This document shows, piece by piece, positions 1-64,000 of a stretch of DNA of 64,000 bases (position 1 is the stretch's first letter; each line of letters begins with the position of its first letter). The notes under the pieces were generated by a model. It ran no database searches, had not been told where the DNA came from, and saw only the letters and a list, made by a program, of their open reading frames with translations. Location: positions 15,891 through 79,890 of the forward strand of contig JACPFM010000024.1 in the NCBI GenBank assembly GCA_016182965.1, read 5' to 3'. This DNA is from Deltaproteobacteria bacterium. GTDB taxonomy: Bacteria > Myxococcota_A > Polyangia > Polyangiales > JADJMO01. The position numbers were made by a program, and so were the translations under genes.

Positions 1-199
1 ACCCGTTCTTCAGCAGGTTCTCGGGCTCGGTGCACGACGCGGCGTCCGGCACGATTGCATCGGCGGCATCGGCGTCGGCGCCGTCGGCCGCCGCGCCGTC
101 GCCCGAGCCGGCGCCCGAGTCGGTCGCAGACTGCACCTGCTCGCCAGTGCATCCCGAGAGGGCGAACGCGACGAGGCAAACCTGGAACGGCCAGCGCAT
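1..199 (-). CDS. lipoprotein, 5' part only (gene runs off the left edge of the window)
   Basis: Not in the ORF track because no stop lies in the window. Reverse strand from ATG (plus-strand cat at 197-199) reads MRWPFQVCLVAFALSGCTGEQVQSATDSGAGSGDGAAADGADADAADAIVPDAASCTEPENLLKNG. This is a signal peptide with lipobox LSGC. Confidence 0.5.
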   Translation of the reverse strand, partial: MRWPFQVCLVAFALSGCTGEQVQSATDSGAGSGDGAAADGADADAADAIVPDAASCTEPENLLKNG

Positions 200-230
200 G
201 GCGCGGGAGACTAGCCCAAGTAGAGGGCTC

Positions 231-836
231 TCAGAACGATGCGCGGTAGCCGAGGGCCGTGCTGAACGCGTCGACGAACCCGTGCCCCTCGTTCTGCACC
301 ACCGCCTCCGCGAGCTGCCCGAGCGTCACCTCCTCGACGAACAGGCTGTGGCGGAGGATCGCGGCGCCGCGCTCGCGCACGCCGATCTCCGCGCCGAACA
401 CGACCAGCGGCTGCAGGCCCGTCGGCTGGTAGTACCCCGCCGGATAGACGTCCGGCTGCACGATGAACGAGTTCTTCATCGACGCGAGGAAGGCGCCGAA
501 GCCGGCGTACAGCGGCCGCACGAAGAACTGATCGTGGCTGCCGAAATCGAGGCGCAGCGGCCGCACCGAGACCACCAACGAGCCGAGGTGCACCGGCGGC
601 GCGCCGTCGCGCGCGGGCACGTAGCCGTACGTCCCGCCGACGTTCAGCACGTCGTCGAACGCGGAGAAGCCGAGCCCCGCGGTGAACATCCCGAGGAACC
701 CGCCGGTCTGCACGCGCGCGTAGTCCGGCGCGTACCATCCGAGCCGATCGCGCTCGCCCGCCGCCTCGCCGACGTCCCCGGCGCGCGCCTCCATCGAGAC
801 CAGGAGCGCCGCCACCGCCACGCCCACGCCCTTCAT
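231..836 (-). CDS. hypothetical exported protein, possible small outer-membrane beta-barrel
   Basis: Internal ATG (cat 834-836) of track ORF 231..1811 gives 201 aa: MKGVGVAVAALLVSMEARAG..., a signal-like N-terminus. The protein is Gly/aromatic-rich and ends ...ALGYRASF (terminal Phe as in OMPs). The part of the ORF upstream of this ATG is Arg/Pro-rich shadow frame. The start overlaps the upstream stop by 4 nt (ATGA). Confidence 0.6.
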   Translation of the reverse strand: MKGVGVAVAALLVSMEARAGDVGEAAGERDRLGWYAPDYARVQTGGFLGMFTAGLGFSAFDDVLNVGGTYGYVPARDGAPPVHLGSLVVSVRPLRLDFGSHDQFFVRPLYAGFGAFLASMKNSFIVQPDVYPAGYYQPTGLQPLVVFGAEIGVRERGAAILRHSLFVEEVTLGQLAEAVVQNEGHGFVDAFSTALGYRASF

Positions 837-1717
837 CGCAGCGGTCCCGGCGGCGGCGGATCGCAGCCGGGCGACGTCGTGGCCAGCGTCGGCACGCAGC
901 TGTCGATGACGCACGACTCGAGGCGGACCCTCTCGCCGTCGGTCGTGATCACGTAGAACGAGCCGTCGAGCGCGCTCTTCGCCTTGATGAAGCGGATGCC
1001 CTCCACCTGGCGCGCGCCCCAGTCGGCGTGCAGGTGCCCGTAGAGGTAGGCGTCGGCGCCGCCCTCGCGGAGCGTCCGCCACAGGCGCTGCGTCTGCGCG
1101 GGCGAGAGATGCGGCTCCGACGTCGGCGGGTGATGGGTCACGACGAAGGTGCGCGCGTCGCGCCCGCGATCGAGCTCGCGCCGGAGCCAGCCGAAGTCCG
1201 GCTCCGGCATCCGCCACTCGAGGGTGTTGGTGTTGAAGAAGAGGAAGTGAACGCCCGCGTGCTCGACCACGAAGTTGTCGGGCCCGAACATCGAGGCGTA
1301 GACCGAGACGCCGTTCGACAACCCGTCGTGGTTGCCGGCGACGGCGAAGAACGGCGCGCGCAGGCGGGAGAACGCGCCGTACAGCCAGCGGTACTCCTGC
1401 GTCATCCCGAGATCGGTGAGGTCGCCCGCGTGCACCACCAGCTCGACCTCGGGGCGGCCATTCAAGTAGTCGACGATGCGGTTCCAGTGCCGATACGCGT
1501 CGTGCGTGTCCGAGAGGAACGCGAAGGTGAGCGGCCGCTCCCGCGAGACGGCCGGCCGCTGGTTGCGCGCCAGCTTGGCCAGGTTCTTCGCCGTCTGATC
1601 GCGCATCTCCTCGGGCAGCCCGACCTCGAAGGGGCTGAACTGGATGCAGGCGAGCGCGGTCGTGCCGGCGAGCGCCGCGAACCCGCGAAACAGGCTGCGA
1701 GCTCGGCCATTGGTCAC
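833..1717 (-). CDS. metallophosphoesterase (calcineurin-like), lipoprotein-type signal
   Basis: GTG start (cac 1715-1717) gives VTNGRARSLFRGFAALAGTTALAC (lipobox LAC). Motifs present: LSDTHD, HAGDLTD, AGNHD, THHPP, GHLH. The rest of track ORF 833..2416 is shadow frame. Confidence 0.85.
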   Translation of the reverse strand: MTNGRARSLFRGFAALAGTTALACIQFSPFEVGLPEEMRDQTAKNLAKLARNQRPAVSRERPLTFAFLSDTHDAYRHWNRIVDYLNGRPEVELVVHAGDLTDLGMTQEYRWLYGAFSRLRAPFFAVAGNHDGLSNGVSVYASMFGPDNFVVEHAGVHFLFFNTNTLEWRMPEPDFGWLRRELDRGRDARTFVVTHHPPTSEPHLSPAQTQRLWRTLREGGADAYLYGHLHADWGARQVEGIRFIKAKSALDGSFYVITTDGERVRLESCVIDSCVPTLATTSPGCDPPPPGPLR

Positions 1718-1894
1718 GCGATCTCTGATTCGAGCGCGCGTTCCGTGTTGCTCGCGGCAGGCGCGTCGTCGGCCTCGACGGGGCCACGACGCGCGCACCG
1801 CTGAGCACCACCCATCGACGCCGGTGGGACTCGACGCCCGCCCTCGTGGCCCTAGGGTTGCGTTTCGCGTTCGCCGATCGCCGAAGGAGCCGCC

Positions 1895-3136
1895 TTGTCC
1901 GTTCGAACTCCCGTCGCCCTCATCCTCCTCGCAGCTCTCGCCGGGTGCGCCGCCTCCAAGGGCGACCGGACCGAGAGCGCCACGCTCGACGGCGGACTCG
2001 ATCCGGCGAAGGAGCCAACGGCCGACGCCGCGCCCGTCGGCGACGCCGATCCGGGGCCGGGGTTCGGCACCGACTCGGCGCTCCCGTCGCCCGATCCCGA
2101 GAAGGACAACGACGGCGACGGCTGGGCCTTCAAGGACGACTGCAACGACAAGGATCCGATGGTGAACCCGGGCGCGTACGACGTGCTCGGCGATGGCGTC
2201 GACAACGACTGCAACGGAACGGTCGACGATCCCTCGGTCGGCTGCGACACGACGGGCATCAAGCTCGACACCAAGAACGCGCTCGACTTCGCGCGCGCCC
2301 TCGGCATCTGTCAGGTCGCCGACCCGAGCGGCGAGGGCAAGGACAAGCGCTGGGGCCTCATGTCGGCGCAGCTGGTCCGCGCCGACGGCACGCCGGTCGG
2401 CGATCCCATGCAGCACGGCATCATGCGGAAGTTCGGCACCAACGTCTCCGCCAAGAGCGGCGCGAACCTGGTCGTGCTCTCCAGCGGCACCGCGCGCACC
2501 CCCGATCAGCCCGGCTTCATCACGGCGATCTCGCCGTCGTTCCGCACCGCCAGCGAGGTCGCGCCGCCGCCCGGTTGGCCCAAGCCCACCTCCGGCTGCC
2601 CGACGCCGTCCAAGACGACGGCGAACGACAGCGTGGGCCTGAAGCTCACGATGCGCGTCCCGACCAACGCGAAGTCGTTCTCCTTCGATTTCGACTTCTA
2701 CTCGTCGGAGTACATCAACTTCGTCTGCAGCTCCTACAACGACTCGTTCGTCGCCCTGCTCAAGACGGGCGCCAAGCTCGACCCGGCGAGCTCCGGCAAC
2801 GTCTCCTTCGACGCGATGAAGAACCCGATCAACGTCAACTCCGGGTTCTTCGAGGTCTGCACGCCGGGCAGCAGGAGCGGCAAGACGTTCGCGTGCGCCA
2901 AGGGGACCAAGGAGCTCGAGGGCACCGGCTTCTGGGATCCGTCACGCGCCGAGCAGAACGGCGCCACGTCGTGGCTCCGCACCAAGGCGCCGGTCATGCC
3001 GGGCGAGACGATGACCATCCAGTTCCTCATCTGGGATACCGGCGACCACATCCTCGATTCGACGGTGCTGATCGACAACTGGCAGTGGGACGCCACGCCG
3101 TCGACCAACCCGTCGACCGATCGCCCGCCGGCGTGA
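1895..3136 (+). CDS. lipoprotein with Cys/Asp metal-binding motif and choice-of-anchor-L-like domain
   Basis: TTG start with AAGGAG 7 nt upstream. MSVRTPVALILLAALAGC lipobox. DNDGDGWAFKDDCNDKDPMVNPGAYDVLGDGVDNDCNG motif. C-terminal region (FDFDFYSSEYINFVCSSYNDSFVALL...FLIWDTGDHILDSTVLIDNWQW) resembles the choice-of-anchor L family from memory. Confidence 0.75.
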   Translation: MSVRTPVALILLAALAGCAASKGDRTESATLDGGLDPAKEPTADAAPVGDADPGPGFGTDSALPSPDPEKDNDGDGWAFKDDCNDKDPMVNPGAYDVLGDGVDNDCNGTVDDPSVGCDTTGIKLDTKNALDFARALGICQVADPSGEGKDKRWGLMSAQLVRADGTPVGDPMQHGIMRKFGTNVSAKSGANLVVLSSGTARTPDQPGFITAISPSFRTASEVAPPPGWPKPTSGCPTPSKTTANDSVGLKLTMRVPTNAKSFSFDFDFYSSEYINFVCSSYNDSFVALLKTGAKLDPASSGNVSFDAMKNPINVNSGFFEVCTPGSRSGKTFACAKGTKELEGTGFWDPSRAEQNGATSWLRTKAPVMPGETMTIQFLIWDTGDHILDSTVLIDNWQWDATPSTNPSTDRPPA

Positions 3137-3142
3137 TCGAGC

Positions 3143-4519
3143 TCAGGCGAGCGGCGCGAAGCGTGCGGTGAAGTGGCGGAGCGCCGGCGGCGACGACACG
3201 ATGCGGTAGCCGCGGAGCTCGTTCGCGCGCTCGGCGACCTTGCAGCAGACCTCGGCCACGAAGTCGACGTGGCTCTGCGTGTACACGCGCCGCGGGATGG
3301 CCAGGCGCACGAGCTCGAGCGCCGAGGGCGCCTCGGTCCCGTCGGGGCGCAGGCCGAACATCACCGAGCCGATCTCGCACCCGCGGACGCCGCCCTCGAG
3401 GTAGAGCGCGGTCGCCACTGCCTGCCCCGGGTACTGCAGCGGCGCGATGTGCGGGCACATCGCGCGCGCGTCGAGGTACACCGCGTGCCCGCCCACCGGT
3501 TCGACGATCGGGATGCCGAAGGCGCGCAGCTTGTCTCCGAGGTACGCCGTCGAGCGGATGCGGTAGCGGAGGTAGTCGTGATCGACGACCTCCTCGAGAC
3601 CGCGCGCGATCGCCTCGAGATCGCGCCCGGCGAGGCCGCCGTAGGTGGGGAAGCCCTCGGTGAGGATCAGCAGCTCGCGGCAGCGACGCGCGAGCTCGTC
3701 GTCGTTCACCGCGAGCCAGCCGCCGATGTTCGCGAGGCCGTCCTTCTTCGCCGACATGGTCATGCCGTCGGCGAGCGCGGCCATGTCGCGGACGATGTCC
3801 TTCACGTCGCGATCGCCCTGCCCCGGCTCGCGCTCGCGGATCATCCAGGCGTTCTCGGCGAAGCGGCAGGAGTCGAGGAACAGCGGGACCGAGAAGCGAT
3901 CGCAGATCGCACGGACGCCGCGCAGGTTCTCGAGGCTGACCGGCTGGCCGCCGCCCGAGTTGTTGGTGATGGTGACGAACACCGCCGGGACGTGGCCGCG
4001 GTGCTCGGTCAACGCGGCCTCGAGCCGGCCGAGGTCCATGTTCCCCTTGAACGGGTGGGTGCTCGACGGGACGCGCCCTTCGGGGATGACCAGGTCGATC
4101 GCGCTCGCGCCCGTGTACTCCACGTTGGCGCGCGTCGTGTCGAAGTGGGTGTTGTTGATGATGACCTTGCCCGGTCCGCCGATCACCGAGAAGAGGATCT
4201 TCTCGGCCGCGCGCCCCTGGTGGGTCGGGATGACGTGGCGGAAGGGGAACAGCGACTTGATCGACGCCTCGAAGCGGAACCACGACGGGCTGCCCGCGTA
4301 GCTCTCGTCGCCGCGCTGGATGCCGGCCCACTGCTCCGAGGACATCGCGCCGGTTCCCGAGTCGGTGAGCAGATCGATGAGCACGTCGTCGGAGTGCAGG
4401 CCGAACAGGTTGTACCCCGCCTCGCGCAGCTTCGCCTCGCGCTCCTGCCGCGTGGTCATGCGGATCGGCTCGACGGACTTGATGCGAAACGGCTCGATGA
4501 TCGTGCGGAACCCGTCCAT
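3143..4519 (-). CDS. PLP-dependent beta-eliminating lyase, tryptophanase / tyrosine phenol-lyase family
   Basis: MDGFRTIIEPFRIKSVEPIRMTTRQEREAKLREAGYNLFGL..DLLTDSGTGAMS..IPTHQGRAAE..GGQPVS..CRFAENAW..MSAKKD (PLP lysine)..EGFPTYGGLAGRD..VEPVGGHAVYLDA..RLAIPRRVYTQSHVDF..LRHFTARF aligns along its whole length with E. coli TnaA and Citrobacter TPL as I recall them. Start taken at the second Met (4519). Confidence 0.9.
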   Translation of the reverse strand: MDGFRTIIEPFRIKSVEPIRMTTRQEREAKLREAGYNLFGLHSDDVLIDLLTDSGTGAMSSEQWAGIQRGDESYAGSPSWFRFEASIKSLFPFRHVIPTHQGRAAEKILFSVIGGPGKVIINNTHFDTTRANVEYTGASAIDLVIPEGRVPSSTHPFKGNMDLGRLEAALTEHRGHVPAVFVTITNNSGGGQPVSLENLRGVRAICDRFSVPLFLDSCRFAENAWMIREREPGQGDRDVKDIVRDMAALADGMTMSAKKDGLANIGGWLAVNDDELARRCRELLILTEGFPTYGGLAGRDLEAIARGLEEVVDHDYLRYRIRSTAYLGDKLRAFGIPIVEPVGGHAVYLDARAMCPHIAPLQYPGQAVATALYLEGGVRGCEIGSVMFGLRPDGTEAPSALELVRLAIPRRVYTQSHVDFVAEVCCKVAERANELRGYRIVSSPPALRHFTARFAPLA

Positions 4520-4554
4520 GCGCGGAGCGTGCGCACGCCGTTCCACGCGCGAAC

Positions 4555-5802
4555 ATGACGACGGTCATGGACATCATGGACAGCCAGCCTCGCGACGCCG
4601 GGCCCGCCTCGTGGCATCGTGCCGCGATGCGCCTCGCGAGCCGACTCGCCGCCGCCGCCGGCCTCATCGGCGCGCATCGCGACGTGCTCGCCGCACGGCC
4701 GGCCGGCTCCGGCGTGCCGGCCGCGCTCGATGCACGCGGGTGGACGGGGTTTCTCGCAGATCTCGGCGACGCATCCGTCGACGCCTTCGAGATCGCCGGC
4801 CTCGACGCTGACTGGAGCGCGGCGCCCCCGTCGCTCGCGGCGATGGTCGCCGAAGCGCGGGCCGTGTGCGCGGTGCCCGAATTGACCGAGGGTGCGCTCG
4901 GGCGCGACGCACCGCGCCATCGCCGTGCGTCGCGGCGCGGCGAGACCCCGCGCAAGTCGGCGCAGATCGACGCGTTCGCGTGGGTGCTCCTCCCGATCGC
5001 GCGCGACGCAGGTCGGATCGTCGACGTCGGCTCGGGGCACGGTCACCTGACCCGCGAGCTCGAGGCGCGGCTCGCGCGCCCGGTGCTCGGGCTCGAGCGC
5101 GACGTCCGCCTCACGGCGCGCGCGCGCTCGCTCGGCGGCGCGTTCGCGGAGACCGACGTGCTCCGCGACGGTCTGCCCCTCGAAGCCGGCGACTGCGTCG
5201 TCGGGCTGCACGCGTGCGGCGAGCTCGGCGACGTGATGGTGCGGAGCGCCGCCGAGCACCGCGCGTCCATCGCGCTCGTCGGCTGCTGCCTGCAGAAGCG
5301 ACGCGACGACGCGCGCGTGCCGCTGTCGGAGGCCGAGCCCGTCCTCGCCACGCGGCTGCTCGGCCTCAGCAACCTCGTCGCGCGCGAGGAGGGCGTCGAG
5401 GCCTCGCGCGCCGACAACCTCGCCGCCCGCGCGCGGCGGCTCGCGCTCCATCGGCTGCTGGTCGAGCGCGTCGGCCCGCTGCGGCTCGGCGCGGAGATGG
5501 ACGGCCTCAACCGGCGCGCCGCCCACGCCGATCTCTCGACGCTCGTCGAGCGGGCGTTCGCGCGGCGAGCGCTCGCGGTCCCGTCCGCGGCCGACGTGCG
5601 CGCGGCCGACGCCTGGGCGCGCGAAGAGCACGCCCGCGCGCGGCGCCTCTCGCTCCCGCGCGCCTTGCTCGCGCGCGTGCTCGAGGTGTTCGTGCTCGCC
5701 GATCGCGCCTGCTTCCTCGAGGCGCACGATCGAGAGGTCGTCGTCGGGAGGGTGTTCCCCGCGGGCGTGAGCGCGCGGAACCTGGCGCTGGTCTCTCGCT
5801 GA
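4555..5802 (+). CDS. SAM-dependent methyltransferase (Methyltransf_32-like)
   Basis: 415-aa ORF with motif I VDVGSGHGHLTRELE and GLHACGELGD..ALVGCCLQK, typical of the PF13679-type family from memory. Divergent from the lyase gene with a 35-nt gap. Confidence 0.65.
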   Translation: MTTVMDIMDSQPRDAGPASWHRAAMRLASRLAAAAGLIGAHRDVLAARPAGSGVPAALDARGWTGFLADLGDASVDAFEIAGLDADWSAAPPSLAAMVAEARAVCAVPELTEGALGRDAPRHRRASRRGETPRKSAQIDAFAWVLLPIARDAGRIVDVGSGHGHLTRELEARLARPVLGLERDVRLTARARSLGGAFAETDVLRDGLPLEAGDCVVGLHACGELGDVMVRSAAEHRASIALVGCCLQKRRDDARVPLSEAEPVLATRLLGLSNLVAREEGVEASRADNLAARARRLALHRLLVERVGPLRLGAEMDGLNRRAAHADLSTLVERAFARRALAVPSAADVRAADAWAREEHARARRLSLPRALLARVLEVFVLADRACFLEAHDREVVVGRVFPAGVSARNLALVSR

Positions 5803-5814
5803 GCGGCGGGGCGG

Positions 5815-6957
5815 TCACGCCAGGGTATCGATCGTCGGGAAGCGCGCGTCTTCCGTGACGCAACCCCAGAGGAAGCACGCAAGACCGAGGTCACCCGTCC
5901 ACAGGGAGTAGCGTCCCTGCCCGTAGCGCGAGCGCGTCGCGTCGCAGCGCGCGATGGCGTTCATCGCGAAGGCCCGCGCACGATCGAGCCACGTCGCGTC
6001 GCCGGTCGCCGCGTGCAGCGCGAGGAACGCATACCCGTTACCGGCGTCGCCGTGACAGAGGTTCGTCCCCTTGCGGAGCGGGCCGGCGCGCTCGATGGCC
6101 GCGCCCGCCGCGCTCAGCGTCGGCAGCGACGCGCGCAGCCCGGCGAGGCCGACCACGAACCCGGGCGCGCCATGGCAGATCTGCATCAGGCGCGGCCGCT
6201 CCCCCGCGGTCGCCGGCCAGCTCGCGAGCTCGCCTTCTCGCACGGCCGTGCGCTCGGTCGCCGCGGCGACGCTCGTCTCGATCTCTTCGCGTACGCGCGG
6301 ATCGAGCAGCGGCGCGGCGCGCAGGAGCACCGCGGCGTTGCCGGCGAACCCGTGCACGAGGCCGAGGTAGCGCTCGGCGCCGCCGAAGAGACGCTGGGAG
6401 AACAGCCCGTCGGCGTCGCGCGTCGACCACATCGAGACGGCGCCGCGGCGCGCCAGCTCGGCGAAGCGGACGTCGCCGGTGCGCGCGTGCACCCGCGTGG
6501 CGACCAGCACGGCGCCGGGCGCGCCGAGCATCAGCTCGTTGGAGGGCAGCGCGAGGCACGCCTCGATCTCTCGCAGCAGCGCGTCCGCGAGCTCGGCGTC
6601 GGGCGCGACGGCGTTCGCGACGGCGAGCGCCCCGAGCCGGCCCATGAGGAACCCGCGTGATCGCGACCGCTCGTCGCACGTCGCGCGCGCGACGTCGCGG
6701 AGCCACGGCGGCGCGCTCGCGACGCCGGCGCGCGCGAGATGATCGATCGCCCACACGACGCCCGCGGTGCCCCAGTAGATCGACGTCGGCGGCGGCGGCC
6801 CGTGGGTCTCGGGCTCGTCGAGCGGATGCACGGGGAAGCCGCGCCCGTCGAACGCCCGCGCGGCGTCGTCGACGACGCGCGCGATGGCGTCGCGCGCGAC
6901 GCGCTCGTCCCAGACCCGCGACGGCAGCTCGAGGTGGCGGTCCGGCTCGAACAGCAT
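5815..6957 (-). CDS. LanC-like (lanthionine synthetase C-like) protein, stand-alone
   Basis: Zn-ligand / active-site motifs of the LanC fold are present: GLVHGFAGNA, MQICHGAPGFV, NLCHGDAGNGYAF. Start moved to the ATG at 6957 because GGAGGGGGG lies directly upstream; the track start at 6987 is a TTG. No signal peptide. Confidence 0.8.
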   Translation of the reverse strand: MLFEPDRHLELPSRVWDERVARDAIARVVDDAARAFDGRGFPVHPLDEPETHGPPPPTSIYWGTAGVVWAIDHLARAGVASAPPWLRDVARATCDERSRSRGFLMGRLGALAVANAVAPDAELADALLREIEACLALPSNELMLGAPGAVLVATRVHARTGDVRFAELARRGAVSMWSTRDADGLFSQRLFGGAERYLGLVHGFAGNAAVLLRAAPLLDPRVREEIETSVAAATERTAVREGELASWPATAGERPRLMQICHGAPGFVVGLAGLRASLPTLSAAGAAIERAGPLRKGTNLCHGDAGNGYAFLALHAATGDATWLDRARAFAMNAIARCDATRSRYGQGRYSLWTGDLGLACFLWGCVTEDARFPTIDTLA

Positions 6958-6987
6958 CCCCCCTCCGATGCCGCCGCCCGACGGCAA

Positions 6988-7692
6988 TCACGACCCGAGC
7001 AGCTTGCGGACCTCGGCGATCGGCTTGCCCGCGAAGCGCTTCTTCGCCTCGTCGGCGTTGCTGAACGAGCGGGTGAACATGCGGTCGACGTAGAGCGTGC
7101 CGTCGAGGTGATCGACCTCGTGCTGGAGGATGCGCGCCGGCCAGCCCTTCACCCGCCACACCTGCTCGACGCCGTGCTCGTCGAGCCCGGTGACCTCGAC
7201 CTCGCGGCTGCGCTCCACGAGCCCCACGTAGCCGCGGACGCTCAAGCAGCCCTCGAAGAACGTGGCGCGATCGTCCTTCCCGTCGGAGATCGGGCGGAGC
7301 ACCGGGTTGACGAACACGCGCGGGCCGAACGCGAAGCGCTCGCGCTCCTTGCGCTCCTCGGGCGTGAGCTTCGACATCAGCTCTTCGCGGTCCTCGAGCA
7401 CGATGACGCGCAAGGGGACGCCGATCTGCGGCGCGGCGAGGCCGACGCCGGGCGCCTTGCGCATGGTGTCGATCATGCGGGCGACGAGCGCCTGGAACTC
7501 CGGCGTCGCGATGCGCTCCTTGGGCACCTCCTCGGCGCGCGAGCGCAGCACCGGCTGGCCGATCTGGACGATGTCGGGAGCGGCGGACGCCGAGGGCGAA
7601 GGAGCCGGCGCCGGCGACGACGCGGGCGCAGCCGGGGCGCCGCAGCCGATGGGCGAGAGGACGACGAGGAGGATGCCGAGCGCGCGACGCAT
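6988..7692 (-). CDS. def: peptide deformylase with N-terminal signal/lipoprotein-like extension
   Basis: All three PDF motifs are present: GVGLAAPQIG, EGCLSV, QHEVDHLDG. The N-terminus MRRALGILLVVLSPIGCGAPAAPASSPAPAPSPSASAAP looks like a signal peptide with Cys followed by a Pro/Ala/Ser linker. Confidence 0.9.
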   Translation of the reverse strand: MRRALGILLVVLSPIGCGAPAAPASSPAPAPSPSASAAPDIVQIGQPVLRSRAEEVPKERIATPEFQALVARMIDTMRKAPGVGLAAPQIGVPLRVIVLEDREELMSKLTPEERKERERFAFGPRVFVNPVLRPISDGKDDRATFFEGCLSVRGYVGLVERSREVEVTGLDEHGVEQVWRVKGWPARILQHEVDHLDGTLYVDRMFTRSFSNADEAKKRFAGKPIAEVRKLLGS

Positions 7693-7707
7693 GCCGCGAG
7701 CCTGTCC

Positions 7708-8403
7708 TCACGCGGCGCGGAAGTCGACGACGAACGCGTTCGGGGCCTCGGCCTCGACGATCCAGCGCGAGAGCGGGATCCACCGCGCCGCGCGATCGAG
7801 CACGATCGCGTCGGAGGAGGCGGCGATCTCGCCGGCCGCGACGCGCGCGTCGACGTCGCGCGCGAGCTCCACCTCGACGGCGACGGGCCACCCGCGCGCC
7901 GCGTCGCGAACGACGGAGGCGAGCTCGCCCGAGCGGCTGACCGGGGCATCGATGAGGAACGATGTCGACGCCGGCGCGAGCGCCCCGAGCCGCGCGCCGA
8001 CGAGCGCGATCGCTCGCCGGGTGAGGTCGCCCACCCGATGGCTCCCGCGCATCCCCGCGAGATCGCGCAGCGCGCCGTCGCGCCCGACGAGCGCGAGGCC
8101 GCCGCCGAGCGCGACCTCGACGGTGACCAACACATTGAAGCCGTCGACGACGAGCGCCCTGCCCGCCACGTATTCGGGGCGGAGGGCGCGCGCCCTTCGA
8201 GTGGCCGCTACCTCCGCCGCCGCCACGCTCCGCGCGATCGCGCGACGCTGCCGCTCGTCGAGCTGATGTCGACCGCCGACGAACGAGACGGCGCTCGCGA
8301 GCGGGTACCCGCGCCCGAGCAGCCACTCGACCTCCTCGGCGCCTGCGATCACGCGCGCGAGCGCCGCGCCCGTGAACCGGGACTCGTCGAGAGGATCACG
8401 CAT
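7708..8403 (-). CDS. DUF434-like domain protein (hypothetical)
   Basis: ATG at 8403 (cat 8401-8403) gives 231 aa: MRDPLDESRFTGAALARVIAGAEEVEWLLGRGYPLASAVSFVGGRHQLDERQRRAIARSV... The RGYP..FVG..HQL..R pattern matches my memory of DUF434. The upstream part of the track ORF is an Arg-rich artefact. Confidence 0.5.
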   Translation of the reverse strand: MRDPLDESRFTGAALARVIAGAEEVEWLLGRGYPLASAVSFVGGRHQLDERQRRAIARSVAAAEVAATRRARALRPEYVAGRALVVDGFNVLVTVEVALGGGLALVGRDGALRDLAGMRGSHRVGDLTRRAIALVGARLGALAPASTSFLIDAPVSRSGELASVVRDAARGWPVAVEVELARDVDARVAAGEIAASSDAIVLDRAARWIPLSRWIVEAEAPNAFVVDFRAA

Positions 8404-8414
8404 CGGCCGGAGGA

Positions 8415-8729
8415 TCAGTCGTCGGTCGGCTTGGGAGGCGGCTTGGTGACCGCATCCTCCCGCGACTCCCACTTCGCGTCGACGTCGGCGGGGCTCTCGA
8501 TCGCACCGAGCTCGAGCAGCCGCGCGACGACCATCGCGGTCTCGCGGACGCTCAGGTTGAGGAGCACGGCGATGTCGCCGACCGGCGTGTCGCCGTCCAT
8601 CCGCGCGAGCACCTGCGCCTCGATCGGACCGAGCGGGCACGCCGCGGCGTGGGCGGTGCGAACGAACACGTCATCCTCGCGCGGCGTGCGGATGGCGCGC
8701 GTCGGGTTCGGGCGCGGCTTCGGGACCAT
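8415..8729 (-). CDS. small hypothetical protein with winged-helix-like segment
   Basis: ATG at 8729; 104 aa. LGPIEAQVLARMDGDTPVGDIAVLLNLSVRETAMVVARLLELGAI resembles a wHTH module common in myxobacterial proteins. 11-nt gap to the next gene. Confidence 0.45.
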   Translation of the reverse strand: MVPKPRPNPTRAIRTPREDDVFVRTAHAAACPLGPIEAQVLARMDGDTPVGDIAVLLNLSVRETAMVVARLLELGAIESPADVDAKWESREDAVTKPPPKPTDD

Positions 8730-8779
8730 CTCGTCGCCAGCATAGCGAACCACAACGACTTGGCGAATTTCTCGAAACG

Positions 8780-9265
8780 CTACATCTCGTCCGCGCGCCG
8801 CTGCCACATGTACAGGATCGGCTGGAACACGAGATCGGCGAAGCCGAAGAACGTGAGCAGGATGAACGTGAAGCCGAAGACGACCTGCGCCGGGCGCAGC
8901 ACCGCGTCGCCCACCGGCGCGGCCGACTGGTTGCGCGTGAAGAAGAAGACGGCGAGCGCGCATACCACCGACCCGGCCGCCGAGAGCATCCCGCGGGCGA
9001 GGCTCGGCGCGCGCATCAGCCACCAGCCGAGCCCCGCGACGGTGCCGGCGAACACGACCGGCAACGGCGATCCTGCCGCGAGCTGAAGCCCCGACCGCGG
9101 GACCCCCGCCTGGATCTGCCAGGTCTGCAGGTACGTCGCGACGAGGACGACCCCAGCCGTGACGCGGAGCACGCCGATGAGGCGCACCAGCGACAAGAGC
9201 ACGCCCTTGAGGTGGACGTCGCGCAGCGGACGATCGGGAGCGGCGATGAGCGCCATCGCCCCCAC
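8780..9265 (-). CDS. hypothetical integral membrane protein (about 4 TM)
   Basis: 161-aa ORF with four hydrophobic stretches (VLLSLVRLIGVL.., GSPLPVVFAGTVAGLGWWL, AAGSVVCALAVFFF, VVFGFTFILLTFFGF). First gene of a tightly spaced minus-strand cluster. Confidence 0.5.
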   Translation of the reverse strand: MGAMALIAAPDRPLRDVHLKGVLLSLVRLIGVLRVTAGVVLVATYLQTWQIQAGVPRSGLQLAAGSPLPVVFAGTVAGLGWWLMRAPSLARGMLSAAGSVVCALAVFFFTRNQSAAPVGDAVLRPAQVVFGFTFILLTFFGFADLVFQPILYMWQRRADEM

Positions 9266-9330
9266 TTAGACGCACGCGCGCGCGCCGGAAAGGCGCCCGC
9301 CCGAGGGGCCTCTGGTACAGTCCGCGGCGG

Positions 9331-10218
9331 ATGGACGACGCGGCTCCCGAGAGCGGGGAACGGAACGGTCGCGAGGGCCGCGCCGGCGGCGCGCCCGACT
9401 CACGGGGTCGCCTCGATCCGCGCCTGCCGCTCGGCGTCTTCGACAGCGGCCTCGGAGGCCTGACGGTCGTGCGCGAGATCGCCGCCGCCCTCCCCGGCGA
9501 GCGCATCCTCTACCTCGGCGACACCGCGCGCGTCCCCTACGGCACCCGCTCCGCGGCGACGGTCGTGCGCTACGCGCAGGGCTGCGCGCGCGCGCTCGTC
9601 GACCGCGGCGTCAAGGCGCTGGTGGTCGCGTGCAACACGGTGAGCGCCGTCGCGCTCGACGTGCTCCGCGCCGATCTCGATCTGCCGGTGATCGGCGTGA
9701 TCGAGCCGGGCGCGCGCGCCGCCGTCTCCGCGTCGCGCCGGCTGCGCATCGGCGTGCTCGGGACCACCGGCACCGTCGCCTCCGGCGCCTACCCGCGCGC
9801 GGTCCTCTCGGTCTCGACCCGCGCCGAGATCGTCGCGCACCCGGCGCCGCTGCTCGTGCCGCTCGTCGAGGAGGGCTGGCTCGACGGCGAGGTCCCGCGG
9901 CTGGCCGTCCGCCGCTACCTCGAGCCGCTCGCGCGCGCCGACGTCGACGTGATCGTCCTCGGCTGCACGCACTACCCGCTCCTCCGCCCGATCATCGAGG
10001 AAGAGGCGCGCGCGATGATGGGCGACGTGCAGGTGGTCGACAGCGCGCACGCGACGGCCGCCGAGCTCGCGGGGCTCCTCGCGGAGCGCTCGCTGGCGAT
10101 CCCCGAGCCGCGCGGCGACATCGAGCTCCTGGTCACCGATCGCCCGCGCTCCTTCGCCGAGGTGACCACGCGCTTCCTCGGCGGCCCGCCGCGCGAGGTG
10201 CACGTGATCGATCTGTAG
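9331..10218 (+). CDS. murI: glutamate racemase
   Basis: GVFDSGLGGLTV, YLGDTARVPYG, VVACNTVSA (catalytic Cys), VLGCTHYPLL (second Cys). Has a roughly 35-aa N-terminal extension. Confidence 0.9.
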   Translation: MDDAAPESGERNGREGRAGGAPDSRGRLDPRLPLGVFDSGLGGLTVVREIAAALPGERILYLGDTARVPYGTRSAATVVRYAQGCARALVDRGVKALVVACNTVSAVALDVLRADLDLPVIGVIEPGARAAVSASRRLRIGVLGTTGTVASGAYPRAVLSVSTRAEIVAHPAPLLVPLVEEGWLDGEVPRLAVRRYLEPLARADVDVIVLGCTHYPLLRPIIEEEARAMMGDVQVVDSAHATAAELAGLLAERSLAIPEPRGDIELLVTDRPRSFAEVTTRFLGGPPREVHVIDL

Positions 10219-10267
10219 CGGCGCCACCGTAGCCTTGGGCTTCGAGCGCGCGGCCAGCGTCGAGCGA

Positions 10268-10283
10268 CGTGCCGCCCGGCACG
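10268..10283 (+). terminator. GC hairpin downstream of murI (possible terminator)
   Basis: CGTGCC-GCCC-GGCACG, a 6-bp stem with 4-nt loop about 50 nt after the murI stop. No U-tract. Confidence 0.25.
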
Positions 10284-10419
10284 CCTCTGGGGGCTCGTGC
10301 GGACGGGCCGCGGTCCGGCATCGAGGCCGAGCGGCATCGCGCGCCTCGGCGAGCGGAAAAGGCGCGTTCGGCGCGCGCGGGCTGAGCTCCGACTTCTTGG
10401 CGACCGGGCCGCGACGGTA

Positions 10420-11058
10420 TCACGCGTCGTTTGAGCGGACCGCGCGGAGATCTTCGAACGCGGGGTGTCGGGGAATCCCGACCAACGCGTCGGAGATCCA
10501 CAAAGGCAGCTCCGCGTAGACCTTCCGGATGGCCCCGTCGCTGCAGCGCACGCACAGGAGAGCGTCGACGCCGTCGCGCGAGTTGTCGAAGACGTATGCG
10601 CGGTGCGCCAACGGAAGGGCGGCCGTGAGGTTCACGATGGATTTCTCGTAGCGAGAGATGATCTTCTCGATCGGCACGCTATGCCCCCCCGACATCACGC
10701 GCTGGGTGACGCGTGCGGCGTTGATCGTCGGGCTCTCGGTGCCGACGAAGAAGAGGCGCACGAAGTAGCCGGCGCTCCTGGCGCGACGAATGAACTCCAA
10801 CTTGTCCGGCGCGGACAGTACCGTCTCGAACGCGATGCCACGCTCGTTGGCCAGGAGCTCCTCTCGGCGATTCTCCGCCCATCGCGCAGCGTCGAGCACC
10901 GCACGGGTCGAATTCCAATCACCAAAGCGGTCCCGAGCGATCTCGTCCGGGTTGATGTACTCGACGCCCTCGCTCCAGCGGTCTTCTCGTAGCCGCTCGG
11001 TCACCGTCGTCTTGCCGGCTCCGTTCGGTCCGGCCACGACGATCAGGACCGGACTCAC
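10420..11058 (-). CDS. zeta-toxin-like P-loop kinase (COG4185-type), putative toxin
   Basis: VVAGPNGAGKTT Walker A, INPDEIA, FETVLS, GYFVRLFFVGTESPTINAARVTQRVMSGGHSVPIEKIISRYEKS, VFDNS. This matches the zeta toxin / predicted ABC-type ATPase family pattern. Local GC is visibly lower than in flanking genes. Confidence 0.85.
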   Translation of the reverse strand: MSPVLIVVAGPNGAGKTTVTERLREDRWSEGVEYINPDEIARDRFGDWNSTRAVLDAARWAENRREELLANERGIAFETVLSAPDKLEFIRRARSAGYFVRLFFVGTESPTINAARVTQRVMSGGHSVPIEKIISRYEKSIVNLTAALPLAHRAYVFDNSRDGVDALLCVRCSDGAIRKVYAELPLWISDALVGIPRHPAFEDLRAVRSNDA

Positions 11059-11279
11059 TTCTTCTCCGGAGTCGATGGCGATGTCCCGGTCGCCCGAGCA
11101 CGGGCCTCGGCCATGCGCTCCCGCATCTCTCGTTCAGCGAGCGCACGGCGTGCGGTGACGCCTTGAAACGCGCGATGCATCAGCTCACGGAGCTCCTCGT
11201 CCGTCGGCTCGTAGTTCGGGTCAGCGAGGTTCCGGTCAGCCACCGGACAATGGTAAGGCCTCGACGAGGATGGCGCCAA
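11055..11279 (-). CDS. putative antitoxin (small charged helical protein)
   Basis: 74-aa ORF overlapping the toxin start by 4 nt. No family recognised. The start codon is uncertain (TTG at 11279; an internal GTG is possible). Confidence 0.4.
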   Translation of the reverse strand: MAPSSSRPYHCPVADRNLADPNYEPTDEELRELMHRAFQGVTARRALAEREMRERMAEARARATGTSPSTPEKK

Positions 11280-11291
11280 TGCGCGAGCGGC

Positions 11292-12539
11292 TCAACGTCT
11301 AGCGCCGCAGCCGACGCCGCGAAAGACGCGAGCGCGGTCGACGATCACGTCCGGGCAGCCGTCGCAGTCGATGTCCCCGACCACCACGTCGGACGAATCC
11401 ACCTCGCGACCGAGGGGAACGCTCGGACCGGCGATGCGTGAGCTGCCCCGTCCGAAGAACAGCGACAGCGCGGTGTTCACGCCGTCCTCGTCGCGGACGA
11501 CCGTCGCGAAGTCGGCCTGTCCGTCGCCGTCGACGTCGCGCGCGGCGATGGCGAGCGTGTCGCGCGGCCGCCGCGACGGAGCCCACGGCAGCTCGGCGAA
11601 CCCACCCGACGGCTGTTGTCGGACGACGAGGGCCCCCGGTCCGTAGAGCTCCAGCGTACGCACCCCGACGACCAGATCGATCAAGCCGTCGCCGTCCATG
11701 TCGGCGACGTTCAGGGCGCGGTAGGACGCCGGCGTCGAGGCGTGGGTCGATCGCGCGAGATCCCAGGCACCGGCGGCGCTGCGGTGCAGGACGCCGAGGT
11801 ACGGGTCGTTCACGAGGACGGCGAGCTCGAGCCCCGGCGTCGAATCGATGTCGGCGAGCACGACGCCCTGCACGGCGATGCGCGGATCGTGGCCCGTGAA
11901 GCTCACCGAGTCCTGCCGCGGAAACGCTCCGGTTGCGTCGCCGAAGAACGTGGTGATCCGCAGCGAATCGCGGATGGAGACCACGACGTCGTCGAGGCCG
12001 TCTCCGTCTACGTCCCCCACCGTCAGCTCGTTGGGATCGGCAGCCTTCGTGCGATTCACGACCTCGATCGCTCCGGTCGCACCGATGCGCAGCGTGACCA
12101 GCGCGCTTCGATTGGCCACGACGAACGCGGGTCGACCTCCCAGGGTGATGAGCGCGAGTGCGTGACCGCCCGAGCCGACGCGCAGCGGCGCGCCGAAGCC
12201 GCCGTCCGCCCGTTGCGGAAGGACCCAGGAGCCGGTCTCGGAGACACCGACCACGTCTGCTCGCCCGTCTCCGGTGACGTCACCGATCGCGACGCCCGAC
12301 GCCGAATCGGGCAGCGGCATCGACTCCACGAGCCGGTAGTCGACCGCCGGCGCCGGCCGGAGCGGCGACCCGAGCCCGTTCGACCGACACCCCTCCGTCA
12401 CGATCGGCGGACCATCGAGCGCGACGTCGGCCCCCCCATCGACCGCCGCGTCGTCCGCGGGTGCGTCGCCACCCGATAGGCCGCTGCGTGCACCGCAGCC
12501 GGCGAACACGAGGGCCAAGACGACGATTGCGCGGTTCAT
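11292..12539 (-). CDS. FG-GAP/VCBS repeat lipoprotein
   Basis: ATG at 12539: MNRAIVVLALVFAGCGA lipobox. Repeated DVTGDGRADVV, DVDGDGLDDVV, DMDGDGLIDLV, DVDGDGQADF, DIDCDGCPDV Ca-binding loops. The upstream part of track ORF 11292..13484 is shadow frame of the kinase gene. Confidence 0.8.
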   Translation of the reverse strand: MNRAIVVLALVFAGCGARSGLSGGDAPADDAAVDGGADVALDGPPIVTEGCRSNGLGSPLRPAPAVDYRLVESMPLPDSASGVAIGDVTGDGRADVVGVSETGSWVLPQRADGGFGAPLRVGSGGHALALITLGGRPAFVVANRSALVTLRIGATGAIEVVNRTKAADPNELTVGDVDGDGLDDVVVSIRDSLRITTFFGDATGAFPRQDSVSFTGHDPRIAVQGVVLADIDSTPGLELAVLVNDPYLGVLHRSAAGAWDLARSTHASTPASYRALNVADMDGDGLIDLVVGVRTLELYGPGALVVRQQPSGGFAELPWAPSRRPRDTLAIAARDVDGDGQADFATVVRDEDGVNTALSLFFGRGSSRIAGPSVPLGREVDSSDVVVGDIDCDGCPDVIVDRARVFRGVGCGARR

Positions 12540-12657
12540 GGCCAGGCCGGATCCTGCCACTTCCCTGTTCGGCGCTCCACCGCTCCGCGCCGGATTCCAA
12601 CGGTCGAGTTCAGGAAGCGACACTCTCGGTCGCACAACGATGGCGCCGTCACTCTCG

Positions 12658-12680
12658 GACCGACGACTGACGACTCGCGC
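12658..12680. repeat. solitary short copy of the TGACGAC heptamer motif
   Basis: gaccgacgactgacgactcgcgcg. It shares the string CGACTGACGACTCGCGCG with 37031-37048. In minus-strand mRNA sense it is the GTCGTCA-type arm, beginning 12 nt after the kinase stop (12689-12691). Confidence 0.7.
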
Positions 12681-12688
12681 GTGAGCGG

Positions 12689-13984
12689 CTACCTCCGCGC
12701 GACGAGCACCAGGATCACGATCAACAGCACGACCACGAGCGCGATCAGCGCGGTGTTCGTCTTGTTCGCGGGCGGGGCAGGACCGGGGACAGGCTGCGGC
12801 TGCGGCGGCGGGGGCGCGCTCGAGACCATCGTCTCGGCTGGCGGCGGCGCGGGCGGCATCGGGCTCGCCAGCGTGCCGCTCGACGGCGCCGCCGGTAGCG
12901 CGCCGGCGCTCGCCAGCGTTCCGCTCGAAGGCATGGGCTCGCGCAGGGCGACACCGCTCGCCGGCTCGGGCGCGCGCCGGGTCGAGACGTCCTCCTCCCG
13001 CGGACGCGGCGCGGGCGGGGCCAGCGACGCGCGGGCGGCGCGCTTCGCGCCGAGCACGCCGCTCTCGCGCAGGCCGAGCGCGTCGCGCAGCGCCGCGCGC
13101 ATCTCGCGCGCGTCCGCGAAGCGCGCCTTGGGATCCTTCTCGAGCGCGCGGAGGCAGATCGCTTCCAGCGCAGGATCCGCCGCCGCGCGCAGCGTCGTCG
13201 GCGGCGTGGGCTTCTGGTTGATGTGCGCGAGGAGCAGCTTGACGCTGTTCGACGACTTGAACGGCAGCTGCCCGGTGAGCATGTGATAGAGGATCACGCC
13301 GACCGAGTAGAGATCGCTCCGGCCGTCGAGCGGATCGCCCTTCGCCTGCTCCGGCGCCATGTAGTCGGGCGTGCCGACGAGCGAGCCCGCGATGGTGAGC
13401 GTCGCGGTCGCGGTCGCGGGCGGCTGCGTCGGATCCTTCGGCGGCTCCTGCGTCTTGACCTGCTTCGCGATGCCGAAGTCGCATAGCTTCACGATCTCGG
13501 CCGCGTCGCCGTCGTCGTCCCGACCGACGACGACCATCACGTTCTCCGGCTTGAGATCGCGGTGGACGATGCGCGCGTCGTGCATCACGGCGAGCGCGGC
13601 GAGGAGCTGACCGATCAGCTCGGCGACGCGCGTGCGATCGAGCGGGAAGTCGTCCTTCATGATCGCGCTCAGCGGCCGACCGTCGATCAGCTCCATCGCG
13701 ATGTAGAGGAGATCGCCGTCCTCGCCGAAATCGATCACCCGCATGAGGTTCGGGTGATCGAGCTGCGACGCGGCGTTCGCCTCGCGCTTGAACCGCGCGG
13801 CGTACGTCGGGTCATCGAGGAGCTCGGTGCGCAGCACCTTGATCGCGACCGCGCGGCGCAGGCTCTTCTGCCGCGCGCGGTACACGGCACCCATGCCGCC
13901 GCGACCGATCAAGCACTCGATCTCGAACTTGCCGTCGATCAGCCGCCCGATGAGCGGGTCGGTGGCGGGCTCGGGGCCGAACAT
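12689..13984 (-). CDS. Ser/Thr protein kinase with C-terminal TM anchor
   Basis: [40 protein letters not shown]. Pro/Ala-rich linker and terminal TM segment ALIALVVVLLIVILVLVARR. ATG at 13984 preferred over the GTG at 14005. Confidence 0.9.
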   Translation of the reverse strand: MFGPEPATDPLIGRLIDGKFEIECLIGRGGMGAVYRARQKSLRRAVAIKVLRTELLDDPTYAARFKREANAASQLDHPNLMRVIDFGEDGDLLYIAMELIDGRPLSAIMKDDFPLDRTRVAELIGQLLAALAVMHDARIVHRDLKPENVMVVVGRDDDGDAAEIVKLCDFGIAKQVKTQEPPKDPTQPPATATATLTIAGSLVGTPDYMAPEQAKGDPLDGRSDLYSVGVILYHMLTGQLPFKSSNSVKLLLAHINQKPTPPTTLRAAADPALEAICLRALEKDPKARFADAREMRAALRDALGLRESGVLGAKRAARASLAPPAPRPREEDVSTRRAPEPASGVALREPMPSSGTLASAGALPAAPSSGTLASPMPPAPPPAETMVSSAPPPPQPQPVPGPAPPANKTNTALIALVVVLLIVILVLVARR

Positions 13985-14196
13985 GCGGGCGCGAGAGTAG
14001 CGCACGGCGCGGGCCGTGGCCGCATGCGCCGCCGAGCCAGGGAATTTTGCGGTCCGTGCGCGGCGCTGCGTCGCTCGCCCGCCGCGCGCGCTCGAGGAGG
14101 CGATCGGGATGGGAGCGGATTACCGGGACCGTGCGTCGCTCGTGGTCGGGTCCGCGGCGAGACGACGCGGAGGCCGACGCCGGCTACCATTTGTCC

Positions 14197-14379
14197 GTGA
14201 ACCGCGCGCCGGTCCGCGCATGGGCGCTCGTCCTCCTTTCGATCGCGGTCGCGCTGTTCGTCTCGCCGCTGCGCGCGACGTGGGTCTCCGCCGCGCCGTG
14301 GTGGGCGATCCTGTTCGCGTGGGGCGCCGTGGCGGTGCTCGCGGTGCTCAGCGCCCGAAGGGCCGACGATGCGGAGTGA
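14197..14379 (+). CDS. small 2-TM membrane protein translationally coupled to the sensor kinase
   Basis: In-frame GTG at 14197 within track ORF 14047..14379 gives about 60 aa: VNRAPVRAWALVLLSIAVALFVSPLRATWVSAAPWWAILFAWGAVAVLAVLSARRADDAE. It overlaps the ATG of the next gene (14369) by 11 nt. The start is uncertain. Confidence 0.35.
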   Translation: MNRAPVRAWALVLLSIAVALFVSPLRATWVSAAPWWAILFAWGAVAVLAVLSARRADDAE

Positions 14380-17175
14380 CGTCGCGCTCCTCGCCGCCGG
14401 GACGATCGGTTACCTCGCGCTGCTCTTCTCCGTCGCGCGCGTCGTCGATCGCGGCGGACGCGCGGTGCACCTCGCCCGGAGCCCGGTCGTCCAGCTCCTC
14501 GCGCTCGGCATCTACGCGTCGACGTGGACCTTCTACGGCACCGTCGGGTTCGCCCGCCGCACCGGGTTTCTCTACCTCGCGATCTACCTCGGACCGACCA
14601 TCGCGTGCCTCGCCGCGCCCTTGATCTGGGAGCGGGTGCTGCGCGTGTCGCGCGAGCAACGGCTCTCGTCCGTGGCCGATCTGTTCGCCGCGCGCTTCCG
14701 GAGCCCCGCGGTGGGCGCGGCGGTCACCGTCCTCTCGGTGACCGCGAGCGTGCCGTACCTCGCGCAGCAGATCCGCGCCGTCGAGGACGCGACGACGGTC
14801 CTCGTCGGCACCTCCGCGCGAGGCGCCATCGCCGTCGGGTTCGCGGCCGTGCTCGCCGCGTTCGCGGTCCTCTTCGGCGCTCGCTCCAAGGAGCTGCACG
14901 AGCCGCGCGGCGGGCTGGTGGTCGCCGTCGCGCTCGAGTCGCTCGTGAAGCTCGTCGCCTTGATCGCGGTCGCGATCGTCGCCACCGCCGCGGTCGGCGG
15001 GCTCGGCGCGGTCGACGCGCGCCTGCGTGAGACCTCGCGCGCCGCGATCGGCGGTCCGACGTGGACGACGCTGATCCTGCTGTCGGCGTCGGCGTTCTTC
15101 CTGTTGCCGCGGCAGTTCCACGTCGCGTTCGCCGAGGGGAGCTCGCAGAAGACCTTCCGCCGGGCCACCGCGGGGTTCCCGCTGTACCTGCTCGCCACGG
15201 CGGCGACGTTCCCGTTCATCGTCGCGGCCGCGAACCAACACCCCGAGCTCGCGCCCGACGTCGTCGTGCTCGCGTTGCCGCGTCGGATGGGCGCGTCCGT
15301 CGTCACGCTCCTCGCGTTCCTCGGCGGCATCTCCGCCGCGTTCGCGATGGTCAGCGTCACGGCGATCGCGCTCGCGGCGATGGTGGTCCACCACCTCGTC
15401 CTCCCGCTCCGCCCGGCGCTGCTCCGGCACGACGCGTACGGGCGGGTGCGCAACCTGCGCGCCGCGCTGATCGTGGCGCTCGTCGCGTGCGGCCTCCTCT
15501 TCGCCTTGGCGCGCCCGCCGGGCGAGCCGCTCGCGGATTTCGGCCTCGTGTCGTTCGTCGCGTTCGCCCAGCTGCTCCCCGCGCTCGTGGCCGCCCTCTT
15601 CGCGCGCGGCGCGAGCGCCGTCGGCGTGCTCGCGGGCCTCGCCGCCGGGACCGTCGTGTGGGTGATGACCGCGCTGATCCCCTGGTTGTCGCGTGCGACA
15701 TCAGGTGTCGCCGATCCGTGGACCCTTCCCACGTGGGCATCGCTGGCGGCGAACGTCATCGGGCTGGCCGTCGGCTCGACGCTTCGCCCCCCGCGCGCGG
15801 AGGAGCGCGACGCGGCCGCCCGGTTCGTCGACGAGCCCCTCGCCGCGCACGCCCCCGGCGCCCTCGCCCGCTCGCCGCGCGAGTTCCTCGACGGGCTCGC
15901 GCCGCTGCTCGGCGAGGCGACGGCGCGGGCGGAGGTCGAGCGCGCGTGCCGCGAGCTCGGGCTCGGCCTCGAGGAGCGGAGGCCGGAGGCCCTGCGGGCG
16001 ATCCGCGACCGACTGCTGCAGAACCTCTCGCGCGTGGTCGGACCGATCGTCGCGCGCACGATCGTCGACGCCGCCGTCGACGCGACGAGCGATCCCGGCG
16101 ATCGGCTGCGCGAGCTCGACGCGCGCCTGGCGGTGGCCGGGCCGCTGTCCGGCGCCGCGGCCGAGATCGATCGCGTGCGCCGGCACCTCCGCGCCGTCGT
16201 CGATCGGCTCCCCATGGGCGTCTGCGTCGTCGACGGCGAGCGGAGGGTCGTGCTGTGGAGCGAGGCGCTCGCGCACCTCACCTCGGTCGTGCCCGAAGCG
16301 GCCGTCGGCCTCGGGCTGCTCACGCTGCCTGCCCCGTGGGGCTCGCTCCTCGACGAAGAGCTCGACCGCGGCGTCGACGCCGAGGTGCAGGTCGGCAGCC
16401 GTCGGGTGCGGGTGCGGCGCGCGCGCCTCGAGGGCGACGACGGCCGATTCGACCTCTTGCTCGTCGAAGACATGACCGAGCGCCGCGCGCTCGAGGACGA
16501 GCTCGTGCACCGCGATCGCCTCGCCGCGATCGGGCGGCTCGCCGCGGGCGTCGCCCACGAGATCGGCAACCCGCTGACCGGGATCACCTCCCTCGTGCAG
16601 AACCTCCGCGACGACGTCGACGACGACGCGCGCGCCCGCCTCGATCTCGTGCTCACCGAGTCGAGGCGCATCGCCGCGATCGTGCGGGCCCTGCTCGGCT
16701 ACAGCCGCAACGCCCCGGAGGCGCTCGACCGGAGGCCCGTCTCGCTGCGCGAGATCGCCGAGGAGGCGGCGCGGCTCGTGCGGCTCGATCGGGAGCGCGC
16801 CGCCACCCGGACGACGATCGACCTCGCCGACGACCTCGTCGTCGTGGGCGATCGACCGCGTTTGACGCAGCTCGTCGTCAACCTGCTGACCAACGCGTGC
16901 GACGCAGCGCCGAGCGGGACCGTTCGCGTGAGCGGTGAGCGGGACGGCGACGCCGTGGTCCTGCGGATCGCCGACGACGGCGCCGGGATGCCCGAGTCGG
17001 TTCGTGCGCGGATCTTCGAGCCGTTCTTCACGACCAAGCCCGTCGGGCGCGGGACCGGCCTCGGGCTGTCGCTGGTCGAGGCGATCGCGCGCGCGCACGG
17101 CGGCACCGTCGACGTGCAAAGCGTCGAGGGACGCGGTACCACGATGATCGTCCGCATGCCTTCCGCCGGAGCCGG

Positions 17176-17179
<4 letters not shown>
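14369..17179 (+). CDS. sodium:solute-symporter-domain sensor histidine kinase (CbrA/CrbS-like)
   Basis: The N-terminal roughly 480 aa is polytopic and SSF-like. It is followed by a PAS-like region and H-box AHEIGNPLTGI, then N/G boxes NLLTNACDA, DDGAGM, GTGLGLSLV. Confidence 0.9.
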
Positions 17180-18474
<1,295 letters not shown>

Positions 18475-18482
18475 GGAGAATC

Positions 18483-18504
18483 CCCCCGGACTTCAGTCCG
18501 GGGG
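18483..18504 (+). terminator. stem-loop immediately after the response-regulator gene
   Basis: CCCCCGGAC-TTCA-GTCCGGGGG: perfect 9-bp stem and 4-nt loop, starting 9 nt after the stop. No U-tract (common in GC-rich genomes). Confidence 0.5.
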
Positions 18505-18514
18505 ACTCGCCTTG

Positions 18515-18529
18515 GTTACCGAACGTAAC
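18515..18529. promoter_or_regulatory. AT-rich inverted repeat GTTAC-N5-GTAAC, candidate enhancer-binding-protein site
   Basis: GTTACCGAACGTAAC lies about 70 nt upstream of the sigma54-like element. It is an AT-rich dyad in an otherwise GC-rich spacer. Assignment as a UAS is inference only. Confidence 0.25.
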
Positions 18530-18594
18530 GGGCGACGTTCCCCTTCCACCCGCGCGACGCAGCGCGTGAGCGGGAATCCTCGCGGATCGTCTCT

Positions 18595-18609
18595 GGCGCG
18601 CGCGTTGCG
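18595..18609 (+). promoter_or_regulatory. sigma54-type promoter (-24 GG / -12 GC)
   Basis: TGGCGC-GCGCG-TTGC matches TGGCAC-N5-TTGC with exact GG/GC spacing. It sits downstream of a sigma54 activator gene and upstream of the porin-acs-actP genes. Caveat: the -12 element is only about 14 nt from the porin ATG. Confidence 0.45.
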
Positions 18610-18623
18610 AAGAGCTCTCGCGC

Positions 18624-19958
18624 ATGCGACCTCTCGCCCTCTTCGGCCTCGCCGCGATCGCCCTGACGACGACCGCGCGCGCAGTCGCCGCGGAGTGGGA
18701 TCCCGGCGAGGGGGCGAAGCTGAAGCTGTCGGCCGACGGCAAGGCGAGCATCCGCTTCCTCACCTGGCATCAGGTGTGGTTGCGGCACGGCGAGCTCAAC
18801 CCCGGCTCGATCGTGCGCGAGCAGGAGCGCGACACGGCGACCGACATCGGCATCCGGCGCTCGCGGTTCCTGATCCACGCGAGGCCCACCGCGGACCTGA
18901 CGATCGTCCTGCACTTCGGGATCAACAACCAGAGCACGGTCGGGGGCGGCTTCGGCGCCGGCACCGACGGACCGAAGAAGCCGCAGCTGTTCGTCCACGA
19001 CGCGTACGGCGAGCAGCGCGTGCTGGGCCAGGCGCTCTACCTCGGCGCCGGGCTGCACTACTGGAACGGGATCTCGCGCATGTCGAGCGCGAGCACCGTC
19101 ACGTTCCTCGGCATCGACTCGCCGATCGTGCACTGGCCGACGATCGACAAGACCGATCAGTTCGCCCGGATGATCGGCGTCTACGCCAAGGGGGAGCTCG
19201 GTCGGGCGCACTACCGTGTCGCGCTGAACCAGCCGTTCGTCACCGAGTCCAAGCCCGCCGAGCGGCGCGCCGACTTCGCGTCCGACACGCGCACCTTCGC
19301 CGTGCAGGGGTACGCGAAGATCGATCTCTTCGACAAGGAGAGCCACGCGCTCCCCTACTTCGCCGGGACGTACCTCGGGAAGAAGCGCGTGCTGTCGCTC
19401 GGCGTCGGCTGGTTCTACCACCCGCGCGGGGCGGTGTGGCTGGAGGACGGCGCGCGCGTGCACGGCGCCGTGCTCCTCCGCGGCCTCGACGCGTTCCTCG
19501 ACCTGCCGATGGACCGCGGTCGTCAGGCGCTCACCGCCTACGCGAGCCTGCTCCACTACGACCTCGGACCGAACTACCTGCGCAGCGTCGGGATCATGAA
19601 CCCATCGACCGGGCTCGCGACCGACGGCCGTACGTCGATCAACGGCGCGGGCAACGCGGCGCCGATCCTCGGCACCGGCACCATCGTCTACGCGCAGGCC
19701 GGTTGGCTGCTGCCCGGAACGCTCGGCGACGCGGGGCGACTGCAGCCGTACGTCGCGTTCACCCTCGCCAGGTTCGACGCGCTCGACGATCGGGTGACCA
19801 TCCCCGAGGCGGGCGTGAACTGGCTGATCGTCGGCCACCACGCGAAGCTCACCCTGCACGCGCGCAGTCGCCCCGTGTTCTTCGCCCAGCCCGACGGACG
19901 TCCCCGCGCCGAGGGGCGCAAGGGCGAGGTCATCGTGCAGGGCCAGTTCTTCTTCTGA
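18624..19958 (+). CDS. outer-membrane porin (phosphate-selective porin O/P-like)
   Basis: Signal peptide [25 protein letters not shown]. Alternating beta-strand-like sequence. C-terminal ...VIVQGQFFF (terminal Phe). Confidence 0.7.
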
Positions 19959-19975
19959 CCGCCCAGGAGGACGTC

Positions 19976-21861
19976 ATGGACCGAGCCGAATACGAGCGAC
20001 TGTATGCAGAGAGCCTGCGCGATCCCGAGGCCTTCTGGCGCAAACAGAGCGAGCGGCTGACCTGGTATCACCCGCCGCACTCGATCCTCGACGTCGACCT
20101 GGAGGAGGTCGACTTCTCGTGGTTCTCCGGCGGGCGACTCAACGTGTCGTACAACTGCGTCGACCGGCACGCCGAGACCCGCCCGAACAAGCCCGCGCTC
20201 ATCTGGGTGGAGAACGATCCCGGCAAGCAGCGCGCCTGGACCTTCCGGCAGCTGAAGCACGAGGTCGGGCGGATCGCCAACGTGCTGCGCGCGCACGGCG
20301 TGCGCAAGGGCGATCGCGTGTGCCTGTACATGCCGATGATCCCCGAGCTGGTGTTCACGATGCTCGCCTGCGCGCGCATCGGCGCGGTGCACTCGGTGGT
20401 GTTCGGCGGGTTCTCGTCGGAGTCGCTCCGCGAGCGCATCCTCGACGCGCAGTGCGCGGTGGTCGTCACCGCCAACGAGGGCCCGCGCGGCAACAAGCGG
20501 ATCCCCCTCAAGCAGATCCTCGACGTCGCGCTCGAGGGCGTCGACAGCGTCAAGTACGTCTTCGTCGTCCGGCGCACGGCGACGGAGGTCGCGATGAAGC
20601 AGGGACGCGATCTCTTCCTCGACGAGGAGACCGTCAAGCAGCGCTCGACGTGCCCCGCCCAGTGGATGGCGTCGGAGGATCCGTTGTTCATCCTCTACAC
20701 GTCCGGCTCGACCGGCCGCCCCCCACCGCGGGCTACCTGCTCTACGCGGCGCTGACGCACGAGACGATCTTCGGCGCCGAAGAGGACGCGGTGCACTTCT
20801 GCACGGCAGACGTCGGCTGGATCACTGGACACAGCTACGTCGTCTACGGGCCGCTGGCCAACGGCGTGACCACCGTCCTCTTCGAGGGTCAGCCGACGTG
20901 GCCCAACGCGGGGAGGTGCTGGGACATCGTAGACGCGGTGAAGGCGACCTCGTTCTACACCGCGCCGACCGCCCTGCGGTCGCTGATCGCGGAGGGCGAT
21001 CAGCACCTCGAGCGGTCCTCGCGCGAGTCGCTGCGCGTCCTCGGCTGCGCCGGCGAGCCGATCAACCCGGAGGTCTGGCGCTGGTACCACGAGAAGGTCG
21101 GCCGCGGGCGCTGCATGGTCGCCGACACGTGGTGGCAGACGGAGACCGGCGGCGTCCTGGTCGCCCCGATCCCCGGCGCGGTCGACGAGCTCAAGCCCGG
21201 CTCGGCGATGAAGCCTTTCTTCGGCATCGAGCCGATCCTCGTCGACGAGGAGGGCCGCGTCGTCGACGGCAACGGCGTCAGCGGCAACCTGTGCATCGCG
21301 CGTCCGTGGCCCGGGCAGGCCCGCACGCTGTGGGGCGATCACCGGCGCTTCCGCGAGACCTACTTCGGCAGGTTCCCGAGCCTGTACTTCACCGGCGACG
21401 GCTGCCGTCGCGACGAGGACGGCGATCTGTGGATCACCGGACGCGTCGACGACGTCCTCAACGTGTCGGGTCACCGCCTCGGCACCGCCGAGATCGAGAG
21501 CGCGCTGGTGGCGCACGAGGCCGTCGCCGAGGCGGCGGTGGTCGGCATCCCGCACGCCATCAAGGGAACCGGCATCTACGCCTACGTCACCGTCCGCGCC
21601 GACGCGGCCGAGTGGCCGTCGGAGCAGCTCGTCGGCGCGCTCAAGGAGCAGGTCCGCCACGTGATCGGCCCGATCGCGACGCCGGACGGCATCCGCGTGG
21701 TCGCCGGGCTCCCCAAGACGCGTTCCGGGAAGATCGTGCGGCGCCTGCTGCGCACCATCGCGATCGGCGGATCGGACTGGGGCGACGTCTCGACGCTCGC
21801 CGATCCGAGCGTGCTCGACGAGCTGACCAAGGGACGCGCCGCTCCGGCGCAGGCTACGTGA
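19976..21861 (+). pseudogene. acs: acetyl-CoA synthetase, disrupted (deletion plus frameshift in the P-loop)
   Basis: RBS GGAGGA at 19963-19968. Codons 1-249 read ...[16 protein letters not shown], then run to a stop at 20753-20755. The remainder ([75 protein letters not shown]) continues in the -1 frame to 21861. The conserved KGVLH(T) is missing at 20722/20723. Confidence 0.85.
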
Positions 21862-21871
21862 AGGAGGCGAG

Positions 21872-22252
21872 ATGTCGAACGAGAAGACGTCGGAGAAGCT
21901 GGCTCGTGATCTCGATCGCCTCGCGTCGATGCGCGCCCGCGTCGCCCTGGGGCTCACCGCGGCGATGCTCGTGTCCTACTTCGGATTCATCCTGCTCGTG
22001 GCGTTCCGCAAGCCCATGCTCGGAGCGACGATCGTGCCGGGCTTGAGCCTCGGCATCGCGCTCGGCGCGGCGGTGATCGCGATCGCCTGGACGCTCACGG
22101 GCATCTACCTGCGCTGGGCCGGCGCCCGCTGGGACACGGCGGTGGAGGCGCTCCGGCGCGAGCACGGCCTCGCCCCGGCGCCGGCGGCCGCGACGGCCGA
22201 GGCGATCGTGATCGTCCCGGTCTCGCCGTCGGTCGCGCCGGAGGCGTCGTGA
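21872..22252 (+). CDS. DUF485 (YjcH-like) inner-membrane protein
   Basis: 126 aa with two TM segments (LGLTAAMLVSYFGFILLVAF, LGIALGAAVIAIAWTLTGIYL). Precedes actP and overlaps it by 4 nt, as yjcH-actP does in E. coli. Confidence 0.8.
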   Translation: MSNEKTSEKLARDLDRLASMRARVALGLTAAMLVSYFGFILLVAFRKPMLGATIVPGLSLGIALGAAVIAIAWTLTGIYLRWAGARWDTAVEALRREHGLAPAPAAATAEAIVIVPVSPSVAPEAS

Positions 22253-23781
22253 CGACGTCGCTCGGGCAGCCGAGCGGGACGGCCGTCGCGTTCTTCGTGG
22301 TGTTCATCGGGCTGACGCTGGCGATCACCGGCTGGGCGGCGCGCAAGACCAAGAGCACCTCCGAGTTCTTCACCGCTGGCGGCAACGTGACCGGCGCGCA
22401 GAACGGCTTCGCGCTCGCCGGCGACTTCATGAGCGCCGCGAGCTTCCTCGGCATCGCGGGGCTCGTCGCGCAGTCCGGCTTCGACGGGCTGATCTACTCC
22501 GTCGGTTGGCTGGTCGGCTGGCCGGTCGTCACCTTCCTCGTCGCGGAGCCGCTCCGCAACCTCGGCAAGTACACGTTCGCCGACGTCCTCGCGGCGCGGC
22601 TGCGTCAGCGTCCGATCCGGATCGCCGCGGCGTTCTCCGGCCTCACGGTGGTCGGGTTCTACCTGATCGCGCAGATGGTCGGCGCGGGCTCGCTCGTGCA
22701 GCTCCTGTTCGGGCTCTCGTACGAGACGGCGGTGCTGGCGGTCGGCGGCGTGATGCTCGTCTACGTGCTGTTCGGCGGGATGATCGCGACGACGTGGGTG
22801 CAGATCGTGAAGGCGGTGCTGCTCCTCGGCGGCGCGATCCTGCTCGCGGCGATGACGCTGTCGAAGTTCGGTTGGAGCCCGCTCCGGCTGTTCGACGCGG
22901 CGGCCACGAAGTACGGGCCGGCGGTCCTCGCGCCCGGCAAGCTGGTGACCCGGCCGCTCGAGGCGATCTCGCTGGGGATCGCTCTGATCTTCGGGACCGC
23001 GGGGCTGCCGCACATCCTCATGCGCTTCTACACCGTGCGCGACGCGAAGACCGCCCGCGCCTCGGTCTTCTACGCGACCGGGATCATCGGGCTGTTCTAT
23101 CTGGTGACGTTCGTCCTCGGCTTCGGCGCCGCGGTGCTCGTCGGACGCGACTCGATCGCGTCGGTCGAGAAGGGGGGCAACATGGCGGCGCCGCTGCTCG
23201 CGGAGGTCCTCGGCGGGCGCCCGATGCTCGGCTTCGTCTCCGCCGTGGCGTTCGCCACGATCCTCGCCGTCGTCGCCGGTCTCACGCTCTCGGGCGCGGC
23301 GGCCCTCTCGCACGACCTCTGGGTCTCGGTGGTGAAGCGCGGGAAGGCGAGCGAGGACGAGCAGCTCTTGGTCGCCAAATCGGCGACGGTCGCGCTCGCC
23401 GTCTCCGCGATCGGGCTCGGGATCGCGTTCAAGGGTCAGAACGTCGCGTTCATGGTCGGCCTCGCCTTCGCCATCGCGGCGAGCGCGAACTTCCCCGCGC
23501 TCTTGATGAGCGTGACGTGGCGTCGGTTCACGACGCGCGGGGCCGTCGCCAGCATGGTCACCGGCACGGTCGTCTCGCTCGGTTTGATCGTGATGTCGCC
23601 GACGGTGCAGGTCGATCTGCTGCACCACGCGAGCGCGCTGTTCCCGCTGAAGAACCCCGCGCTGATCAGCGTCCCGCTGTCGTTCGTCGTCGGGATCGTG
23701 GTGTCGCTGCTCGCGCCGGAGCCCGAGTCGGAGTCCGCCTGGGCGGGCGTGCGGGCGCGCATGTACCTCGGCGACGGCTGA
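22249..23781 (+). CDS. actP: cation/acetate symporter (SSF family)
   Basis: FFTAGGNVTGAQNGFALAGDFMSAASFLGIAGL, GLPHILMRFYTV. Polytopic, and located in the acs/DUF485 context. Confidence 0.9.
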   Translation: MTTSLGQPSGTAVAFFVVFIGLTLAITGWAARKTKSTSEFFTAGGNVTGAQNGFALAGDFMSAASFLGIAGLVAQSGFDGLIYSVGWLVGWPVVTFLVAEPLRNLGKYTFADVLAARLRQRPIRIAAAFSGLTVVGFYLIAQMVGAGSLVQLLFGLSYETAVLAVGGVMLVYVLFGGMIATTWVQIVKAVLLLGGAILLAAMTLSKFGWSPLRLFDAAATKYGPAVLAPGKLVTRPLEAISLGIALIFGTAGLPHILMRFYTVRDAKTARASVFYATGIIGLFYLVTFVLGFGAAVLVGRDSIASVEKGGNMAAPLLAEVLGGRPMLGFVSAVAFATILAVVAGLTLSGAAALSHDLWVSVVKRGKASEDEQLLVAKSATVALAVSAIGLGIAFKGQNVAFMVGLAFAIAASANFPALLMSVTWRRFTTRGAVASMVTGTVVSLGLIVMSPTVQVDLLHHASALFPLKNPALISVPLSFVVGIVVSLLAPEPESESAWAGVRARMYLGDG

Positions 23782-23835
23782 TGTCGCGTGGCGCTCCCTC
23801 GACGGCCGTCCGCGGTCGGGCTATCGCAGTGCGTC

Positions 23836-24678
<843 letters not shown>

Positions 24679-25198
24679 CGCGGATCGCCTCGACGAAGCG
24701 CTGCGCCTCTCGATCGTCGACCACCGACAGCGCCTCGAGCTGCGCGGGCCGCTGGCCGAGCGCGATCAGCAAGAGCTCGAGCGCCCGCTGCGCGCCGATC
24801 GCGGCGGCGTGGCGCCCGGGGAGCTCGATCGCCGCGCGCCGCACGCGCAGGCCGTCGAGCGCGTCGAGCACGTCGGACAGCGCGGCGAGGTACCGCTGCT
24901 CGTCGAAGGTCGCGCGCGGACCGAGCCCGACGAGGAGCACCTTGTCGAAGGGCAGCCGCGGCCGCGCGGGGAGCAGGAGGCGCTCGCCGATCGCGCCGGT
25001 GAGGAACCCGCCGAGGCACAGCCGGGAGAGGCGCGCGCCGAGCCGCCAGTCGACGAGGCCCGCGGCGCCGCGCGGTGGCGAATCGTCGTCGAAGCACGCG
25101 CCGACCAGCACGTCGGCGCCCGCGCGATCGAGCGCGCGCAGATCGCGCTCGATCCACCCGAGCTCGAGGCCGATCGGGAGCGCGTCGGTCATGCCCCC

Positions 25199-25699
25199 TC
25201 AGCGGCGGCGAGGCGGTCGTCGGGACGGACGGTCTTCGCGGCCGCGGCCGGCGTCGTCGGCGACCCGCTCGAGGATGCCGTTGACGAACTTGGCCGAGTC
25301 GTCGCCGCCGTAGCGCTTGGCGAGCTCGACCGCCTCGTCGATGGCGACCGGCCGCGGGACGTCGCGGCGCGCGACGAGCTCGAGCGTGGCGACCCGCAAG
25401 ACGTTGCGATCGACCCGCGGCATCCGCTCGAGGCGCCAGTTGGTGCTCGCCTTGCGGATGGCCTCGTCGACCTCGTCGAAGCGGGGGGCGAGATCGCGCA
25501 GGAGCGACTCGGCGAAGGCGCGCGCCTCGGGATCGAGCTCCTCGGCCTGCGCGTCGGGGTCCTCGAACGACCGGAAATAGGTCGCGATCGCCTGATCGAC
25601 GTCGATGGTCCGACGCCGCTCGCCCTCCAGCATCCCGGCCGCGTCGAGGCCGTAGAGGACCTGCAGCGCCACCGCTCGTCCGCCCGTCCTTGCACCCAT
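25199..25699 (-). CDS. nusB: transcription antitermination factor NusB
   Basis: ATG at 25699. RAVALQVLYGLD..., WRLERMPRVDRNVLRVATLEL, AIDEAVELAKRYGGDDSAKFVNGILERV. Confidence 0.85.
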   Translation of the reverse strand: MGARTGGRAVALQVLYGLDAAGMLEGERRRTIDVDQAIATYFRSFEDPDAQAEELDPEARAFAESLLRDLAPRFDEVDEAIRKASTNWRLERMPRVDRNVLRVATLELVARRDVPRPVAIDEAVELAKRYGGDDSAKFVNGILERVADDAGRGREDRPSRRPPRRR

Positions 25700-25771
25700 G
25701 CCCGACCCCCTGTAGTTCCTCGCCGTCCCGCGGTCGAGAGTGCCCTGCACCTCGCCGCGCGACGAACCGCC

Positions 25772-26890
25772 ATGCAATCGTCGCCCCCTTCACGGCGAGA
25801 AGGCTTCGCGGCGCTGCGCGACGCGCTCCGCGACCGGCTGCGCTCGGTCCTGTCGCGCCACGGCCGGAAGCTGTGGTGGCTCCACTCCTTCTACGCGCTC
25901 GCCCTCGGCGTCTCGGTGGTCCTGTTCGCCCAGAAGGGGCTCGCCCACGCGCGCTGGCTCGCCATCTCCATCGTCCTGGCGTGGCTGCTGGTCATCGCGC
26001 TGTTCCGCATCTTCGGATCGGGCGCGACGCAGGAGAGCTTCGAGGCGCCGGCGTCGCGGATCGCGCCGCCGACCACCAGCACGAGCCCCGGCGCGCAGCT
26101 GCGGTTCCTGGTGATGACGTACGTGCTGAAGAACCTCTACCAGGGGATGCTCTTCTTCCTGCTGCCCTTCTATTGGAAGTCGAGCACCTTCGGCACGCTC
26201 AACATGTCGTTCGTCGCGCTGCTCGGGCTCTGCGCGCTGGCCGCGACGCTCGACGTGGTGTTCGACGAGCTGATCATGCGAAGGCGCCTGCTCGCGTCGC
26301 TGTTCCACGGCTTCACATTGTTCGCGACCATGACGTTGCTGGTCCCGGCGGTGTTCACCGAGACGCGCACGCTCCACGCGCTGGTCGCGGCGGCCGCGGT
26401 CACCGTGCTGGCCTTCTGGACGCTGCACGTGTCGCCGCGCGCGTTCCTCCGCAACCGCAACCTCGCGCTGCTGGTCGGCACCGTCATCGCCGGGATGGCG
26501 CTCGCCTGGTTCGGTCGGGCGCTGGTCCCGCCCGTCCCGATGTACGTGGCGCACGCCGCGGTCGGCCCGATGATCCTCGCCGACGGTCGCCTGCAGATGG
26601 AGGTGTCGACGCTGCACACCTCGGCGATCCGACAGCTCGTCGCCGTCACCGATGTCGTCGTTCCGGCCGGCGTCGGTGACGAGCTGCACCACGTCTGGCG
26701 CCGGGAAGGCGAGCCGGTGCATCGGAACGCCGCGCCGCAGCGCGTCAAAGGACCGAGCGGGACGCTCCGGCTCCAGTCGATGATCGGCGGCGAGCGCCTG
26801 CCCAAGGACCTCGCCGGCGCGTGGTCGGTCGACGTGGTGACGCGCGACGGTCAGCTCGTCGGTCGCCTGGCCTTCCTGGTCATCGAGTGA
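25772..26890 (+). CDS. integral membrane protein with C-terminal DUF2914-like beta domain
   Basis: ATG at 25772; 372 aa with about 7 TM segments. The C-terminal soluble part (HHVWRREGEPV...GAWSVDVVTRDGQLVGRLAFLV) resembles DUF2914 from memory. The part of the track ORF upstream of 25772 is the antisense shadow of nusB. Confidence 0.6.
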   Translation: MQSSPPSRREGFAALRDALRDRLRSVLSRHGRKLWWLHSFYALALGVSVVLFAQKGLAHARWLAISIVLAWLLVIALFRIFGSGATQESFEAPASRIAPPTTSTSPGAQLRFLVMTYVLKNLYQGMLFFLLPFYWKSSTFGTLNMSFVALLGLCALAATLDVVFDELIMRRRLLASLFHGFTLFATMTLLVPAVFTETRTLHALVAAAAVTVLAFWTLHVSPRAFLRNRNLALLVGTVIAGMALAWFGRALVPPVPMYVAHAAVGPMILADGRLQMEVSTLHTSAIRQLVAVTDVVVPAGVGDELHHVWRREGEPVHRNAAPQRVKGPSGTLRLQSMIGGERLPKDLAGAWSVDVVTRDGQLVGRLAFLVIE

Positions 26891-27162
26891 CGCCCGTGCG
26901 TACGCGCAGACGTTGACATGGCGCTTGCAGCGCCCTGCTCGCATGGGCCCCGGCATCCTCGAACGGCTCGTCACGGCGCTCTTCGGGAGACCTTGCGCCA
27001 AGATGCCACGGGACGAGCGCGGACGAACGCAGCGATCGGCCGAGCCCGCACCGGAGCGAGCCGGGCCGTCCGACGAGCGCGCCGCGCGCCCGACCCGACG
27101 GGCGCGTTTCGTGGTCCCCGGTCCGGCGCAGCACCTCCCGAGCTGGATCGAGGGCGCCGACG

Positions 27163-29154
27163 TCAGCGCGCGAACCTCTCGCCATTCCATCCGAAGCTGA
27201 CGCTGGTCTCGCTGCCCCAGGGCAGGAGCAACGGCTCGAGGCCGGGCGTCGGCTCCTCCTTGCCGAACGGCCAGCTCGCCTTGTCGAAGCCCTTCGCGCT
27301 GCCCTTCATCAGCTCGATCTTGCCGGGCGTGCCCCCCTTCGCGGTGATGATGCGGAAGCTCGCCTCCACGCGATCGCTGCCCATCGCGCGCGACGTCTCG
27401 GCGCCGAACACCTGCGCGATCGCGAGCCCCTTGCCTTGAGGCTTGGGCGAGTAGACGAGCAGCACCTCGCGGAGGACCTCCTTCTCGGTCTTGTCGGACC
27501 CGCCGGTGAGCTTCGCGCGCAGGATCCCTCGGACGATCAGATCGTCGCGCCCGTCGCCGGTGAGATCCTTCGCGGTGACGTCGAGGATGTCCTTGTCGTT
27601 GGCGAAGCGGCCGAGGCCGAGGACGGCGTAGCCGCCGTCTCCGGTGGCGATCACCAGCTCGCGCCCGAAGAGCGCCGCGCGCCCTTTCTTGCCGGGGATC
27701 ACCGTCGCCGCCACGTCGATGCGCCCGGCGGCGCCCTCGGGCAGGCCCTTGTCCTTCTTGTATCGGGCGAGCGCCGCGGTCACGAGATCGCCGGTGGGCA
27801 CCGGCTCCGCGGTCTTGGCCGGCTGCGCCGTCTCGACGGCCTTCGCGGGCTCCACCGTCTTCGGCGTGGGCTTCTGCGCGACCTCTTTGTCCTTGGTGAA
27901 CGACGCGCCGTTCCACGTGAACGTGCGCTCCTTCACCGCGCCCCACGGCCAGAGGATCGGATCGACGTCGGCGGCGATCGGCTCGGCGTAGCCGTCGACC
28001 GTCCAGCCCTTCGGCTTCTCGTAACCGACCGTGATGCTCGGCTTCTTGCCGGCGCCGAACGTCACCACGTCGCGCAGCGCGTTGCCGCCCGACTCGACGA
28101 GCGTCTCGTGCGCGAACACGCGCGAGGGCACCGCGCCGGAGAACGCCCACACCGAGAGCGCCTCGCGCGTCGTGCCCGCGCCCTTGGTCCGCGTGGTCAG
28201 CACCAGATCGGACTTGCCGTCGGCATTGGCGTCGCGCAGGTCGACCGCCACCACGTCGGCGCCGAGGTCGACGCCGAGCCACTGCTTGCCCTCCTTGAAG
28301 GTCGGCCCGAGGACGTACAGCGAGCGCCCGAGGAAGATCAGCCGCTCGGCGAGCGCGTCGCCGGTGACGTCGGCGAGGACCTGGAAGGCCACGTCCTTGA
28401 GGTTCTGCTTCTTGGCCGCGAGCGCCGCGGGCAGCGACTGCTCCGGCTCGGTGAGCAGCCCGCCGAGCGCGCCGGGCGCGTCGACGGAGCCCGGGCCCGT
28501 CGCCTTGATCGCCCGCACGGCCTTTCCTGCAGGGTCGCCGTCGTAGGCGCGGAGGGCGCCGCGGAGGCCGACCCGGAGCTTCTTGCCGTCTGGGAACGCC
28601 GACCACGGGACGAACGCCTCGAGCGTGTACCCGCCGCCGGCGCGGTTCGCCTCGATGATCTTCGCGCCGTCGATGGTCTTGCCGGCGAGCGGCCCGGCCC
28701 GGAACTTCACGACGCCGGAACTGGACCCGGGAACGCCCGCGTAGAACCCGATCTCGTGCACCGCCGCGGCCTCGAGGCCCTTGGCGACGCCGGCCTTGGG
28801 GAAGGCGATGATCAGCGACACGCAGTCCTCGGTCGGGCCGAACGACGACGTGCGGGCGATGCCGCCGGCCTTGGCCACCTCGGCGCCGACCCACACGCCC
28901 TGGTCGTCGTACCCGGCGAAGAAGGTCGCCTTGGAGGTGCCGGGCTGGATCGACTCGTTGCCCGGGTTGGTCCCCGGCCAGTCCTTCATCTTGCCGTCGA
29001 GCTTGATGGCGTTGGGCGCGAGGTGGTCGAGGATGACGTCGGCGGCGCCGGCCGATCGGGCGGAGAGCAGGGCGGCGACGATCACGGCGGCGGCCGCGGC
29101 CGTGGAGGCGATGGGGGTGCGGACGAGGGGGGGCATGCCTTGCGTGGGACGCAT
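27163..29154 (-). CDS. large secreted hypothetical protein with FG-GAP-like loops
   Basis: Signal MRPTQGMPPLVRTPIASTAAAAAVIVAALLSARSAGAADV. DANADGKSDLVL and DLTGDGRDDLIV loops. Lys-rich linker KPTPKTVEPAKAVETAQPAKTAEP. Start alternatives at 29136 and 29217. Confidence 0.7.
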   Translation of the reverse strand: MRPTQGMPPLVRTPIASTAAAAAVIVAALLSARSAGAADVILDHLAPNAIKLDGKMKDWPGTNPGNESIQPGTSKATFFAGYDDQGVWVGAEVAKAGGIARTSSFGPTEDCVSLIIAFPKAGVAKGLEAAAVHEIGFYAGVPGSSSGVVKFRAGPLAGKTIDGAKIIEANRAGGGYTLEAFVPWSAFPDGKKLRVGLRGALRAYDGDPAGKAVRAIKATGPGSVDAPGALGGLLTEPEQSLPAALAAKKQNLKDVAFQVLADVTGDALAERLIFLGRSLYVLGPTFKEGKQWLGVDLGADVVAVDLRDANADGKSDLVLTTRTKGAGTTREALSVWAFSGAVPSRVFAHETLVESGGNALRDVVTFGAGKKPSITVGYEKPKGWTVDGYAEPIAADVDPILWPWGAVKERTFTWNGASFTKDKEVAQKPTPKTVEPAKAVETAQPAKTAEPVPTGDLVTAALARYKKDKGLPEGAAGRIDVAATVIPGKKGRAALFGRELVIATGDGGYAVLGLGRFANDKDILDVTAKDLTGDGRDDLIVRGILRAKLTGGSDKTEKEVLREVLLVYSPKPQGKGLAIAQVFGAETSRAMGSDRVEASFRIITAKGGTPGKIELMKGSAKGFDKASWPFGKEEPTPGLEPLLLPWGSETSVSFGWNGERFAR

Positions 29155-29267
29155 GATCGGCCGGATTGTTCGCCCGCGGAAGCCGGACCTTGGGGTCCCG
29201 CACGCCCGAGCCCGCACGGAACACTGGGCGCGAGCCGACCCGGTCCCGATTCTGGTAACGTCGCCGG

Positions 29268-29834
29268 GTGCAGGTCGCGCCGAGGGTCGTTCGTGAGGGT
29301 CTCGTGCTCCGGGAGGCGACCCGGCTCGACGCGCATGCCATCGCCCGCATCCTGAAGGAGGTCTCCGACCTCGGGCTGGTCGCCCGAGCCGACGAGGTCG
29401 ATCCCGCGGCGGTGTCCCGGCAGATCGAGGTCGCCCGCGCCGCGGCCAACAGCCTGGTGATCGTCGCCGCCGTCCCCGATCGCGCCGTCCCCGACCATGA
29501 GGACGACAAGGTGATCGGCCTGCTCACATTGGAGGGCGCCCCGCTCCTGCGACTGCACGACGTCGCGCGCCTGAACATGGCGGTGACGCCCGCCTTTCAC
29601 AGCCAGGGCATCGGCCGGGAGCTCGTGGAGTACGCCACCCACTGCGCCGACGCTTCCGGTCAGATCCGCAAGATCGAGCTCCTCATCCGCGCCAACAACG
29701 ACCGCGCGCTGCGGCTCTTCGAGGGGCTCGGGTTCGTCGAGGAGGGTCGCCTCCGCGCCCGCCTGCGGCGCGACGACGGCAGCTACGTCGACGACGTCTG
29801 CATGGCGCGCTTCAAGCCGGAACAGGGTCGATGA
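29268..29834 (+). CDS. GNAT family N-acetyltransferase
   Basis: Acetyl-CoA binding motif region LNMAVTPAFHSQGIGRELVEYA...NDRALRLFEGLGFVEEG. Confidence 0.8.
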   Translation: MQVAPRVVREGLVLREATRLDAHAIARILKEVSDLGLVARADEVDPAAVSRQIEVARAAANSLVIVAAVPDRAVPDHEDDKVIGLLTLEGAPLLRLHDVARLNMAVTPAFHSQGIGRELVEYATHCADASGQIRKIELLIRANNDRALRLFEGLGFVEEGRLRARLRRDDGSYVDDVCMARFKPEQGR

Positions 29835-30430
29835 GCGCTCTGCGTCGATGGATCGCGCGGGTCGCGGTGCCGTTCGTGGTGCCGTTCGTGCTTGGGGGGC
29901 TCACCTGGGTCGCGTGGGCGGCCAACGGCGACAACCCGGCCGTGCAGGCGCAGCAGGTGCTCGCCGAGCTCGAGGCGATGCGCGCCGGGCCGGCGCTCTC
30001 CGGCCCGCCAGCCGACGGAGGGGCCGACGGAGTGGCCGCGCCCGCGCCGGTCTCCATGCCGGCGCTCGACGCGGCCGCACACGCGATCGGCGAGTCGAAG
30101 AAGGCGCTCTCGCGCGCCGGCGAGCTGCGCAACGTCGGCGACGTCGCGCGCGCCGAGGTGGCCGAGGACGCCGCGCTCGAGTGGGCGCTCGCCGCGCGCG
30201 ATCTGGTCAAGGGCATCGAGCTCGAGCGCAAGGCCGACGAGCAGGCCGCGGCGGCGACGAGCGCGAGCAGCAAGGCGACGCGCGCGCGCACGCTGCTCGA
30301 GGAGTCCATCGCCAAGCGCGCCAAGCTGCAGCAGGAGCTCGACGCGCTCGACAAGGAGGCCGAGGCGCGCGCGCTCGACGCCGGCCCCGCCGACGCGGGG
30401 AAGCCGAACAAGAAGGGCGGCGCGAAATGA
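29831..30430 (+). CDS. hypothetical exported coiled-coil protein
   Basis: N-terminal hydrophobic segment VAVPFVVPFVLGGLTWVAWA. The Ala/Glu/Lys-rich remainder looks helical. 4-nt overlaps with both neighbouring genes. Confidence 0.5.
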   Translation: MSALRRWIARVAVPFVVPFVLGGLTWVAWAANGDNPAVQAQQVLAELEAMRAGPALSGPPADGGADGVAAPAPVSMPALDAAAHAIGESKKALSRAGELRNVGDVARAEVAEDAALEWALAARDLVKGIELERKADEQAAAATSASSKATRARTLLEESIAKRAKLQQELDALDKEAEARALDAGPADAGKPNKKGGAK

Positions 30431-31560
30431 GGCGCCAGCTGCGAGCGCTCGCGCGCTTCACGCTCCTCCCGCTGGTCGCGCTCGTGGCCGCCTGCCCCAG
30501 GCCGCCCAAACCGGTGGTGTTCGCGCACCTCGATCAGACCCGCACCACGGCGGCCGTCAGCGCCGCGCGCGACGGGAGCCCCACGACGTGGGCGAAGGCC
30601 GAGTCGCTCCGCAAGAAGGCCGAGGAGGCGTTCGCGCGCGGCGACACCGCGACCGCCGACCTGCTCGGCCAGCACGCGCTGGCCGCCTACCACCACGCCG
30701 CGGCGACCGCGCGGCTCACGAAGGCCACCGTGCGGCAGTCGCTCGAGGCGGCGCGGCTCGCCAAGGGCGAGGAGCTGCTCGCCGCCGACGAGGCCGCGCG
30801 CGTCGACATCGATCGCGAGATCGATCGTCTCGAGGCCGAGATCGCCATCCGCAAGGAGGCGCTCTCGCCGGTCGGCTCCGGCAAGACCGACGCCGCGCGC
30901 GAGGCCGCGCGGTGGATCGCCGCCCGCGCCAACCTCGCCGTCGCCGACGCGACCTGCAGCGGCGCCGCCCTGCTCGCGCCCACCGCCAAGGGCGTGAGCG
31001 AGGCGCGGAAGATCCTGGCCGAGGTCGCCGCCAAGGCGAAGAACGACAAGTCGGCCGCGCCGATCGACGCATCGACGCGCGCGCGCGCCCTCTGCCTCAA
31101 GGCGCTGACCAACGCCCGCGCGGTCGCGGTCGCGGGCGCCGGTCCGCTCGGCGACGAGCTCTCCGCGGAGCTCGCCGCGGCCGGGTTCCAGACGGCGCGC
31201 GACGAGCGCGGCGTCGCCGCCGTGCTGCCGATGGTGCCGGCGAACGAAGCGCCGTTCGAGGCGGGCGCGAAGTTGACCGCAGCCGGCAAGAAGCGCCTCG
31301 CCGCGCTCGGCGCGATCGCCAAGGCCCACCCCACGTGGGCGCTCGTCATCGTCGTGCACGCCGCGCCCGGCAAGACCGACGCGGCCCGCGACGCCGCGCG
31401 CGCCAAGGTGGTCTCGCAGGAGCTCGCCGCCGTCGGCGTCGACGCGAGCCGCATCGCGGTCAGCACGCCGGGCGCTGCGCTGCTCGCGCACGACCCCAAG
31501 GACCCGAAGTCGCACCCGAAGAACGAGCGCGTCGAGCTCGTGTTCGTCGCCGGGTCGTGA
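30427..31560 (+). CDS. lipoprotein with OmpA-like C-terminal domain
   Basis: MRRQLRALARFTLLPLVALVAAC lipobox. C-terminal ...LVIVVHAAPGK..AKVVSQELAAVGVDASRIAV...NERVELVFV resembles the OmpA/MotB peptidoglycan-binding fold. Confidence 0.6.
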   Translation: MRRQLRALARFTLLPLVALVAACPRPPKPVVFAHLDQTRTTAAVSAARDGSPTTWAKAESLRKKAEEAFARGDTATADLLGQHALAAYHHAAATARLTKATVRQSLEAARLAKGEELLAADEAARVDIDREIDRLEAEIAIRKEALSPVGSGKTDAAREAARWIAARANLAVADATCSGAALLAPTAKGVSEARKILAEVAAKAKNDKSAAPIDASTRARALCLKALTNARAVAVAGAGPLGDELSAELAAAGFQTARDERGVAAVLPMVPANEAPFEAGAKLTAAGKKRLAALGAIAKAHPTWALVIVVHAAPGKTDAARDAARAKVVSQELAAVGVDASRIAVSTPGAALLAHDPKDPKSHPKNERVELVFVAGS

Positions 31561-31575
31561 CCGGCGCCGTCGTGA

Positions 31576-32229
31576 CTACTGCTCGACCCAGGCGCGGAGG
31601 TCGAGATCGGGCCCTTTGGAGCGCTGCCACGCCGGGCGCATGAGCAGCTGCTGCACCCAGTTGACGATCTTCGGGTACTCCGACAGATCGAGCTCCATCT
31701 CGACGAGGCGACGCAGCGTCGGCGCCCACGCGCAGTCGGCGATGGAGAACGGACCGCACGCGTACCCTCCGACCGACTCCGGCGGCAGGATCGCCTCGAC
31801 GCCGTCGAGGCAGGTGCGCACGTTCCCCTCGATCTTCCGCTCGTCGTCCGCGTCGCGGACGCCGTGCGGGAAGTTGGCGAAGCGCCGGCGCTCGAGGGGC
31901 GCGATGCGCGGCCGCATGGTGCACCCGAGCAAGTCGAGCATGCGGTCGACGCCGGCCCGCAGCTTGGGGCTGCGGGGATAGAGCTCCTCGCCGCCCTTGG
32001 TCTCGGCGAGGTAGCGCAGGATGGTGTTCGACTCGGTCAGGACGAAGTCGTTGTCGATCAGCGTGGGCAGCAGCCCGAACGGGTTGATCGCGAGGTACTC
32101 CGGCGTGCGGGTACCGACCCCGAACATCGCGACCTCCCGCGACTCGTAGGCCAGCTCCAGCTCGGCGAGCAGGAAGCGGACCTTCTGCGCGTTGCTCGAC
32201 AGCGGCGATTCGAAAAGGATCAGGCTCAT
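31576..32229 (-). CDS. glutathione S-transferase
   Basis: N-terminal thioredoxin-like domain (SSNAQKVRFLL..INPFGLLPTLIDNDFVLTESNTILRYL) and a helical C-terminal domain. Confidence 0.85.
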   Translation of the reverse strand: MSLILFESPLSSNAQKVRFLLAELELAYESREVAMFGVGTRTPEYLAINPFGLLPTLIDNDFVLTESNTILRYLAETKGGEELYPRSPKLRAGVDRMLDLLGCTMRPRIAPLERRRFANFPHGVRDADDERKIEGNVRTCLDGVEAILPPESVGGYACGPFSIADCAWAPTLRRLVEMELDLSEYPKIVNWVQQLLMRPAWQRSKGPDLDLRAWVEQ

Positions 32230-33077
32230 TCGTCGGCTCTCTTCTTGGCCGCGCTCTCCCGACCGGCGCGCTTCTTCGGCTTGGCCAACTTCACCTCGGG
32301 CTCAGGCTTCTTCGTCCCGAAGAAGTACACGAGGACGATGGAAAGGAAGTACAGCAGGCACAACGGTACGCTGACCAGGGTCTGGCTGACCACGTCGGGG
32401 GGGCTGAAGATGGCGCCCACCACGAAGGCGATCAGGATGAAGTAGCGACCGAAGCGCCAGAGCTGCCGGTGATCGACCAGCCCGACGATCCCCATGAACA
32501 GGAGGATCAGCGGCAGCTCGAACGACAGCCCGAAGATGAGGATCGTCTGCAGGACGGTGTCGAAGTACCCGCTCACCATCTGCATCGGCGCGATGCGCAT
32601 GTCGGTGCCGGGGATCGGCGTGTGCAGCGTGAAGAAGTACTTGAACGCCATCGGCAGCGCGACGAAGTACGCGAAGGCGCCGCCGGCGACGAAGAGCAGC
32701 GTCGCGAACGTCACGAACGACAGGCTCAGCCGGCGCTCGCGCTTGTAGAGCCCGGGCGCGATGAACGCCCACAGCTGGTAGAACATCGCGGGGCTCGCGA
32801 GGAACAGCGCCGCGTACAGCGCCACCCGCATGTAGACGGTGAACGGCTCGGCGAGCGCGCCGTGCAGCTCCGGCGCGTCCTTGAGGTTCGCGAGCTTCCA
32901 GGCCTTCGCCAGGGGCCGCGTGATGAAGCCGAGCAAGACGTCGGCCTTCCACCAGCAGATCAGGAAGGCGACCACGTAGATCTTGAGCGCGCGGATGATG
33001 CGTAGCCGGAGCTCCGAGAGGTGCTCCAGGAAGGTCATCCGCTTTTCGTCGAGATCGGGGCTGACCGCGGTCGTCAT
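32226..33077 (-). CDS. tatC: twin-arginine translocase subunit TatC
   Basis: MTFLEHLSELRLRIIR, FYQLWAFIAPGLYKRERR, FELPLILLFMGIVGLV. Six TM segments. Confidence 0.92.
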   Translation of the reverse strand: MTTAVSPDLDEKRMTFLEHLSELRLRIIRALKIYVVAFLICWWKADVLLGFITRPLAKAWKLANLKDAPELHGALAEPFTVYMRVALYAALFLASPAMFYQLWAFIAPGLYKRERRLSLSFVTFATLLFVAGGAFAYFVALPMAFKYFFTLHTPIPGTDMRIAPMQMVSGYFDTVLQTILIFGLSFELPLILLFMGIVGLVDHRQLWRFGRYFILIAFVVGAIFSPPDVVSQTLVSVPLCLLYFLSIVLVYFFGTKKPEPEVKLAKPKKRAGRESAAKKRADE

Positions 33078-33562
33078 GTGGCGCGCGCCTCCCCGGGCTC
33101 CGAGCTCGTCGACGTGCGCTCGGCGGACGCCGTGGCCGAACCAGCCCCGGTCGAGGCGGCCACCACGCCCTCGGGGACCTGCAGCTTCGGCAGCTCCGAC
33201 CCGAGCTCGGGGTAGACGAACGAGTCCTCGGGCAAGAGGCCCTGCGCGTCGGCGCCGATCACCGGGTACTCCCGCTCACGGCGGATGCGATCGACCTCGA
33301 CGTTGGGCAGCGACAGCTGCTCGGGCTGCCCGGGCTTGGCGTAGTCCATCCGCTCGATGTGGTCGGCGAGGCGCTCGAGATCCTGGAAGTCGCCGCGGAG
33401 GACCTCGTCGAGGCCGGTCTCCCGACGCACGTCGGTCATCAGCCGCTTGATCGAGCCGATGGTGCGGCCCGCCGTGCGCAAGAGCTTCGGCAGGTCCTTC
33501 GGCCCGATCACGATCAACGCGACCAGCGCTAGGACGACGAGCTCGCCGAAAGAAAAACCCAC
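33074..33562 (-). CDS. TatA/TatB family protein (TatB-like by length)
   Basis: GTG start. MGFSFGELVVLALVALIVIGPKDLPKL followed by an amphipathic helix and a long acidic tail. Overlaps the tatC start by 4 nt. Confidence 0.85.
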   Translation of the reverse strand: MGFSFGELVVLALVALIVIGPKDLPKLLRTAGRTIGSIKRLMTDVRRETGLDEVLRGDFQDLERLADHIERMDYAKPGQPEQLSLPNVEVDRIRREREYPVIGADAQGLLPEDSFVYPELGSELPKLQVPEGVVAASTGAGSATASAERTSTSSEPGEARAT

Positions 33563-33581
33563 GGGGGTGGCAGTCTAGCAA

Positions 33582-33689
33582 GTCGTCCGTCATCAGTCGT
33601 CAGTCGTCAGCGCTGCCACGTCCGGTCGGCTGTGCTTCGCCCCAGCGCGGTTCTCGCCCGATGACTGACGACTGACGACCGATGACTCA
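33582..33689. repeat. inverted heptamer-array cassette between the response-regulator gene and tatB
   Basis: Arm 33582-33610: GTCGTCC GTCATCA GTCGTCA GTCGTCA G. Arm 33662-33689: TGAC TGACGAC TGACGAC CGATGAC TCAG, which contains the regulator stop codon at 33687-33689. The arms are reverse complements (22 nt with 1 mismatch), separated by a roughly 54-nt core. Confidence 0.95.
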
Positions 33690-34295
33690 GAATTCGCCGA
33701 AGAGGTCCTGGATGCGCGCGTCGAGCGACACCGCGATCTTGTAGAGCGAGCTGATCGACGCCGACGACTCGGCGCGCTCGATCTGCGAGAGCAACGACAC
33801 CGACAGCCCCGTGCGCCGCGCCATCCGCTTCAGCGTGCGGATCTTCTCCTTGCGGAAATTCCGGATCGTGTCGCCGATCGCCTTGTGCAGCTGCTCCTCC
33901 GGCGTGCGCGCGAGGCCCTTCTTGCGCATCACACGGTTGAGCACCTCGCGGAACTCGTCGACGTTGAACGGCTTCTTGATGTAGTCGACAGCGTCGAGCT
34001 TCATCGACGCGACCGCCGTCTCGAGGTTCGGGTAGCCGGTGAAGATCACCACCGCGATGTCGCTGTCGACCTTCCGGATGCGCTTCAATACCTCGATGCC
34101 GTCGAGGCGCGGCATCATCAGGTCGAGCACGATCAGGTGGTAGCCGCCGTGGCGGACCTCCTCCTCGACCTGGAGCGGATCGCTGAGCGTCTTGACCTGG
34201 TAGCCATCCCGCTCCAGCAGCGTCTGCATGTAGTCGAGGATCGCGCGCTCATCGTCGACGATGAGGATCTTGATCGCGGGAAGCTGCACGGTCAT
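33687..34295 (-). CDS. response regulator, receiver plus XRE-type HTH
   Basis: ILIVDDE..HLIVLDLMMPRLDG..KP receiver domain. C-terminal LKRMARRTGLSVSLLSQIERAESSASISSLYKIAVSLDARIQDLF is a Cro/C1-type HTH. GC is lower than in neighbouring genes. Confidence 0.85.
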   Translation of the reverse strand: MTVQLPAIKILIVDDERAILDYMQTLLERDGYQVKTLSDPLQVEEEVRHGGYHLIVLDLMMPRLDGIEVLKRIRKVDSDIAVVIFTGYPNLETAVASMKLDAVDYIKKPFNVDEFREVLNRVMRKKGLARTPEEQLHKAIGDTIRNFRKEKIRTLKRMARRTGLSVSLLSQIERAESSASISSLYKIAVSLDARIQDLFGEF

Positions 34296-34473
34296 GCGGT
34301 CCAGTGTAAGCGGATCCGTCCTCGGTGTTCAAGCGGGTCGGCCGGGCCCCGCGCGGCTCGTGCACCGCCCGAAGCTCGAAACGCCGCGGAACCAAGCCGA
34401 TCGCGTGCTGACCCGGTGCGTCACGAGGATCCCTCTTGTCAGGTACGGCGCTTTGACGAATGGTGCGCGACCG

Positions 34474-35670
34474 ATGAGCGTCACGCCCTCCACCAAGAAC
34501 GCCGTTGCGGCGACCGCGGCGCACGAAAACGGCAAGAACGGCGCGGCTCACGTGTTGGGGCCGGCGCTCTCGCCGCTGGTCACGCACGAGCCGGTCCGCG
34601 TGATGCGCGAGGACGGCACGGTCGATCCGGCGCGTGATCCGAAGCTGTCGGACGACCGGCTCGTCGAGCTGTACTCGATGATGGTCCGCACGCGCATCAT
34701 CGACGAGCGCCTCGTGACCTTGCAGCGCCAGGGCCGCATCGGGTTCCACATTGGCTCACTCGGCGAAGAGGCGACGATCATCGGGTCGGCCGCCGCCGCG
34801 CGCCCGCAGGACTGGATCTTCCCCTGCTATCGCGAGTTCGGCGCGCTCCTGCTGCGGGGAATGCCGCTGCAGAGCTACGTCGACAACATGTTCGGCAACG
34901 CGAACGATGCGGTGCGCGGGCGCCAGATGCCCGACCACTACACCGGCAAGCCGTATCATTTCGGCTCCGTCTCCTCCCCCATCGGCACGCAGATCACGCA
35001 GGCTGTCGGCTTCGCGTGGGCGGCCAAGATGAAGAAGGACGACCTGGTCACCCTCGTGTACTTCGGCGAGGGCGCCACCTCGTCGAACGAGTTCCACAAC
35101 GGGGCGAACTTCGCCGGCGTCTTCAAGACCCCCACCGTCTTCCTCTGTCGCAACAACGGGTGGGCCATCAGCATCCCGGCGAGCAAGCAGTCGGCGTCGC
35201 AGACGTTCGCCGACAAGGCCGTCGCCTACGGCATCCGCGGCGTCCGCGTCGACGGCAACGACGTGCTGGCCGTCTACCTCGCCACGCGCGAGGCCATCGA
35301 GCGCGGCTCGCGCGGCGAGGGTTCGACGCTCCTCGAGCTCCTCACCTACCGCCTGTCCGGCCACTCCACGAGCGACGACCCGAAGGCCTACCGCAAGGAC
35401 ACCGAGGTCGAGGCCTGGAAGAGCAAGGACCCGAACGTGCGGTTCCGCGGGTGGCTCGAGCGCCGGGGCCTATGGAACGACGAGAAGCAGACCAGGCTCG
35501 AGGAGGCCGCCGCGGCCGAGCTGCAGGCGTGCGTGCAGGCCGCCGAGAAGGCGCCGACGCCGACGCTCGAGTCGATGTTCGACGACGTGTACGCGGAGCT
35601 GCCCTGGCACCTCCGCGAGCAGCGTGACGAGCTCGTGCGCGGCCCGCGCGCCAAGGGGCACGGACACTGA
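34474..35670 (+). CDS. 2-oxoisovalerate (branched-chain 2-oxoacid) dehydrogenase E1 alpha
   Basis: ATG at 34474. QGRIGFHIGSLGEEA, YREFGALL, TPP motif YFGEGATSSNEFHNGANFA, NNGWAIS, YRLSGHSTSDD. Confidence 0.9.
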   Translation: MSVTPSTKNAVAATAAHENGKNGAAHVLGPALSPLVTHEPVRVMREDGTVDPARDPKLSDDRLVELYSMMVRTRIIDERLVTLQRQGRIGFHIGSLGEEATIIGSAAAARPQDWIFPCYREFGALLLRGMPLQSYVDNMFGNANDAVRGRQMPDHYTGKPYHFGSVSSPIGTQITQAVGFAWAAKMKKDDLVTLVYFGEGATSSNEFHNGANFAGVFKTPTVFLCRNNGWAISIPASKQSASQTFADKAVAYGIRGVRVDGNDVLAVYLATREAIERGSRGEGSTLLELLTYRLSGHSTSDDPKAYRKDTEVEAWKSKDPNVRFRGWLERRGLWNDEKQTRLEEAAAAELQACVQAAEKAPTPTLESMFDDVYAELPWHLREQRDELVRGPRAKGHGH

Positions 35671-35671
35671 G

Positions 35672-35689
35672 GCGCGCCTACCGGCGCGC
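35672..35689 (+). terminator. GC hairpin directly after the E1alpha stop
   Basis: GCGCGCC-TACC-GGCGCGC: 7-bp stem and 4-nt loop, starting 2 nt after TGA (35668-35670). No U-tract, and inside an operon, so it may be a stabiliser or attenuator rather than a terminator. Confidence 0.35.
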
Positions 35690-35690
35690 A

Positions 35691-35718
35691 GTCGTCAGTC
35701 GTCAGTCGTCAGTCATCA
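35691..35718. repeat. heptamer array, stop-proximal arm: (GTCGTCA)x3 + GTCATCA
   Basis: Read directly: gtcgtca gtcgtca gtcgtca gtcatca. Confidence 0.95.
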
Positions 35719-35750
35719 GCCGAGACGCGAGGATGCCCTTGGCGCTGACA

Positions 35751-35764
35751 AGTGAGCGCTCACT
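35751..35764. repeat. perfect 14-bp palindrome AGTGAGCGCTCACT
   Basis: Self-complementary over all 14 positions. It lies between the heptamer arm and the octamer array. Confidence 0.9.
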
Positions 35765-35862
35765 ACTGAGGGAGACTGAGGGACTGAGGGACTGAGGGAC
35801 TGAGGGACTGAGGGACTGAGGGACTGAGGGACTGAGGGACTGAGGGACTGAGGGACTGAGGC
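35765..35862. repeat. tandem octamer array (ACTGAGGG): 11 perfect + 1 imperfect copy
   Basis: First copy at 35765-35772, then a 2-nt AG insert, then 10 perfect copies at 35775-35854, then ACTGAGGC. Eleven GGG tracts are spaced by 5 nt on the coding strand. Confidence 0.95.
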
Positions 35863-35882
35863 ACCGACGACCGACACCCTCT

Positions 35883-35943
35883 CGACTGACGACTGACGAC
35901 TGACGACTGACGACTGACGACTGACGACTGACGACTGACGACT
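35883..35943. repeat. heptamer array, start-proximal arm: (CGACTGA)x8 + CGACT (equivalent to TGACGAC units)
   Basis: Eight perfect units at 35883-35938 plus a partial unit. Followed by GGAG (35945-35948) and the E1beta ATG at 35957. Confidence 0.95.
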
Positions 35944-35956
35944 CGGAGACCGACCG

Positions 35957-36931
35957 ATGCCCCAGATGAACATGGTCCAGGCGATCAACGACGCGCTTCG
36001 CCTGGAGATGCGCAAGAACGACACGGTCGTGGTCCTCGGCGAAGACGTCGGGAAGGTCGGCGGCGTGTTCCGCGTCACCGCCGGGCTCTACGACGAGTTC
36101 GGCGACGACCGCGTCATCGACACGCCCCTGAGCGAGGGCGGGATCATCGGCACCGCGATCGGCATGGCCCTCTACGGCCTCGTGCCGGTGCCCGAGATCC
36201 AGTTCGGCGACTTCATCTTCCCCGCCTACGACCAGATCGTCAGCGAGCTCGCCAAGTTCCGCTACCGCTCCGGCGGCGAGTACGTGAGCAAGCTGGTCAT
36301 CCGCACGCCGGTGGGCGGCGGCATCCGCGGCGGCCACTACCACTCGCAGTCGCCCGAGTCGCAGTTCATCCACGTCGCCGGCCTGAAGGTGGTCTGCCCG
36401 TCGAACCCCTACGACGCCAAGGGCCTCTTGCTCGCGTCGATCCGCGATCCCGATCCCATCCTCTTCTTCGAGCCCAAGCGCATCTACCGCGCGGCCAAAG
36501 GCGAGGTGCCCGAGGGCGAGTACACCGTGCCGCTCGGCAAGGGCCAGATCGTCAAGCCCGGCAAGCACGTGACGGTCGTCGCGTGGGGCGCGATGCTCTA
36601 CGAGGCGCTCGACGCGGCGGCGCAGGCGCAACAGAAGGGCATCGACTGCGAGGTCATCGACCTCCGCACGCTGTGGCCCCTCGACATCGACATCATCGTC
36701 GAGAGCGTGAAGAAGACCGGCCGCGTGATCGTGGTCCACGAGGCGCCGAAGTCCTGCGGGTTCGGCAGCGAGATCGTGGCCCTGATCAACGAGAAGGCGT
36801 TCCTCCACCTCGAGGCGCCGCCGGTGCGCGTCACCGGCTTCGATACGCCGTTCCCCTACACGCTCGAGATGGAGTACCTCCCCCTCGCGCACCGCATCCT
36901 GCCCGCCATCGTGCAGACGGCGCAGTACTAG
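35957..36931 (+). CDS. 2-oxoisovalerate dehydrogenase E1 beta
   Basis: MPQMNMVQAINDALRLEM..VVLGEDVG..GGVFRVT..DTPLSEGGIIG..PEIQFGDF.., transketolase-like pyrimidine-binding and C-terminal domains. Confidence 0.92.
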   Translation: MPQMNMVQAINDALRLEMRKNDTVVVLGEDVGKVGGVFRVTAGLYDEFGDDRVIDTPLSEGGIIGTAIGMALYGLVPVPEIQFGDFIFPAYDQIVSELAKFRYRSGGEYVSKLVIRTPVGGGIRGGHYHSQSPESQFIHVAGLKVVCPSNPYDAKGLLLASIRDPDPILFFEPKRIYRAAKGEVPEGEYTVPLGKGQIVKPGKHVTVVAWGAMLYEALDAAAQAQQKGIDCEVIDLRTLWPLDIDIIVESVKKTGRVIVVHEAPKSCGFGSEIVALINEKAFLHLEAPPVRVTGFDTPFPYTLEMEYLPLAHRILPAIVQTAQY

Positions 36932-36965
36932 TCGTCAGTCATCAGTCATCAGTCATCAGTCATCC
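36931..36965. repeat. heptamer array, stop-proximal arm: GTCGTCA + (GTCATCA)x3 + GTCATCC
   Basis: Begins with the last base of the E1beta TAG (36929-36931). Confidence 0.95.
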
Positions 36966-37030
36966 GGGGGGCCTCGCTCGCCGATGCATGCTTCGAGGTG
37001 ACGGACGCTGACGAAAGAACCGACGGCTCA

Positions 37031-37088
37031 CGACTGACGACTCGCGCGACTGACGACTGACGACTGACGACTGACGACTGACGACTCG
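37031..37088. repeat. heptamer array, start-proximal arm: CGACTGA, CGACTCG, CG, (CGACTGA)x5, CGACTCG
   Basis: Five perfect units at 37047-37081. Followed by GAGGA (37088-37092) and the E2 ATG at 37100. Confidence 0.95.
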
Positions 37089-37099
37089 AGGAACTCAAC

Positions 37100-38524
37100 A
37101 TGGCCCGCTGGGAATTCAAGCTGCCCGACATCGGCGAAGGCGTGACCGAAGGCGAGATCGTCTCCTGGCTCGTGAAGCCGGGTGAGCACGTCAAGGAAGA
37201 CCAGCCGATGGTCGAGGTCATGACCGACAAGGCGACGGTCACCATCACCTCGCCGAAGACGGGGACGATCGCCGAGCTGCACGGCAACGTCGGCCAGGTC
37301 GTGAAGGTGCACGCGGTGCTGGTCAGCTACGACCTCGGCAACGGCGGCACCGCCTCCACCTCCGCGAGCACGTCGGCGGCCGCGGCCCCCTCCCCGAGCG
37401 TCGCGGCGGCGCCTACCGCGCAGTCCGCCGGGCTCGGGACGAAGGCGGCCGGTCCTGCTGCCACGGCGGTCGGCGACATCAGGGAGGATCTGCCGGGCAT
37501 GTCGCTGATGCGCGGCTCGGCCCCGGCCGAAGCCCCGATCGCGGCCGCCGCGCCGGCGACCTCCGGCTACTTCGCCGAGAAGCCGCTCGCCACGCCGGCG
37601 ACGCGCAAGCTCGCGCGCGATCTCGAGGTCGATCTGCGGCGGGTGCCGCCGACGGGCGAGAACGGCCGGGTGACCCGAGACGACGTGCAGCGCTTCAAGG
37701 GCGGAGCCCACGCCAACGGCCACCATGCGCCCGCCGCGCCCGCCGCGCCCGCCGCGGCGCCTCCCGCGCCGGCCGCCGCCCGCGCGCCGGTGGTCATCGC
37801 GCCGCCGGCCGGCAACGCACAGGAGCTCGAGGAGCGCGTCCCCTTCGTCGGCGTGCGCCGCAAGATCGCCGAGCGGATGGCGCAGTCCAAGCACACCGCG
37901 GCGCACTTCACCTTCGTCGAGGAGTGCGACGTCACCGAGCTGAAGAGGGTGCGCGAGCGCCTCAGGCCGCACGCCGAGAAGGCGGGCGTCAAGCTCACGC
38001 CGCTCGCGTTCATCGCCAAGGCGGTCGTCGCCGCGCTGGCCAGGCACCCGACGCTCAACAGCGCGCTCGACGAGTCGACCAACGAGCTGGTCATCCGCAA
38101 GTACGTCAACCTCGGCATCGCCGCCGCGACCGACGCGGGGCTGATGGTCCCGGTGGTCAAGGACGCCGATCGCAAGTCGATCCTCGAGCTCGCGCGCGAC
38201 ATCGAGCGCCTCGGCACCGGCGCGCGCGACGGCAAGCTCAAGCCGCAGGATCTGAGCGGGTCGACGTTCACCATCACGTCGCTCGGCGCGCAGGGCGGCC
38301 TGTTCGCCACGCCGATCATCAACTTCCCCGAGGTGGCGATCCTCGGCGTGCACCAGATCAAGCAGAAGCCGGTGGTGCGCGACGGGCAGATCGTCATCGG
38401 CGAGGTGATGCTCCTGTCGCTCTCGTTCGACCACCGCATCATCGACGGGCACGTCGGCGCGGCGTTCGCTTACGAGGTGATCGGCTACCTGCAGGAGCCC
38501 GATCGGCTGCTCCTCGAGGGCTGA
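37100..38524 (+). CDS. dihydrolipoamide acyltransferase E2 (branched-chain type)
   Basis: Lipoyl domain (VEVMTDKATVTITSP), Ala/Pro linkers, E3/E1-binding domain (ATPATRKLARDLEVDL) and a catalytic domain with SFDHRIIDG. Confidence 0.92.
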   Translation: MARWEFKLPDIGEGVTEGEIVSWLVKPGEHVKEDQPMVEVMTDKATVTITSPKTGTIAELHGNVGQVVKVHAVLVSYDLGNGGTASTSASTSAAAAPSPSVAAAPTAQSAGLGTKAAGPAATAVGDIREDLPGMSLMRGSAPAEAPIAAAAPATSGYFAEKPLATPATRKLARDLEVDLRRVPPTGENGRVTRDDVQRFKGGAHANGHHAPAAPAAPAAAPPAPAAARAPVVIAPPAGNAQELEERVPFVGVRRKIAERMAQSKHTAAHFTFVEECDVTELKRVRERLRPHAEKAGVKLTPLAFIAKAVVAALARHPTLNSALDESTNELVIRKYVNLGIAAATDAGLMVPVVKDADRKSILELARDIERLGTGARDGKLKPQDLSGSTFTITSLGAQGGLFATPIINFPEVAILGVHQIKQKPVVRDGQIVIGEVMLLSLSFDHRIIDGHVGAAFAYEVIGYLQEPDRLLLEG

Positions 38525-38602
38525 TCGCGGCGCACAGCAAGAGGGGGCGAGCGGACGCGAGCGTTTGCGCACGAGCCCTGCCGGTGGTAGCCCGGTGGCG
38601 GC

Positions 38603-40150
38603 GTGCCCCGTTTCGATGTGAGCGAAGACGTCCCCAACGGCCCCGCGCCCCCCTCGCCCGAGCCGGCGCAGAGCGGCAGCGTCGCGGCGCGCTCGCAGGT
38701 CGACGAGACCTCGCCCGCGATCTCCGGCCGCGCGCACGCGTGGTTCTGGCTCGCCATCGGCTGCGCGATCGTCGGCGTGGTGCAGGTGCCGCTCGTGCTC
38801 GTCGCCCACCGCGGCGCGGCGCCCCCGACGGCCGTGGCGGCCGCCCCCGCGCCGCCGATCGCGAGCGCCGCCTCCGCGATCGCGACGCCTGCCGCGAGCG
38901 CGCTCCCGCCCGAGCCCGCCACCGCGCCGCGCCTCGCGCAGCTCGAGGGCGACGCGATCGAGGTGCTCCACACCAAGGTCGGCAAGCGCACGTGCGTCCA
39001 GGCGCTCGAGGCGCTCGGCGTCGCTCCCGGCGATCTCGCGCGCGTGTCGACCGCCCGCTCGCCGCTGCGGAAGCTCGACGGCTGCTCGCCGAACGATCGC
39101 GTCTTCGTGGCGCTCGGACGCGCCGATCGTCGGCTGCGCGGCCTCGAGATCGAGACCGCGCCGGGCACCCTCGTGCAGGTCCTCGAGAAGCAGGTCGCCG
39201 GCGAGGCGGGCGCGAGCCTCGAGCTCGTCGCCGAGGCGGTCACGCTGCCGGTGACGCACAAGCGCTTCACGACCTCATTCGTCGTGACGACCGACGTCCC
39301 TTCGGCGGTCGTCGCCGCAGGGCTCGACGGCTCGATCGTCGAGCTGCTCGACGAGGCGATCGGCTCGCGCCACGACGTCCCGGCGCCGGTGCGCGGGTCG
39401 ACCTTCCGGGTGATCGCCGACGCCACGCTCGTCGCGGGCCTGTTCGACCGCTGGGACGAGGTCGTCGCCTTCGAGTACCGCCCGCGCGCCGATCTCGCGC
39501 CCGTGCGCCTCTATCACACGCGCGGGAAGCCCGGCGCGCTCGGCTGGTTCGATCCCAAGGGGCATCAGCCGGTGCGCACGCGGTGGCGCATGCCGCTCGC
39601 CTTCCCGCGCATCACCTCGCGCTTCAACCCGCGGCGGCTCCACCCGGTGCTCAAGGTGGTGATGCCGCACAACGGCTGCGACTTCGCCGCGGCGCCCGGC
39701 ACGCCGGTGTACGCGATCGGCCCCGGCGTGGTGCAGTTCCGCGGCGACAGCGGCCCGAGCGGCAACCTGGTGACCATCGGGCACGAGGGCGGCATCGAGT
39801 CCGGCTACGCGCACCTGTCGCGGTTCGCGCCCGGCGTGGTCGCCGGCACCCACGTCGAGGCGCGCACCGTCGTCGGCTACGTCGGGACGACCGGCCGCTC
39901 GACGGGGCCGCACCTGCACCTCTCGGTGAAGCGCAACGGCGTCTTCGTCGATCCCCTGTCGCTCAAGATGGACGCCTTCCGCGTCGTCCCGCCGAGCGAG
40001 CGCTCCGGCTTCTCCGCGCGCAAGGCGGAGGCCGACGCGCTCCTCGACGCGATCCCGTGGCCGGCCGATCTGCCCGTGGTGGCGGCCCCCGCCGCGGCCT
40101 CCGCCTCCGCCGAACCGGCCGGCGAAGAAGGAGACGAGCCGCTGCACTGA
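38603..40150 (+). CDS. M23 family metallopeptidase, membrane-anchored
   Basis: GTG start. TM segment WFWLAIGCAIVGVVQVPLVLV. HNGCDFAAAPGTPVYA, GYAHLS and GPHLHLSV motifs. Confidence 0.8.
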   Translation: MPRFDVSEDVPNGPAPPSPEPAQSGSVAARSQVDETSPAISGRAHAWFWLAIGCAIVGVVQVPLVLVAHRGAAPPTAVAAAPAPPIASAASAIATPAASALPPEPATAPRLAQLEGDAIEVLHTKVGKRTCVQALEALGVAPGDLARVSTARSPLRKLDGCSPNDRVFVALGRADRRLRGLEIETAPGTLVQVLEKQVAGEAGASLELVAEAVTLPVTHKRFTTSFVVTTDVPSAVVAAGLDGSIVELLDEAIGSRHDVPAPVRGSTFRVIADATLVAGLFDRWDEVVAFEYRPRADLAPVRLYHTRGKPGALGWFDPKGHQPVRTRWRMPLAFPRITSRFNPRRLHPVLKVVMPHNGCDFAAAPGTPVYAIGPGVVQFRGDSGPSGNLVTIGHEGGIESGYAHLSRFAPGVVAGTHVEARTVVGYVGTTGRSTGPHLHLSVKRNGVFVDPLSLKMDAFRVVPPSERSGFSARKAEADALLDAIPWPADLPVVAAPAAASASAEPAGEEGDEPLH

Positions 40151-40171
40151 GCTCCGCTCCGAGCGCTCTCG

Positions 40172-40192
40172 CTTCGACCTTCGACCTTCGAC
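40172..40192. repeat. tandem heptamer (CTTCGAC)x3
   Basis: gCTTCGACCTTCGACCTTCGACcc in the M23 to RavA-like spacer. Confidence 0.9.
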
Positions 40193-40260
40193 CCAGCGCG
40201 CATCCATCGCGGCAACGCTCCGGCCACGCGAGCGCGAAAGTGCACTACGATGGCGCCCCG

Positions 40261-41427
40261 ATGCCGGCAGCGCCCCTCCATCGCCGTCTCGAAGCGGTCG
40301 CGCGCGATCTGGAGACGCGGTTCCTCGGCCGCAGCGAGGTCATTCGCTGCATGCTCGTGTCGGCGCTCGCCGGCGAGCACGTGGTGCTGGTCGGTCCGCC
40401 GGGCACCGCCAAGAGCGCGCTTGCCCGCACCTTCGCGCGCCTGTGCGACGCGGTGTACTTCGAGTACCTGCTCACGCGCTTCACCGAGCCGAACGAGCTG
40501 TTCGGGCCGGTCGACATCGCCGCGTTCCGCGAGGGCACCTACCGGCGCAAGACCGCCGGCATGCTCCCCGAGGCCGAGATCGTCTTCCTCGACGAGGTGT
40601 TCAAGTCCAACAGCGCGATCCTCAACTCGCTGCTGACGCTGCTGAACGAGCGGCGATACGTCTCCGGCGGCGTGACCGTCGAGTGCCCGCTGATCACCGT
40701 GATCGGCGCGTCCAACGAGGTGCCGGCCGACGCCGATCTCGCCGCGATCTTCGATCGCTTCCTGCTGCGCGTCCGCGCCGACTACCTCGACGCGTTCCAC
40801 TTCCAGGACCTGCTGCAGCGCGGCTGGGAGCTCGAGGCGCAGCTCGTGTCCAACGCGCGCCCGCAGCCGCTGCTCGGCGCGGCCGAGCTGCGCGAGGCCC
40901 AGAGGCAGCTCGCGCGGCAGACGCGCTTCGACGACGCCTTCCTCAACGCCTACCGCGGCCTCGTGTTGCAGATCCGCGCCGAGGGCATCGGCCTCTCCGA
41001 CCGACGCGTCGTGAAGCTCCTCAAGCTGTGCGCGGCCAGCGCGTTCCTCGACGGCCGCGTCGCGCCCGATGCGAGCGATCTGTTCCTCCTCAAGCACGTG
41101 TGGAACGCGGAGGATCAGGCGGCGATCCTCGAGTCGCTCGTGCAGCCGGTGCTCGAGGCGCACTACCGCGAGCACCCTGAGGCCCGCCGCATCGGCGCCG
41201 CCGCGGTCGGGCTCCCGGCGATCGAGGCCGAGATCGAGCGCGTGCGCACCGTGCTCGCCGGCGGCGGCGCGCTCTCCGACGTGCAGCTGTTCTCGCAGCT
41301 CAAGCTGCTGGGCGAGCTGAAAGGCGCGCTCGCCAGCCACGCCGACGGCAAGGCGCGCGAGCTCGCCGGCCGCGTCGACACGCTGCTCGACGCCGCCTTC
41401 AAGGGCGGCCGCTTCGGCGCGCTCTGA
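40261..41427 (+). CDS. MoxR-class AAA+ ATPase, RavA-like
   Basis: ATG at 40261. LVGPPGTAKSALAR (Walker A), FEYLLTRFTEPNELFGP, AEIVFLDEVFKSNSAILNSLLTLLNER (Walker B / sensor) and SDRRVVKLLKLCAASAFLDGR align with E. coli RavA as recalled. The upstream 779 aa of track ORF 37924..41427 are shadow frame. Confidence 0.85.
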   Translation: MPAAPLHRRLEAVARDLETRFLGRSEVIRCMLVSALAGEHVVLVGPPGTAKSALARTFARLCDAVYFEYLLTRFTEPNELFGPVDIAAFREGTYRRKTAGMLPEAEIVFLDEVFKSNSAILNSLLTLLNERRYVSGGVTVECPLITVIGASNEVPADADLAAIFDRFLLRVRADYLDAFHFQDLLQRGWELEAQLVSNARPQPLLGAAELREAQRQLARQTRFDDAFLNAYRGLVLQIRAEGIGLSDRRVVKLLKLCAASAFLDGRVAPDASDLFLLKHVWNAEDQAAILESLVQPVLEAHYREHPEARRIGAAAVGLPAIEAEIERVRTVLAGGGALSDVQLFSQLKLLGELKGALASHADGKARELAGRVDTLLDAAFKGGRFGAL

Positions 41428-41480
41428 TGGTGTCGGCGCTCACGGCACCGCGGCGACGTCGGTGTCGCTCGCGCGGGCCG

Positions 41481-41503
41481 GGTCGAAGGATCAAGGTCGA
41501 AGG
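41481..41503. repeat. two copies of GGTCGAAGG (reverse complement of CCTTCGACC) with 14-nt period
   Basis: GGTCGAAGG atcaa GGTCGAAGG, enclosed by the 7-bp inverted repeat CCGGGTC (41478-41484) / GACCCGG (41507-41513). Confidence 0.8.
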
Positions 41504-41532
41504 CGAGACCCGGTGCTGTAGAATGACGCGAC

Positions 41533-41799
41533 ATGCGCGCCATTCGCGTCCTCGACTCCGCCCCCCTCGTCCGTCGCGGTGTCGTCGTGCTCGAGCTCGA
41601 CACGCCGAGTCCGCTGCTCGGCGTCGCCATCGGCATGTTCGCCGAGATCGTGTGGAAGGACGGCGGCCGCGAGCGCGTCGACATCAAGGGCCTGGGCTTC
41701 GCCAGCTCCACGCCCGAGCACGCGCACCTGATCGTCGGCGCCCCCAAGCGCGGCGAGTTCCAGGAGATCGAGCGCATCGAGATCGAGCCGCGCGCGTGA
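41533..41799 (+). CDS. small hypothetical protein
   Basis: 88-aa ORF with ordinary composition and a 6-nt gap to tatD. No family recognised. Confidence 0.4.
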   Translation: MRAIRVLDSAPLVRRGVVVLELDTPSPLLGVAIGMFAEIVWKDGGRERVDIKGLGFASSTPEHAHLIVGAPKRGEFQEIERIEIEPRA

Positions 41800-41805
41800 G
41801 GGCGC

Positions 41806-42585
41806 GTGCGCGCGATTGACACGCACGTGCACCTCGACGACCCGGCGTTCATCGAGGGCGCAGCGGCGGTGTGGCAGGAGGCGCGCCGCGCCGGCGTGGA
41901 GGGCGCGATCGCGGTGGGGGTGGAGCCGGCGACGTGGTCGCGCACCCTCGCGGTCGCGCGCGGGCTGCCGGGCGTGCGCGTCGCGCTCGGGATCCACCCG
42001 CAGGCGGTGCCCGCGCTCGACGACGAGACCATCGGGCGCGCGCTCGCGGATCTGCCGGCGCTGCTCGGCGACCACGGCGCGGTGGCGATCGGCGAGTGCG
42101 GCCTCGACGGGCCGGCCGGCGATCTCGATCGGCAGGGGCGCGTGCTCCGCGAGCAGCTCGCGCTCGCGCGCGATCTCGCGCTGCCGGTGTCGCTGCACGT
42201 CTTCCGGGTGCACGGGCCGGCGCTGAAGCTCCTGCGCGACCTCGGTCCGCTCCCGGCCGGCGGGGTGGTCCACAGCTACTCGGGCTCCGCCGAGCTGGTG
42301 CGCGACTACCTTCGCCTCGGGTGGTCCTTCTCCTTCGCGGGCGCGGTCACCCGCTCGAACGCGAAGCGCCCGCTGGCCGCGGCGCTGGCGGTGCCGCTCG
42401 ATCATCTCCTGGTGGAGACCGACGCGCCGTTCCAGCCGACCGGCGCCGACGCGCGCGATCGCACGCGCGGCGAGCCGCGCGATCTGCCGGAGGTGATCGG
42501 CGCGCTTGCGCGCGCGCGCGGGCTCGATCCCGAGGAGCTCGCCGAGACGACGACCGCGAACGCGCGGCGCATCTTCCGCCTGTGA
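41806..42585 (+). CDS. TatD family metal-dependent hydrolase
   Basis: GTG start. IDTHVHLDD, GECGLD, SLHVF, VVHSYSGS, LLVETDAPF. Confidence 0.88.
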   Translation: MRAIDTHVHLDDPAFIEGAAAVWQEARRAGVEGAIAVGVEPATWSRTLAVARGLPGVRVALGIHPQAVPALDDETIGRALADLPALLGDHGAVAIGECGLDGPAGDLDRQGRVLREQLALARDLALPVSLHVFRVHGPALKLLRDLGPLPAGGVVHSYSGSAELVRDYLRLGWSFSFAGAVTRSNAKRPLAAALAVPLDHLLVETDAPFQPTGADARDRTRGEPRDLPEVIGALARARGLDPEELAETTTANARRIFRL

Positions 42586-42617
42586 GTCGACTACGCCGTG
42601 GCCGGCCGAAAATCGCG

Positions 42618-43442
42618 TCAGGGGAAAAAGAGGATCGGGTGGTCGGTGGTGAGGTCGAAGTGCAGGTGATCGAAGTGCGAGGCGTTGTAGTTCGGGCTGA
42701 TGCCGCTATCGAACGCCTCGGTCGCGTTCACCTGGCAGAAGATCGCCCATAGCTCCCGCGCCACCTTGGTGTCGGGCAGCGGCTTGGCGGCGGTGGTGCC
42801 GCAGGAGGTCTGGCCGATCTTGCCGTGGAAGTCCTTCTCGACGCTCCACAGCTGGCCCTTCTTGGTCTTGAACCCGGAGACGTCGATCGCGAAGCCGATG
42901 CGGTGCCGCAGCGGCGCGTTGGGGTCGAGGATCGCCTGGTTCGGGCGGTGGAACGACTTCACCATCACGTGGGTGATCGAGTGCTTCTTGACCACCTTCG
43001 CGAGCTCGATCAACGACACCGCCAGCCGGCAGTCGATGGCGTCGCCGGCGGCGACGGTGCGCTGCGCGTACGAGCGGCCGGTGTCGAAGTGCACGCCGCC
43101 GATGGCCCCGGTGACGATGATCGGGAACTCGATCTTCGGGGCGCCCGGCGCCTTGCTGAAGGGCACCTTCGCCTTCTTGAGCGCCTTGATGCAGGCGGCC
43201 TCGTCGAGAGCGCCGATCTGCGCGCTCTTGCGGGCGGCGGCGACGGCGAAGCCGAAGCTCGCGTCGTCGCCGTCGCTCCGGGCCGCGTCGCGCGCCGGGC
43301 TGTCATAGGCCTCGCCCGGCGGCGGCGCCTCCACGACGTCGTTGACGCGCGCGCCGCCCTCGACCGGGGCGCGATCGGCGGCCGGGGGGAGCGCCGCGAG
43401 GACGCCCCCGAGGAGCAGACCGACCGCGCGCCACGAGCCCAT
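42618..43442 (-). CDS. exported protein with extensin-like C-terminal (LAS-type) domain
   Basis: ATG at 43442. Signal MGSWRAVGLLLGGVLAALPPAA. RHRIGFAIDVSGFKTKKG and SPNYNASHFDHLHFDL resemble the Extensin-like_C family from memory. Confidence 0.55.
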   Translation of the reverse strand: MGSWRAVGLLLGGVLAALPPAADRAPVEGGARVNDVVEAPPPGEAYDSPARDAARSDGDDASFGFAVAAARKSAQIGALDEAACIKALKKAKVPFSKAPGAPKIEFPIIVTGAIGGVHFDTGRSYAQRTVAAGDAIDCRLAVSLIELAKVVKKHSITHVMVKSFHRPNQAILDPNAPLRHRIGFAIDVSGFKTKKGQLWSVEKDFHGKIGQTSCGTTAAKPLPDTKVARELWAIFCQVNATEAFDSGISPNYNASHFDHLHFDLTTDHPILFFP

Positions 43443-43665
43443 CCGAGGGGCCCTAGCATACCGCCTTCGCCGCGGCCCAGTTCTCGCCCTCGCGGCGCCG
43501 CCCGTCGACCGTACCGTCCCGGGCGTTCCACCTTCGGCACCAAGATGCGACGCGCGCGGACTCGGCGCAGCGGGACCTTGCTGCCTACATGCACGGCGTG
43601 TCAGGGATACGCGCCATAACGCCAACTCCGCGGCGACGCCCGCGGAGACCGTCTCGAGGAGCCCC

Positions 43666-44916
43666 ATGCGCCGCCTTCCCTTGCTCGCCGCCGCCGCCGT
43701 CGTCCTCGTCGCCTGCGCCAGCGCGACCGATCGCGAGGGGCACGAGGCGCTCGGGAAGACCTCCTCCCCGGTGATCAACGGCGAGGTCGACACGCCGCCG
43801 CGGTACGACTCCACGATCCTCATCCAGACGGTCCTGTCCGGCGGCTACGGCGCCGGGTGCACCGGCACGCTGATCTCGCCGCACGTGGTGATCACCGCGC
43901 GCCACTGCGTCTCGAACTACAACGAGAGCAGCCGCACCTTCGGCGCCGACTACGACCCGAAGAACATGTACATCTGGTACGGGACGGAGCCGCGCGGCAG
44001 CGAGGACAACCTCGTCGCGCGCATCGTCCACCCGGGCGGCAGCTACATCGACAACAACGACTTCGCGCTGCTGGTCCTGAAGAACGCGGCCACCAAGATC
44101 CCCTTCGCGCAGATCCGTCTGGCCAAGCCGCCGGTGAAGGGCGAGAAGGTCGCGGTCGCCGGCTACGGCCTGACCACCACCGACACCGGCACGCCCACCA
44201 GCCTCCACAAGCGCTACCGCCGCGAGAACCTGGCCATCGCTGCCGTCGGCCCGGTCGAGAGCTACGGCATCGGCGCGAAGGAGATCGTGCTCGGCGAGTC
44301 GATCTGCCAGGGCGACTCCGGCGGCCCGGTGTACGCGCAGGGCAGCGTCGCGCTGCTCGCCGTCACCTCGCGCGGCGGCAACGGCAAGGCGCCGACGGCG
44401 ACGCAGCCGTGGCTCGGGTGCGTCGGCTCGAGCACGTACAACCTGTTCACCCGCGTCGACGGGTTCAAGGATCTGATCGTCAAGACGGTGACCGACGTCG
44501 GCGAGAAGGTGTGGGAGGAGGGCGAGCCGAAGCCCGAGCCCCCGGCCGTCCCGGTGCCCGATCCCGGCGCGCTCGGCGCCGTGTGCGCGAACGGCGAGGA
44601 GTGCGCGTCGAAGCTGTGCGTCGAGTGGAACGGCTCCAACGTCTGCTCCGAGGCGTGCAGCGACCTGCTCCCCTGCCCGACCGGGTTCTTCTGCAACGGC
44701 GGGTACTGCCTCGCCGGCGAGCCGCCGCCTCCCGATCCGGGCACCACGCCGGCGGCCGGCGCCGCCCCGGGGACGACCAGCTCCGGCTCCTGCGCCGTCA
44801 GCGGCGCGCGCGCGAGCGACGCCGCCGAGGGCTCGCTCGGGTTCCTCGCCGTGGCGCTCGGCCTCGCCGCGACGCGCGCGCGTCGCTCGGTCCGTCGTCG
44901 TCGCGCCGCGCAGTAG
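43666..44916 (+). CDS. trypsin-like serine protease with Cys-rich domain and MYXO-CTERM-type tail
   Basis: RBS GAGGA. Lipoprotein-like MRRLPLLAAAAVVLVAC. Triad ITARHCV / NDFALLVL / GDSGGPV. Cys-rich module CANGEECASKLC...CPTGFFCNGGYC. Tail GSCAVSG...LGFLAVALGLAATRARRSVRRRR. Confidence 0.85.
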   Translation: MRRLPLLAAAAVVLVACASATDREGHEALGKTSSPVINGEVDTPPRYDSTILIQTVLSGGYGAGCTGTLISPHVVITARHCVSNYNESSRTFGADYDPKNMYIWYGTEPRGSEDNLVARIVHPGGSYIDNNDFALLVLKNAATKIPFAQIRLAKPPVKGEKVAVAGYGLTTTDTGTPTSLHKRYRRENLAIAAVGPVESYGIGAKEIVLGESICQGDSGGPVYAQGSVALLAVTSRGGNGKAPTATQPWLGCVGSSTYNLFTRVDGFKDLIVKTVTDVGEKVWEEGEPKPEPPAVPVPDPGALGAVCANGEECASKLCVEWNGSNVCSEACSDLLPCPTGFFCNGGYCLAGEPPPPDPGTTPAAGAAPGTTSSGSCAVSGARASDAAEGSLGFLAVALGLAATRARRSVRRRRAAQ

Positions 44917-44937
44917 GAAGAGCTCCGAGGCTCGAAG

Positions 44938-46191
44938 ATGCGATCGCTCCTCCTCGCCGTCTCGTCGTTCGCCTGGCTCGTCGGCTCGCTCGGCTGCACG
45001 GTCGACGCCTCCTCCGACCCGGAGCGCGTCGGCCGCGCGTCCGCTCCGATCGTCAACGGCACCATCAGCGTCGCCGGCGAAGACGACTCCGCCGTCGCCG
45101 TCCTCAACCTGCCGCCCGGCGGCGGGTTCAACGGCGCGTGCTCCGGCGTGCTCATCTCGCAGAAGATCGTGCTCACCGCGCGTCACTGCGTGGCGCGCAC
45201 GCAGGCCGGCGGCATCGCCTGCACCAAGGACGGGCGGTCGATCTCCGGCGGCGGCGTGCTCAGCGACTACCCGGCCGAGAACCTCGCGATCATGACCGGT
45301 CCGCGCATCCAGTTCTCGCGGTTCGGCACCGCGCCGCGCGGCACCAAGGTGATCCACACCGGCGCGCGCAACCTCTGCGACAACGACATCGCGCTGGTCA
45401 TCCTCGACCAGCCCATCACCGACATGCCGATCGCCCAGCTGCGACTCGACGGCCCGCCGGTCGAGGGCGAGAACATCCTCGCCGTGGGCTGGGGCGTGAG
45501 CAACGACGCGTCGACCGACTACCTGCGCCGTCGCCGCAGCGACATCCCGATCGTGAAGGTCGGCCCCGCGTCGTCTTCCACCGGCGGCGGCGTCGGCCCA
45601 CACGAGCTCCAGATCGGCGAGGGCATCTGCAGCGGCGACAGCGGCGGCCCCGCGTACGCGATGACCACCAAGGCGGTGCTCGGTGTCGTGTCGCGCGGCG
45701 GCAACGGCTACCCGGCGACCGAAGAGGACCCGACGTACATCAGCTGCGTCGATCAGGAAGGCTACGTCACGCGCAACCTCTACACGCGCGTCGATCAGTA
45801 CAAGGACCTCATCCTCTCCGCCTTCGCCGAGACCGGCGAGGAGCCGTGGCTCGAGGGAGGCCCCGATCCGCGCAAGAAGAAGTTCGGCGAGGCGTGCGGC
45901 GGCGGCGACGACTGCCGCTCCGCGCTGTGCCTCGAGGCGGCCGGCGCCAAGCGGTGCTCGGAGCTCTGCGCCGACGACGCCTGCCCCGACGGCTACTCGT
46001 GCATCACCATCGGCGAGCCGGCCGGCGGCACCAAGGTGTGCGCGCCGGCGGCCGTGCAGCCGGCCGGCGACGCGTCGGGCGCTTCGGGCGGCTGCGCCGT
46101 CGGCGGCGAGCCCACCGGCCTGGTTTGGCCCCTGGGCCTCGCGCTCGCCGCGGCGGCCATCGTGCGCGGTCGACGCGCGCGCCGCCGCTGA
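44938..46191 (+). CDS. trypsin-like serine protease paralogue with Cys-rich domain and MYXO-CTERM-type tail
   Basis: Signal MRSLLLAVSSFAWLVGSLGC. Triad LTARHCV / NDIALVIL / GDSGGPA. Cys-rich module CGGGDDCRSALC..CPDGYSC. Tail GGCAVGG..WPLGLALAAAAIVRGRRARRR. Confidence 0.85.
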   Translation: MRSLLLAVSSFAWLVGSLGCTVDASSDPERVGRASAPIVNGTISVAGEDDSAVAVLNLPPGGGFNGACSGVLISQKIVLTARHCVARTQAGGIACTKDGRSISGGGVLSDYPAENLAIMTGPRIQFSRFGTAPRGTKVIHTGARNLCDNDIALVILDQPITDMPIAQLRLDGPPVEGENILAVGWGVSNDASTDYLRRRRSDIPIVKVGPASSSTGGGVGPHELQIGEGICSGDSGGPAYAMTTKAVLGVVSRGGNGYPATEEDPTYISCVDQEGYVTRNLYTRVDQYKDLILSAFAETGEEPWLEGGPDPRKKKFGEACGGGDDCRSALCLEAAGAKRCSELCADDACPDGYSCITIGEPAGGTKVCAPAAVQPAGDASGASGGCAVGGEPTGLVWPLGLALAAAAIVRGRRARRR

Positions 46192-47616
46192 TCAGTCGGC
46201 GTCGTACGGAACGACCTCGGTCGACGCGAGGTCCGGGATGGCCTTGGCGATCGTGTCCTTCAGCTCGCTCGCGGTGCCGACGACCACCACCGCGAGATTG
46301 GCGGGGTGCAGGCGCGCCTTCAGCGCGGCGTTCGCCTGATCGAGGGTGACCGCCCTCACGCGCGCGACGTACGCGGTGTGGTAGTCGGCGGGCAGCCCGT
46401 AGACCTCCTCGTCGACCGCCTGCCGCACCCGCTTGTAGGCGGTGTCGACGTCGAACGCGTACGACTCCGAGAGGTAGCTCTGCGCGAAGGCGAGCTCCTG
46501 CGCGGTGATGCCCTTGTCGACGAGCTCCGCGAACATCGAGAGCTCGAGGCCGAGGCACGCCGCGGCGTCGGTCGCCGAGGGGAACGTCCACATCGAGAAC
46601 GCGTCGCGCTTGCGATCGATCGGCAAGCGGCTGTACGCGCCGTACGACCAGCCGCGCTTGCTGCGCACCTCCTTCATCAGGCGCGCGGTGAAGGTGCCGC
46701 CGAACACGGTGTTCGCGACGTGCAGCGCCACGTGATCGGCGTCGAGCGCGTGGGTGCCGAGCGCGCCGACGAGGATCTGCGTCTGGGTGCGCGCGGGCTT
46801 GTCGACGAAGAGCAGACGGCGGCCCTTGGGGATGGTCGGATCGGGCGTCGGATCCGCCACCGCCGCCCCCTCGGGGATGGCCGCGAGCAGCGGCAGGACG
46901 ATCGTCTTCAGCTCGGCCTCGCTCAGATCGCCGGCGGCGCCGAGCACCACGTTGCCGCGACGGACGTGCAGCGCGTGCGAGGCGACGACATCGGCGCGCG
47001 TGATGCCGGGGATGCTCTTCGGCGTGCCGGCGATGCTGCGGCCGTAGGGGTGCTCGCCGAACACGGCGCGCCGGAAGAACTTCGACGCGAGGCTCTTGTC
47101 GGAGTCGCGCGCGTCGATGATCTCGGCGACCGCCTCGCGCCGCAGCCGCGCGAGCTCGTCCTCGGGGAACGTCGGCTTGGTGATCAGGTCGCGGAGCAGC
47201 GCGACGAACGGCTCGAGGTTGCGCCGGATGACCTGCGCGTGGATGTTGATCGACGAGGGCCCGACGTCGACCGAGAGCTCGCCGCCGAGGCGATCGATGA
47301 GCGCCTCGATGTCGTCGCTGGTGCGGCCCGCGGCGCCGCGCCGGAGCATGCGGGCGAAGAGGCGCGTCTGCCCGAGCTTGTCCTTCGCCTCGAGCGCCGC
47401 GCCCGAGCGAAAGGAGATCGAGAGATCGACGAGCGGGATCTCGTGGCTCTCGACGAGGTAGGCGATCGCGCCGCCGCCCGCGTCGACGCGGGAGGGCCGC
47501 GGCGGCGGGGTGACCGTCTTCGGCGCCGGCGAGACCGCGGGCGCGGCGTCGACCGGCGCGTGCGTGAGCAGGTGCGCGCCGACCGCGAGACCGTGCAACA
47601 GACCGCGGCTGCTCAT
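46192..47616 (-). CDS. M16 (pitrilysin/insulinase) family protein, non-catalytic-type subunit
   Basis: ATG at 47616 overlaps the upstream stop (ATGA). M16 fold-like sequence without an HxxEH motif. Signal-like N-terminus. Confidence 0.75.
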   Translation of the reverse strand: MSSRGLLHGLAVGAHLLTHAPVDAAPAVSPAPKTVTPPPRPSRVDAGGGAIAYLVESHEIPLVDLSISFRSGAALEAKDKLGQTRLFARMLRRGAAGRTSDDIEALIDRLGGELSVDVGPSSINIHAQVIRRNLEPFVALLRDLITKPTFPEDELARLRREAVAEIIDARDSDKSLASKFFRRAVFGEHPYGRSIAGTPKSIPGITRADVVASHALHVRRGNVVLGAAGDLSEAELKTIVLPLLAAIPEGAAVADPTPDPTIPKGRRLLFVDKPARTQTQILVGALGTHALDADHVALHVANTVFGGTFTARLMKEVRSKRGWSYGAYSRLPIDRKRDAFSMWTFPSATDAAACLGLELSMFAELVDKGITAQELAFAQSYLSESYAFDVDTAYKRVRQAVDEEVYGLPADYHTAYVARVRAVTLDQANAALKARLHPANLAVVVVGTASELKDTIAKAIPDLASTEVVPYDAD

Positions 47617-49166
47617 CGGATGGCTCCCTTGCCGGCGACCGGCGACTTCTTCTCGGGTTTGTGGGCGATCGCCTCGTCGGCTTCGCCGTCGTCGCCCCCC
47701 TCGTCGCCGTCGTCGCCGTCGGCGCTGCCGGCGGTGCCGTCGGGGAACACGCGGATGACCGTGCGTTGCGCGTCGACGAGGTACTTCTTCGCCACCCGCA
47801 GCACGTCGGCGCCGGTGACCGCGCGGTAGGCCTCGAGCCGGGCGAAGCCGGCGCCGGGATCGTGGAGCACCGTGTCGTAGAAGCCGATCTGCTCGGCCTT
47901 CCCCGAGGCGGTCTCGAGCCCCTGGAGGAACGCGAGCTCGAGGCGGCTCTTCGCCTTCTCGAGCTCCTCGGCGGTCGGCTCCTTGGTCTTGATCGCCTGG
48001 AGCTCCGTCGCGAGCGACCTCTCGAGCTCCTCGGCCGTGTGCGCCTCGCGCGCGGTCAGCCACACCTCGTAGACGCCGGGATCGGCGAACGTGGCGAGCC
48101 ACCCGCGGATGTCGCTGGCGATCTCCTGCTGCTTGATCAGCGCGCGGTACACGCGCGACGAGCGGCCGCCGAAGAGGATCTCGTTCATGATGGTGAGCGC
48201 GACGTGATCGGCGTCGCCGACCGGGGGCGCCTTCCAGCCGATCATCACCTTCTCGGTGGCCGTCGGCTTCTTCACCTCGAGGCGACGCTCGGCGTCCTGC
48301 GGAGGCTCCTTCGGCAGCTTGCGCTCGGGGATCTTCGAGGGCTGCAGCGAGCCGTAGTGATCCTGGATCAGCCGCAGCACCTCGTGCGGCTGCACGTCTC
48401 CGACGACCACCACGGTGACGTTGTTCGGCGCGTAGTACGTCCGGTAGAACGACTCGCAGTCCTGCGTGGTGAACCCCTGGATGTCCTCCATCCACCCGAT
48501 GGTCGGCCAGTGATAGGGGTGCGTGGTGAAGGCGGTCTTGTAGAGCAGCTCGTTGATCGAGCCCTCGACGTCGTCGTCGACGCGGTAGCGGCGCTCGTTG
48601 GCGACGACCTCCTTCTCGCTGCCGACCTGCTTGTCGCGCAGGACCAGGTTGGCGAGCCGATCGGCCTCGAGCTTGATGGCGAGGCCGACCTTCGGGGCGG
48701 GGAGGCTCTCGTGGTAGTAGGTCCAGTCGACCCAGGTGCCCGCGTTCGACTCGGCGCCGTTCTCTTCGAGGATGCGATCGAACTCGCCGGCCGCGAGGTG
48801 CGACGTCTCGTTGAACATCAGGTGCTCGAACAGGTGCGCGATGCCGGTCTTGCCGGGCTTCTCGTCGCGCGAGCCGACGCGGACCCACGTGTGATAGCTG
48901 ACGACCGGGGCGTTGCGATCGACGAGCACGAGGACGCGCAGCCCGTTGCCCATGCGGTAGCGCTGCACCTTCATCGCCGGACCGAACAGCGCGTCGCCGT
49001 CGTACTCGAGCTGGGCGAGCGGCCCGCGGCCGATGTTGAGCTCGTCGATCATGTGGAGCCGGGCCATGTCGAGCTTTGGAGCTCGCGCAGGCTTGCAGGC
49101 GGGTTCGGCGGCCGCCACGGTCGCGGCGAGGGTCACGTTCATCAGCAGGGCTCCGAGCGTGCGCAA
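47613..49166 (-). CDS. M16 family zinc peptidase (catalytic HxxEH)
   Basis: GIAHLFEHLMFNE, with a downstream glutamate region EENGAESNAGT. Signal-like N-terminus. The start is TTG at 49166 or ATG at 49142. Confidence 0.85.
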   Translation of the reverse strand: MRTLGALLMNVTLAATVAAAEPACKPARAPKLDMARLHMIDELNIGRGPLAQLEYDGDALFGPAMKVQRYRMGNGLRVLVLVDRNAPVVSYHTWVRVGSRDEKPGKTGIAHLFEHLMFNETSHLAAGEFDRILEENGAESNAGTWVDWTYYHESLPAPKVGLAIKLEADRLANLVLRDKQVGSEKEVVANERRYRVDDDVEGSINELLYKTAFTTHPYHWPTIGWMEDIQGFTTQDCESFYRTYYAPNNVTVVVVGDVQPHEVLRLIQDHYGSLQPSKIPERKLPKEPPQDAERRLEVKKPTATEKVMIGWKAPPVGDADHVALTIMNEILFGGRSSRVYRALIKQQEIASDIRGWLATFADPGVYEVWLTAREAHTAEELERSLATELQAIKTKEPTAEELEKAKSRLELAFLQGLETASGKAEQIGFYDTVLHDPGAGFARLEAYRAVTGADVLRVAKKYLVDAQRTVIRVFPDGTAGSADGDDGDEGGDDGEADEAIAHKPEKKSPVAGKGAIR

Positions 49167-49241
49167 GTGGGGTCGACCGTCATAGCACGGCCGATGCTGC
49201 GGACGCCTCGTCGGATGCGCTCGCGAGCGCGGCGACCAGCC

Positions 49242-49661
49242 TCACCTCTCGGCGAGGGCGCGGCGGACCATGAACTCGACCGGCTCGATCATGTCGACCG
49301 GTCGGAGCCTCGTGTCGGGGTGCGCCCTGGCCCAGACGCGAAACACCTCGTCGGCGAAGCCCTGCCCGATCGCGCCGACACCGCCGAAGTCGAGGACGAC
49401 CTCGCGGAACCGCTCGAGGCCGTGCAGGAGCCGCTTGGCCTCCGAACGGGAGACGAACGTCGTCCCGATGGCGAAGAGGCGAACGACCGTTCGCGTTCGG
49501 TCGAACGCGAGATCGGTCGTGTACTCATCGAAGATCATCCGCAGCTCCCTCGGCGTGTCGCGATCGACCTCGAAGCGCACCCGGGTGCCGGTCCGCTCGG
49601 GCGCAGCGCCCACCGCCTGGTCGGCGCGAGAAAATGTAAACTCGTCGACACGAATCGACAA
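49242..49661 (-). CDS. STAS-like DUF4325 domain protein
   Basis: The C-terminal half, SRSEAKRLLHGLERFREVVLDFGGVGAIGQGFADEVFRVWARAHPDTRL, matches the DUF4325 pattern as recalled. GC is lower than in surrounding genes. Confidence 0.5.
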   Translation of the reverse strand: MSIRVDEFTFSRADQAVGAAPERTGTRVRFEVDRDTPRELRMIFDEYTTDLAFDRTRTVVRLFAIGTTFVSRSEAKRLLHGLERFREVVLDFGGVGAIGQGFADEVFRVWARAHPDTRLRPVDMIEPVEFMVRRALAER

Positions 49662-49734
49662 CGAAACGTCAACTCGCGTTCCGGACCGTCCCTTTCGAGG
49701 AGCTCCGCGGGGCGCGCGTCACATGCGACCGGCG

Positions 49735-50991
49735 CTACGGGCCGACGACGCGATTGCGGCCGCCGGCCTTGGCCGCGTACAGCCGCTGATCGGCCCGCGC
49801 GACGAGCAGATCGCCGTCGAGGGTGCGCGGGATCTCGCCCTGGTAGAGCTCGACGATCGTCGCGACGCCGAACGAGGAGGTGACCGGGATCGCGCCGCCC
49901 TGCCAGGGCACCGGCAGCCGCTCGATGCCGCGGCGCAGCCGGTCGGCGAACATCACCGCGTTGGGGCCGTCGATGCCGCGCGCGAGCAGCGCGAACTCCT
50001 CGCCGCCGATGCGGGCGAACACGTCCTCGACGCGGATGGCCTTGCCGATCGCCGCCGAGACGCCGCGCAGGACCGCGTCGCCCGCCGGGTGCCCGTAGGT
50101 GTCGTTGACCTTCTTGAAGAAGTCGATGTCGAGGAGGATGAGCGACAGGTGGCCGCGGTGGCGGAGCGCGTGGGCGATCTCGCTCTTGAGCCGCTCCTGG
50201 AAGTGCTTGCGGTTGTACGCGCGCGTGAGCGGATCGCGCACGGCCGACTCGTACAGCTGGTGCTGCAGCTGCGCCTCCATGTCGTCCATGAAGGTGAAGC
50301 GCACGACGACCTCGGTGCCGACCTGGATGCGATCGCCGTCCTTGAGGGCGCGGAAGGTGACGCGCTGATCGTCGACCCAGGTGCCGTTCGTGGAGCCGAG
50401 GTCCTCGACGATGTACTCGAAATCGCCCTGCCTCACGATGCGTGCGTGCTTGCGCGAGACGCCGTCGGAGTCGAGGTGGATGGTGCTCTGCGGACCGCGA
50501 CCGAGGACCGTCTCCTCGTTGGTCAGCTTGAACATCTCGCCGGCGCGCGCGCCGGCCATCACGGTGAGGTACGCGCGCTTGGTCTGCTGCGCGCTCTGCG
50601 GCCGATACGCCGGCGCGCCGACGATCGTGGCGCCGACGCGCGTCTGCTCGCCGTCGTCATCGCCGAACCCCTCGAGCCCGGGGGGCATCATCGACGAGAG
50701 GATGAAGTCCTGCGACGGCACCGGATTGGCCGGCGCGGGCGGAGGCGGCGGCGGAGGGGCCGGCGGAGCGGCCGCCGGCTGCGCGGGGCGCGGCGCGTTG
50801 CCGAACGCGCCCTGCGGCACCGGCGCGTTGCCGAACGCCCCCGGCGGCACGGGCACGTTGCCGAACCCCGGCGGTGAGTGCGGCACGGTCGCCTGCCGCC
50901 TCAGCGCCGCAGGATCGCGCGGCACCGGCGTCGGCTCTTCGCCCGACGGACGCCGGGGCGGAGGTCGCGGGGGCTGCTTCGGATCGGCCAT
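49735..50991 (-). CDS. FHA-domain diguanylate cyclase (GGDEF)
   Basis: Pro-rich N-terminus. FHA domain (LGRGPQSTIHLDSDGVSRKHARI..DLGSTNGTWV). GGDEF domain with I-site RVED five residues before GGEEF. Confidence 0.9.
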   Translation of the reverse strand: MADPKQPPRPPPRRPSGEEPTPVPRDPAALRRQATVPHSPPGFGNVPVPPGAFGNAPVPQGAFGNAPRPAQPAAAPPAPPPPPPPAPANPVPSQDFILSSMMPPGLEGFGDDDGEQTRVGATIVGAPAYRPQSAQQTKRAYLTVMAGARAGEMFKLTNEETVLGRGPQSTIHLDSDGVSRKHARIVRQGDFEYIVEDLGSTNGTWVDDQRVTFRALKDGDRIQVGTEVVVRFTFMDDMEAQLQHQLYESAVRDPLTRAYNRKHFQERLKSEIAHALRHRGHLSLILLDIDFFKKVNDTYGHPAGDAVLRGVSAAIGKAIRVEDVFARIGGEEFALLARGIDGPNAVMFADRLRRGIERLPVPWQGGAIPVTSSFGVATIVELYQGEIPRTLDGDLLVARADQRLYAAKAGGRNRVVGP

Positions 50992-51006
50992 CGGGGTTCG
51001 GAGCGT

Positions 51007-52584
51007 CTAGCGGGCGCCGGGGCAGAGAGTGGGGGACGAGTAGGCGGGCAACGCGTCGATGGTCGCGGCGGTCAGCTTGTTCGAGTCGGCGATTTGCTTG
51101 AAGAGGGCGCTCGCCTTGGTCGGGGTCCGGGTCCGCGCCGGGGAAGCATAGTCGATCCGGAACAAACCGAAGCGCGGGCAGAACCCGCGGTCCCACTCGA
51201 AGTTGTCGGTGAGCGACCAGTAATAGTAGCCGCGGACGTCGATGCCGTCGTCGGCGATGGCCCGCCCGATCTCCCACAGGTGCTCGGCGAGGTACCGCGA
51301 CTTGTTCGCGTCCTTCGCGTCGCCGACGCCGTTCTCGGTGATGTAGATGGGCAGGGAGTACTTCTTGAGCTGCCGCAGGACGTCACGGAACCCTTGCGGG
51401 TAGATGTCCCAGTTCATGTCCGTCTTCGGCAGATCGGTCGGCAGCGCGTCGTACGCGGGGAGCCCGCCGATGTACTTCAGCTTCAGCGCGCCCGAGACGG
51501 TCGACACGCCGTAGTAGTTGAGACCGAGGAAATCGACGGTGCCCTTCAGCGCCGGATCGGCCTTCTTGTCGTTCGGGCCGTCGTACTTGCCGTCGGCGTC
51601 GTCGTCCCAGTCGCCGAAGACCAGCGCGTTGTACAGCCACTCGTTCCACAGGTAGTCGGTCTTCTTCGCGGCGGTGAGGTCGGTCTCTTCGCACGCGTCG
51701 TAGGGTTTGAAGACGCGGTTGTGCTTGGCGATCGAGACCCACGCGGCGTGCCCGCTGCCCGCGTCGACCGTGTCGCTCTCGTGGAGCGCCCGGTAGCCGG
51801 CGACGTGCGCCTTCACCAGCTTCTTGGCCGCGTTGAACATGCGGTCGATGTCGAGCGGCGGGCCCGGCGGGTGCGCGCCGGCGAGGTAGGCGCCGACCAT
51901 CAGGACGAGCGGCTCGTTGATGGTGATCCAGTCGTCGACCTCGGCGCCGAACTCCTTGCCCATGCGCTTCGCCCACTCGCCGAAGAGCGGGGCCATCTCG
52001 TCGCGCTCGAAGCCCTGCGGCTCCTTGGGCTTGGTGATGTCGTCGAGCCAGTCGGGCGTCGCGAAGTGGTGGATCGTCACCATCGGGTGGATCCCCGCGT
52101 CGCGCAGCGCCTTCAGGAGCTTGTGGTAGGCGGCGAGGCCCGCGGCGTCGGGCTCGTTCTTGTCGAACGACTCGCGCGTCGGATAGATGCGCGACCACTC
52201 GATGGAGAAGCGGTAGGCCTTGGCGCCCGCGGCCACGAGCGCGGCGACGTCGTCCTCGAGGTGCGCGAAGGCGTCGGGACCGTCGTCGGGTTTGTCGCCG
52301 CGCGCGACCTTCCCGGCCACGTTCGCCCACTGGTACCAGTCGGCGTGCACGAGGCCCTTTTCGATCTGCATCCCGGCCGACGCCGCGCCGAACCGGAAGC
52401 CGGCGGGGAACGTCGTCTCGGCGCCGCCGCTCCGCACGTAGGGCGTGATCGACGCCCCGGGCTTGCAGGGATCGGGGGCGTCCGCGCCGGCGTCGCCCGC
52501 GTCGAGCGGCGCGCCAGAGGGCGCGTCCTTCGACGAGCAAGCCGTCAGAGCCGTAAGGATCAGGGCGAGGACACCCCCACGCAT
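51007..52584 (-). CDS. glycoside hydrolase family 1 (beta-glucosidase-like) lipoprotein
   Basis: ATG at 52584: MRGGVLALILTALTAC. YRFSIEWSRI, acid/base motif TINEP, nucleophile motif YITENG, WSLTDNFEW. Confidence 0.88.
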   Translation of the reverse strand: MRGGVLALILTALTACSSKDAPSGAPLDAGDAGADAPDPCKPGASITPYVRSGGAETTFPAGFRFGAASAGMQIEKGLVHADWYQWANVAGKVARGDKPDDGPDAFAHLEDDVAALVAAGAKAYRFSIEWSRIYPTRESFDKNEPDAAGLAAYHKLLKALRDAGIHPMVTIHHFATPDWLDDITKPKEPQGFERDEMAPLFGEWAKRMGKEFGAEVDDWITINEPLVLMVGAYLAGAHPPGPPLDIDRMFNAAKKLVKAHVAGYRALHESDTVDAGSGHAAWVSIAKHNRVFKPYDACEETDLTAAKKTDYLWNEWLYNALVFGDWDDDADGKYDGPNDKKADPALKGTVDFLGLNYYGVSTVSGALKLKYIGGLPAYDALPTDLPKTDMNWDIYPQGFRDVLRQLKKYSLPIYITENGVGDAKDANKSRYLAEHLWEIGRAIADDGIDVRGYYYWSLTDNFEWDRGFCPRFGLFRIDYASPARTRTPTKASALFKQIADSNKLTAATIDALPAYSSPTLCPGAR

Positions 52585-52684
52585 CTCGACGGCACGTACG
52601 CGATCTCGGCCCGTCCGTGCGGGGGATTCGGCAGAGCCCCGCAAACGGGCGGCGAGTCGGCCCGGCGACCGTACAATCGGGTGG

Positions 52685-53206
52685 ATGGGACGCATCCGGC
52701 AGACGATATCGCTCGTGCTCTGCCTGGGCGCGTTCGGCTGCACCGGATCGGGTCGCGTCGCCGCCGCGCACCCGCTCGCGAGGTCCCCCGCCCCCGTCGT
52801 GACCACGAGGCTCGCGAGCGGCGCGTCGTTCCGCGCCGCCGACGCGAAGGGCAAGGTGCTGCTGCTCGATTTCTGGGCGACGTGGTGCCCGCCCTGCAAG
52901 GCAGCGTTTCCGCGGCTCGACGCGCTCTACCGGAAGCACCGCGCCGACGGCCTCGAGGTCGTCGCCGTGAGCGAGGACGACGACGACGCGAAGGCCGCGG
53001 CGTTCGCGAAGGAGGCGAACGTGACCTTCACGATCGCCTACGACGACGACGGCAAGGCGGCCGAGGCGTTCGCGGTGCAGTCGATGCCGACCTCGTACCT
53101 CGTCGACCGGCGAGGCGTCGTGCGGTACGTGCACGCGGGCTATCACCCCGACGAGGCCGATCAGATCGAGGCGGAGCTCACGGAGCTCCTGGCGGAGGCG
53201 CCGTAA
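52685..53206 (+). CDS. TlpA-family thiol:disulfide oxidoreductase lipoprotein
   Basis: ATG at 52685: MGRIRQTISLVLCLGAFGC. LLDFWATWCPPCK active site. Confidence 0.85.
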   Translation: MGRIRQTISLVLCLGAFGCTGSGRVAAAHPLARSPAPVVTTRLASGASFRAADAKGKVLLLDFWATWCPPCKAAFPRLDALYRKHRADGLEVVAVSEDDDDAKAAAFAKEANVTFTIAYDDDGKAAEAFAVQSMPTSYLVDRRGVVRYVHAGYHPDEADQIEAELTELLAEAP

Positions 53207-53252
53207 CCGATCGCGCCGCAGGGCGACCCACCTCGACGGCTCGGCGCACCGA

Positions 53253-56200
53253 TTGATCTTGCGCACGCCGTCTCAGCGCGGGTGCACCCATTGCATCCGC
53301 GCGCGCCGCCGCGGCGTCCTCGGATCGCGATCGCGCCCGCTTGCGGGCTCGCGCCCGAGGACCGCCACCTCCCGAGGAAATCATGCGTTCCTCGGCGGCA
53401 GCAGCGGCGACTACGCGACCTCGGTCGCGACCGACGGCGCGGGGAACGTGTACGTGACCGGCAGCGCGTGGTCGACCGACTTCCCGACGACCGCCGGCGC
53501 CCACCGCGCGACGGCGCCGGGCAACAACGACGCCTTCCTCACGAAGCTCGCGAGCACCGGCGTGACCTCGTGGTCGACCTACCTCGGCGGATCGGCCTCC
53601 GACTCCGGCTACGGCGTCGCCACCAACGGCACCGACGTGTACGTCGCCGGAACCACGGGCTCGAACAACTTCGACGGCTACGCGCGGTCGGCCACCGACT
53701 ATCAGGCCTTCGTCACGAAGTTCGTCGCCTCGACCGGCGCGCGCACGTGGTCCGTCTACGTCGGCGGCACCGGCAGCGACGAGGCTCGCGACGTCGCGCT
53801 GGGCAGCGGCGGCCGCCCCGTCCTCGTCGGCTTCACGAACGGTCTGTTCCCCGTGACGTCCGACGCGGTGCAGGGCACCTTCGGCGGCGTGAGAGACGGC
53901 TTCGTCGCGATCCTCGAGACGACGGGCGCTCTGACCTACGCGACGTACTTCGGCGGGAGTGAAGAAGACGGCACCACCAGGGTGGCGACCGACTCGACCG
54001 GCCAGATCTACTTCGTGGGCGACACCCGCTCGGGGATTTCCCGCGCGTCGGAGCGTTGCCGGGAACCGGGCCGACGTGGGAGGACGAGGTGCCGTTCCTC
54101 TCGAAGCTCTCGGCCGACGGCAAGACGATCGTGATGTCGACGTGGTTCGGCGCCGGCGCCGGCAACGGCAAGGGAACCGCGACCGGCGTCGCGCTCGACG
54201 CCAGCAAGAACGTCTTCGTCCTCTCCAAGGTCAACGGCGGCGGCTTCCCCGGCCCGGGCGGCTGGGACGACACGTTCGACGGCTGGGGCGACGCGTGGAT
54301 CTACGCGTGGCCGGCGCCGCAGACGAACGGCGCGTCGTGCCTCGCCGGCGGCCAGTGCACGAGCGGGAACTGCGCCGATGCCGTCTGCTGCGACACGGCC
54401 TGCGCAGGCACGTGTCAGGCGTGCACCGCCGTGAAGAAGGGCTCGGGCGCCGACGGCACGTGCGCGGCGATCGCGAACGGGACCGATCCCGACAAGGAGT
54501 GCACGGTCGCGAGCTGCGCGAGCACCACGGTGCTCACCAGGGCGCAGCTGTGCAACGGCCTCGGCGCGTGCCGCAGCGACGGCACGACCGCGTGCGCGCC
54601 GTACTTCTGCGCCGCGGCCAAGTGCGGGACCACCTGCACGATCCACTCGGACTGCCAGACCGGCAGCTATTGCCTGCTCGGCGCCTGCACGCCGTCGAAG
54701 GCCAACGGCGTGGCCTGCGGCGAGGCGCGCGAGTGCACGAGCCTGCAGTGCGTCGAAGGCATCTGCTGCAACGACGCGTGCGCGGGCGGCTGCCAGTCGT
54801 GCAAGGCGGCCCTCAAGGGCAGCGGCAGCGACGGCACCTGCGGCGCGATCGCCGCCGATACCGATCCGAAGAACGCCTGCACGCAGGACGGCGGCTACCC
54901 GGGCTCGTGCGGCGCCGACGGCCTGTGCAACGGCGCGGGCGCGTGCCGCGCCTATGCGAAGACCGGCACGGTGTGCGTCGCCCAGTCGTGCGCGAGCGGC
55001 ACCGTCGACAACGCGCGCACCTGCAACGGCTCCGGCGTCTGCAGCACGCTGACGCAGACGAGCTGCGGCGGGTACGCCTGCTCCGGCACCGGCTGCTCGA
55101 CCAGGTGCTCGAGCGACGCGCAGTGCGTGTCGACGCACTACTGCGGCGGCGGCGCGTGCGTCGCAAAGAAGGCGAGCGGCACCGCGTGCGGCGCGGGCAA
55201 CCAGTGTCTCACCGGCAACTGCGTCGACGGCGTGTGCTGCAACGCTCCGTGCAGCGGCACCTGCCAGGCGTGCACCGCCGCGAAGAAGGGCTCGGGCACC
55301 GACGGCACGTGCGCCTCCATCGCCGACGGGGTCGACCCGGACGACGAGTGCTCCGGCGACGCGTGCGTCAGCGGGACGATGACCTACCAGGTGTGCAACG
55401 GCAGCGGGGCGTGTCGGGGCAAAGCGGTCTCCTGCGCGCCGTACGTGTGCAACGCCGGCGGCACCGCCTGCGCGATGACCTGCACCGTCGACGCGAACTG
55501 CGGCAGTGACAGCTATTGCTCGCCGGCCAGGAGTGCGCGCCGAGGCTCTCCGCCGGCGCGATCTGCAGCGTCGGCAACGAGTGCAAGCTCGGCCTCTACT
55601 GCGTCGACGGCGTCTGCTGCGACAAGCCGTGCAGCGGCGGCTGCGAGGCCTGCTCGGCGGCCAAGAAGGGCCAGGGCACCGACGGCGTCTGCGGCCCGAT
55701 CAAGGCCGACATCGACCCGAAGAACGCCTGTGCGGTCGGCTCGGGGTACCCGGGCTCATGCGGCGCCGACGGCATGTGCGACGGCGCGGGCGGCTGTCGC
55801 GCATTCGCCAAGAGCGGCGTGCAGTGCGCGGCGCCTGGCTGCGAGGGGGCCTCGCTCGTCAGCGCGCGGACGTGCGACGGCGGCGGCTCCTGCCAGCCGG
55901 CGACGCCGACCACCAGCTGCGGCGCGTACACCTGCAGCGGCAGCGCCTGCCGGACGGGCTGCACGAGCAGCGCGGACTGCGCGGCCGGGTACTACTGCGG
56001 CGGCACGACCTGCCAGCCGAAGAAGGCGAACGGCGCCGCCTGCGGCATCGCCGGGGAGTGCACGAGCGGCAACTGCGTCGACGCGGTCTGCTGCAACGAC
56101 GCGTGCACCGGCACGTGCTCCTCGTGCACCGCGGCGAAGAAGGGCACGGGTGTCGACGGCACCTGCGGCCCCATCCTCGACGGACGCAACCCCGACGGCG

Positions 56201-58026
56201 AGTGCGGCGCCACCACCTGCATCGCCGGCTCGCTCTCGCAGCCCGTGTGCAACGGCACCGGATCGTGTCGGGCGAGCGTGACCGCCTGCGCGCCATGGGC
56301 GTGCGCGGCGAGCGGCACCGCGTGCGCGACGACCTGCGCGAGCGACTCCGACTGCGCGTCGACCGCGTACTGCGACGCGACCAACAACTGCGTCGTCAAG
56401 AAGACCAACGGCGCCGCCTGCGGCGAGCGCAACGAGTGCGCGAGCAACAACTGCGTCGACGGCGTCTGCTGCAACACCGCGTGTCTCGGCGGCTGCGTGG
56501 CATGCACCGCGGCGCTGAAGGGCAGCGGCGCCAACGGCGTATGCGACGCGATCAAGGCGGACACCGACCCGAAGAACGCGTGCGAGGTCGGCCTCGACTA
56601 CCCGTCGAGCTGCCGCTCCGACGGTATGTGCGACGGCACCGGCACCTGCCGGACGAACGCCAAGGCGGGGACGGTCTGCGCGCTGGCCGGCTGCAAGGAC
56701 GGCTCGCTGAACGGCGCCCGCACGTGCGACGCCGCCGGCACCTGCCAGCCGGCGTCGACGACCGGCAGCTGCGGCACCTACGCCTGCGCGGGCGCGGGCT
56801 GCGCGACCAGCTGCACGACCGACGCGAGCTGCAACGCGGCCAGCTACTGCGTGGGCGGCGCGTGCGTCGCCAAGAAGGCGAACGGCGCGGCGTGCGGGGC
56901 GGCCAACGAGTGCGCGAGCGGCAGCTGCGCCGACGGCGTCTGCTGCGACGTCTCCTGCAGCGGCAAGTGCCAGGCGTGCACCGCGGCCAAGAAGGGTTCG
57001 GGCACCGACGGCACCTGCGGCGCGATCGGCGACGGCGCCGATCCCGACGACGAGTGCACCGGCGACACCTGCGTGAGCGGCACGCTCACCGTGCAGGTGT
57101 GCGACGGCAGCGGCGCCTGCAAGGGCAAGTCGAGCTCCTGCGGCAGCTTCGGCTGCAACAGCACCGGCGACGCTTGCCTGAAGGCCTGCACCGTCGACGG
57201 CGACTGCGGCGCCGACTACTACTGCACCGCGGGCAAGGAGTGCGCGAAGCGCAAGCCCGCGGGCTCCGCGTGCGCCGCGCGTAACGAGTGCACCGCCGGG
57301 TTGTTCTGCGCCGATGGCGTCTGCTGCGATCAGGCGTGCAACGGCCAGTGCCAGGCATGCAACGAGAAGGGCAGCGAGGGCTCGTGCATCGCCGTCGTCG
57401 GCGCGCCGCGCGGCGGTCGCACGGCGTGCAAGGGCGACGGCTCCGCGTGCAACGGCGCGTGCGACGGCGTCAACGGCGGCGCGTGCGTCTTCCCCTCTAC
57501 GAGCACGACGTGCGGCGACGGCTGCAAGGACGCGAAGCTCGCGGTGTGCGACGGGGTCGGCGCGTGCCTCGCGCCGGTCGCGTGCCCGGGCAACCTCGCC
57601 TGCGACGGCCCGAACAAGTGCAAGTCGAGCTGCGCGGCCGACGCCGATTGCGTCACCGGCTATCGCTGCGTCGACGGCAAGTGCGCGCCCAAGCCGACCG
57701 CGACGTGCTCGGCCGACGGGCTGTCGTCGGTCTCGAGCGAGCCGGGCAGCGCGTCGCGCAGCTGCGCGCCTTACAAGTGCGGTCCCTCCGGCGACTGCCT
57801 CGGCAGCTGCGCCAACACCTCCGACTGCGCACCGGGCAGCGCCTGCGATCTCTCGAAGTCACCTGGGCAGTGCGTGCCGAGCGCGGGGGGCGCCACCGAC
57901 GAAGGCGGCGGGTGCGCGACCAGCGCGCCCTCTGCGCCGACCTCGAACGCCCTCGCCGCGGCCGGCGCGCTGGTGGCCGCGCTCGCGATCGCCCGTCGGC
58001 GACGGTCGGGGTCGCACCAGGGTTGA
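53253..58026 (+). pseudogene. SBBP beta-propeller plus Cys-rich-repeat surface protein with MYXO-CTERM-type tail, interrupted by two -1 frameshifts and lacking a signal peptide
   Basis: Three track ORFs (53253..54134, 54056..56281, 55516..58026) join seamlessly at protein level. Junction 1: ...YFVGDTRSG | DFPRVGALPGTGPTW at the G-run 54032-54035. Junction 2: ...CTVDANCGSDSYC | (x)AGQECAPRLSAGAIC at about 55520. Eight Cys-rich modules each contain (D/E)(G/A)(V/I)CC. Tail GGCATSAPS..AAAGALVAALAIARRRRS. The first SBBP repeat starts mid-unit and no export signal is present. Confidence 0.75.
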
Positions 58027-58098
58027 TCGCGCGCAACCCGCGAACACGCGACACAGGCGCAGCGACGGGCGATCGGAAGCAGAACGCAGCGGCTGAAT

Positions 58099-59937
58099 AT
58101 GGCCGCGCCGCTCTTTGCGCCATGCGGGGCGTGCTACGTTCGGGCCATGTCGGCGGCTCGACCTCCCGGCCCCCCGCCGCGGCGCGCGTCCGCGCCCGAA
58201 CCGCCGCCGCCTCCCCCGCCGCCTCCGCCGCCTCCGGAGCATCCCCGGGCGCTCGCGCACGAGCGGCCGGCCATCACGGTGAACGAGCCCGTGCCCGCGT
58301 CGGGCAACTTCGCCATCTCGGGGCCGCACGATCTGGCGAAGCTGTGCCCGAAGTGTCTCGGTCGCTACCCGGCCGACTTCAACGTCTGCCCCAAGGACGC
58401 GACGCCGCTCGAGCTCGCCCCGCAGGACTCCGATCCGCTCCTCGGCGCGGTGCTCGGCGCGACCTACCAGATCACGCGCGTCCTCGGCGAGGGCGGCATG
58501 GGCAAGGTCTACGAGGCCAAGCACCTGCGCCTGTCGTCGCGCCGCTTCGCCGTGAAGGTGCTGCACGCCGAGTACGCGCGCCACGCCGACGTCCTGTCGC
58601 GCTTCCAGCGCGAGGCGGAGGCCGCCGCGTCGATCGCGCACACGCACGTCCTCGAGGTGTTCGACGTCGCGCGCACCGACGACGGGCGGCCCTACATCGT
58701 CGGCGAGTTCCTCGAGGGCGAGGACCTGCACGAGTTCCTCGAGCGGGTCGGACGGGTCGACGTGCCGACGGCCGTCGCGATCACCCGCCAGCTCTGCGGC
58801 GCGCTCCACGCCGCGCACGCCAACGGCATCGTGCACCGCGACCTGAAGCCGGAGAACGTCTACGTCCTGCGCAACCGCACGCCGATCGGCGGCCGTGGCG
58901 CGCCGTTCGTGAAGATCCTCGATTTCGGCATCTCCAAGGTCGCCGGCAAGGAGACCAACCTCACGCGCACGGGCATGATCATGGGCACGCCGAACTACAT
59001 GGCGCCCGAGCAGGCCCGCGGCGAGAAGGTCGATCAGCGCGCCGACGTCTACGCGCTCGGCGCCATCCTCTACCGCATGCTCACCGGCAAGCGGGCCTTC
59101 GAGGGCACCGACGCCGGCTCGGTGATCACCGCGGTGCTCAGCGAGGAGCCGCGGCGGCCCCGCTCGATCGAGCCGTCGATCCCCGAGGCGGTCGAGATGG
59201 TCGTCCAGCGCGCGATGGCCAAGGACAAGACCGAGCGCTATCAGGACATGCGCGAGTTCGATCGCGAGCTCGCCGTGTTCGACGTGCTCGAGGGCGGCGG
59301 CGCGCAGTCTTTGCCGCCGCGCGCGGCCGCGACGGTCACCGTGATGCCGGAGGGCGTGACGACCGACGAGCACGCGCGGACGTTCATCGGCGACAACGCG
59401 CCGGCGCCGGCCGCCGCGGCGGTCGTCGAGCGTCGCGCCACCGAGCGCAATCAGCTCGAGCAGAAGGGGCGCGAGGCCAAGCTCGCGCGGCCGACGATCG
59501 TGCTCCTCACGCCGGTCGCCCTCTTGTGGATCATCACCGTGGTGGTCGGCGCCGCGACCGGCGTCATCCGCGCGGTCTCGAACAAGCACGAGATCAGCGA
59601 CACCGAGCTCGGGCTGATGGTCCTCTTCTCGCTGGTCGCCGGCGTCACCCCGCTCATCGTGTGGATCGTCCACATCGTGAAGAACGTGTGGCGCAACTCG
59701 GTGCGCGCGGTGGAGCTCGCGGCGGACATGCGGCGCTTCCTCGCAGGCTCGCTCATCGGCTACGGGCTGGCCTCGGTCACCGTCCGCGTCGTCTACACCA
59801 TGATCGCGCGTGACAGCCGCATGGTGATCCTCGGCTGGTGGGACCTGATGTTCCTCGCGTTCGCCTTCTTCGGCGGCGCGTTCGGCGCCGGGATCGGTCC
59901 GCTCGTGCGGTTGCGCCGCCGGTTACTGAACGCGTGA
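58099..59937 (+). CDS. Ser/Thr protein kinase with poly-Pro N-terminus, Cys4 zinc-ribbon-like motif and C-terminal 4-TM domain
   Basis: [12 protein letters not shown] tract, [58 protein letters not shown]. Four hydrophobic helices lie near the C-terminus. Alternative start at 58147. Confidence 0.88.
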
Positions 59938-60977
59938 GCCCCGACCGACTGGCGCCCGCGACGCCGGAGGACGACAATCGCCCGGCCGTGTCCGCCGAGG
60001 CCCGCCCGAGCACGCCCGAAGAGCGCCGCGCCGGCCGCGCGCGTCGTCCGGGCGCGCGCGATCCCGCCGCCGCCTACCGGCGCATCGCGTGGTCGCTCAT
60101 CCTGCTCGTGCTGGTCCCCTCGGGGCTGCTCATCGCGGTCGGCACCATCCTGCTGGTCCGCGGCACCCCCGACTGGAACCTCGTCCTCGGCATCCTCGTG
60201 CTGGTGTTCGTCGGGCTGCTGGCGACCGGCACGACGCTCGTGTGGGTGTTCATCGCGAAGGAGACCGGGCTCTCGCAGCTGCAGACCGACTTCGTGTCCA
60301 AGGTCTCGCACGAGCTGCGCACGCCGCTGACCTCCATCCGCATGTTCGTCGACACGCTGCGGCTGCGACGCGCGAGCAATCCGGTGCAGATGGACGAGTG
60401 CCTCGATCTGCTCGCGCGCGAGACCGTGCGGCTCACCGAGCGCATCGATCAGCTCCTCGAGTGGGGGCGCATGGAGGCCGGTCGGCGCATCTACGATCTG
60501 CGCCCCGACGACATCGGCGACGTCGTGCGCGAGGCGCTCGAGCACTTCGCGCCCCTGCAGCTGCAGGGCGACGCGGAGGTCCGCGTGCGCATCGACCCCG
60601 ACGCGCCGCGGGTGCTCGTCGATCGGCCGGCGATGGTCATGGCGATCCTCAACCTGCTCTCCAACGCGTACAAGTACGGCGGGCACCCGCGCGAGATCGA
60701 CGTCGAGGTCGAGAAGGTCGACGCCGGTCACGCGGTCGAGATCCGGGTGCGCGACAACGGCGAGGGCATCCCGCGCGCCGAGCACAAACGCATCTTCCAG
60801 AAGTTCTACCGCCGCGACGATCGCCTATCCCGCAAGCAGGAGGGCTCCGGGCTCGGGCTCTCCATCGTGACGCACGTCGCCCGCGGTCACCGCGGCGAGG
60901 TCCGGCTCGACAGCGAACCGGGCAAGGGCTCGACCTTCATCCTCGAGCTGCCGGCCTTCGAAGGAGAAGAAGAATGA
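59934..60977 (+). CDS. sensor histidine kinase (PhoR/SenX-like, 2 TM)
   Basis: An in-frame GTG at 59934 overlaps the kinase stop (GTGA). H-box SHELRTPLTSI. LLSNAYKYG, DNGEGI, GSGLGLSIV. Confidence 0.85.
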   Translation: MSPDRLAPATPEDDNRPAVSAEARPSTPEERRAGRARRPGARDPAAAYRRIAWSLILLVLVPSGLLIAVGTILLVRGTPDWNLVLGILVLVFVGLLATGTTLVWVFIAKETGLSQLQTDFVSKVSHELRTPLTSIRMFVDTLRLRRASNPVQMDECLDLLARETVRLTERIDQLLEWGRMEAGRRIYDLRPDDIGDVVREALEHFAPLQLQGDAEVRVRIDPDAPRVLVDRPAMVMAILNLLSNAYKYGGHPREIDVEVEKVDAGHAVEIRVRDNGEGIPRAEHKRIFQKFYRRDDRLSRKQEGSGLGLSIVTHVARGHRGEVRLDSEPGKGSTFILELPAFEGEEE

Positions 60978-60980
60978 ATT

Positions 60981-61703
60981 GTGGCATGGAGGCTTCCTGA
61001 CGTGGCCGTCCCGACCACCCAGCGCGCGCACGTCGTCCTGATCGAGGACGACCCGAGCATCAGCGTCGGACTGCGGATGAACCTCGAGGCCGAGGGGTAT
61101 CGCGTGTCCGTCGCCGATGACGGCGAGGCCGGTCTCGCGCTCGCGCGGCAGCCCGACGTCGACCTCTTGATCCTCGACGTGATGCTCCCGCGCGTGAACG
61201 GCTTCGAGATCCTCCGGCAGCTGCGCCGCGAGGGGCGGCAGATGCCGATCATCGTCCTGTCCGCCCGCTCGAGCGAGATCGACAAGGTCATGGGCCTCGA
61301 GCTCGGCGCCGAGGACTACGTGGCCAAGCCGTTCGGCCTCGCGGAGCTGCTCGCGCGCGTGCGGGCCGCGCTGCGCCGGGCGACGATCGTGCAGCGGCCC
61401 TCGCAGGTCCACCGCTTCGGCGAGATCGAGATCGACGAGGGCACCCGCGAGGTGCGCCGCGCCGGCGCGATGGTCGAGCTGACCGCCACCGAGTTCGACG
61501 TGCTCCTCGCGCTCCTCGAGGCCAGCGGCCGCGTCCTGTCGCGCGAGCAGATCCTCGAGAAGATCTACGGCCCGGGCCACCACGGCACCGCCCGCACCAT
61601 CGACAACTTCCTCATGCAGCTGCGCAACAAGCTCGAGGGCGACCCGCAGGCACCGCGACACCTCGTGACGGTGCGCGGCGTCGGGTATCGGCTGGTGCCC
61701 TGA
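60981..61703 (+). CDS. OmpR/PhoB-family response regulator
   Basis: VVLIEDD..DLLILDVMLPRVNG..KPF receiver domain and a winged-helix output domain (LTATEFDVLLALL...VRGVGYRLV). Confidence 0.9.
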   Translation: MAWRLPDVAVPTTQRAHVVLIEDDPSISVGLRMNLEAEGYRVSVADDGEAGLALARQPDVDLLILDVMLPRVNGFEILRQLRREGRQMPIIVLSARSSEIDKVMGLELGAEDYVAKPFGLAELLARVRAALRRATIVQRPSQVHRFGEIEIDEGTREVRRAGAMVELTATEFDVLLALLEASGRVLSREQILEKIYGPGHHGTARTIDNFLMQLRNKLEGDPQAPRHLVTVRGVGYRLVP

Positions 61704-61918
61704 GAGGGCCAGGAGCGACACCGTTCGTCGCACCCGGGGTGTCCAGGCGCCGACACCCCACGCGGAGGCCTCGTGGCCAGGCCTTTGCACGGGGCGTGGG
61801 CCCGCGACCGAGAGGCTCCTTTCGGGGCCTGAGTCGCGGTCGTCACGTGTGCCGTCGCTGGCACACCGCGACGCTCCTGTCAGATGCGTCCTCGGCTTCC
61901 ACTCGCGCTCGACCTTCC

Positions 61919-62878
61919 ATGACCGATCCCTCCACCGCCGCAGCATCGTTGACCGCAGTGGACGCGAGGCCGATCGCCTCACGCCGTGGACCTCCGACCT
62001 GGCTGGCGCGGCTTCTCGACTCCCTTTGGCCCGCGCGCGAGGCGCGCCGCTTCGGGCACGTGCGCGCCGACGTGCGCGAGACGATCGCGGAGCTGCTCTC
62101 GCGTACCGGCGCCGCGCGCGACGCGGCCGAGACGCTGGCGCTGACCGGTCACGACGCGCAGGCGCTCGAGCTGCTCCGGCGCTCCGTTCGCGAAGCGCGC
62201 GAGGACCTTGCCGCCTTCGATGGCTCGTCGCTCGCCGAGGCCGCGCGGCGGGCCGTCTCCGACGCGCACCGGGCGCTGCGCGAAGCCCCCGCGCCCTTCG
62301 CCGTCGCTTCCGACCTCGAGCTCGAGGCGCATCGGCGCGCGCTCTCGAGCGTCCATCGCGCGCTGCGTGCGCTCTCGTGGGCGCCGCGCGACGTCGCGCG
62401 GATCGGCCGCGAGCGCCTGCTGATCGCGGCCTCCGTCGTCGTGGCCTTCGCGGTGACCACGACGATCGCGGAGTACATCCTGCGCGCGCCGAAGCCGGTC
62501 GCATCGGCGATCCGCGGCGCCACGCACCCCGCCGCCGCGGTCCTCGACGGAGATCCGGAGTCCGAGTGGCTGCTCCCCGACGGGGTGGGAGGCTGGCTCG
62601 ATCTCCACCTCCGACCGCAACGGTTCGTGGGGCGGCTGCGCCTGGTCAACGCAGTGAACCCGCCCTACTTCGATCGCAGCGCCGGCAAGTTCACGATCGA
62701 GGTCCATCGGGACGGCCAGCTCGTGAAGTCGGTGACCGGCGCGTTCGACGAGAGCGATCCCGAAGGCACGCGCGCGATCCGCGACGTCGCCGTCGGCGAG
62801 CGCGCCGAGCGCGTGCGAATCGTCCTCGAGAAGCCATCGCGGGCCGGCGCCGGTCTCGCCGAAGTGAAGGTCGACTGA
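61919..62878 (+). CDS. membrane-anchored hypothetical protein with C-terminal galactose-binding-like (discoidin-type) domain
   Basis: ATG at 61919. Single TM segment LLIAASVVVAFAVTTTIAEYIL. C-terminal WLLPDGVGGWLDLHL..RLRLVNAVNPPY.DR..KFTIEV..GAGLAEVKV resembles F5/8-type-C-like modules. Confidence 0.5.
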   Translation: MTDPSTAAASLTAVDARPIASRRGPPTWLARLLDSLWPAREARRFGHVRADVRETIAELLSRTGAARDAAETLALTGHDAQALELLRRSVREAREDLAAFDGSSLAEAARRAVSDAHRALREAPAPFAVASDLELEAHRRALSSVHRALRALSWAPRDVARIGRERLLIAASVVVAFAVTTTIAEYILRAPKPVASAIRGATHPAAAVLDGDPESEWLLPDGVGGWLDLHLRPQRFVGRLRLVNAVNPPYFDRSAGKFTIEVHRDGQLVKSVTGAFDESDPEGTRAIRDVAVGERAERVRIVLEKPSRAGAGLAEVKVD

Positions 62879-62885
62879 GCGCGCG

Positions 62886-64000
62886 ATGGTCCTTTCGAGC
62901 CGGCTCCGATGGGCGTGTTCGACGACGGTCCGCGCGTGCGCGGTGTTCGCGGTCTACGCGCTGCTCGCGCGCGTCGTCAGCTGGGCGGCGTTCCAACCCG
63001 GGTGGAGCGAGAATCACGAGGCGCTCGCCATGTTCGAGCGCGTCGAGGGCTTCCGCCGCGCGTTCACCGCCGGCGACTGGTTCCCCGTGTGGTCGCCGTT
63101 TCCCAACAACGGCCACGGAGCGGCGATGCCGCTGCTCTATCACCGCGCGTTCAACTTCGTGGCCGGGCTGCTCGCTTGGAAGTTCGGCACCTACCGAGCG
63201 GTCAAGACGGCGATCGCGCTCCTGATCGCCTTCGGGGCGTTCGGCGCGCACCGCGCCGCGCGGACGCTCGGCGCGCGTCCGTTCCTCTGCTTCGCGGCCG
63301 GCGCGACGTTCGCGACGGCGCCGTACGTGCTGACGGAGTGGTTCGTGCGCGGCGCGGTCGCCGAGCTGACGGCGATGATGATCCTGCCCTGGCTCGTCGG
63401 GGCGACGATCCGCTTCAGCCGCGGCGAGTCGGTCGGCGTGCGGATGGGCGTGCTCAGCGCAGTGCTCTTCCACGCGCACGCCATGATCGCGTTCTTCGCG
63501 CTGCCGCTGCCGGTCTTCGCGGGCGTGGCTTCCATCGCCTGGCCGCTGCGCGGAGATCGCCGGGCCGCGATCCTCCGCGTGCTGTCCGCCGGCCTGCGCT
63601 TCTCGCTCCCGTTCCTGCTGCTGACCGGACCGGCGCTGCTCGGCATCTACCTGGTGCGCCGCCAGTTCCGGACCGACATCCTCGAGGACCTGCAAGCGGT
63701 GCAGCAGTACGTGCCGTTCACCCGGTATCTGCTCGATCCGCAGGAGCTCGGTGGCGCCGTCCAGCTCTTCAGCGTGGAGATCGGCCCCGCGATCGTGCTC
63801 TCGCTCGTGGTGCTCGCCTTCGCGTCCGCCGTGACCCGGACGCGGGTGCTCGGTCCGGCCATCGCGTTCCTGGCGGGCGCCCTCGCCTTCTACCTCTGCC
63901 TGCTGCACCCGTGGTCTTCGCTCTTCTTCCGCGTCGTACCCGGCGCGATGCTGCTGCAGTTCCCGTGGCGGCTGCTGGTCTTCGTGGTGCCGCTCTCGGT
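62886..64000 (+). CDS. polytopic membrane protein (GT-C-like?), 3' end beyond the window
   Basis: Not in the ORF track (no stop before 64000). I translated from ATG 62886: MVLSSRLRWACSTTVRACAVFAVYALLARVVSWAAF...FPVWSPFPNNGHGAAMPLLYHRAFNFVAGLL... The frame stays open for 371 codons with many TM segments. Confidence 0.6.
   Translation, partial: MVLSSRLRWACSTTVRACAVFAVYALLARVVSWAAFQPGWSENHEALAMFERVEGFRRAFTAGDWFPVWSPFPNNGHGAAMPLLYHRAFNFVAGLLAWKFGTYRAVKTAIALLIAFGAFGAHRAARTLGARPFLCFAAGATFATAPYVLTEWFVRGAVAELTAMMILPWLVGATIRFSRGESVGVRMGVLSAVLFHAHAMIAFFALPLPVFAGVASIAWPLRGDRRAAILRVLSAGLRFSLPFLLLTGPALLGIYLVRRQFRTDILEDLQAVQQYVPFTRYLLDPQELGGAVQLFSVEIGPAIVLSLVVLAFASAVTRTRVLGPAIAFLAGALAFYLCLLHPWSSLFFRVVPGAMLLQFPWRLLVFVVPLS

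Follow-up and report, generated by a model that had tools for sequence, protein, structure and literature searches.

An octamer repeat array in the loop of a repeat-built hairpin between the E1alpha and E1beta genes of an uncultured Polyangiales bacterium

Why does a tandem array of eleven octamers lie between two genes whose products are needed in equal amounts? The array of interest was found in a 64,000-nucleotide stretch of DNA (hereafter, the window) from an uncultured Polyangiales bacterium, in the intercistronic spacer that separates the E1alpha and E1beta genes of a 2-oxoacid dehydrogenase operon. The E1 enzyme is built as an alpha2beta2 tetramer, and the E1alpha and E1beta products are required 1:1. 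The genes that flank the operon spacers were identified with Pfam as E1alpha (PF00676; positions 34474–35670, plus strand), E1beta (PF02779 and PF02780; 35957–36931, plus strand) and E2. The E1alpha start was placed by alignment with relatives, and its TGA stop codon occupies positions 35668–35670. The spacer between the first two genes is 286 nt long (35671–35956, plus strand).

Direct reading, Tandem Repeats Finder (TRF) and a script count all agree with the original prediction of an 11-unit ACTGAGGG array at positions 35765–35862 of the plus strand. The first unit, ACTGAGGG, occupies 35765–35772 and is followed by an AG insertion (35773–35774); ten contiguous, perfect ACTGAGGG units then run from 35775 to 35854, and the array closes with a degenerate unit, ACTGAGGC (35855–35862). 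TRF reports the array as 35774–35861, with a period of 8, 11.0 copies, 100% matches and a score of 176. The script finds 11 copies of ACTGAGGG and 11 GGG tracts (one at 35770, and the others at 35780–35852 in steps of 8). A 16-mer dimer of the unit, allowed up to two mismatches, has 10 matches in the 64-kb window, all of which lie inside the array; in dinucleotide-shuffled sequence there are 0.02 on average and never more than 1. The array is, then, a head-to-tail repeat of a 5–11-nt unit beyond chance length, which is what defines a long simple-sequence repeat (LSSR). It stands 94–104 nt from either gene (~94 nt after the E1alpha stop codon and 95 nt before the E1beta ATG), and its G-rich strand is the sense strand of the operon. 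A metagenome scan for copy-number variants by means of the left junction, GTGAGCGCTCACTACTGAGGG, returned 0 matches.

The array has the anticipated effect on reading frames. Since its 8-nt period is coprime with 3, TGA occurs in all three frames, and the opposite strand is free of stop codons. Two minus-strand open reading frames (35702..36892 and 35716..36078) do exist, and they were rightly dismissed in the original prediction: they are artefacts, because they lie antisense to the well-supported E1beta gene. Neither has a Pfam match.

Examination of the surrounding DNA revealed a context that is absent from the earlier account, and that is decisive for the interpretation of the array. The octamer array forms the loop of a ~255-nt palindrome, which fills the E1alpha–E1beta spacer and whose arms are themselves inverted heptamer arrays. 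The left (5') arm, (CAGTCGT)4.4 with a last unit of AGTCATC, lies at 35689–35719 of the plus strand (TRF, inverted-repeat pairs), on which it contains no stop codons. The right (3') arm is a perfect (CGACTGA)8.7 array at 35883–35943 (plus strand; direct reading, TRF, inverted-repeat pairs), with TGA in all three frames. Inverted-repeat pairs give an arm complementarity of 100% over 26 nt and 95% over 37 nt, and the inverted repeats of the window's hairpins stand out among all those in the 64 kb. The right arm ends 13 nt from the E1beta ATG, and the E1beta Shine-Dalgarno (SD) sequence, GGAG (35945–35948), directly follows it. Octamer and right arm are similar in sequence: GGGACTGA and CGACTGA have GACTGA in common.

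Two smaller features complete the spacer. A perfect 12-nt palindrome, GTGAGCGCTCAC (35752–35763, plus strand; direct reading), lies just 5' of the array, and a small GC hairpin, GCGCGCC-TACC-GGCGCGC (35672–35689, plus strand; seen in the fold), directly follows the E1alpha stop codon. The GC hairpin is part of the ancestral spacer, because a counterpart (GGGCGCG-TCG-CGCGCCC) is present in L125, a relative in which the spacer has no repeats. As RNA, the whole spacer has a predicted fold of −129.5 kcal/mol (z = −7.55 versus shuffles), in which a stem of ~45 bp overall encloses the octamer array in its loop. No promoter-like or terminator-like site was found in the spacers of the operon, and the array spacer matches no Rfam family at E ≤ 1 (the CsrB, RsmY and RsmZ families included).

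The arrangement is repeated close by: two adjacent spacers carry hairpins of the same architecture. Between E1beta and E2, the left arm consists of AGTCGTC followed by (AGTCATC)4 (36930–36964, plus strand; TRF, inverted repeats) and overlaps the TAG stop codon of E1beta. The right arm, (GACGACT)9 with one interruption (37022–37086, plus strand; TRF, inverted repeats), ends 13 nt from the E2 ATG (37100), and its next neighbour is the SD sequence GAGGA. The third hairpin pairs (AGTCGTC)4.3 at 33581–33610 with (GACTGAC)3.6 at 33663–33687 (TRF, inverted repeats), and lies in the spacer that separates a response-regulator stop codon from a tatA/B-like start codon, both genes being on the minus strand. 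When the arms of the E1beta–E2 hairpin were compared by hand as sense RNA (four units, few cases), the mismatches were mostly A.C rather than G.U. Mismatches of this type would argue against strong selection for RNA pairing, but are too few to settle the matter.

The age of these elements can be judged from relatives of the host. In the closest of these (L124; 91.5% nucleotide identity in E1beta), E1beta is preceded by (CGACTGA)n and followed by (AGTCGTC)n; the L124 contig ends inside both flanking arms. In the next (L001; 90%), each of the three orthologous spacers contains a hairpin, and two of these hairpins are built from other units: AGTCTAG/CTAGACT, and AGTCGAC/GTCGACT. The latter pair differs from that of the window by a single compensated T-A to A-T change. 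At 87–88% identity (L002, L125–L127 and L128), the spacers are 17–75 nt long and contain no repeats. Because relatives at ~90% share the architecture and those at 87–88% are without repeats, the elements must be recent and turn over quickly. The octamer array is younger still than the arms, because it is 100% pure and they carry variant units. In all, six spacers have complementary units in both arms, with one compensated change among them. A pattern of constant AGTC followed by three variable bases holds for the units of the window, L001 and Ga0208492, and for some degenerate elements; as a general rule it was discarded, since a position-by-position profile beside perfect runs shows no more than a weak trend.

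Inverted termini, and presence or absence among relatives, are also what would be seen if the whole palindrome were a mobile, MITE-like insert in spacers, with the heptamer arrays as its terminal inverted repeats. L001, next door, does hold a true MITE-like insert, with 40-nt inverted termini of 98% complementarity and a central heptamer array; moreover, the single polarity of 35 similar elements elsewhere (described below) would be expected of ends with a defined outside. However, none of the three window elements is bordered by a target-site duplication, no transposase gene lies nearby, and the loops and flanks of 30–35 elements are unrelated by BLAST, meaning that there is no conserved element body. 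Orthologous spacers of the window and L001, too, have either alignable arms around different loops or different units altogether. We regard mobility of the palindrome as quite improbable.

We instead favour local growth of the repeats: the array is probably a young, slippage-born LSSR that is tolerated inside a co-transcribed, repeat-built hairpin. A palindromic repeat element of ~255 nt would have taken over the E1alpha–E1beta spacer, with a stem in which a single heptamer is arrayed in both orientations, 5'-(AGTCGTC)n ... (GACGACT)n-3', and replication slippage would have made the octamer array in the apical region of that element. By parsimony, the octamer would have arisen from CGACTGA in one step (C to GG) and expanded on one side only; such an array would have no complementary partner, and would therefore stay in the loop. 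Slippage may also homogenise the units within an arm, while template switching in the hairpin (quasipalindrome correction) would give complementary changes in both arms. The maintained complementarity of the arms fits selection on structure as well as it fits template switching.

We infer co-transcription of the element with the operon, and likewise any effect that it has on expression. In the RNA, the arms would pair (26 bp perfect, ~45 bp overall), the array would form an exposed, purine-rich loop with little structure, and the SD sequence of E1beta, 3' of the stem, would stay free. The likeliest phenotype would be modest and dependent on copy number: mRNA processing or stability altered at the E1alpha/E1beta junction. 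The element would also uncouple initiation of E1beta translation from termination of E1alpha. One consideration runs against mere tolerance. A 255-nt structured insert might be thought harmful to a 1:1 gene pair; that three lineages have kept it could just as well be a sign of usefulness.

Hairpins in operon spacers have precedents. REP/BIME elements of enterobacteria and Correia elements of Neisseria are dispensable, co-transcribed hairpins, able to alter mRNA stability or to undergo cleavage by RNase III. The window elements resemble both as (putatively) co-transcribed hairpins in operon spacers, but the REP/BIME and Correia elements consist of a dispersed conserved sequence, whereas here the repeat-built arms alone are common and the loops are unrelated; Correia elements further differ in having target duplications, of which the three window elements have none. 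Closer in construction are the STRR heptamer repeats of cyanobacteria, reportedly the subject of work by Mazel et al. in 1990, and the nif intergenic regions of Anabaena, which Jackman and Mulligan are said to have called "highly variable but structured" in 1995. Heptamer arrays in these operons reportedly form stem-loops, with units that differ between relatives and an architecture that is kept, much as between the window and L001. Phylum and units are different, however, and the resemblance serves as a lead.

Heptamers are the most abundant class of long simple-sequence repeats in bacteria and are attributed to polymerase slippage; the LSSR survey hosts include Burkholderia, cyanobacteria, actinobacteria and Xanthomonas (Mrazek 2007, via PMC4679880). 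As relayed by that secondary source, LSSRs (Mrazek et al. 2007) share several properties with the octamer array: head-to-tail copies far beyond chance, an intergenic location, periods of 7–8 nt, a sporadic phylogenetic distribution and a proposed origin by slippage. In the literature searched, we found no LSSR case from Polyangiales, and no array nested in a hairpin of two others. The array is of a kind already known in other bacteria.

A further comparison is suggested by the TAACTGA repeats of Beggiatoaceae, cyanobacteria and Bacteroidetes (MacGregor 2015, PMC4679880), in that ACTGA is common to TA-ACTGA, CG-ACTGA and GGG-ACTGA. The TAACTGA repeats of marine Beggiatoaceae likewise place stops in all frames, and S1, Csp and CsrA have been proposed as candidate binders (PMC4679880). 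Most sets read forward before start codons, and the window's right arms lie 13 nt before the E1beta and E2 ATGs; the octamer array, in contrast, is 95 nt from a start codon. The TAACTGA sets also differ in having 2–6 copies (the units here being CGACTGA and GGGACTGA), and in being almost all direct, with one inverted set out of 170, whereas the window has inverted pairs (PMC4679880). The association of our heptamer with gene starts is itself faint. Gene starts initially seemed to lie near 41 of 160 (GACGACT)n arrays, against 8 of 149, but this comparison is confounded: where an ORF begins is set by stop codons within the array itself. When an SD sequence plus ATG or GTG was required within 30 nt, in a symmetric test, the figures were 8 of 160 and 1 of 149, with 2.5% at random positions. 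The idea that (GACGACT)n marks gene starts was consequently set aside on this weak result, and is retained as a hint.

Both units of the array hairpin recur far from the host. (ACTGAGGG)3 is present at no fewer than 120 genome loci in many phyla, where it is mixed with the variants ACTAAGGG, ACTGAGAG and others, and (AGTCGTC)3 is present at no fewer than 120 metagenome loci; periods of 7 and 8 dominate in these arrays. One Thermodesulfobacteriota MAG carries ACTGAGGG arrays on at least 10 contigs. An initial impression that the two units are unusually widespread was dropped, since permuted control units are equally frequent in viral contigs: 4 loci for the real heptamer versus 9 and 2 for its controls, and 3 for the real octamer versus 0 and 2, all of them small numbers (0–9 loci). 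Among the 120 genome loci listed for the octamer, crude ORF calls put the G-rich strand more often in sense directly behind a gene: the left neighbour runs the same way in 64 cases versus 35. This bias hints at a strand-specific constraint on octamer arrays. In co-directional contexts, the G-rich strand of ACTGAGGG arrays is sense in 36 cases and antisense in 13.

The original prediction attached three activities to the array, the first being formation of G-quadruplexes (G4s). The eleven GGG tracts, separated by 5-nt loops, do conform to the G3+N1–7 rule; indeed, the array provides the only two non-overlapping G3N1–7 motifs on the plus strand of the 64 kb, where the next longest run of closely spaced G tracts has three. 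Strong G4 formation fared less well. The G4Hunter score of the array is 1.08, under the usual cut-off of 1.2, and ViennaRNA with G-quadruplex energies chose no G4 for either the whole spacer or the array alone. These predictions make its G4 propensity marginal.

The nearest known counterparts in this respect are the G-rich repeats GGGAATC and GGGGA(C/T)T of Xanthomonas and Nostoc (Rehm et al. 2015, PMC4692102). Related strains carry these GGGNATC-type repeats between the same pair of genes, with wide differences in length and sequence, and no function has been identified for them; their G-rich strand is either the coding strand, 0–50 nt past the end of an ORF, or the non-coding strand ahead of one (PMC4692102). 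The likenesses are considerable: (i) a short tandem unit containing G3, in non-coding DNA, (ii) a location flanked by genes of one orientation, whose sense strand is the G-rich one, (iii) the same gene pair in related strains, with varying length and sequence, and (iv) sometimes inverted copies that could form stem-loops, next to ordinary metabolic genes (PMC4692102). Where that class is recognised by at least four G3 tracts with short loops, our array has 11. The differences are in unit (7 nt, GGGNATC or GGGGAYT, there; the octamer GGGACTGA here), copy number (four preferred there, 11 here), distance from genes (0–50 nt there, 94–104 nt here), distribution (dispersed in the genome there; here one array in the 64 kb of host DNA examined) and G4 formation (observed in vitro there; predicted and weak here).

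Could two or three stacked G4s nonetheless serve as a roadblock or a stabiliser at the E1alpha–E1beta junction, whether formed in the mRNA or in the non-template strand of the DNA? Aside from the tracts themselves, such a role would be in keeping with the K+-dependent G4s that oligonucleotides of the related G-rich heptamers form in vitro (PMC4692102), and with the 36-to-13 sense-strand bias downstream of genes, a placement matching that of the Xanthomonas and Nostoc repeats. The structures that ViennaRNA favours are nevertheless other than G4s, and by arithmetic from its energy formula a three-layer G4 with three 5-nt loops would be worth about −5 kcal/mol. The array is also farther from genes than the 50 nt typical of the Xanthomonas and Nostoc class, whose members are themselves without an identified function (PMC4692102), and a strong roadblock at this junction would unbalance a 1:1 complex. 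A functional G4 element is therefore unlikely.

The second activity was ribosome binding. Each octamer unit does contain the SD-like core GAGGG, and pairing of this core with a 16S tail that had to be assumed, CACCUCCUUUCU, as the window contains no 16S gene, is worth −8.1 kcal/mol, compared with −6.6 kcal/mol for the real E1beta SD sequence. Eleven such cores might bind the anti-SD sequence of 30S subunits, and so concentrate them for E1beta or titrate them away. Binding would be non-productive, since no unit is followed by a start codon, and the weak pairing of the array in the loop of the predicted fold would leave it accessible. The geometry is less favourable: the array ends 95 nt upstream of the ATG, with one arm of the ~45-bp stem in between. 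Moreover, octamer arrays are common in Bacteroidales/Bacteroidota, bacteria that make little use of SD pairing, and relatives of the host manage with 17–75-nt spacers and no such platform. With a pairing energy that depends on the assumed 16S tail, a standby or decoy role seems very doubtful.

The third activity was binding of a CsrA/RsmA-type regulator, either to the operon mRNA or to the spacer as a sponge. AGGGA, which fits ANGGA, is indeed found in every unit, giving 11 motifs at 8-nt spacing, but little else speaks for the sponge. The array lies inside an operon spacer that has neither a promoter- or terminator-like site nor an Rfam match, as opposed to being an independent sRNA gene. In the predicted fold, the GGA motifs fall within a single long, irregular structure, in its internal loops and 2-bp helices, rather than in short hairpin loops. 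A tblastn search of the 64-kb window with E. coli and B. subtilis CsrA sequences gave a best E value of 0.58, and so no csrA there; and the motif itself is a trivial consequence of any repeat that contains GGGA. A CsrA platform is the least credible of the readings considered here. Taken together, the G4, SD-like and ANGGA features are best seen as consequences of a GGGA-rich unit rather than signs of three functions; G4 formation and 30S or CsrA-type binding may be side properties of the unit, not the reason for it.

One observation sits less easily with tolerated, slippage-born repeats. Outside the window, the arms of AGTCGTC hairpins follow one order only, 5'-(AGTCGTC)n ... (GACGACT)n-3', 35 versus 0. 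This polarity is not predicted by slippage plus template switching; of all the observations made here, the fixed order of the arms, 5' to 3', at unrelated loci is the single one that current ideas of repeat slippage leave unexplained. (Arm order was also compared with which arm carries stop codons, and came to 28 versus 1 at the loci examined.) The nested form, too, has parallels: an Acidobacteriota MAG (L044) and a Bacteroidales MAG (L068) each have an octamer array in the loop of inverted arrays. Enclosure by a stem was rejected as a general rule for octamer arrays, with strongly complementary flanks at only 3 independent loci among 109, and within ~240 loci there is no second case of an AGTCGTC hairpin together with an octamer array.

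It is conceivable, though unlikely, that the polarity reflects an undescribed, cross-phylum class of intergenic elements: inverted ACTGA-type heptamers in a fixed order that is read by a directional machine, with the octamer as a functional loop module. Were this so, the symmetric element would give the same RNA whichever strand is transcribed, with the arm at a gene end reading AGUCGUC and the arm at a gene start reading GACGACU, and the arms would be kept complementary by compensated unit changes. Directional readers could include the ribosome, Rho, a 5'-end-dependent RNase, or a repeat-adding or repeat-binding protein. The G-rich octamer, occurring in loops of repeat-built hairpins in three phyla, would then be a loop module and not a passenger.

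Arrays of this kind cause two practical problems in genome annotation: spurious ORFs are called on the strand that lacks stop codons, and short-read assemblies break at the repeats. The locus also offers a test bed, in that close relatives have the same operon with and without the element, making any effect of the hairpin or of the G-rich array on mRNA processing and subunit balance measurable. It is, in addition, a clean and well-dated case of the fast rebuilding of operon spacers. Within a small clade of Polyangiales, spacers of 17–75 nt (in relatives at 87–88% identity) have given way to repeat-built hairpins of 125–286 nt; and, within that clade, repeat units have been exchanged for others, and one compensated change has gone to fixation across both arms.

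The octamer array occupies window positions 35765–35862—on direct reading of the sequence, exactly where the original prediction placed it—within the 286 nt spacer that separates the stop codon of the E1alpha gene (PF00676) from the ATG of the E1beta gene (PF02779 and PF02780). An E2 gene (PF00364, PF02817 and PF00198) comes after E1beta; the operon thus encodes a 2-oxoacid dehydrogenase, of the branched-chain or another type. Read directly on the + strand, the array consists of (i) a first unit, ACTGAGGG (35765–35772), (ii) an AG insertion (35773–35774), (iii) ten contiguous perfect units (35775–35854), and (iv) a degenerate final unit, ACTGAGGC (35855–35862). Tandem Repeats Finder (TRF) describes it as period 8, 11.0 copies and 100% matches (score 176), and counting by script finds 11 units and as many GGG tracts. 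When two mismatches at most are allowed, the octamer dimer pattern has ten matches, all of them in the array, where shuffles lead one to expect 0.02. The minus-strand ORFs across the array have no Pfam match and run antisense to a strongly supported gene; they are therefore artefacts, as had been supposed.

What the original prediction overlooked is that the array is flanked by inverted arrays of a single heptamer: a left arm, (CAGTCGT)4.4, at 35689–35719, and a right arm, (CGACTGA)8.7, at 35883–35943 (TRF). The arms are complementary over 26 nt at 100% and over 37 nt at 95%. The spacer RNA is predicted to fold at −129.5 kcal/mol (z = −7.55) into a stem of ~45 bp that encloses the octamer array, with the E1beta Shine-Dalgarno sequence, GGAG, predicted to lie unpaired just 3' of the stem. 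Similar hairpins occur in the E1beta–E2 spacer (inverted heptamer arrays at 36930–36964 and 37022–37086; fold z = −3.9) and, with genes on the other strand, in the spacer that separates a response-regulator gene from a tatA/B-like gene (33581–33610 and 33663–33687). Among the inverted repeats of the window these three hairpins stand out, and they contain 28 of its 31 heptamer dimer matches, while 2.4 are expected for the whole window. Elsewhere in the window, a perfect (CTTCGAC)3.1 array lies at 40172–40193, 22 nt past the stop of an M23 peptidase gene and without an inverted partner, and longer-period tandem repeats are found at 50791–50866 and 13028–13124 (30 nt × 2.5 with 91% matches; 19/38 nt × 2–4.7; TRF).

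GACTGA is common to the octamer GGGACTGA and to CGACTGA, the heptamer of the right arm, and the octamer array has right-arm polarity without a complementary partner. Separately, (C)ACTGAGGC at the E1alpha stop (35665–35672) equals the final degenerate unit at 35855–35862, and a relative without the array (L125) carries ACTGAGGG at its own E1alpha stop; this match may be a repeat seed or a coincidence.

We favour, with moderate confidence, the reading that the array arose by slippage as a long simple-sequence repeat, probably from the neighbouring heptamer, and lies in the loop of a hairpin that is itself made of repeats and is co-transcribed with the operon. Slippage and template switching are established mechanisms; here, slippage and intra-hairpin template switching would generate the repeats, the hairpin would be transcribed along with the operon, and there would be a modest effect on how the mRNA is processed, on its stability or on translational coupling. 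The anatomy, context, recent origin and turnover of the array, and the commonness of its class, are matters of observation.

The closest E1beta homologues, at most 95% identical, belong to uncultured Polyangiales/Polyangiaceae, while those of cultured Chondromyces, Minicystis and Polyangium are 86–88% identical to that of the window. Repeat hairpins are found in three roughly equidistant lineages (E1beta about 90% nucleotide identity): the window, L124 and L001. L124 is a 1047 nt contig that starts within (CGACTGA)n and stops within (AGTCGTC)n, so the arrays broke its assembly. L001, a JGI metagenome contig, has the window's gene order; its tatB–regulator spacer carries the window's heptamer unit, with alignable arms and an unalignable loop, while its E1alpha–E1beta and E1beta–E2 spacers carry arms AGTCTAG/CTAGACT and AGTCGAC/GTCGACT, respectively. 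Relative to the window's AGTCGTC/GACGACT, the latter pair shows a single compensated substitution (T-A to A-T), which all units of the two arms carry. In the window's own E1beta–E2 hairpin, the left arm reads AGTCATC four times opposite GACGACT, giving A·C mismatches in the sense RNA; L124 retains AGTCGTC there, and the AGTCATC form is an uncompensated sweep. Relatives at 87–88% nucleotide identity (L002, L125–L127 and L128) and Chondromyces crocatus have spacers of 0–75 nt without repeats. The elements therefore arose in a small clade, turn over fast and are homogenized within arms, with inter-arm complementarity preserved in most cases but not in all. The octamer array is perfectly pure, and so is the youngest layer of the element.

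Other changes are visible in L001, which is given as a 94%-identical relative. A MITE-like insert (2270–2495) lies in its divergent regulator/E1alpha promoter region, bounded by 40 nt terminal inverted repeats that are low in GC and 98% complementary, between which lies a perfect (CGCCCCG)7.7 heptamer array at 2353–2406; the orthologous place in the window (34296–34473) is without it. In the E1beta–E2 spacer of L001, a 53 nt tandem duplication (4972–5077; 2.0 copies, 98%) takes in the left heptamer arm and a (GACGAGA)n stretch.

Functional roles proposed for the array itself fared unevenly. The G-quadruplex motif is present, and is the only match to the G3N1–7 rule that the + strand offers within the 64 kb window, but the predicted propensity is against it: G4Hunter gives 1.08, and ViennaRNA folds with quadruplex energies never choose a quadruplex. 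The Shine-Dalgarno-like pairing likewise stands (−8.1 kcal/mol per unit versus −6.6 for the true Shine-Dalgarno sequence, with an assumed anti-SD tail), and none of the units is followed by a start codon. A standby role is opposed by the distance to the E1beta ATG, 95 nt plus one stem arm, and by the abundance of octamer arrays in Bacteroidota among the matches listed. The ANGGA match behind a CsrA-type role is real but trivial for a GGGA repeat, and no csrA gene was found within the 64 kb window; against an sRNA sponge, the hairpin spacers matched no Rfam family and contained no promoter-like or terminator-like sites.

Both units are widespread. An exact scan for (ACTGAGGG)3, with one genome per species, returned at least 120 stretches; those listed come from Acidobacteriota (many per genome in Terracidiphilus), Bacteroidales, Cytophagales, Thermodesulfobacteriota and Streptomyces, as well as Planctomycetota, Verrucomicrobiota, Clostridia, Burkholderiales and one Myxococcales MAG. 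Among these matches, locus GC ranges from 31% to 75%, and the unit is intermixed with ACTAAGGG, ACTGAGAG, ATTGAGGG, GCTGAGGG and others. A metagenome scan for (AGTCGTC)3 also returned at least 120 stretches (GC 36–71% among matches listed). In viral-contig controls, the real heptamer gave 4 loci versus 9 and 2 for permuted heptamers, and the real octamer 3 versus 0 and 2 for permuted G3 octamers; within the power of these small numbers, the two units do not occur more often than arbitrary units. Across the loci examined, among matches listed, there are 370 period-7 and 231 period-8 arrays. Matches to both units reflect the general abundance of 7–8 nt repeats in bacteria.

Individual loci vary in scale. 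One Bacteroidales MAG locus (L036, 1–1273) is a kilobase-scale array of the same octamer (159 copies, 90% matches), accompanied by 105 nt and 51 nt tandem repeats; together with L046, L075 and L104 it lies on contig CAXXOX010000004.1 (about 448–520 kb), giving several octamer arrays within about 70 kb. Two Terracidiphilus species representatives (L021 and L022), 96.7% identical over 1.9 kb, share an identical interrupted array, so that at this level of divergence hypervariability is not a property of short interrupted arrays.

Heptamer hairpins and octamer arrays are separable, because only 3 independent loci out of 109 octamer arrays (among matches listed) have strongly complementary flanks, and, within about 240 loci, AGTCGTC arms and the octamer are found together nowhere but in the window. 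Hairpins made of other repeats enclose a GGGACTGA-type array in their loop in the window (Myxococcota), in an Acidobacteriota MAG (L044, 5853–6041; arms CAGGTGT/CTGACAC) and in a Bacteroidales MAG (L068, 6430–6600; arms GGAATGAT/ATCATTCC).

In architecture, the window hairpins parallel those intergenic regions of Anabaena that are built from STRRs and are "variable but structured". The array fits the long-SSR class of Mrazek 2007, as that class is represented in PMC4679880. Its closest resemblance is to the G-rich repeats found in Xanthomonas and Nostoc (PMC4692102), although its unit, its period and its distance from the genes are different. The arms resemble the Beggiatoaceae TAACTGA repeats (PMC4679880), sharing ACTGA and abutting start codons, but come as inverted pairs. 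A literature text search for the octamer and heptamer arrays as sequence text found no paper.

Directly after a gene, the G-rich strand of octamer arrays is more often the sense strand: among matches listed, and on the basis of crude ORF calls, the neighbour on the left shares its orientation in 64 cases versus 35, and in co-directional contexts it is sense in 36 versus antisense in 13. GGGNATC repeats are reported to have matching G-rich-strand placement (PMC4692102).

The heptamer arms show a stricter polarity. Among the matches listed for the metagenome loci (L129–L248), which were picked without regard to strand, (AGTCGTC)n has (GACGACT)n within 500 nt downstream in 35 cases and upstream in none; the three window hairpins (33581–33687, 35689–35943 and 36930–37086) have the same order. 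Stops fall in the 3' arm only in 28 period-7 inverted pairs and in the 5' arm only in one (TRF recount, all loci). The stem is the same in either order, so pairing fails to explain the bias; neither loops nor flanks are related from one locus to another, so the elements cannot be copies of a single mobile element. Their gene contexts may be divergent, convergent or tandem, and, because the element is symmetric, every transcript meets AGUCGUC first and GACGACU second, with the gene-start-side arm reading GACGACU. G-rich octamer pairs take the opposite order, G-rich arm 5', at about nine loci among matches listed. At least four contigs of the Ga0208492 metagenome carry such arrays, GTCGACA included; in L130, L173, L203 and L204, the three units of the window and L001 recur at unrelated loci, once nested (L204, 5642–5883; outer arms AGTCGTC/GACGACT, inner arms GTCTAGA/CTCTAGA), the two nested types occurring separately in the window and L001. 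In that clade, therefore, they form a dispersed family of hairpins. The main caveats to our reading—maintained complementarity, octamer strand bias and strict polarity—could each point to a real function, and the polarity rule is the one lead worth pursuing.
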